A stretch of DNA of 20,000 bases from the IMG/VR virus record IMGVR_UViG_3300031992_000078, positions 56,387-76,386 of that record; one strand, 5' to 3'. The notes under the pieces were generated by a model. The model was not told the origin of the DNA and searched no databases. It saw only the letters and a list, made by a program, of their open reading frames with translations. This stretch comes from an uncultured virus (IMG/VR IMGVR_UViG_3300031992_000078) (lineage: Duplodnaviria > Heunggongvirae > Uroviricota > Caudoviricetes). A program made the translations under genes and the position numbers. This document shows, in pieces, positions 1 to 20,000 of this stretch. Each line of letters begins with the position of its first letter. Positions within the stretch are counted from its first letter, which is position 1.

Positions 1-1
1 A

Positions 2-790
2 ATCGAGCGGGAGAAGTCCGCGGCCGCTTCCGGGAATGCGTCAGGCTCTGCGAAGGCCGCGTCAAATGCTGCGGCCGGAGAAACGTCTGGTGCGAATGGT
101 TTGGCCGAGCCTCCTGTCGCGCCCGCAAGAACGGTTCGTTTCGCGACGGCCACAGACACTTCTGCAACCGGCGAAACGCCGGAGTCGAACGATATGGACA
201 ATGACTCTTCTAGCGTGGCCACAGTCGCGTCGGAAGCGTCCGACGAGACAAAAGGTCCTGTCGCTCGCAAGGGTACGTTCAGCGAAAGTGCGCATTCGCA
301 AGGGTTCATTGCTCCTCGCGGGTCTTTCTTCGATGCAGACCAAATGGAATGGGATTCCCGATCCGGAAAGTACGTCGCGAAGAGAGATGCGAAACCTTGG
401 CTGCCTCCCGCGGCCGGAAAGACAGTTCGCCATTTTCGCACGGACGATCCGCGCAAGAACGGCGGCAAGGAGATTGTCCATTTCACGATCGACCCGCGCC
501 CCGTCGCATTCGGGGAAAATCTCAAGAAGGGATTGATCGTCCCGGTCATTGGCGGCGCCATTGATCTTTTGAAGGACGAAAGCATCGGCGAGACGGCGGC
601 TACAACTGCTCAGGAGATGCTGCGACGGCTTGGCCATTGGCCAAAGGGGACGGCGCATGGAGGATGGCCGTCGTATCGAATGACGAAAGAGGAATATGAC
701 GAGTTTATGAAATTCGTTGAATCCGGGGAAATGCCTCCGCGCCCGAAAGCGGCGCAAGACTCGGGCGATGATTCTACCGCCGAGACGTGA
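2..790 (+). CDS. Hypothetical phage protein, 5'-partial (possibly virion/ejection protein)
   Basis: The frame of ORF 101..790 is open back to position 2 (IEREKSAAASGNASGS...), so the start lies outside the window. A/S/T-rich region followed by a globular-looking C-terminus; directly upstream of the giant gene. Confidence 0.7.
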   Translation: MEREKSAAASGNASGSAKAASNAAAGETSGANGLAEPPVAPARTVRFATATDTSATGETPESNDMDNDSSSVATVASEASDETKGPVARKGTFSESAHSQGFIAPRGSFFDADQMEWDSRSGKYVAKRDAKPWLPPAAGKTVRHFRTDDPRKNGGKEIVHFTIDPRPVAFGENLKKGLIVPVIGGAIDLLKDESIGETAATTAQEMLRRLGHWPKGTAHGGWPSYRMTKEEYDEFMKFVESGEMPPRPKAAQDSGDDSTAET

Positions 791-828
791 TCTTCGTTTC
801 AAACGACAACAATCAATTAGGATTTGCC

Positions 829-3800
829 ATGCCCATTCTTGACAATACGCTTCTTTCCGATGCGGAGCGCGAACGCGAGGCGCCTGCTCCTCATGTCTTC
901 GTGCCTCCGGCTCGACCCGAACCGCGAGCAACGGAACCGGATGTCGCAGAGGAACCGGACGAGACTGGCGCAACACCTTCGACTTCTTCGGAGTTGGAGG
1001 CCCAGACGAATCGCGAACCCACCGCTTCGACAGCGCAGGAGCCGGCCTCCGCCGAATCGGAGACCGCCACTTCCGCGCCGGTCGACGAATGGGCGGCGCG
1101 TTCACAACGTGCCGTGGAATTGCTTGAACGAATTGTCGAAGCACGGGGCGGAGACGCATTCGCACGGTTCGGCAAAGACAATGGACGTGGAATCGAAGGC
1201 CATTCGCTTGCCGAATGGTCGCGCATGTTTGAGAGTGGAAGTCTCGCCGCTCTTGCCGCAAATGGAGACGATGGCCGCCGTGCGTTCGACGAAGCGGAAG
1301 ACTTGATTCTTGATGCGGCCGGTAGAGTCGGCCTGCTTTCGTCGAACATCGAAGACATCGACAACGGACCGGTGTGGCTTCAAGATTTTGGCCTTGTAAA
1401 AGATCGTGAAGACTTGGAGGCGGGCCGGGCGTGGAACGCCGAGCGCCGCGAGGAACAGGTCGACATCGTTCGCAAAATCGACTTTCTCAAACGTTTTTCA
1501 AAGGGGGACGATCCGAGCGCCGGATTTTACGGCATGTCGCTCGATCAGCTTCGGTCTGCGGCTCTCGGGAAGGGAGTTCGCAACCGTGGCGATCGTGGCG
1601 CTCAAGAAGATTGGGATGATTTCGTCAAGCAGGTCAACACCCGCTACGAGCGCGAGCGCGAAGGACGCGGAATCGGGCAGAAGGCGGCGGACGCGTTCCG
1701 CGCCGGATTCGGCGACATCGGCGACATGGGCGAACGCCTGTACATCATCGCCGCCTATGGTGGAGACCGGTCGGCCAATTCCAAGTTCGCCGAACGGATG
1801 CGTGATGTGCAACGCGACGAGGAACGCCGTGGAATCTATCTCCCGGCGACGGTTTCCAGTCTGACCGACATTCGCAAGGACAATCTCGCCGGAGACATCG
1901 GTGCCTACATCATCGAGAACGTTTGCCGCCTCGCGCCGCAGACCGCCATCCAGATTGCGCTCGCCTATGGAACAGGCGGCGCCGCATCGGCCGCCATGTC
2001 CGGAGCCTCTATCGCCGCGAGGCAGGCCGTTGTCCGTGGTGCTGTCACCGCGGTCAACCTTGCGACGACCGTCGCTCTCGATGCGGCCGATACGGCAGGA
2101 CAGATGGTGCAGGAGAATGATGCGCGCGGTCGCCAGAACCTTCTCGATTGGGGAGAGTGGGCCGCCCTCGGCGGCGCATACGTTCTCGCTGACCTGCCGT
2201 CTCCGGTGTTTCGCATGGCGCAGAAAGCCGGTATCGGTCGTGCCGCCCGCACGGCAGGCGAGCAGGCCGTGCGCGACATGGCGTCGCGCTGGATTTACTC
2301 TCCCGGCTCATGGGGCAAGACGATGCTCAACGCCGCGAAGGAGACCGGCAAGAACTTTCTCGGCGAAGCCATCACGGAAGGTCCGATGCAGCAGGGCGCG
2401 TCCTACATCTGGAACGCGCTTGCGAACGGGTCTCCGGGATTCAAGAGCCAGGGAGAGGACGATTTCACTTACGGCTCGGCGTTTATGAACATGCTCGACC
2501 AGGCGGTCGCGGCGGGTCTTTCCGCCGGAGCCGCCGGGGTCGTCGGAAGCGCCGGAACCGCGAGGCGACAGGCAAAGACCTACAAGCATACGAGCGAGTG
2601 GGGCAAACGCCACGACGGAATCGAGCACGCGCTCCTCACGGAGATGCGCAACGCCGGAATCGACGTGTCTTTCACGTCCCTGACGCCCGCCGAGCAGGAA
2701 CTGCTCTACACGTATATCCGCAACCATACCGTGTCTCGCGACCTCGACGCCAAAGTCCGCCATCTGGAAAGGATGAGGAATCCCGGCTATCTTGCGGCGA
2801 ACGAGTTCGAGGCGGAACTTCTCAAGGACCAAAAGAAACTCGACAGGGCAATCGCGAATCTCAAGTTCGTCCAGACGGAGAACGCGAAAATCAATTCCGA
2901 CATCCGGAACTGGCTCAACGACAAGACGAACGGGGACCATGAGGCGGCCGCCGCGTGGTTGGAAGCGTATACGTCCTCGCGCCCGGCGCTCTCGATGGAC
3001 GACATCAAGGCGGACGGGGCTTCTACATTCCGGGCCGACGAGGCGAACGAGACTCTCGGGGCCGCCCTGGACGAAATCAAGAAGAAGAAGGCGTCCGACG
3101 AGTCCGCGAAGAAGATGGCGGAGTTCGGCTACGACGCAACGTATCCGGACATTCTCCCGTCCTACGGCGAAAAGGACGACGGGAAGTCGTCTCACGTCAT
3201 CCGGTTCGAAGAGAACCTGACGGACGAAGGAAAACTTTCCGTCCGCGTCTGGAACGCGGCCGACCCGCACAGGGCCCCGTCGAACTTCTGCACGGAGTTC
3301 GTCGTCGGCGAGAACGCGGAGAACGCCGAGGACGCGCGCCGCAAGGCGGGGGAGGCGGCGGACATGCTTGCGAGGTGGTTCGACGCCCTTCGCGAGTCCG
3401 ACGCGCCTGTCGTGAAGGCGGCGTCCGACCACCTCGCGCGCAACGGAAGGCAGGGGCAGACGGTCGTCCTCTATTCGTCGGACTTCGAAATGGCCCGAGA
3501 ATTGAAGAACGCCGGAGCGAGTCAGGCAAACATCGAGGCCGCCGTCGCCCGCGAGCAATCCGGACAGGACGGCATCACCGTCCCGTTGCAGAACGGACAG
3601 GCAATCATCCTTGTGAACCGCGAGCGGAATGCCACGGCCGCAGACCTCTTCGCGACGATCGATCACGAGACGTTCCACGCGGACTTCGTTGCGTTCGTCG
3701 CCGACGGCATGCAGGACAAGGCGCTTCTCAAGGCACTGGGCGTCGAACGGCCGGAAGCCCCGGAGGAAGGTGCCGACCCGGAGAAGGCCAAGGAATACGA

Positions 3801-6800
3801 GAAGGCGCTTGCCGCTTGGCGGAAGGACGCCAAGCGGCGGTTGACGGTCGCGTTTCTCGGGCTCGACGTTGACCCGAAGACCGGAAAGGACCGCGACTGG
3901 CGTTCGGTGACGGATGGTGAAATCGAAAACGCGGAAGAAGACCTTGCCTGCACGGCTTCGGTTGCCGCAGAAGGCATCGATGGGCGTCCGTTTTCCTACT
4001 TGACGCATCCGTTCCGGGCAGCGCGGATGGCCATCTTCAAGGCGCGCCATCCGGAACTGGATTCCCGGCTTGGCTCGTTCCTCGCCAAGAGGTTCGGCGG
4101 AGATGTTTCAGACGACGCGAAGGCGGAGTTCATTTCAAAGGTCCACGAGCGCGGCAATCTCTTCAAGACGGAAGTCCGCGACGAATCCGGCAACGTCGTC
4201 GGAAACAGGGACACGCCGAGCGTCGTGCGCGGTACGGACCGCGTTGCGCTTTCGCAGGACACGCTCGAACTGGTGAACCGCATCCGAAGCGCGGAGAATG
4301 ACCGCCGCCAGTTCCTCGAAGGAAGCGACGAGTTCGTCCCGCTGTTGGACGACCGCATCGAGAAGACCGTCGACGACACCTGGAACATGATGTCCGGCAA
4401 GCGCGTTCTTTCTCTCGACCCGGCAAAGCGGGATGCGATTTTGAAGGAACGTGCCGAGCGCGAGAAGAAGGCCACGGACGAACGTCGTACCAAGCAACTC
4501 GCCGAAGCCCAACAGCGCGAGGAGAATCTCAAGCAAATCATCCGCCAGGGACGTAGGCAGGGGGAGGCGAAGGCGCGCAACGAGCGCAACGAACTCCGCG
4601 AGCGGTTCGCCGGTCCGGTCCGTTCGGCCGCGGAGCAGCGTTCCGCCTCCGAGCAGGCGCGTCTCGCCGGGATCGGAGAGCGTGATGCCGCTCTCGGCGC
4701 CGCGCTCGAACAGGGGCGCAAGAACGCCGAAGTCGACGAGATGAACGAGAAGGCGAACCTTCTTGGTCAGGAGCAGGCGCGCGCCGCTCTGGAAGAGCGG
4801 GACGAGCTCCAGCGCCAGACGGAGGAAGAGGATGCCCGCCGCCGTGCCGCGCAGGAGGATGTGGACCGAGCGGCCATCGACGCCGAGGAGGCGCAGGAAC
4901 TCCGCGAAGGCGTGATGAACGCTCGCTCAGCCGAACTCGCCGAGGACACCCGGCGCATCAGGCGCGAGGCGGAAGAGCGGCAGGAACTCTCCGAGCGTGC
5001 GGGCGAGCAGGAGCTTGCCGAGCGCGAAGCGGTTGCTCGCGAGCAGATGATTGAAGAGGACGAGCGCGAGGAGGCCCGCCAGCGCGCCAGCGACGAAGAC
5101 GAAGCCCGCGCCGCGCTCGGGGACGAAGGCGTGAGGAGCCGCGGCGCAACGGCCGAAGAGGCGGCGGCGTTCGACAAGGGACCGACATACCACGGCAAGA
5201 CCGGTCGATACCTCTACAAGACGATGCGCGTCGTGAATGGTCATCTCGAATTCCCGATGGCGGGGACCGGAGTCGCCGTGCCGCCCGGCGAGTGGTTGAT
5301 TGCCGAGGACGAGAGCCGTATCGACCCGAAGACCGGGAAGCGTAGGACGCCGCTCGTGTTCGGTTCTTCCAAAATCAAGCGCGACGGAACGGTCAACCGC
5401 CAGAAGGGCGAGGCCGCCCCGTTCCCCGGATTCCACATGGGGACGAATCCGTACATGGCCCACATCGGGCTTGGCGGGAACGCGTCGCAGAAGCACTTCC
5501 AGAACGCGGACTACGTGTGGGTGGCCGTGGACGTGCCGATGGCCCGCACGGACGAATACGCGCAACGCGTCGCCACCGAAGGAAAGGGCGACCCGGACAA
5601 GGCGATGCGCGGCGTCATTCCGGAAGGCGGAATGTACTGGCGCAAGACGAACCCGAACATGAAGGGCAAGTGGGGCGTCGCCGGCGCGATGAAAATCGTC
5701 AAGGTCCTGTCGGACGCGGAGGTGGACGAAATCCTCGACCGCGAACTTCCGGACCGGGTTCGCATGGGACGCCAGGGTGGCGGTCGCTTCAATGCCAAGA
5801 CGATGCAGTTCGAGGGGCAGGACCTCAAGAACTGGAACTTGGAGGAAGAAGAGGCGAAGTTCAACCGTGCCGAAGCGATCAAGGCGGTCCGCAAGGCGCT
5901 TGCGAGCCAGTTCAAGGACGATGCCGGGAACGTCTACCCGACCCGGTATTCGCGCCATCTCGGCAGGGCCATCTCGAAGGAGACGGACGACACCATCGAC
6001 CTGCTTTCCATCGGCGTCCCGATGACGGCCGAGGAAATCGAGGCGAGGTGCCCGGAGTGGGCGGATGCGAAGCGCGCGGCGCAGAAGGTCGAGGCCGACA
6101 TCCGCGACCTGTTCGGCGTGTTTCCGACCTCCGAAATCCGCACGCCGGAGCGCGTCGATTTCAACGACGCCGTAGTCGAGGCCGGATCGTCCGAAACGAT
6201 TACGAAGGAAGCGGCCATTCCCGGAACTGACGTGAAGCTGACTTTGAACGAAGCCCTCAAACGGGGGGAGTCGTACAAGGTCAGGCAAGACAGGATCGCC
6301 GTCGTCGTCATCGGACTTCCGTCCGCCGGGAAGAGCAGCGTGTTCGTCAAGGATGTGAGCCGTGCGCTCCAAGCGCGCGTGCCAGACAACGACTATGTGA
6401 AGCCGGTCTACGCCGAGTTCGAGAACGGACTTGGCGGGAATGCCGTCCACCAGGAATCGGCGAACGTCAACTACCGGATATTGAAGGCCGCGCGCGACCA
6501 CGGGGACAACATCGTCTATCCGATTCTCGGGTACAAGCCGGAGAAGCTGCAGGAGGTCCTTGACTTCTTCAGGGAGGCACGATATTCTGCCCACCTGTTG
6601 TACAACGAACTCCCCGTTCCGAAGGCGGTTGCCCGCCTGCTGACGAGGTACTTGGACAACGGGCGGTATCTTCCGCTCGAACATACCATCTTCAAGGCCG
6701 CCGGAAAGGTCGGTCCAGCCTACGAGGAAAAGAAACATGACTTCGACAGCTACGCCAGATACTCGAACGACGTTCCAATCGGAGCGCGACCGAAGCGAAT

Positions 6801-9800
6801 CGAACAGTCCGACAGCTCCATCCTCGGAAGCATACCCGGTTATGGCGAAGTACGAGACGGACGACTGGGACGGAGACCCGGCGTGCCTGAACGATCCGGA
6901 GTACTGGAAGGAAGTGGAACGAATGTCCAATCGCCCGGAGGTTCTGGAAGCGCGTCGGAAGCGACTGGCGCGCGCTCACGCGGCGGCTCGGTAGTTCCGG
7001 CCGGACGCCAGAAGCAGGCGGGTGTCGCCTACCCGGACGCGTCCGCCGAAATCACGAAGATTCCCGACGGGCACTTCGCCACGGTCAGGAGCCGTGGCCG
7101 CGGAGAGTTCGAGGAGATTCTCAAGAAGAAGCGCCCGGACCTCGACGCGAAGGAGACGGTCAAGAACATCTTTGCGCTCAAGACCCCGAAGGAGCGCAAG
7201 ATCGCGCTGCATTGGATCGTGCGCGGCGGGCTCGCCTTGCCGGAGGACGCGTACAAGGTCGCCGACGCCTTGTCGGTGGCGGAGAAGGCGAAGGTTGACC
7301 CGTTCCGCTACGCGTCGCCGGACGAACTCCTGCTTGCGAACAAGGACTTCAAGCCGAGCGCTCGGCCCATAGACCCGGACACGGAGCAGGCGCTCACGGA
7401 CAAGCGCGACGAGGGAGACGGCATCACGTCCTACCTCGTCGAAGAGTCCAAGTTCGGACAGCTCACGATGCGCCGCATCATCGACACGCACTGGGGCGAG
7501 GACGCGAACCCGTGGTGTCTGCTGGCGAAGAAAAAGAAGTGGACGCACGTCGAGCTGATCAACGACTATAACGCCTATCAGGAGATGGAGCGTTGGTGGT
7601 CGGAGCTTCCTCGCGACGAGCGCGTCAGGATAGCCGGAGGCCGCGCGGACGAGGAAAGCGTCATGGACGCAGACCCGGCGTCGGAATACTATGTTGACAA
7701 CGTGGTTGACAATCCAGTTTCCTTGGACGACGCCTGGACCTACTGGCAGCACTACTCCGCCCTCCCGAAGCGTGTGGCGTTCAAGGACGGGAAACTACTC
7801 GCGTTCATGGCGACGGATGAATACGATCCGGAGTCGGATGACATTTTTGGCGGAGAGTTGATGGAAAGAACTCCGCCTGGTCGTTGGCGCGAGTGGGACG
7901 AATGGTTGCGCACAGAAGAGGGACGCGAGAATCAGGCGTCCTTCGCCGAGTGGATGCGAGTCAACCATCCGGATGAGTACGCAAAGGCGCTTGCTTACGA
8001 ACAATGGTGGGACCGGACGGATACATCGCATCCGAACCTCGACTGGGCGCGCGGAAGCGAAGTGCGGTCTCGTGGCGACGAAGGCGGCGAGGTGCAGGTC
8101 GGCCGCTTCGGCATGAAGCCGGGCTATGACGGTTCTTTGACCATCGAGACGGACCCGGACGGACCCGACAAGGAACTTCATGCAGAGATCAAGCGAATGG
8201 CGCGAGGCCTGCTTGACATCCTTCGCGACGATCCGCTTCCGTCGCAAGTCGATCCGAAGCTGCCGCCGCAATACGTCCTCATCGCGCCGCTCTACAAGAC
8301 GGACATCCAGAACGCCGAACAGGACGCCGCGATGCAGAAACTCGCCGGAACGGACTACGTGGGGCGGTACGAGGAAATCGCACGGCTCTGCGGGACCGAA
8401 TTCGACTATCAATCCGGTCGCGGAATCTTCCAAAACCAGCGCGAGATCAGCGGCCGCGTTGGACTTGGCCGCGTACCGACCGACGTTGCCAACCTCGTTG
8501 CGTCGCTCTTCGCCGATGTCGGCGCCGTCCAACAGCAGAACTCCGCGATCCGCTATACGCAGATTCCGAAAGAAGAGTTCGACGCAATCGAAAACCCGTG
8601 GGAGAAGGCCCGCGTCGTCACGCTCAAGTACGACGCGAGCAAGTTCAACCTCCAACAGATTTCGGACGAACTGCAAGATGTCGGGTTCGACGCGACGCCG
8701 TACAGGAACGGCGAAGTCCTCATTCTCAAGCCGATGGGCGAGTTCTACGACGATGACGGGAACTATTCGCCGGAGAAGGAAGAGAAATTCGAGATTGACT
8801 TTCGGAACGCATACGATATTCTAAAGGGCAAAGGGGCAATCCATGACTTCGAATTCGAATACGCAAGCGAAAACTACCTCGACGGAGAGGCTCGACGCGT
8901 TCTTTACCTCGCTAGGAGGGAAGAGGAACGACGACCCGCACTGGGCCGAGAAGATGTGGGAAGGCGGCAAGGCGGCGTCGGAGCACTACAAGAAGTACGG
9001 CCCGGAAGTTCCGTTCGGGAAGACTCCGCAGAAGTAAAGTCCCGCGGCGGCGAGATCACGCCGGAGGAAGATGCAGCCTACATGGACGCCGTGCAACGCG
9101 GCGACATGAAAGCCGCGCAGAAGATGGTCGAGGACGCGGCGAAGCGCGCGTTCCCGGACAGCGTTCTCATCCAGGACGGAAAGTTTCGCGTCATGTGGCA
9201 TCACACGAACGCGGACTTCAACTCATTCATGGCTTCCGTCAGGACTTCGAGCAAGCTCCGCGGAATCTTCTTCACGCCGCAGGAGTGGGGCTCAATGTCG
9301 AACCACGGCAACATTCACAAGCGGTACTACCTGAACGTCACGAATCCGAAACTCGCCTACGGATACGACGCCGACAAGGCGTACGTGGACGAACTCGCCG
9401 GGCTTCAGAAAGGCGTCGAAGACAGGGACGAAATCGCGAGAATCAACCGCGAGTTCAAGGATCGCACCGGCATCGACGCGTTCCTCGACCCGTTGAACGG
9501 TTGGTACAACGTCCTGACGCCGGAGCAAATCAAGTCCGCGGACCCCGCGACCTACGACGACGCGGGCAACGTCATTCCGCTCTCGCAGAGGTTCAATCCG
9601 GAGAGCAGCGACGTGCGCTCCCGCGGCGGCGACGGTCTCTTCGCCGACGAAATCTACGGACTTCGCACGCGCGATGTGGTGGAGCGCATCAAGGCGGAGA
9701 ACCCGTCCTACGTCTACCGGCCGGAGAAGCGCAAGATCGTCGAGATGGTCGAACGCGGCTTCGCGAAGGCGAAGGCGGACCCGAAGTTCTACCGGGACAC

Positions 9801-12800
9801 GGTGGCCGCGGCTCTCGCGGGCAAGTTCTCGCTCGACACGGACTCGCAGGCGTGCCTGATGCTCGACGAGTTCCTGCGCTCGGAGGCGGCTCGCAAGGCC
9901 CGCGCGAACGTCATCCGGCTCCGCTCGACCGGGGCGACGGCCGAGGAGGTCGCCGCCGCGCAGGCGGAGGCGGACGTACGCGCCGCAGCCCACGAGGCCG
10001 TGGCGGACGCCTACATGAAGTTCGGCAAGGCGCTCTCGGACGGAATGAACCAGCGCAAGGCGGCGCTCGACCCGGAGACAGGTTCGTTCGCCGGACTGGT
10101 GCAGGACTTCGAAGGCCGCGCCGGAGACGGCGCGCACACGACGCGCGACGAACTGGTCGCCATCCGCCGGTCCTGGGACGAAATCCGCACAATGCGCGAC
10201 GCGCTCCGCTCGATTCTCGACCAGGTGGCCGACGGCGGCGCCGATGCCGCCATCCGCGCGCTGATGGAACTGGAGGCCGAAGGCATCCGCAAGAGCAAGG
10301 GCGCCATCGGCCGCCGCCCGACGATCGGCGAGGAGGAGAAGGTCCCGTCCACGGACGACGAAATCGCCAAGTGGGCGAAGGACCGTCTCGTCGGGGCGAA
10401 GTACGACCCGAACGACGTGGAAACGAAACTGGCCCTCCGGTCCATCGTCCGCAAGATTGGACGGTTCCTCCTTCAGCGCGAGATGGACGCCGGGCGTCCG
10501 CTCGCCCGTCCGGAGGAGTTCCGCGGACAACTCGGAATGCTCTGCCGCCGCATCTTCTCCGAAGTGGACGAGACATTCAACGACTGGTCCGACCGCACGT
10601 GGGGCGACGTGTATTCGTCCTACGGCGTGTTCACGCCGGCGACGAAGGACGAACTCGCCCGGCGCCAGACGCAGATGACGGAACTACAGCGTCTCGTCTC
10701 GCAGTTGCAGGACGTGGAGGAGGAGCAGAAGCGCCCGCTCCGCACCGGCGAACAGCGCGTCGAGAGTTCCGAACTCGCGCAGGACCTGCGTGCGCGCATC
10801 CATTCCTTGATGAAGGAACTCGACCTGCCGATCCCGGAGGGCGAGGACGCGGCGAAGTACCTCAAGACGCCGCTCGACACCGTGAAGCGCGCGATGCAGC
10901 GGCGCATCGACCTGTTGCAACGAGCCATCGACGAGCACAAGGCCGTCGAGCGGAACCTCGACCCCGTACCGTACGACGACGAGGCGCTCGGGCTGAAGGA
11001 ACGACTGGAAGCCCTGCGGACGCAGTACGAACTCACGTTCCCGAAGGACGAGAAGGAACTCACTTACGAGGAACGCGTCGAACGTCTGCTCAAAGGTCTC
11101 AAGAACCGCGAGTCCAAACTGATGGCGGAACTGATGGACGCCCAACAGGGCGCCTTCCGCGGCCGCCGCCAGGACGCCAACGGGCTCGCCCGCCTCAATT
11201 CGAAGGTCGTGGAGGCCCGCGAGCGCGTAGCCGCCATCCGCGAGATGATCGGACAGCTCGAAGACGCGGCCGGCGAGAAGGCGTACTACTCGGCGGAGAG
11301 CAAGGCGATCCGCCGGCTCGTGAACGCCAAGCTCCGCCGCCTCTCCGAAGTCAACGGATGGATTCGCAATCCTACCAAGTGGGAGGAGCAGACGGCGAAG
11401 GAAACCCTCGACGTGACGGACCGCCCGCAGGTGAAGGCCGCGCAGGCCCAACTGGACGCCGCCATCGAGAAGTGGGAGCAGGTCCGCGACCAACTCGTCT
11501 GGGACCGCCAGAACGCGTTGAGCAAGGGCCTGAAGTACGCCTTCGGGCTTTTCCAGGTCGCGAAGCGCTGGAAGGCGGCGGCGGACCTTTCCGCCGTCGG
11601 AGTGCAGGGTGCCGTCGCGGGCTTCCTCTACGACCCGCGCATCGGCCTGGACGCCATCTGGAAGGCCGTATTCAAGCGCAAGGGCGAGGGCGGCTACGCG
11701 TTCAGCAAGGAGGCGTGCGACGCCATCATGCAGCACATGATGGACAGCCCGCGGTGGAAGGTCCTCGTCGAGAAGGCGGGCGTCCGCATTTCGAGCATCG
11801 ACTCCGTGGACTTCGCGAAGGCCGAGGAACTCCGTGCGGAGGGCTACGCGGCGAAGCGGATGGAATCCCTCGTGAACAAGGCGACGGGCGGCGTGTTCGG
11901 CGCCGTGACGAAGTTCGGGGACAGAACGTACACGATGCCGCTCGACATCATCCGGTGGTCGTTCGCGAACTCGCTCCTCGACCAACTCGCGCGCGTCCAC
12001 GGCGGCGTGGAGGCCATCCCGGAGGCGGACCTCAAGATGCTCGGGCGCATCGTGAACATCGAGTCCGGCGCGGGCGACCTGTTCCAACGTCTCGGCTTCG
12101 CCGGAATCAACCGCATCATCTGGGCTCCGGGCAAGCTGGCCGGGCAGTTGCAGTCGCTCGCTCTTCCGGTCATCCTCGCGGCGAACCTCGGCAAGTCCGG
12201 CGGCATTTCCGCGAAGGCGGCGATGCTCTTCTTCCGCAAGTGCTGGATGCGCCCGCTCGCCATGTACGGAATGTTCCTCCTGTTCTACCGGATGCTCGCG
12301 CACCTGCTCGGGGACGACGACCACCGCGACGAAATCGGGGAGTTCATCGACACGGACCCGCATTCGCCGTGGTTCGGCCGCGTGAACATCGGCGGCCGCC
12401 GCTTCTCGATTTCCGCCGGACTGGAATCGTACATCTCTCTCATCTACCGCACGAAGGACAAGGAACGGTCCGACATCTACGGTTCGACGCGCAAGGTGCC
12501 GACGGCTTCGGACCTCATCACGAACATGCTCTGGAACAAGGCGAGCCCGGACGTTGGCATCTTCCGCCAGGTCATCAACGGAAAGACCATCGACGGCCGC
12601 GAACTGGAAACGGCCGGAGACAAACTCAAGTTCATGGTGGGCGAAGTGTTCTGGCCTCTCACGATGCACGACATGTACCGCACGGCAACGTCCGACACGA
12701 GGTTCATGCCGAAGCTCGCCCTGCTCGGACTCTCCGCCATCGGCTACTCGTCCAACGACTTCGACTACGACTCCCGGAAACTCGACGTGTCCCGCTTCGA

Positions 12801-13170
12801 CCAGCTCACGAAGCTCACGAAGGAGGACCAGAAGGTATTCGCCAACAAGAAGGGCGAGTACTCCGCCGAGGAGGTCGAGGCCGCGCGGTCGCGCATGCAG
12901 GCGTACCGCAATGACGAGAAGTACGGCAAGTACGCGCGCGACTACGCGCGCGGGCTCGAACTGCGCGAGCGCCTGCGTGCCATCGACAACGAGATCAAGA
13001 AGGCCGAGAAGAAGTACGGCTCGAACAAGAAGGGTCTGGAGGCCGACGCCGAGTACCAGCAGTTGCTTGAGTACAAGGAGCGGACGCTCACGGCGTTCCA
13101 CCGGCTCTACACGCCGGCGTTCCAAGCGGACCTCCCGGCCTTCTACGACAGGTATCGTCCCGCCCGGTGA
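829..13170 (+). CDS. Giant polyvalent protein (~4113 aa), probable virion-packaged/ejected multidomain effector
   Basis: Uninterrupted ORF 787..13170. ATG at 829 has AGGA at 819-822 (GTG 787 is an alternative start). Gly/Ala-rich hydrophobic helices at ~1930-2560, HExxH zincin, coiled coil at ~4440-5130, cargo modules at 5146-9612, helical C-terminus with DPHSPWFGRVNIGG (12355) resembling C-termini of large phage virion proteins. Followed by a terminator. Confidence 0.9.
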   Translation: MPILDNTLLSDAEREREAPAPHVFVPPARPEPRATEPDVAEEPDETGATPSTSSELEAQTNREPTASTAQEPASAESETATSAPVDEWAARSQRAVELLERIVEARGGDAFARFGKDNGRGIEGHSLAEWSRMFESGSLAALAANGDDGRRAFDEAEDLILDAAGRVGLLSSNIEDIDNGPVWLQDFGLVKDREDLEAGRAWNAERREEQVDIVRKIDFLKRFSKGDDPSAGFYGMSLDQLRSAALGKGVRNRGDRGAQEDWDDFVKQVNTRYEREREGRGIGQKAADAFRAGFGDIGDMGERLYIIAAYGGDRSANSKFAERMRDVQRDEERRGIYLPATVSSLTDIRKDNLAGDIGAYIIENVCRLAPQTAIQIALAYGTGGAASAAMSGASIAARQAVVRGAVTAVNLATTVALDAADTAGQMVQENDARGRQNLLDWGEWAALGGAYVLADLPSPVFRMAQKAGIGRAARTAGEQAVRDMASRWIYSPGSWGKTMLNAAKETGKNFLGEAITEGPMQQGASYIWNALANGSPGFKSQGEDDFTYGSAFMNMLDQAVAAGLSAGAAGVVGSAGTARRQAKTYKHTSEWGKRHDGIEHALLTEMRNAGIDVSFTSLTPAEQELLYTYIRNHTVSRDLDAKVRHLERMRNPGYLAANEFEAELLKDQKKLDRAIANLKFVQTENAKINSDIRNWLNDKTNGDHEAAAAWLEAYTSSRPALSMDDIKADGASTFRADEANETLGAALDEIKKKKASDESAKKMAEFGYDATYPDILPSYGEKDDGKSSHVIRFEENLTDEGKLSVRVWNAADPHRAPSNFCTEFVVGENAENAEDARRKAGEAADMLARWFDALRESDAPVVKAASDHLARNGRQGQTVVLYSSDFEMARELKNAGASQANIEAAVAREQSGQDGITVPLQNGQAIILVNRERNATAADLFATIDHETFHADFVAFVADGMQDKALLKALGVERPEAPEEGADPEKAKEYEKALAAWRKDAKRRLTVAFLGLDVDPKTGKDRDWRSVTDGEIENAEEDLACTASVAAEGIDGRPFSYLTHPFRAARMAIFKARHPELDSRLGSFLAKRFGGDVSDDAKAEFISKVHERGNLFKTEVRDESGNVVGNRDTPSVVRGTDRVALSQDTLELVNRIRSAENDRRQFLEGSDEFVPLLDDRIEKTVDDTWNMMSGKRVLSLDPAKRDAILKERAEREKKATDERRTKQLAEAQQREENLKQIIRQGRRQGEAKARNERNELRERFAGPVRSAAEQRSASEQARLAGIGERDAALGAALEQGRKNAEVDEMNEKANLLGQEQARAALEERDELQRQTEEEDARRRAAQEDVDRAAIDAEEAQELREGVMNARSAELAEDTRRIRREAEERQELSERAGEQELAEREAVAREQMIEEDEREEARQRASDEDEARAALGDEGVRSRGATAEEAAAFDKGPTYHGKTGRYLYKTMRVVNGHLEFPMAGTGVAVPPGEWLIAEDESRIDPKTGKRRTPLVFGSSKIKRDGTVNRQKGEAAPFPGFHMGTNPYMAHIGLGGNASQKHFQNADYVWVAVDVPMARTDEYAQRVATEGKGDPDKAMRGVIPEGGMYWRKTNPNMKGKWGVAGAMKIVKVLSDAEVDEILDRELPDRVRMGRQGGGRFNAKTMQFEGQDLKNWNLEEEEAKFNRAEAIKAVRKALASQFKDDAGNVYPTRYSRHLGRAISKETDDTIDLLSIGVPMTAEEIEARCPEWADAKRAAQKVEADIRDLFGVFPTSEIRTPERVDFNDAVVEAGSSETITKEAAIPGTDVKLTLNEALKRGESYKVRQDRIAVVVIGLPSAGKSSVFVKDVSRALQARVPDNDYVKPVYAEFENGLGGNAVHQESANVNYRILKAARDHGDNIVYPILGYKPEKLQEVLDFFREARYSAHLLYNELPVPKAVARLLTRYLDNGRYLPLEHTIFKAAGKVGPAYEEKKHDFDSYARYSNDVPIGARPKRIEQSDSSILGSIPGYGEVRDGRLGRRPGVPERSGVLEGSGTNVQSPGGSGSASEATGARSRGGSVVPAGRQKQAGVAYPDASAEITKIPDGHFATVRSRGRGEFEEILKKKRPDLDAKETVKNIFALKTPKERKIALHWIVRGGLALPEDAYKVADALSVAEKAKVDPFRYASPDELLLANKDFKPSARPIDPDTEQALTDKRDEGDGITSYLVEESKFGQLTMRRIIDTHWGEDANPWCLLAKKKKWTHVELINDYNAYQEMERWWSELPRDERVRIAGGRADEESVMDADPASEYYVDNVVDNPVSLDDAWTYWQHYSALPKRVAFKDGKLLAFMATDEYDPESDDIFGGELMERTPPGRWREWDEWLRTEEGRENQASFAEWMRVNHPDEYAKALAYEQWWDRTDTSHPNLDWARGSEVRSRGDEGGEVQVGRFGMKPGYDGSLTIETDPDGPDKELHAEIKRMARGLLDILRDDPLPSQVDPKLPPQYVLIAPLYKTDIQNAEQDAAMQKLAGTDYVGRYEEIARLCGTEFDYQSGRGIFQNQREISGRVGLGRVPTDVANLVASLFADVGAVQQQNSAIRYTQIPKEEFDAIENPWEKARVVTLKYDASKFNLQQISDELQDVGFDATPYRNGEVLILKPMGEFYDDDGNYSPEKEEKFEIDFRNAYDILKGKGAIHDFEFEYASENYLDGEARRVLYLARREEERRPALGREDVGRRQGGVGALQEVRPGSSVREDSAEVKSRGGEITPEEDAAYMDAVQRGDMKAAQKMVEDAAKRAFPDSVLIQDGKFRVMWHHTNADFNSFMASVRTSSKLRGIFFTPQEWGSMSNHGNIHKRYYLNVTNPKLAYGYDADKAYVDELAGLQKGVEDRDEIARINREFKDRTGIDAFLDPLNGWYNVLTPEQIKSADPATYDDAGNVIPLSQRFNPESSDVRSRGGDGLFADEIYGLRTRDVVERIKAENPSYVYRPEKRKIVEMVERGFAKAKADPKFYRDTVAAALAGKFSLDTDSQACLMLDEFLRSEAARKARANVIRLRSTGATAEEVAAAQAEADVRAAAHEAVADAYMKFGKALSDGMNQRKAALDPETGSFAGLVQDFEGRAGDGAHTTRDELVAIRRSWDEIRTMRDALRSILDQVADGGADAAIRALMELEAEGIRKSKGAIGRRPTIGEEEKVPSTDDEIAKWAKDRLVGAKYDPNDVETKLALRSIVRKIGRFLLQREMDAGRPLARPEEFRGQLGMLCRRIFSEVDETFNDWSDRTWGDVYSSYGVFTPATKDELARRQTQMTELQRLVSQLQDVEEEQKRPLRTGEQRVESSELAQDLRARIHSLMKELDLPIPEGEDAAKYLKTPLDTVKRAMQRRIDLLQRAIDEHKAVERNLDPVPYDDEALGLKERLEALRTQYELTFPKDEKELTYEERVERLLKGLKNRESKLMAELMDAQQGAFRGRRQDANGLARLNSKVVEARERVAAIREMIGQLEDAAGEKAYYSAESKAIRRLVNAKLRRLSEVNGWIRNPTKWEEQTAKETLDVTDRPQVKAAQAQLDAAIEKWEQVRDQLVWDRQNALSKGLKYAFGLFQVAKRWKAAADLSAVGVQGAVAGFLYDPRIGLDAIWKAVFKRKGEGGYAFSKEACDAIMQHMMDSPRWKVLVEKAGVRISSIDSVDFAKAEELRAEGYAAKRMESLVNKATGGVFGAVTKFGDRTYTMPLDIIRWSFANSLLDQLARVHGGVEAIPEADLKMLGRIVNIESGAGDLFQRLGFAGINRIIWAPGKLAGQLQSLALPVILAANLGKSGGISAKAAMLFFRKCWMRPLAMYGMFLLFYRMLAHLLGDDDHRDEIGEFIDTDPHSPWFGRVNIGGRRFSISAGLESYISLIYRTKDKERSDIYGSTRKVPTASDLITNMLWNKASPDVGIFRQVINGKTIDGRELETAGDKLKFMVGEVFWPLTMHDMYRTATSDTRFMPKLALLGLSAIGYSSNDFDYDSRKLDVSRFDQLTKLTKEDQKVFANKKGEYSAEEVEAARSRMQAYRNDEKYGKYARDYARGLELRERLRAIDNEIKKAEKKYGSNKKGLEADAEYQQLLEYKERTLTAFHRLYTPAFQADLPAFYDRYRPAR
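3565..3945 (+). other. Zincin-like metallopeptidase domain within the giant protein
   Basis: HETFH at 3664-3678, preceded by beta-strand-like GITV...AIILVN; candidate distal Glu in AEEDLA near 3931. Metallopeptidase domains are typical of polyvalent proteins. Confidence 0.65.
5146..5760 (+). other. Uncharacterised globular cargo domain (YKTM...PGFH...YVWVAVDV...KTNPNM...MKIVKVLSD)
   Basis: Discrete aromatic/Gly-rich domain between the VRSRG (5131) and RYSR (5944) linkers. I recall this motif series from other large phage proteins; function unknown. Confidence 0.55.
6292..6805 (+). other. Zeta-toxin/PezT-like P-loop kinase domain within the giant protein
   Basis: Walker A GLPSAGKS at 6313-6336 after a hydrophobic strand, then DNDYVK, HQESA, NIVYP and a lid-like AVARLLTRYLDNGRYLP. 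This motif order matches the zeta toxin family. Confidence 0.8.
6560..6588 (+). promoter_or_regulatory. Internal sigma70-like promoter 1 (TTGACT-N17-TATTCT)
   Basis: TTGACT 6560-6565 and TATTCT 6583-6588, 17-nt spacer. Shares TTGACTT and ACGATATTCT with the site at 8795-8822; uses AT-rich codons (cga tat tct) in a GC-rich gene. Confidence 0.65.
6737..6994 (+). CDS. Nested +1-frame small gene 1 (85 aa, or 50 aa from ATG 6842); candidate antitoxin of the zeta-like domain
   Basis: GAGGA at 6724-6728 before ATG 6737. From 6842 the codons are strongly G/C-ending in this frame (gcg aag tac gag acg gac gac tgg...) and give a protein-like acidic then helical sequence, while the giant frame reads as a G/R/S linker. 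Confidence 0.7.
   Translation: MTSTATPDTRTTFQSERDRSESNSPTAPSSEAYPVMAKYETDDWDGDPACLNDPEYWKEVERMSNRPEVLEARRKRLARAHAAAR
7099..8040 (+). other. PcfJ-like (W-C motif) cargo domain within the giant protein
   Basis: NPWCL at 7507-7521, YWQHY, KRVAFKDGKL and WWDRTD at 8005-8022; bounded by VRSRG linkers at 7084 and 8062. Family assignment is tentative. Confidence 0.4.
8269..8560 (+). other. SAM-lyase (T3 SAMase)-like domain within the giant protein
   Basis: Motif order YVLIAP...GIF(8422)...REIS(8440)...ANLVASL...QQNSAIRY(8533) parallels T3 SAMase as I recall it (YVLVSA...GCY...EEKT...ALNVARL...EQDCVLVY). By-eye alignment only. Confidence 0.5.
8795..8822 (+). promoter_or_regulatory. Internal sigma70-like promoter 2 (TTGACT-N16-TATTCT)
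   Basis: TTGACT 8795-8800 and TATTCT 8817-8822, followed by AAGGGG 8831-8836 and ATG 8843. Rare codons (att cta) in the giant frame. Confidence 0.7.
8843..9037 (+). CDS. Nested +1-frame small gene 2 (64 aa); candidate inhibitor/antitoxin of the upstream module
   Basis: Own promoter and SD. The second half has phage-typical codons (aac gac gac ccg cac tgg gcc gag aag...). Its TAA falls inside the VKSRG linker; the giant frame here is an R/G/E-rich linker. Confidence 0.72.
   Translation: MTSNSNTQAKTTSTERLDAFFTSLGGKRNDDPHWAEKMWEGGKAASEHYKKYGPEVPFGKTPQK
9049..9612 (+). other. ADP-ribosyltransferase-like domain (ART-PolyVal type), possibly degenerate
   Basis: DAAYMDAV..GD...AQKMV leader, WHHT at 9196 (usually YHGT), GIFFT, YYLNVTNP, GIDA, and VLTPEQIKSADPATYDDAGNVIPLSQRFN end motif. 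Confidence 0.7.
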
Positions 13171-13191
13171 GTGTGGCGGCGTCGGGGCGGG

Positions 13192-13224
13192 CGCGCCGGG
13201 GGCTTGTCCTCCGGCGCGTTTTTT
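13192..13224 (+). terminator. Rho-independent terminator after the giant gene
   Basis: CGCGCCGGGGG-CTTGT-CCTCCGGCGCG, an 11-bp stem with one G-U pair, followed by TTTTTT, about 20 nt after the stop codon. Confidence 0.85.
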
Positions 13225-13238
13225 ATGAAACTTTCTTC

Positions 13239-13267
13239 TTGACTTTCCTCCAATTGTCTCCTAGAAT
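13239..13267 (+). promoter_or_regulatory. Near-consensus sigma70 promoter facing attP/integrase
   Basis: TTGACT (13239-13244) - 17 nt - TAGAAT (13262-13267). Confidence 0.75.
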
Positions 13268-13381
13268 CAGCGGCGTTCTTGGGACTTCTTGAGCGCGGGT
13301 TGTCCGCATGCCCCAAGGACAAAACCCACAACACAAGCCACAAATCAACAAAAGCCGCGTCAGAAGAGGACCGACAAAGGC

Positions 13382-13407
13382 GGGTTCGAATCCCTCCCTC
13401 TCCGCCA
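13382..13407 (+). other. attP core: 3' fragment of a tRNA (probably tRNA-Ser)
   Basis: GGGTTCGAATCCCTCCCTCTCCGCCA = T-loop, 3' acceptor strand, G discriminator and CCA. No matching GGAGAGG 5' end upstream and the T-stem is mismatched at 13381. About 100 bp before int. Confidence 0.85.
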
Positions 13408-13505
13408 TTTTTTCCTAGAAAATATGGCATTTTTGAGAAAAAGAGACTCTTGTCCTCCAGTTTGTCCTCCAAACTTTTGACCGGTATTGAGACAAGGAGA
13501 GAGCG

Positions 13506-14774
13506 ATGATAGCAAGCAAAGCAGAAGTTGTCCGCCGCATCCGCGAGACACGCAAGACCATCGACGGGCGGGGCTACACCTACTTCGTCGCGCACGTCGG
13601 GTCGGACCCCATCACGGGGCGCCGCATCGACATCGTGCGCAACAGCCGCGCCGCCCTGATGGACGCCATCAACGACTACTACGCGGTCCTGCGCGCCGGC
13701 GTGATGCCAGGCGACGTGGACGCCGCGCTGAACCCGAAGGACATCGCTGAAGTGCGCGCCGCCCGCGAGAAACTCGGCGGCACGTCCATCGTCGAAGCGG
13801 CCGACATCATCGCCCGTGCGAAGGAAGTCCTCGCCGACGCCGGGCTCGCGGACATCACCATCCTCGACGCCGTGGCGTCGTTCGCGGGAACGAAGACCGG
13901 AGTGAAGCGCACCACACTCGCCGCCGCGTTCGACGCCTACCTCGCCACCTTCAACGCTGAACAGGAGACCTACCGCAAGGTCATCAAGACGCGCGTCGGC
14001 CGGATGGTCGTGGAACTCGGCGCCGAGCGGCTCGTATCCGACATCACGCCGACGGAGGCGATGGATTGGGTCGAGCGCTCGTTCGGCGGACTCTCGGAGA
14101 AGACATACAACAACTACCTCGGAGACTGCCGGACGTTCTTCAACTGGTGCGCGAAGCCCGTGCGCGCCTACTGCCGAGAGAACCCGCTTGCGAGCGCCGA
14201 GAAGCGCAAGGAGGCGAAGAAGCGTCCGGAGTTCATGCCGGTCGATGACGTGAAGAAGTGGTTCTCCATCCTGCTCGCATCCGCGTGCGACGAGAAGTCC
14301 AAGATGATTCTCTGGTGGAACGCGCTCGGGTTCTTCGCCGGCGCCCGCACCGCCGAGATTCACCGGCTCAAGTGGAAGGACGTTGACCTCGACAAGCGGA
14401 CGGTCCTATTCGCCGAGCCGAAGGGCTTCGCCCACGGCGTGCCGCCGAGGTTCGTGAAACTGAACGACGCGGCGATGGCTTGGCTCACGGCTGCGCCTCC
14501 GACGCGACACGGCCCGGACGACCTCGTGTTCGCGAGCGTGGACGAGACTCGTGCGGTGTCCAACTACCTTGCCGTGCTCGCCAAGAAGAACGGCATCATT
14601 CTCCCGAAGAACGCCGCGCGTCACACCTTCATCACGATGCACGCGACGGCCTTCCACGACGCGGCGCTCACGGAGTCCATCGTCGGGACGAGTTCCACGA
14701 TGCGGCGGAGCCACTACCAAGGACTCGTCCGCGAGGAAGAAGCCAAGCGGTACTTCGAGGAGATCAGGCCCTAG
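13506..14774 (+). CDS. int: Tyrosine recombinase / phage integrase
   Basis: 422 aa; AAGGAG SD at 13494-13499; core-binding region (KTYNNYLGDCRTFFNWC), GARTAEIHRLKWKDVD (catalytic R), KNAARHTF and RSHY (catalytic Y). Confidence 0.93.
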   Translation: MIASKAEVVRRIRETRKTIDGRGYTYFVAHVGSDPITGRRIDIVRNSRAALMDAINDYYAVLRAGVMPGDVDAALNPKDIAEVRAAREKLGGTSIVEAADIIARAKEVLADAGLADITILDAVASFAGTKTGVKRTTLAAAFDAYLATFNAEQETYRKVIKTRVGRMVVELGAERLVSDITPTEAMDWVERSFGGLSEKTYNNYLGDCRTFFNWCAKPVRAYCRENPLASAEKRKEAKKRPEFMPVDDVKKWFSILLASACDEKSKMILWWNALGFFAGARTAEIHRLKWKDVDLDKRTVLFAEPKGFAHGVPPRFVKLNDAAMAWLTAAPPTRHGPDDLVFASVDETRAVSNYLAVLAKKNGIILPKNAARHTFITMHATAFHDAALTESIVGTSSTMRRSHYQGLVREEEAKRYFEEIRP

Positions 14775-15115
14775 CGGGGTTCGGCGGCCGCGAACGTCTC
14801 TCGGATGAAGTTCGCGACGTTCGCGGTCGCCACCCGGTCGGTCGCGTCGCAAGTCACGATGGGATCGCCCCAGAAGTAGACGCCCTCTCGCTTGTGGACG
14901 CGAAGCCGGTACTCGATGTTGGCGCAATGCCGGAGCGGCTTGCTCGTCGGCACGAGGTCGGCGCCGTTCTCTGTCAGCGCCTTGCGGAGTTCCTCCTCGG
15001 TTCTGCGGGCGAAGTCCGCGGCGTATGGCGGGTCCTTGCTTCCAGGCTGAAGCGCCACGTCGAACTCGATGGGCGCGAGTTCGGTCCGGCGGCGGAAGTA
15101 AATGCGTAGGGTCAT
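14771..15115 (-). CDS. Hypothetical protein (114 aa)
   Basis: ATG 15115 has a GGAGGAG SD and overlaps the upstream stop (ATGA). Its TAG overlaps the int TAG (CTAG 14771-14774). Confidence 0.75.
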   Translation of the reverse strand: MTLRIYFRRRTELAPIEFDVALQPGSKDPPYAADFARRTEEELRKALTENGADLVPTSKPLRHCANIEYRLRVHKREGVYFWGDPIVTCDATDRVATANVANFIRETFAAAEPR

Positions 15116-15315
15116 TTCGTTTTCTCCTCCGGCATTGTGATGAATGTCTGCTTCCATTCGTTCGTCTCTTTCATTCGTACAAAGTCGCGTTTCATCTGAT
15201 GCAAAAGAACGCGGCGCTCGATGATGTCGCCAATGCAGCCAAGCACGACAACAATGGTGATACCCACGATTGCCCCGAGGGCGAAGACGACAATCAGCCC
15301 AACCGTCTCGCTCAT
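15112..15315 (-). CDS. Small single-pass membrane protein (67 aa, MSETVGLIVVFALGAIVGITIVVVLG...)
   Basis: GAGGAGG SD, ATGA overlaps at both ends, N-terminal hydrophobic helix; this is the C-terminal part of track ORF 15112..15687. Confidence 0.8.
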   Translation of the reverse strand: MSETVGLIVVFALGAIVGITIVVVLGCIGDIIERRVLLHQMKRDFVRMKETNEWKQTFITMPEEKTK

Positions 15316-15662
15316 TTCGTCGCCTCCTCGTGTTCTTCGGCCGCCTGCTTCATCCCCTGTACGTCGAGGTCCTTGACACCGATTCGTCCGCTCTTCATCA
15401 GCATGTAGCCCCTTGTGTGCCCGGATGGGAGCGGGTCCATCGCCTCGATGGGCACCGGCCTTTTGATGAGACGGGAGAAGGCGTCCTCGGTCAGCCACCC
15501 GTTCTTGCGCCATGAGGAGAACACGGTGTAGGCCATTTCGAAAGTCTCGATCCGGAATGGACAAAGCACCGTGGCCGGTCGTGCCATGTCGATGAAGAAC
15601 TCGTCCGCATCCTGATTGACCGTCACGCCGATGGCGTCTATGCTTTGTCTGGTAATCGTCAT
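15312..15662 (-). CDS. Hypothetical protein (116 aa)
   Basis: Strong SD; 4-nt start/stop overlaps with both neighbours. Confidence 0.8.
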   Translation of the reverse strand: MTITRQSIDAIGVTVNQDADEFFIDMARPATVLCPFRIETFEMAYTVFSSWRKNGWLTEDAFSRLIKRPVPIEAMDPLPSGHTRGYMLMKSGRIGVKDLDVQGMKQAAEEHEEATK

Positions 15663-16012
15663 TTCGTTGCCTCCTCGAAAACTTCAACCCTCTTGCCGTC
15701 CCATCCGTCGTATGGAAGGAAGCGCTTGATGGTCACGAACGGCTGCGTCGGTTCGGTTTCGGTTGTCACGAAACGGAACCATTCGCTTCCGTCGTACTCG
15801 TCGCGAATCAGAATCCATCCGTCTCCGACGATCTTGAGATTTGGATCGACCTCTTGCGAGCCGAAGCCTTCGTCGTAGTCGAATGCGCTTGCCGCGACCA
15901 TGTAGTTTTCCTTCGTGATCGGACCGGCCGATGTAATGACGAGTTTCACGTCGGACCAACTTTTCCCGTTGTCTCTCAGAGCAACGACTGTTTCTGTCCA
16001 GAGATTAGTCAC
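15659..16012 (-). CDS. Conserved-type hypothetical phage protein (117 aa)
   Basis: YDEGFGSQE...VGDGW...R.EYDGSEWF motif recalled from other phage proteins; GTG start with AGGAGG. Confidence 0.85.
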   Translation of the reverse strand: MTNLWTETVVALRDNGKSWSDVKLVITSAGPITKENYMVAASAFDYDEGFGSQEVDPNLKIVGDGWILIRDEYDGSEWFRFVTTETEPTQPFVTIKRFLPYDGWDGKRVEVFEEATK

Positions 16013-16200
16013 TTCATCGCCTCCTTTTCTATCTTTGCTTCAAATGCGTCGAGTTCGTCCGCGGCAAACTCCAGGCACTTCAAGTCTCCTTCGTGGAAGT
16101 AGGAGAGCAGGTAGTGGTCTCCGGAGAAGTCCGTCTTGATGCCTACGCACCTCATCTTGATTCCTTCCACGACAACGGTCTGGCCTAGCCCCACCTTCAC
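16009..16200 (-). CDS. Hypothetical protein (63 aa, small beta-rich)
   Basis: GAGGAGG SD; GTGA overlaps at both ends. Confidence 0.75.
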   Translation of the reverse strand: MKVGLGQTVVVEGIKMRCVGIKTDFSGDHYLLSYFHEGDLKCLEFAADELDAFEAKIEKEAMK

Positions 16201-16574
16201 TTCGTCGCCTCCTCGAACAAGTATTCCAGCGTGTATGCGAAGACCTCGTTGTTCGGCGGCGTCTCCGCAATCTCCTTGTACGAAAGCATGTGTCCAACCG
16301 CATGGCAGAGTTCATGGATGAGGACGCCGTGGCCGATTTCCTTGTTGGAGTAGATGCACGACTCGCCGTATGGAAGGCAGAGCGTGACGGCAGACGACTC
16401 CGCGATGCGCGCCTTGAGGTCTGCAACGTCGATTGCATTCGGATAATTCATCTTGCGAAGGTGCCTGACGCATGCGGCAGGCGTACCAACGAAGACGCAA
16501 ATGCCGCACCGGAACGGCGGTACGGGGATGTGGCGCCAAGACTGGACGCCGGGTTGCTTTGTTTTCTTCTTCAT
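16197..16574 (-). CDS. Small zincin-like (HExxH) protein (125 aa)
   Basis: VLIHELCHAV plus downstream NEVFAY (candidate third-ligand Glu); translationally coupled. Confidence 0.75.
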   Translation of the reverse strand: MKKKTKQPGVQSWRHIPVPPFRCGICVFVGTPAACVRHLRKMNYPNAIDVADLKARIAESSAVTLCLPYGESCIYSNKEIGHGVLIHELCHAVGHMLSYKEIAETPPNNEVFAYTLEYLFEEATK

Positions 16575-16963
16575 TGAAACTTCTCCCAGTATGCTTTGGT
16601 CGCTTCCTTTTCGTAGCCCCTCGGCCCACCATTGTGTATGCGGGCGAGGACCTCCGGCGTGGCCGGTTGCCCGGTCCGGCGCTCGTAGGCGTCGCCGTAT
16701 CTCGTGAGGTAGGCACGGACGACCGTCGCTGCCTTGTCCGGGTCATGCATATCATACAACGTGTATGATGTGCCGAGCACTTCGTTGGCGTCGGCCAAGT
16801 ATGCGGCCCGGATCTGGTAGCGCCCGTAGGCGCCCTCCTGCGGGTTGTATGCGGCGTCGTTGTATCCGGATTCGACGCAGGCGAGATCGGCGAGGAACTC
16901 CGGGGATACGGTAGCGGCGATGGACTGGATGCTCATGGCTAGTAGGACGATTGCGGTTTTCAT
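16571..16963 (-). CDS. Secreted lysozyme-fold muramidase (i-type/destabilase- or SLT-like, 130 aa)
   Basis: Signal-peptide-like MKTAIVLLAMSIQSIAA, catalytic-type VESG, GRYQI and ARIHNGGPRG motifs. Confidence 0.82.
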   Translation of the reverse strand: MKTAIVLLAMSIQSIAATVSPEFLADLACVESGYNDAAYNPQEGAYGRYQIRAAYLADANEVLGTSYTLYDMHDPDKAATVVRAYLTRYGDAYERRTGQPATPEVLARIHNGGPRGYEKEATKAYWEKFQ

Positions 16964-17229
16964 TTTCTTTTCGACACCTTGTCGAGAATCTGTTCATAGG
17001 CGCGCTGCGTCCGCGCCTCGTTCGGGAAGTTCTTGGCGACCATCGCCTCCACGCGCTCCGTCTGGTAGGATGCCGAGCAGGTGGCGAAGCACTCGATGCA
17101 CATTGCCGCCTTCTTGCCGGGGTCCACGTCGGACGTGACGCGGACGAAGTACTCGTGCGGGGGAATGTTCTTCCCGCAGCAGTCGCACTTCTTCCATCTC
17201 TTCGAGTACTTGGTTTCAACCGCGAGCAT
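16960..17229 (-). CDS. Zinc-finger protein (89 aa)
   Basis: CDCC...CIEC pair of CxxC motifs; AAGGAGG SD; coupled to the downstream gene. Confidence 0.78.
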   Translation of the reverse strand: MLAVETKYSKRWKKCDCCGKNIPPHEYFVRVTSDVDPGKKAAMCIECFATCSASYQTERVEAMVAKNFPNEARTQRAYEQILDKVSKRK

Positions 17230-17848
17230 TGGCGGGTTCCTCCTTTCCGAGAATCTCGTCGCAGATGTCGACGATTTCGTCGGCGTCGGACTTCACGACT
17301 CCTTCTCCGGTATTCGCGGAAATCTGTCCGGCGAGCCCGCGGACGGTTTTCAGCACGTCGACTATCGTTCCGAAATACGACCTGACGGACGCGAGAACGT
17401 CCTCGAGAACGGAGTCCGTGTAGTTCTTTCCCGGAACGAGCACGGGTTCGAGTCTCGACTCGATCCACCAGGATTCGGAGTCGTGTGTGTCGTCGAAGCG
17501 AATCTTGTACTTGTAGCAATTGAGGAAGCTGTTGTCGGACCCGTTCAGGATGTCGAGTTCGCTTGCCGTCAGCGTCGCTCCGTCTCCGCCGCGTCCGTAT
17601 TCTTCGCCGAGCCACCACGCGGAGCCGATGATCGTCGCAGTCCTTCCTTTCGTCGGACTGTCCGGGTCGCCCCAGAAGCCGCACTTGCACCGGACGCGGG
17701 CGCCGGGCTTGTACGGAGGATGGTCCAGCATCGTCCGATGCCACGCTTCGATGGTCGCTTCGTACTTGGCGATTTGGTTGCCGGTGAAATGTTCGTGCGG
17801 AAGCGTTGGCCGCACGTTCATCATTTCGCAGAACTCTTCCTTCGTCAT
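17216..17848 (-). CDS. Hypothetical protein (210 aa)
   Basis: SD (AAGGGAG), ATGA overlap, protein-like composition with an SH3-like beta segment (YKPGARVR...YKIRFD...WWIESRLEPV). Confidence 0.8.
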   Translation of the reverse strand: MTKEEFCEMMNVRPTLPHEHFTGNQIAKYEATIEAWHRTMLDHPPYKPGARVRCKCGFWGDPDSPTKGRTATIIGSAWWLGEEYGRGGDGATLTASELDILNGSDNSFLNCYKYKIRFDDTHDSESWWIESRLEPVLVPGKNYTDSVLEDVLASVRSYFGTIVDVLKTVRGLAGQISANTGEGVVKSDADEIVDICDEILGKEEPANARG

Positions 17849-18198
17849 TGTTTCTTTTCTCCCTTCTTGAGTTTCTCAAGCTCTTCGTCCGTCCGCATAA
17901 TGAAACTGTCGTATCCGTCGTCATAGCTCGTGAGCCATTCGACACGGATTGCGTAGATGGCTGCGATGCGTATCGCCCTCTCCGCCGCACGGAGCCGCTT
18001 GAGAGTCTCTCGTCGCAAGCCGGCTGGCGAAGCGAGGAATTTCTTGTCGGGATGTTTCTTGACGTAGTAGTCGCACGGATGGAACTCGTCCGCGATTTCC
18101 TTCGCGTCCATCTTCTCGATGCGATCGATTTCGCTTGCAACTTGTGATGCGGCTTCCTGTATCTTGAAGCCGATGTAATCCATTGATCCTCCGCTCAT
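17845..18198 (-). CDS. Conserved-type hypothetical phage protein (117 aa, MSGGSxDY N-terminus)
   Basis: MSGGSMDY start and R.EWL.S.D.G.D motif recalled from phage proteins; AGGAGG SD. Confidence 0.85.
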   Translation of the reverse strand: MSGGSMDYIGFKIQEAASQVASEIDRIEKMDAKEIADEFHPCDYYVKKHPDKKFLASPAGLRRETLKRLRAAERAIRIAAIYAIRVEWLTSYDDGYDSFIMRTDEELEKLKKGEKKQ

Positions 18199-18416
18199 TT
18201 CATGGCCTCCTTTGCCTTGTAGTATTCAGTTTGGATTTTCGCGATCGCATTCAGCGCGCTTGCAATTGTCTCGTCGCTCACGGGGCATCCATCGCCGTCG
18301 CACACGCCATACTTCGATGATGTCATAAACGGGAGAGTGCATGGCGTCTGCATATCGTCGCGCTCAAGCCAGACGTAAACTGCGTCCATGATCGCGTCTT
18401 TCAGTTCCTGGTTCAT
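18195..18416 (-). CDS. Hypothetical protein (73 aa, three Cys)
   Basis: GGAGGAGG SD and ATGA overlaps. Confidence 0.75.
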   Translation of the reverse strand: MNQELKDAIMDAVYVWLERDDMQTPCTLPFMTSSKYGVCDGDGCPVSDETIASALNAIAKIQTEYYKAKEAMK

Positions 18417-18778
18417 TTTCTATCCTCCTCCCCGATTGCGGCGCTGGCGCATTGCTTGATTCCGATGAGGTCGTGTACGAGCAGCTCGATCTCGACCCTC
18501 CCACCATATTCCTGCTTCTGGCAGTTCAGCGCCACGGACACCCTGCTACAAACTTCTTCAAGCACGGATCGGAGACGGTCGCGCTCTCGTCGAAGATAGG
18601 CATTGGCAGACAAGAGTGGAGCTGTGTCTGCGCCCGTGAGAAGATTTCCGTTCACGGATGTGCATACGAATTGTGCGTCTTCGGAATGCTCCATCTCGCC
18701 GATGAAGTCATTGTTTTCCGTATAGAGCAACTTGCCGTCAGCATGCCACGGCAGTCCGAATTCTTCGTTCATGTTCAT
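18413..18778 (-). CDS. Hypothetical phage protein, Ead/Ea22-like N-terminal motif (121 aa)
   Basis: PW...DAQFV..SVN motif and ERDRLR coiled coil; apparent paralogue of the upstream gene. Confidence 0.75.
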   Translation of the reverse strand: MNMNEEFGLPWHADGKLLYTENNDFIGEMEHSEDAQFVCTSVNGNLLTGADTAPLLSANAYLRRERDRLRSVLEEVCSRVSVALNCQKQEYGGRVEIELLVHDLIGIKQCASAAIGEEDRK

Positions 18779-19182
18779 TTTTTGTCCTCCCCGATTGCGG
18801 CGCGGGCCTCTTCTATGGTCCGGCGGGCCTCATCCTCGTCGATGGTTGTGCCGTAGTACATAAACCCCGTCCTCTCGTCCTTGCGCCAGAAGAGATGCTC
18901 GCGGATCGTGATGAGCCGCTTTATGAGGTCGCGGAGGCGGTCGCGCTCGGCACAGAGCTCGTCGTGGATTGCCACCGCCTCTTCGAGCCTCTTGTCAAAA
19001 GCCTCTAGCCTCGTAGCGATCAGGTCGCGCTCGTTCACGGCTTCCACGATGAGCGCGGCGTTCTTCTTGTCCTTTCTTCCGCGATTGAAACCGTTTAGGT
19101 TGTACACCATGTTGCCGTTTGCATCCCAGATTTCGGCTCCATAATGCACGCTCCACGGTCTCGGGCTTGCTTCGTCGCTCAT
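18775..19182 (-). CDS. Hypothetical phage protein, Ead/Ea22-like N-terminal motif (135 aa)
   Basis: Start ATG 19182 (GGAGG upstream, ATGA overlap); SPRPW...NAALIVEAVN...ERDRLR. Confidence 0.78.
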   Translation of the reverse strand: MSDEASPRPWSVHYGAEIWDANGNMVYNLNGFNRGRKDKKNAALIVEAVNERDLIATRLEAFDKRLEEAVAIHDELCAERDRLRDLIKRLITIREHLFWRKDERTGFMYYGTTIDEDEARRTIEEARAAIGEDKK

Positions 19183-19496
19183 CCCCTCCACCTCCTGTCT
19201 CCTTTGTTGCTGACCGGCGTTGCGATCACCTTCCACGGACACGTCAGCGCATTCGTCTGCGTGACGGTCGTGAGGCCGGTCTGCTTCGTCCCGATCCACA
19301 TCTTCTTTCCTTTGATTGTGACGTTCTCGAACTTGCCGCGCTGGATTCGTCCGACGAGAGCGCCGCACATTCGGACGCGCTCCGCCGCGATGTAGGTCAG
19401 ATGGTTGATCGACCAGCACGTCTCGAAGATCGCGTCGATCTCCTTCTGAATTGCCGCATCGGTCGCATCGTCCACATGGTATGCGTCGAAGCTCAT
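19179..19496 (-). CDS. Hypothetical protein (105 aa)
   Basis: ATGA overlaps at both ends; GGAG SD. Confidence 0.72.
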   Translation of the reverse strand: MSFDAYHVDDATDAAIQKEIDAIFETCWSINHLTYIAAERVRMCGALVGRIQRGKFENVTIKGKKMWIGTKQTGLTTVTQTNALTCPWKVIATPVSNKGDRRWRG

Positions 19497-19795
19497 TTCG
19501 TTTTATACTCCGCATTGCAGGTGACGGTCGGCCGCGGCACGTTGGGGTTCATCCACCACGGAGCCTTTTCGTAGACCGGATTCATCGGTTCCGGCACGGT
19601 CCACGTTCCCGGCGAAGGTGGCAGAATTTGGACGGGCGGTCGCGAGAGCAAATCGTCGAGCTTGTGCTCGATGCGGTCGAGCTGCGACTCCTTCTTGAGT
19701 CGGATGGTGACAGCGCGTGGCAACCCGAAGCCGGATGTAGTCCATTCGTCGTTCTTGGTCTTCTTCTTGTTTTTGGTGTAGGGTTTCGTTTTCAT
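19493..19795 (-). CDS. Hypothetical protein (100 aa; basic N-terminus, Pro-rich C-terminus)
   Basis: ATG 19795 overlaps the upstream TGA; GGAG SD. Confidence 0.7.
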   Translation of the reverse strand: MKTKPYTKNKKKTKNDEWTTSGFGLPRAVTIRLKKESQLDRIEHKLDDLLSRPPVQILPPSPGTWTVPEPMNPVYEKAPWWMNPNVPRPTVTCNAEYKTK

Positions 19796-19998
19796 TTGGC
19801 CTTCTCCATTTCCTTCTCGATGTGTTCCATCGCCCGGATGCACACGGCGGCGCATTGGGCCAGTTCCTGCCGGGCGTGGGCGAGGTCGCCAGCCTCAACG
19901 GCGGAGAACGCCTCGGCCAGCTCCTCCATGATGATGTCGTCTGCGGCAGAGTAGACTCGCGTATTGTTGCGAATCTTGATCGCCTTCTCGGAATCGCT
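19792..19998 (-). CDS. MazG-like all-alpha NTP pyrophosphohydrolase, 5'-partial
   Basis: Not in the ORF track. Manual translation gives ...DDIIMEELAEAFSAVEAGDLAHARQELAQCAAVCIRAMEHIEKEMEKAK*, an EExxE...ELxQxAAV pattern. Confidence 0.7.
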   Translation of the reverse strand, partial: SDSEKAIKIRNNTRVYSAADDIIMEELAEAFSAVEAGDLAHARQELAQCAAVCIRAMEHIEKEMEKAK

Positions 19999-20000
19999 CC

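Follow-up and report, generated by a model that had tools for sequence, protein, structure and literature searches.

Several described systems come close to the locus reported here. In bacteriophage lambda, the Rz1 gene lies wholly inside Rz in the +1 frame, both are translated, and Rz1 is the lipoprotein partner. The CdiA-CT/CdiI and Rhs systems carry variable C-terminal cassettes bounded by a short conserved motif, which recombination swaps together with the small cognate gene that comes next, the immunity gene lying downstream of the toxin stop without overlap. In zeta-epsilon (PezAT), the epsilon gene precedes that of zeta and specifies a protein of about 90 aa. Polyvalent proteins of both phages and conjugative elements are the subject of one paper (Iyer et al. 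2017, PMC5512222). Its main text uses none of the terms "overlapping", "frameshift", "linker", or "zeta toxin", and does not describe segments of the kind considered below, embedded at the ends of modules and coding in the +1 frame.

The window, a stretch of 20,000 nucleotides from an uncultured virus, forms the right-hand end of a temperate phage genome that is 76 kb long and has terminal repeats; the phage carries an integrase gene at 13506-14774. As the first-pass annotation had stated, it contains a giant gene, an open-reading frame at 787..13170 on the plus strand that encodes 4127 aa from a GTG at 787 (its database twin, P0004, starts at an ATG at 829), and all features of this gene given below lie on that strand. 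The product of this 12.4-kb gene is a polyvalent virion protein in which a conserved peptide motif, [RK]SRG, links one module to the next. Like the proteins of PMC5512222, it is a giant multidomain protein from a phage structural operon with an ART-PolyVal-like domain. The gene is located downstream of the terminase, portal, major head, and tail-fiber genes on the same strand, encoded with virion genes, which makes it plausible that its product is delivered along with the DNA. The one polypeptide combines several effector or enzyme domains that are unrelated to one another, namely a Zeta_toxin domain, a phrog_30118 domain, and the ART-PolyVal-like domain at 9175..9543 (PF18760, aa 2797-2919, E 2e-5), which at 25.8 bits scores below the cut-off of 31.2. 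Many of the 32 giant homologues carry polyvalent-protein Pfam families (PF18760, PF18838, PF18763, PF18798, PF18819). Mean GC3 over the giant gene is 0.80.

Two small ORFs had been noted inside this gene, and both are present in its +1 frame: ORF A, 85 aa, at 6737..6994, and ORF B, 64 aa, at 8843..9037, from an ATG at 8843 to a TAA at 9035-9037. Their stops fall where they had been placed, that of ORF A 8 nt past an RSRG motif at 6973..6984 and that of ORF B at a KSRG motif at 9037..9048. As a small gene embedded in the +1 frame of a larger phage gene, each resembles lambda Rz1, but the host frame here is an unconstrained polyprotein linker and the candidate peptides have neither a signal nor a lipobox. 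As such, the two nested ORFs are no more than chance yields in a GC-rich giant gene, which wholly contains 24 alternative-frame plus-strand ORFs of at least 50 aa, one of them of 1239 aa; in this DNA, the probability that 50 out-of-frame codons in a row contain no stop is about 0.4 (44 stops in 2605 codons). The 11-mer said to be shared by the two starts, CATGACTTCGA, does occur only at 6736 and 8842, where it provides the codons for HDF[DE] in the giant frame; it carries no meaning beyond chance, since an 11-mer is common to both members in 15% of random pairs of 300-nt segments from the giant gene, a 10-mer in 38%, and at least two in 9%. SD-like runs are also present at the nested starts as claimed, weak to moderate in strength (ATG 6842 follows a weak GGAAG 11 nt upstream and ATG 8843 an AAGGGG 6 nt upstream), and the genes of this phage use an SD only part of the time.

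The only feature of the nested regions that exceeds chance, and does so by far, is a shift in codon usage. Along the giant gene, frame 0 fitted best in 396 of 409 windows, and the 13 exceptions comprised nine at the two nested regions, in all of which the +1 frame was best, and four at the 5′ end of the gene; that odd 5′ end aside, 6757-6996 and 8857-9066 are the only stretches in which the +1 frame comes out best. The picture was unchanged with a codon model trained on other phage genes and held in six frames. The bias thus moves into the nested frame as had been reported, but the onset had been put too early, as the switch starts near 6842 and near 8885 (about 8880-8905 for B) instead of at the ATGs at 6737 and 8843. 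We refer to the resulting cores as segment A (6842..6994, ATG 6842 to TAG 6992-6994, 50 aa, MAKYETDDWDGD...) and segment B (8885..9037, about 50 codons, ERLDAFFTSLGGKRNDDPHW...). Codon log-likelihood per codon was 0.15 in the +1 frame against -0.30 in the giant frame for segment A, and 0.26 against -0.38 for segment B, where GC3 was 0.85 against 0.43. Read in the alternative frame, both segments follow the genome's own codon usage. Giant-frame GC3, which is 0.43-0.47 in the two segments, drops to 0.44-0.60 only at the nested regions, over the opening 750 nt of the gene, and in a single window, at 7792. Segments of four related giant genes contained no comparable switch: three of them (L012-L014) gave 1351 windows, of which only four deviated, all in a P/A/E-rich run or before a start, and the fourth (L004) had no deviating windows. 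Among 14 other ORFs picked from this phage, nine had none and the other five had 2 to 18, of which at least some probably reflect crude ORF calls.

Selection was assessed for segment A by Nei-Gojobori dN/dS between the window and two sequences, a relative (L003) that aligns without gaps over 2400-7532 at 93.6% identity and a contig from sequencing run X3. Over 6842-6967, dN/dS was 0.31 in the +1 frame and 0.85 in the giant frame against L003, and 0.06 and 1.67 against X3, while the giant frame shows 0.10-0.33 in the flanks. In the first 35 codons of ORF A (6737-6841), the pattern is reversed, with 1.9 in the +1 frame and 0.33 in the giant frame, indicating that the selected segment starts near ATG 6842 and that the start proposed at 6737 does not hold. 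Based on 19-22 substitutions in one segment and two non-independent relatives, 8 of 19 changes were synonymous in the +1 frame (p = 0.03), or 11 of 22 (p = 0.002) with the changes private to X3, against an expected fraction of 0.21, and the third positions of the giant frame took 8 of 22 changes compared with 69% elsewhere (p = 0.001). The clean part of this signal is the first 25 codons, in which four of six changes are synonymous (p = 0.014); the C-terminal half of the peptide changes freely, with about 10 non-synonymous and 5 synonymous codon changes. Both frames are open in L003 (94% identical) and in X3, an observation that is weak by itself, as this gene has many alternative frames that stay open over long stretches. 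L003 keeps ATG 6737, ATG 6842, and TAG 6992, X3 has no listed difference at the ATG or TAG of segment A, and in ORF A neither X3 nor X5, a further run, showed indels. The window and L003 diverge in a mosaic fashion, with 100% identity over 8705-9057 and a single change in 5800-6099, and for this reason local conservation alone proves little. A 157-nt metatranscriptome contig covering 6704-6860 shows presence only. Because segment A appears to be still under purifying selection in the +1 frame, ribosomes probably start at ATG 6842 on the giant mRNA and make a 50-aa peptide from it.

Both segments thus behave as real coding sequence in their codon usage, and segment A also in its apparent selection. 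The identity of L003 over 8705-9057 makes that relative uninformative on selection at segment B, whose candidate coding status follows from codon evidence alone. No ATG, GTG, or TTG lies between 8843 and the codon switch when the sequence is read directly, and translation of segment B probably begins at ATG 8843.

The two segments occupy the 3′ ends of modules, as the first-pass annotation had them, and these modules belong to exchangeable cassettes bounded by [RK]SRG. The motif occurs six times in the giant frame: the RSRG at 6973..6984 overlaps the last codons of segment A, the KSRG at 9037..9048 directly follows the stop of segment B, the RSRG at 8065..8076 opens the cassette of segment B, and further copies lie at 5134-5145, 7087-7098, and 9616-9627. 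The codons differ among the copies, so it is the peptide itself that is conserved, and changes at 6975 and 6978, within the RSRG at segment A, are synonymous in the giant frame. In a 48-kb contig of run X5, the cassette at 8069..9040, comprising module B and nested segment B, is replaced, 970 letters being skipped and 874 others standing in their place, and the frame is kept across the swap because both lengths equal 1 modulo 3. Such junctions and swapping recall CdiA-CT/CdiI and Rhs, but here translation must cross the small gene to reach the later modules, and immunity is putative. Upstream of segment A, the zeta-toxin module proposed earlier was recovered as a zeta-toxin-like P-loop kinase domain at 6253..6792 (PF06414, 22.9 bits against a cut-off of 22.3), with HDFDSYARYSNDVPIGARP in its conserved C-terminal part; a BLASTP alignment of the module with the zeta modules of homologues P0033-P0035 reaches aa 2002. 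Of 31 homologues (own entry excluded), only P0005 has module B, and the zeta module is confined to P0005 and P0033-P0035, while the middle module is in nearly all, making the two +1-bearing cassettes the rare ones. A G/S/R/P-rich linker also follows the zeta modules of P0033 and P0034 and is therefore not odd in itself. The module upstream of segment B (8080-8884) had been labeled a SAM lyase, a label that finds no support in sequence or fold: there was no Pfam match at E<=1, the sole match among PDB sequences was to an unrelated protein at E=2, the Atlas gave no match, and an AF2 model with a pLDDT of 47 was too poor for a fold search.

An antitoxin role had been proposed for the nested peptides and is not borne out by homology. 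Neither peptide belongs to a Pfam or PHROG family, similarity to a known antitoxin family such as epsilon/PezA is lacking, peptide A had only two matches among 1.84 billion representatives, both tandem-repeat junk, and peptide B had none among proteins of near or greater length. The arrangement at segment A is like zeta-epsilon in having a zeta-toxin-like P-loop kinase domain, here upstream of the segment, and unlike it in that peptide A has no family or homologue. Any antidote function of the +1 stretches is hypothetical. The upstream promoters claimed for both ORFs exist as motifs, TTGACTT being found at 6560, at 8795 (one position from the 8796 implied earlier), and at 13239, and ACGATATTCT only at 6579 and 8813, but not as matches clearly above chance. 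The two promoter-like matches, TTGACT-17-TATTCT at 6560..6588, within the coding sequence of the zeta module, and TTGACT-16-TATTCT at 8795..8822, each score 9 of 12, and the window holds 7 such sites compared with 2.8 +/- 1.7 in shuffles. L003 keeps both hexamers, but these encode conserved residues, and it differs in the stretch before TATTCT of the 6560..6588 match and has lost the ACGA extension.

The two stretches of about 50 codons are probably either small embedded genes or fresh fusion scars. The reading that we favor, to which we would give an about even chance, is that small coding regions became engulfed as the polyprotein took up effector cassettes by fusion. Two lineage-specific cassettes, the zeta kinase and the module at 8080-8884, each end in about 50 +1-shaped codons (6842-6991 and about 8885-9034), which the giant frame would cross out of frame as an unconstrained G/R/S-rich linker before it returns, at the [RK]SRG junction, to sequence under selection, at the very point where the +1 frame ends. 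The anatomy, the codon usage, the selection on segment A, and the exchange of the cassette are observed; translation of the peptides, their start sites, and any function linked to the upstream module are inferred. As in stop-codon-bypass gene fusion or viral overprinting, subjects for which a review exists (PMC8227390), one DNA would be read in two frames, the one with normal codon usage being the older, but the younger reading here would be a polyprotein spacer and not a new functional protein, and the older seems still under selection. The main rival, possible though rather less than likely, is a non-functional scar of frameshift fusion, in which a stand-alone gene gained one base about 50 codons before its stop (plausible sites are CCCGG at 6836-6840 and GAGG at 8886-8889), bypassed that stop and joined the next module, the old C-terminal tail, no longer translated, surviving just in the +1 codon usage and in a frame that has stayed open. 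This would account for the +1 codon usage being the normal usage of the phage, and hence the older frame, for both cases lying at the 3′ ends of rare and apparently recently acquired cassettes, for frame 0 reading into +1 at the switch as smooth protein-like sequence, and for the nearly free evolution of the C-terminal half of peptide A, and a 50-codon open run is in any case common here. A dead frame would, however, be expected to show a dN/dS near 1, not the low +1 values found for segment A (p = 0.002-0.03); tail A occurs in frame in none of the proteins among the 1.84 billion representatives, and an ATG stands exactly at the switch of segment A.

The model of the first-pass annotation, antitoxin or immunity genes directed at the neighboring toxic modules, each with a sigma-70 promoter (6560 and 8795), that would be expressed, for example, in the lysogen to give producer protection or superinfection immunity, is unlikely. 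The zeta-toxin-like module, the temperate nature of the phage, the TTGACT shared with the likely integrase promoter at 13239, and the likeness of a cassette with a small ORF and junction exchange to toxin-immunity cassettes all fit it, but the peptides match no antitoxin or other family, the promoter matches are near chance level with the longer shared string not conserved, module B has no recognizable toxic fold, and the selected part of segment A begins 250 nt from the proposed promoter, away from the shared 11-mer. Programmed +1 ribosomal frameshifting near 6840 and 8885-8920, ending at 6994 or 9037 and yielding truncated polyproteins with a folded tail, is quite improbable. The +1 stops coincide with module junctions, GCT AGG AGG G near segment B contains two rare arginine codons in a row as well as AGGAGG, which resembles an SD, CCC GGT lies near segment A, and prfB, yeast Ty elements, and Listeria phage PSA provide known cases of +1 shifting at sites of this type; on the other side, the two sites share no motif, no Rfam element was found, RNA structure is unremarkable (z-scores 0.41, 0.58, -1.33, and -0.46 compared with -0.95 and 0.34 in controls), and the ATG at the switch of segment A fits plain initiation. 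An artifact of composition, in which a selected G/R/S/P-rich giant-frame linker mimics +1 coding through G/C-rich first positions, is already disfavored and very improbable indeed. The low-complexity 5′ end of the giant gene also gives non-frame-0 windows and high +1 GC3, and comparable linkers follow the P0033 and P0034 zeta modules, but the +1 translation of the 5′ end is arginine-rich junk while that of the nested regions is ordinary protein-like sequence, the A/T-rich third positions of the giant frame are unexplained by amino-acid composition, no such windows occur in other giant genes or in their linkers, and the core of segment A is unconstrained in the giant frame.

Taken further, the engulfed-gene reading raises the doubtful prospect of a polyvalent protein assembled from effector and immunity cassettes exchanged at [RK]SRG, with their small cognate immunity or chaperone genes swallowed into the linkers and still translated in the +1 frame. 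If so, one stretch of DNA would give both a spacer of the injected polyprotein and a peptide that keeps the neighboring effector harmless, a protection that would act in the producing or lysogenic cell.

The window covers the final 20 kb of a virus record of 76,386 bp, with direct terminal repeats and a G+C content of 62%. On the + strand upstream of the giant gene, PHROG matches identified a terminase, portal/adaptor, major head protein, tail-fibre proteins and a virion structural protein, and the giant open-reading frame of 4127 codons (787..13170, + strand) follows these structural genes as the end of the late structural block. An integrase gene (13506..14774; phrog_1, E 7e-31) comes directly after it, indicating that the phage is temperate; the highest-scoring promoter-like match in the window (TTGACT-17-TAGAAT, 13239-13267, 10/12) precedes the integrase. 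Near-identical DNA occurs in runs labelled as sheep and goat gut metagenomes, four of which were compared with the window, X10 and the RNA run X14 covering short pieces only. X14, a sheep-gut metatranscriptome, contains 100% identical contigs of 157 nt over 6704-6860 and 151 nt over 9098-9248, which records presence in an RNA library only.

A word-indexed search with residues 1800-2800 retrieved 32 giant proteins, between 2493 and 6987 aa long, and Pfam families made for polyvalent proteins are present in many of them. When the whole giant protein was searched against Pfam, ART-PolyVal was matched below the cut-off at aa 2797-2919 (E 2e-5), and Zeta_toxin passed its cut-off of 22.3 bits with a score of 22.9 when the cassette of aa 1455-2018 was searched separately. 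As polyvalent proteins go, the giant protein is ordinary. The homologue P0005 is closely related but mosaic, with 96% identity over aa 1780-2110; the other homologues have mainly the middle module (aa 2065-2443) in common with the giant protein of the window; among the 32, the zeta module occurs besides P0005 only in P0033-P0035, and the module of aa 2432-2700 recurs in P0005 only. Six [RK]SRG motifs lie between modules (5134-5145, 6973-6984, 7087-7098, 8065-8076, 9037-9048 and 9616-9627), and each copy uses different codons, indicating that it is the peptide motif that is conserved; we regard these motifs as candidate protease or processing sites. A HETFH string in the N-terminal third of the protein is a possible metallopeptidase motif. 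The P/E/A/T-rich N-terminus (787-1670) has a GC3 of 0.44-0.60 over its first 750-900 nt, compared to a gene mean of 0.80, and is replaced by unrelated sequence in P0005, so that the 5′ end looks mosaic.

Frame-wise codon scoring was used to follow the coding signal along the giant gene. A first-pass annotation of this DNA had described two small ORFs nested in the +1 frame (6737..6994 and 8843..9037) as separately promoted candidate antitoxin genes, and had reported a shift of codon usage into their frame; this shift holds and is highly specific. With a codon model built from the giant gene itself, frame 0 scored best in 396 of 409 windows of 120 nt, and the 13 exceptions were four windows at the 5′ end and nine windows, all favouring +1, over 6757-6996 and 8857-9066. 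The same two +1 blocks were obtained with a model trained on other phage genes. In the cores of the blocks, segment A (6842..6994) and segment B (approximately 8885..9037), six-frame scores per codon were 0.15 and 0.26 for +1, near the 0.34-0.36 that the giant frame reaches in control stretches, and -0.30 and -0.38 for the giant frame, which is typical of out-of-frame reading. A codon-by-codon running score placed the switch to +1 near 6830-6860 and 8880-8905 and the return to frame 0 at the +1 stops. The 5′ end, where GC3 is low across the first 750 nt, deviates too, but its +1 translation is arginine-rich junk. No comparable +1 block was present in the 1351 windows of three further giant genes from this family (L012-L014) nor in a fourth locus, L004, which has the same underlying record as L012.

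Comparison with close relatives indicated that both frames stay open and that segment B travels with its cassette. The metagenome contig L003 aligns with the window ungapped over 2400-7532 at 93.6% identity and over 8098-9131 at 96%, contigs of run X3 span 6400-7535 and 7730-9131, and a 48-kb contig of run X5 spans 6487-7535, 7730-8069 and 9040-9300. The nested frames are uninterrupted in these relatives, with both frames open in L003, X3 and X5 and no indels among the differences listed. X5 carries 874 other letters in place of 8069..9040, a span bounded by successive SRG junctions and containing nested ORF B; this swap keeps the frame, indicating that cassette and embedded segment are exchanged together as one unit. 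A 353-nt block (8705-9057; 6342-6694 of L003) is 100% identical between window and L003, with flanks that differ by at least 5%. It covers a promoter-like site and the whole of nested ORF B, ends just past the KSRG junction, and is probably a recent recombination tract. Positions 7535-7730, within the widely conserved middle module, are also variable, with 170 other letters for 194 in X3 and X5 and further differences in L003 and P0005. The embedded +1 feature is confined to one lineage, comprising the window, L003, X3, X5 and P0005.

Selection on segment A was assessed from the differences to L003 and X3, using Nei-Gojobori estimates of dN/dS. Outside 6737-6994, 201 of 290 differences between window and L003 fall on giant third positions, and giant-frame dN/dS against L003 was 0.10 over 2401-6735, 0.22 over 6100-6735 and 0.16 over 6997-7530. 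Over 6737-6841 it was 0.33 in the giant frame and 1.9 in +1, while over 6842-6967 it was 0.31 (L003) and 0.06 (X3) in +1 and 0.85 and 1.67, respectively, in the giant frame. The selected frame thus changes close to 6842, the position of an ATG; these values suggest purifying selection in +1 downstream of this point but not over 6737-6841, which argues against 6737 as the start of the nested gene. Within segment A, 8 of 19 changes are synonymous in +1 (p = 0.03), or 11 of 22 when those specific to X3 are included (p = 0.002), against an expected fraction of 0.21, and giant third positions are hit by only 8 of the 22 (p = 0.001 compared to the usual 69% of the gene). These are few events, L003 and X3 have common ancestry, and the window-L003 divergence is itself mosaic and includes 300-350-nt blocks that are identical or nearly so. 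Most of the signal comes from the first 25 codons of A (MAKY.TDDWDGDPACLNDPEYWKEV; 4 of 6 changes synonymous, p = 0.014), the basic C-terminal half of the peptide varies freely, and in the RSRG overlap (6971-6978) changes are synonymous in the giant frame again. For segment B the support is that of codon usage, since L003 is identical over 8705-9057 and the X3 differences considered (40 of 150, reaching 7840) end before nested B.

Searches for homologues and partners gave little beyond this lineage. Peptide A had two matches among 1.84 billion representatives, both tandem-repeat junk, and peptide B had no homologue among near-length proteins or among longer ones of 113-2000 aa. Scans of viral contigs for the zeta region, the two peptides and module B (8080-8884) yielded no relatives, the sole match (L002) being a chance coiled-coil similarity in a low-GC helicase. 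A first scan of genome contigs found no relative; a second returned five loci (L007-L011), whose matches coincide in identity and in the 21 residues covered; at L007, a membrane transporter from a marine alphaproteobacterium contains the NDPEYWK motif by chance. Among GenBank phages, tblastn gave six records with remote zeta-toxin and unknown-protein matches only. Peptides A and B were not significantly similar to each other (their score was reached by 11.6% of shuffles) or to the in-frame tails of other modules, and complex prediction for peptide A (alignment of 2 rows) and the zeta module (6 rows) gave a score of 0.01 and a mark of 0.32, which speaks neither for nor against an interaction.

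The strings and ORFs from which the nested genes had been proposed are all present in the window, and most are unremarkable. The giant gene contains 24 other-frame ORFs of at least 50 aa on the + strand, the longest of 1239 aa; this open +2 frame (9195-12914) lacks a coding signal, indicating that a long ORF says little about coding here. The shared 11-mer CATGACTTCGA, read in the giant frame, supplies the codons for HDF[DE], and its zeta-module copy falls in that domain's conserved C-terminal part. Random 300-nt pairs from the giant gene have a common 11-mer in 15% of cases and at least two separate 10-mers in 9%, and the observed pair has three. Three different modules have HDF[DE] some 55-80 residues ahead of an SRG junction, two of them in the window (6736-6747 and 8842-8853) and the third being the middle module of P0005 (aa 2441-2447). 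The two promoter-like sites (TTGACT-N16/17-TATTCT) each match at 9 of 12 positions, in a window with 7 such sites compared to 2.8 ± 1.7 in shuffles, and the ACGA before TATTCT is GGG in L003, leaving the proposed separate promoters unsupported.

Taken together, the DNA of both cores has most likely been shaped as +1 coding sequence, and that of A most likely still is. The giant frame must nevertheless run across the segments, because the next modules have no nearby start of their own, downstream modules are always internal in other giants, and [RK]SRG resumes in frame 0. The best reading, to which we give an even chance, is that small coding sequences were engulfed when cassettes were joined and are still translated in +1. 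In this account each cassette would have ended in a small coding sequence that was engulfed as the cassette joined the polyprotein; the giant frame would overprint it as an unconstrained linker, and internal initiation would still translate it, starting at ATG 6842 in A and at ATG 8843 in B. Embedded +1 phage genes (Rz/Rz1) and gene fusion by stop bypass are already known, and the engulfment account is the simplest, needing known mechanisms only. The anatomy would be accounted for equally well by a scar, in which fusion occurred through a one-base insertion and the +1 tail is now untranslated; this leaves the +1 constraint unexplained, and we consider it possible but rather unlikely.

The antitoxin with its own promoter, as first proposed, is a special case of engulfed and still translated sequences that we consider improbable: its promoters and its start at 6737 are without support, as is the antitoxin function, since the nested peptides belong to no Pfam or PHROG family, and the SAM-lyase label given to module B found nothing in Pfam, PDB sequences, the Atlas or an AF2 model (pLDDT 47). 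Programmed +1 frameshifting, for which no Rfam family reached threshold and fold z-scores were unremarkable, is very unlikely, and an artefact of composition, given the arginine-rich +1 translation of the 5′ end and the other giant genes without such a block, is extremely unlikely.

Polyvalent proteins are regarded as the weapons that a phage or plasmid brings into the cell first, and we know of no described mechanism by which they acquire modules or by which their producer is protected. Among the 12 of 139 papers considered from a full-text search, none described coding segments inside polyvalent-protein linkers, and the words overlapping, frameshift and linker are absent from the main text of PMC5512222. 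Here, two apparently recently acquired modules end in other-frame coding DNA that stops exactly at the junction motif, giving a concrete picture of module capture in which a neighbouring coding sequence is read through and turned into linker. If the peptides are not made, this is a clean, datable case of gene fusion by frameshift. If they are made, the linkers would be a new location for small genes invisible to gene callers, and a simple frame-wise codon test would serve to find such genes in other giant genes.

Follow-up and report, generated by a model that had tools for sequence, protein, structure and literature searches.

Nucleotide coordinates refer to the window, i.e., the whole 20,000-nt stretch of phage DNA that was analysed. 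It contains a giant ORF (787..13170, plus strand, as are all features below) that translates as a single reading frame of 4127 aa. The phage genome is temperate, complete, and 76 kb long, with a 127-bp terminal repeat; genes for terminase, an SU10-type portal, capsid, and tail fibre are located upstream of the giant ORF, and an integrase gene downstream. Most ORFs of this genome have no family assignment in PHROGs or Pfam. The Pfam domains Zeta_toxin and ART-PolyVal, together with its relatives, identify the product of the giant ORF as a polyvalent protein sensu Iyer et al. 2017. Polyvalent-protein Pfam families are present in most of its 77 giant relatives, where the signature domains LPD, ddrB-ParB, MuF_C, and PBECR occur, while a tblastn search against 50,697 phage records returned a single weak match, to cargo module 1a. 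Presumably, the protein is delivered from the phage head to the bacterium; packaging in the virion and delivery with the DNA might be proposed by analogy only with its phi24B relative, reported in the available part of a preprint to be a virion protein. A hydropathy scan of the 4127 aa gave no 19-residue window at 1.5 or above, and hence no membrane segment is claimed. An upstream gene (632 aa) overlaps the start of the giant ORF; it was rejected as a general partner because it is conserved only in the 88% identical relative L008.

Judged by sequence comparison, the protein has exchangeable effector modules strung between two non-cargo end parts. The N-terminal non-cargo part (aa 1-1448, 787..5130) is 26-31% identical to that of P0004, P0005, P0079, and P0082, all of which differ in cargo, and closes with a stretch of E/R/A-rich composition (aa ~1150-1448). 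The C-terminal non-cargo part (aa 2948-4127, 9628..13170) shares 31-42% identity with six relatives (P0004, P0005, P0011, P0079, P0080, and P0082). One relative, P0081 (1461 aa, 10.9-kb contig), consists of the N-terminal part only, either as a natural split or as a product of the contig end. Between the two parts, the chain combines Zeta_toxin, ART-PolyVal-like, and at least three modules of no known family. Module 1a (5146..5940) matches phrog_30118 (E 5e-23), and is followed by module 1b (5956..6969), a Zeta-toxin-like P-loop kinase (PF06414, 24.3 bits vs the cut-off of 22.3). A mini-element of 33 aa containing YPD (6985..7083) is kept in relatives, where it is followed by the local tag (see below). 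Module 3 (7099..8061) is the most widely shared, with 40-74% identity to 21 relatives; its model has no Foldseek match in the PDB at E<=0.001, and a wide VIA structural search gave no row above Z 5.6, mostly for a small helical sub-part. In relative L010, an in-frame stop lies inside this module, away from the joints. Module 4 (8077..9033) has no Pfam match and no usable match in the ESM Atlas. Module 5 (9049..9612) is an ART-PolyVal-like ADP-ribosyltransferase (PF18760); taken alone it scores 30.7 bits, against a gathering cut-off of 31.2, whereas its homologues in relatives score above the cut-off (42.9-110.2 bits).

The initial annotation described a repeated [V/A][R/K]SRG linker, and six copies are indeed present in the protein at the coordinates it gave: VRSRG at 5131..5145 (tag 1, aa 1449), ARSRG at 6970..6984 (tag 2, aa 2062), VRSRG at 7084..7098 (tag 3, aa 2100), VRSRG at 8062..8076 (tag 4, aa 2426), VKSRG at 9034..9048 (tag 5, aa 2750), and VRSRG at 9613..9627 (tag 6, aa 2943). 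All are confined to the central 36% of the chain, with none in aa 1-1448 or 2948-4127, and SRG occurs six times in the protein, each time within the pentapeptide. Composition alone predicts 0.04 occurrences of the pentapeptide pattern and 1.5 of SRG. In 2000 shuffles, the pentapeptide was absent from 1929, present once in 71, and never present twice or more, which speaks against chance or low-complexity repetition without function, as does the retention of tags in relatives down to 31-42% identity. A looser control is more permissive, since shuffling this A/E/R-rich protein 2000 times produced 74 sequences in which some 4-mer, an A/E-rich word, recurs at least five times; nevertheless, the probability of a chance origin is practically nil and this explanation is rejected.

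The tags mark module limits and, at the three sites modelled, lie in or beside disordered linkers, a conclusion supported by several observations. Tag 1 separates the N-terminal part from the cargo, and tag 6 separates the cargo from the C-terminal part. BLAST alignments have 215 endpoints between aa 1300 and 3100, and 36% of these fall no further than 10 aa from one of the six tags; when sites were placed at random 2000 times, the mean was 7% and the maximum 26%. Thirteen alignments end at aa 2944, within tag 6, and alignment starts cluster at aa 2742-2762 around tag 5. In an AF2 model of aa 2040-2470, tag 2 (model residues 23-27) and tag 4 (residues 387-391, within a stretch of pLDDT<50 at 384-417) are in coil of pLDDT <50, whereas tag 3 is located at a coil-to-helix border, with residues 59-61 at pLDDT <50 and the helix beginning at the tag Arg. 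In full-length ART-PolyVal matches of six out of six relatives, representing four dialects, the tag starts 6-7 residues past the end of the Pfam domain. Module 3 also has nine stand-alone relatives that begin with Met, and their alignments run from aa ~2098-2104 to ~2345-2459; a junction-like motif is absent from seven, and the other two each contain a single, unrelated regex match. Members of the P0144 family (277-287 aa, on contigs of up to 221 kb) stop just before the place of the tag.

The original claim that the linker delimits every cargo module is only roughly correct, with two exceptions. The kinase and the preceding module are parted by the variant TRYSR (5941..5955, aa 1719), and tags 2 and 3 flank the conserved mini-element rather than a module. 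Alignments of the kinase module to relatives have 26 start points within aa 1717-1737, of which 20 coincide at aa 1730, and TRYSR, which fits the widespread hydrophobic-R-[YF]-S form, is probably also a junction tag in a flexible linker. Strings of this canonical form, which alternates in a β-strand-like manner, can be structural, since a model shows the look-alike VIRFE (aa 803-807) forming the opening strand of a folded domain.

Comparison with relatives supports selection at the peptide level. As initially noted, the codons of the tags vary from copy to copy, and in L008 all six tags are kept with five synonymous codon changes and with replacements at position 1 only. Relatives differ in module content, and the tag tracks the scaffold. 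In P0079, P0080, and P0082, the zincin region (39-41% identity) and the C-terminal part (39-42%) are shared, the cargo is largely different (RadC, MuF_C, LPD3), and two to three copies of VRSRG are present in each, at the start of the cargo, inside it, and at its end. Conversely, where a cargo module is shared at 50-57% identity, the relatives have VRARN, IRFK, RFSI, or FDTP at the same joints; for module 3, this is the case in P0004, P0007, and P0010, with VRARN, IRFK, or FDTP. These comparisons support the view that the tag follows the lineage of the non-cargo scaffold and not the cargo. Tags changing in step with the scaffold are the pattern expected of one trans-acting reader, e.g., a protease.

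VRSRG seems to be one lineage's dialect of the hydrophobic-R-[YF]-S junction motif; other dialects are VRARN, IRFK, RFRR, RHS[VL], [RK]FAS, and FDTP. Of 58 non-redundant relatives, only 7 show significant recurrence of an exact 4-mer (P<=0.01), so a sharp junction 'code' is not general. A junction code shared by phage polyvalent proteins at large, in which an ancestral hydrophobic-R-[YF]-S at every joint diverged into lineage dialects co-evolving with a protease of the N-terminal part, is a speculative proposal, less likely than not to be right. Phage P1 was considered as an experimental anchor and set aside: DdrB, reported to be processed, and DarA contain no hydrophobic-R-[YFH]-[SRKM], while DarB contains one.

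The N-terminal part includes a zincin-like region (aa ~870-1110, 3394..4116) with the motif HETFH at aa 960-964 (3664-3678). In 12 aligned sequences, H960, E961, and H964 are invariant, and E1050/E1051, a Glu-Glu pair ~90 residues downstream of HExxH, is nearly so. The AF2 model of the region (pLDDT 74.1) places HExxH within a long helix (182-206 of the model) and E1050/E1051, candidates for the third metal ligand (a downstream Glu in gluzincins), in a later helix. No Foldseek match to the PDB was found for the model at E<=0.001; the top VIA rows are mostly zincin proteases with middling Z of 4.3-5.7 (e.g., 7bb8: Z 5.4, rmsd 3.0, 110 aligned), and thus the predicted fold weakly resembles zincins. 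Pfam gave no match in this region, peptidase families included, and phmmer hits among PDB sequences, all designed miniproteins with E>=0.12, were discarded.

The leading explanation, with about an even chance of being right, is that the tags are a protease recognition or cleavage signal. One endopeptidase, specified by the phage or scaffold lineage rather than by the cargo, would read the tags, cut, and free the modules from both end parts in a polyprotein-like manner. What the sequences and models show is where the tags lie, their linker setting, the selection on them, and their concerted change; that a cut takes place, at which bond, when (inside the head or following ejection), and by which protease are features that we infer. 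Iyer et al. 2017 (PMC5512222, in the portion available) predicted that embedded zincin-like metallopeptidases process polyvalent proteins. The protein's own HETFH region would be the first candidate for the cutter, although only tentatively. An HExxH is located at aa ~650-1260, in the N-terminal part, of nearly all relatives. However, seven relatives (P0010, P0024, P0026, P0051, P0067, P0037, and P0023) have none, and most of them still carry recurrent junction motifs; the embedded zincin is therefore not a universal reader of the tags, and its role as the cutter here is putative. A predicted complex of the zincin region with Zn and a 75-residue linker containing tags 2 and 3 scored 0.01, which argues neither for nor against it.

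Another protease, an unrecognised phage enzyme or one of the host, could cut the tags instead, in which case HETFH would be inactive or have another substrate, such as the cell wall or a target in the host. This is unlikely, even though the persistence of junction motifs in relatives devoid of HExxH is in its favor, scaffold lineage is inseparable from phage lineage in the present data, and the many ORFs of the genome without a family leave room for such an enzyme. In addition, the phi24B authors propose, in the part of the preprint available, a cell-wall role for the metallopeptidase of that protein. The near-constant presence of HExxH in the N-terminal part of relatives points the other way, as does the complete 76-kb genome, in which no other protease family was detected (PHROGs on all 72 other ORFs, Pfam on 27). 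Separately, a tail-fibre-like ORF matches a PHROG labelled 'peptidase' over 75 residues. Similarly improbable is that the tags stay uncut and serve as short docking motifs recognised by a partner, e.g., in procapsid loading, in contacts of the basic Arg-Ser-Arg with packaged DNA, or in unfolding the chain in an orderly way as it threads through the tail at ejection. The positional and co-evolution evidence would suit any trans-acting reader, the tag is basic, and, according to the available text of Iyer et al. 2017 (PMC5512222), delivery takes place without cleavage for N4 virion RNA polymerase, ArdC, and TraC1. The accessible part of the phi24B preprint reports the 2811-aa relative in virions and mentions no fragments there, which counts against cleavage. 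Nevertheless, some dialects are non-basic (FDTP, AYFS, and [RK]FAS), a loading signal needs no copy at each joint, and the tag is absent from stand-alone module relatives.

The suggestion that the tags mark module-exchange boundaries holds at the protein level, because alignment ends fall on them, and has no support at the DNA level, where no repeat was found at the tags. A stronger form, in which the tags are mainly recombination seams for cassette swapping with no role in the finished protein, would account for these alignment ends and for the varying order and content of modules among relatives, yet it is very improbable. The codons of the tags differ and no DNA repeat family coincides with the tag sites (the 20 largest families listed are unrelated short matches), leaving no nucleotide homology to recombine on. 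Moreover, modules do not bring their tag along; the tag takes on the dialect of the recipient lineage, which requires selection on the peptide.

Compared with polyvalent proteins containing a zincin-like MPTase hub, as presented in the available text of PMC5512222, the 4127-aa protein is alike in being a giant multi-effector chain encoded beside virion genes and in having an HExxH region, an ART-PolyVal-like module, and a zeta-kinase module. That text names no cleavage site or inter-domain motif; the present case adds concrete candidate sites and their change with scaffold lineage. MARTX toxins, as described in the part of PMC6315884 available, have a similar outline: their central exchangeable effector domains lie between N- and C-terminal delivery regions and are released by an embedded protease, there an InsP6-activated cysteine protease domain that has no counterpart here. 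No cysteine protease domain or RTX-type repeats were matched by Pfam at E<=0.01 in the whole 4127-aa protein, and the likeness is an analogy of design only. The MARTX cysteine protease prefers to cut after Leu in linkers. Internal proteins of T4 and head proteins of the phiKZ-like SPN3US, packaged and ejected, are trimmed by the prohead protease at a short motif that recurs across many substrates, according to the portions available of PMC10052503 and PMC5694885. A gene for a prohead protease was not recognised here (PHROGs on 72 other ORFs, Pfam on 27), in a genome whose ORFs mostly match no family. The prohead protease motifs of these systems are Leu-x-Glu and Ala-x-Glu, unlike the tags described here. 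In polymorphic toxins, a short conserved pre-toxin motif (e.g., VENN in CdiA) marks the border between constant and exchangeable parts; it is a single border per protein with a motif constant across lineages, whereas here several borders occur per protein and the motif is lineage-specific. The analogy to RNA virus polyproteins was drawn by Iyer et al. (PMC5512222, in the available part). Any one virus uses uniform sites in such polyproteins, whereas the sites vary from virus to virus and evolve together with the viral protease; these polyproteins have no domains in common with the 4127-aa protein of this DNA phage, in which cleavage is putative.

Cleavage sites in polyvalent proteins were not found in print in the literature searched, and the 4127-aa protein offers seven exact candidate places, with a single reader indicated by tags that follow the scaffold and not the cargo. 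If the tags are cleavage sites, they would define the mature anti-host effectors that are injected, including the kinase and the ADP-ribosyltransferase, and would provide a parsing rule for similar proteins in metagenomes. If the general junction code were true, sequence could reveal which mature effectors thousands of giant phage proteins give rise to, and a newly acquired module would be 'naturalised' by conversion of its flanks to the dialect of the host protein.

Translation of the giant ORF (window 787-13170, plus strand), which is the longest in the window and encodes 4127 residues, reveals six junction pentapeptides of the form [VA][RK]SRG (tags 1-6) on the plus strand at residues 1449, 2062, 2100, 2426, 2750, and 2943 (nt 5131, 6970, 7084, 8062, 9034, and 9613, respectively), and a variant, TRYSR, at residue 1719 (nt 5941). 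All seven sites lie exactly where the initial annotation had placed them, and its claim that the copies differ in their codons likewise holds. From composition, about 0.04 copies of the pentapeptide are expected in the window protein; of 2000 shuffled versions, 1929 contain none, 71 contain one, and none contains two or more. The SRG tripeptide, expected 1.5 times, occurs six times, always within a tag. No family of DNA repeats coincides with the tags. As the codons vary among the copies and the sites lack a DNA repeat, the conserved object is the peptide.

The window protein belongs to the polyvalent proteins described by Iyer et al. 2017 (PMC5512222). With residues 1400-3000 as a query, 77 giant proteins (2399-5967 aa) were retrieved, most of which carry the families defining that group, i.e., ART-PolyVal, LPD domains, ddrB-ParB, MuF_C, and PBECR. 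Its exchangeable effector modules (the cargo), also on the plus strand, include a phrog_30118 match (aa ~1475-1652, PHROGs), a Zeta-toxin-like kinase (aa ~1823-1969, Pfam, 24.3 bits, cut-off 22.3), and an ART-PolyVal-like module (aa ~2797-2919, Pfam, 30.7 bits against a cut-off of 31.2). For module 3 (window 7099-8061; proteins P0099-P0137), neither fold nor family is known; segments of it also occur joined to MORN repeats in bacterial proteins that carry a YwqK-family antitoxin annotation (e.g., in Porphyromonas somerae). In one relative, an in-frame stop (L010:9993-9995) interrupts module 3 at a residue that is Ser in the others, and homology resumes beyond it; recoding, a pseudogene, or an error in sequencing could account for it.

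The tags mark module limits. When the window protein was compared by BLASTP with 75 relatives (the identical P0002 and the 87% identical P0003 being excluded), 36% of the 215 alignment endpoints within residues 1300-3100 fell at most 10 residues from one of the six tags, against a mean of 7% and a maximum of 26% for random sites (2000 trials). Thirteen alignments end at residue 2944, starts bunch at residues 2065-2074 and at 2757, and alignments of the kinase module begin at residues 1717-1737, immediately past TRYSR. In an AF2 model of residues 2040-2470 (22-row alignment, mean pLDDT 69.7), which covers tags 2, 3, and 4, none of the three is inside a folded core: tags 2 and 4 are in coil with pLDDT below 50, and tag 3 is at the border where disorder gives way to the first module 3 helix. 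Tags 2 and 3 flank a 33-residue mini-element with a YPD motif (window 6985-7083, aa 2067-2099), modelled in part at pLDDT 64-72 with a short helix; it is kept in at least 19 relatives, followed by the local tag and in several also preceded by it. Stand-alone relatives of module 3, nine in number (439-657 aa, with Met starts), match the window protein from residues ~2098-2104 to ~2345-2459; seven of them lack a junction-like motif, and the other two have a single unrelated regular-expression match. The P0144 family (277-287 aa, on contigs of up to 221 kb) stops just short of the tag position. The tag is thus a property of the fusion context and not of the module fold.

Comparison of the linker motifs among relatives, as the initial annotation had proposed, indicates that the lineage-specific form of the tag (its dialect) tracks the scaffold, i.e., the non-cargo N- and C-terminal parts, and not the cargo. 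All six tags are kept in two close relatives, P0003 (cargo 87% identical) and L008 (88% identical); relative to the window, the tags of L008 show five synonymous codon changes, and residues are replaced (Ala to Val or Val to Ile) solely at the first position. VRSRG also persists in P0079, P0080, and P0082, whose cargo for the most part differs (RadC, MuF_C, or LPD3, plus an ART module in two of the three), and whose zincin region (the HETFH-bearing stretch, aa ~870-1110) and C-terminal part are 39-41% and 39-42% identical to those of the window protein; in P0079 and P0082, window residues 159-1121 align at 31%. Each has two or three copies, located at the start, interior, and end of the cargo, and in P0080 and P0082 one copy starts 7 residues past the end of the ART-PolyVal domain. 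By contrast, relatives sharing module 3 at 50-57% identity carry another recurrent peptide at the same joints, such as IRFK (P0007), RFKR (P0013), RFSI (P0012, P0016, and P0017), RHS[LV] (P0020 and P0025), [RK]FAS (P0014), AYFS (P0015), or FDTP (P0010). In this same group, P0004 and P0005 use VRARN (nine and six RARN strings, one of them within the zincin region); P0024, with module 3 identity of just 31%, uses RFRR. Each conserved tail of a homologous module is followed by the local dialect, and for full-length ART-PolyVal matches the tag begins 6-7 residues after the domain end in six of six relatives.

P0003 is a mosaic, with a cargo 87% identical to that of the window protein and a zincin region only 37% identical; its N-terminal part and its cargo differ in history. 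P0008 and P0009 use an R[YF]SI dialect, but their module 3 ends in Gly-Ala-Arg-Ser-Arg-Asp, resembling the ARSRG of the window; this ending may be left over from a module acquired recently.

A wider motif, [IVLMT]-R-[YFH]-[SRKM], occurs 172 times among the 77 relatives (76 expected), usually as Asp-Ile-Arg-Tyr/Phe-Ser after a module tail, with one copy in Stx-phage-type proteins of 2.8 kaa. The relatives covered by the phi24B virion data set (preprint 10.64898/2026.04.10.717836) have a single LRYS site. TRYSR matches the wider motif, and VRSRG appears to be a dialect derived from it. Generalisation of the wider motif has its limits: among 58 non-redundant proteins, exact 4-mers recur above shuffled expectation in only 7 at P<=0.01 and in 16 at P<=0.05, and in two of these 16 the words belong to MORN repeats and not to junction tags. 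A further sharply defined dialect is that of P0069, which contains SRRP five times (P=0.000, shuffle test), as Ile-Arg-Ala-Ser-Arg-Arg-Pro behind the tails of ART modules. A canonical-looking VIRFEEN is also present at window 3193-3213 (aa 803-809), with YPD ~17 residues upstream, as in the mini-element; AF2 places it as the first β-strand of the HExxH-holding domain, directly after a disordered stretch.

The window constitutes the final 20 kb of one 76,386-base contig. A direct repeat of 127 bases at the contig termini indicates that the genome is complete, at ~76.3 kb. A simple GC3-based script called 73 ORFs on the whole contig; the 72 besides the giant ORF were compared with PHROGs, and 27 of those with Pfam. 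Primase, helicase, SSB, and exonuclease are encoded, as are the large terminase, an SU10-type portal, a capsid protein, and tail-fibre-like proteins. This is a temperate phage; its integrase (window 13506-14774) is encoded close behind the giant ORF, and an excisionase-like ORF (window 15659-16012, minus strand) follows soon after. No tRNA genes were found in the window. Upstream, an ORF of 632 aa that begins before the window (window 1-790) has a stop overlapping the giant ORF start at 787-790; it is without a family and turned up in no relative but L008 (88% identical). A family-8 glycosyltransferase gene (L003:12090-12968) lies amid the tail-fibre-like genes. Relatives of the window protein are contained in metagenome-assembled genomes of Kiritimatiellae and Lentisphaerae.

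A single trans-acting reader would predict tags that resemble one another within a protein and change jointly between lineages; RNA-virus polyproteins and their proteases show the same pattern. A role as cleavage signal, proposed in the initial annotation, is well motivated, and cleavage itself is a prediction for which the balance is about even; it would yield seven to eight fragments. Release after injection, proposed in that annotation as well, is a putative further step. The protein's own zincin is a tentative candidate for the protease. In the searched passages of Iyer et al. 2017 (PMC5512222), embedded zincin-like metallopeptidases are predicted to process polyvalent proteins, and no cleavage site or linker motif is named. 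Across 12 aligned sequences, H960, E961, and H964 do not vary and E1050/E1051 scarcely do, and an AF2 model of the zincin region (pLDDT 74.1, pTM 0.66) positions HExxH in a long helix following a small sheet. Foldseek gave no match to this model at E<=0.001; the top of an all-against-all structural search consists mostly of zincin proteases at Z 4.3-5.7, middling by the scale of the tool, the matches listed including M30, M32, and M3 peptidases, MATCAP, minigluzincins, PprI, SprT/Wss1, and a lethal-factor-type protease.

VRSRG is kept where the zincin region is at least 37% identical to that of the window, and another tag is found below about 31%. HExxH occurs at residues ~650-1260 in nearly all relatives; however, seven lack any HExxH, and most of these retain recurrent junction motifs, which argues against the own zincin as a general reader. 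Nor are scaffold lineage and phage lineage separable in the present data. The tags might instead be cut by another protease, which seems unlikely: neither PHROGs (72 ORFs) nor Pfam (27 of them) recognised a prohead protease or a protease of any other family. A 75-residue stretch of one tail-fibre-like ORF does match a PHROG that bears the label 'peptidase'. It is similarly improbable that the tags stay uncut and serve in docking.

In the parts of the literature searched, no concrete lineage-specific junction sites in polyvalent proteins were found; such tags, and the way they are tied to the scaffold, are new in this respect. MARTX toxins (PMC6315884) have delivery regions at both ends, a string of exchangeable effectors in the middle, and a protease built into the chain. 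As Pfam detects neither a cysteine protease domain nor RTX repeats across the whole window protein, it is not a MARTX member; by analogy of design, it would nevertheless work most like a MARTX toxin.
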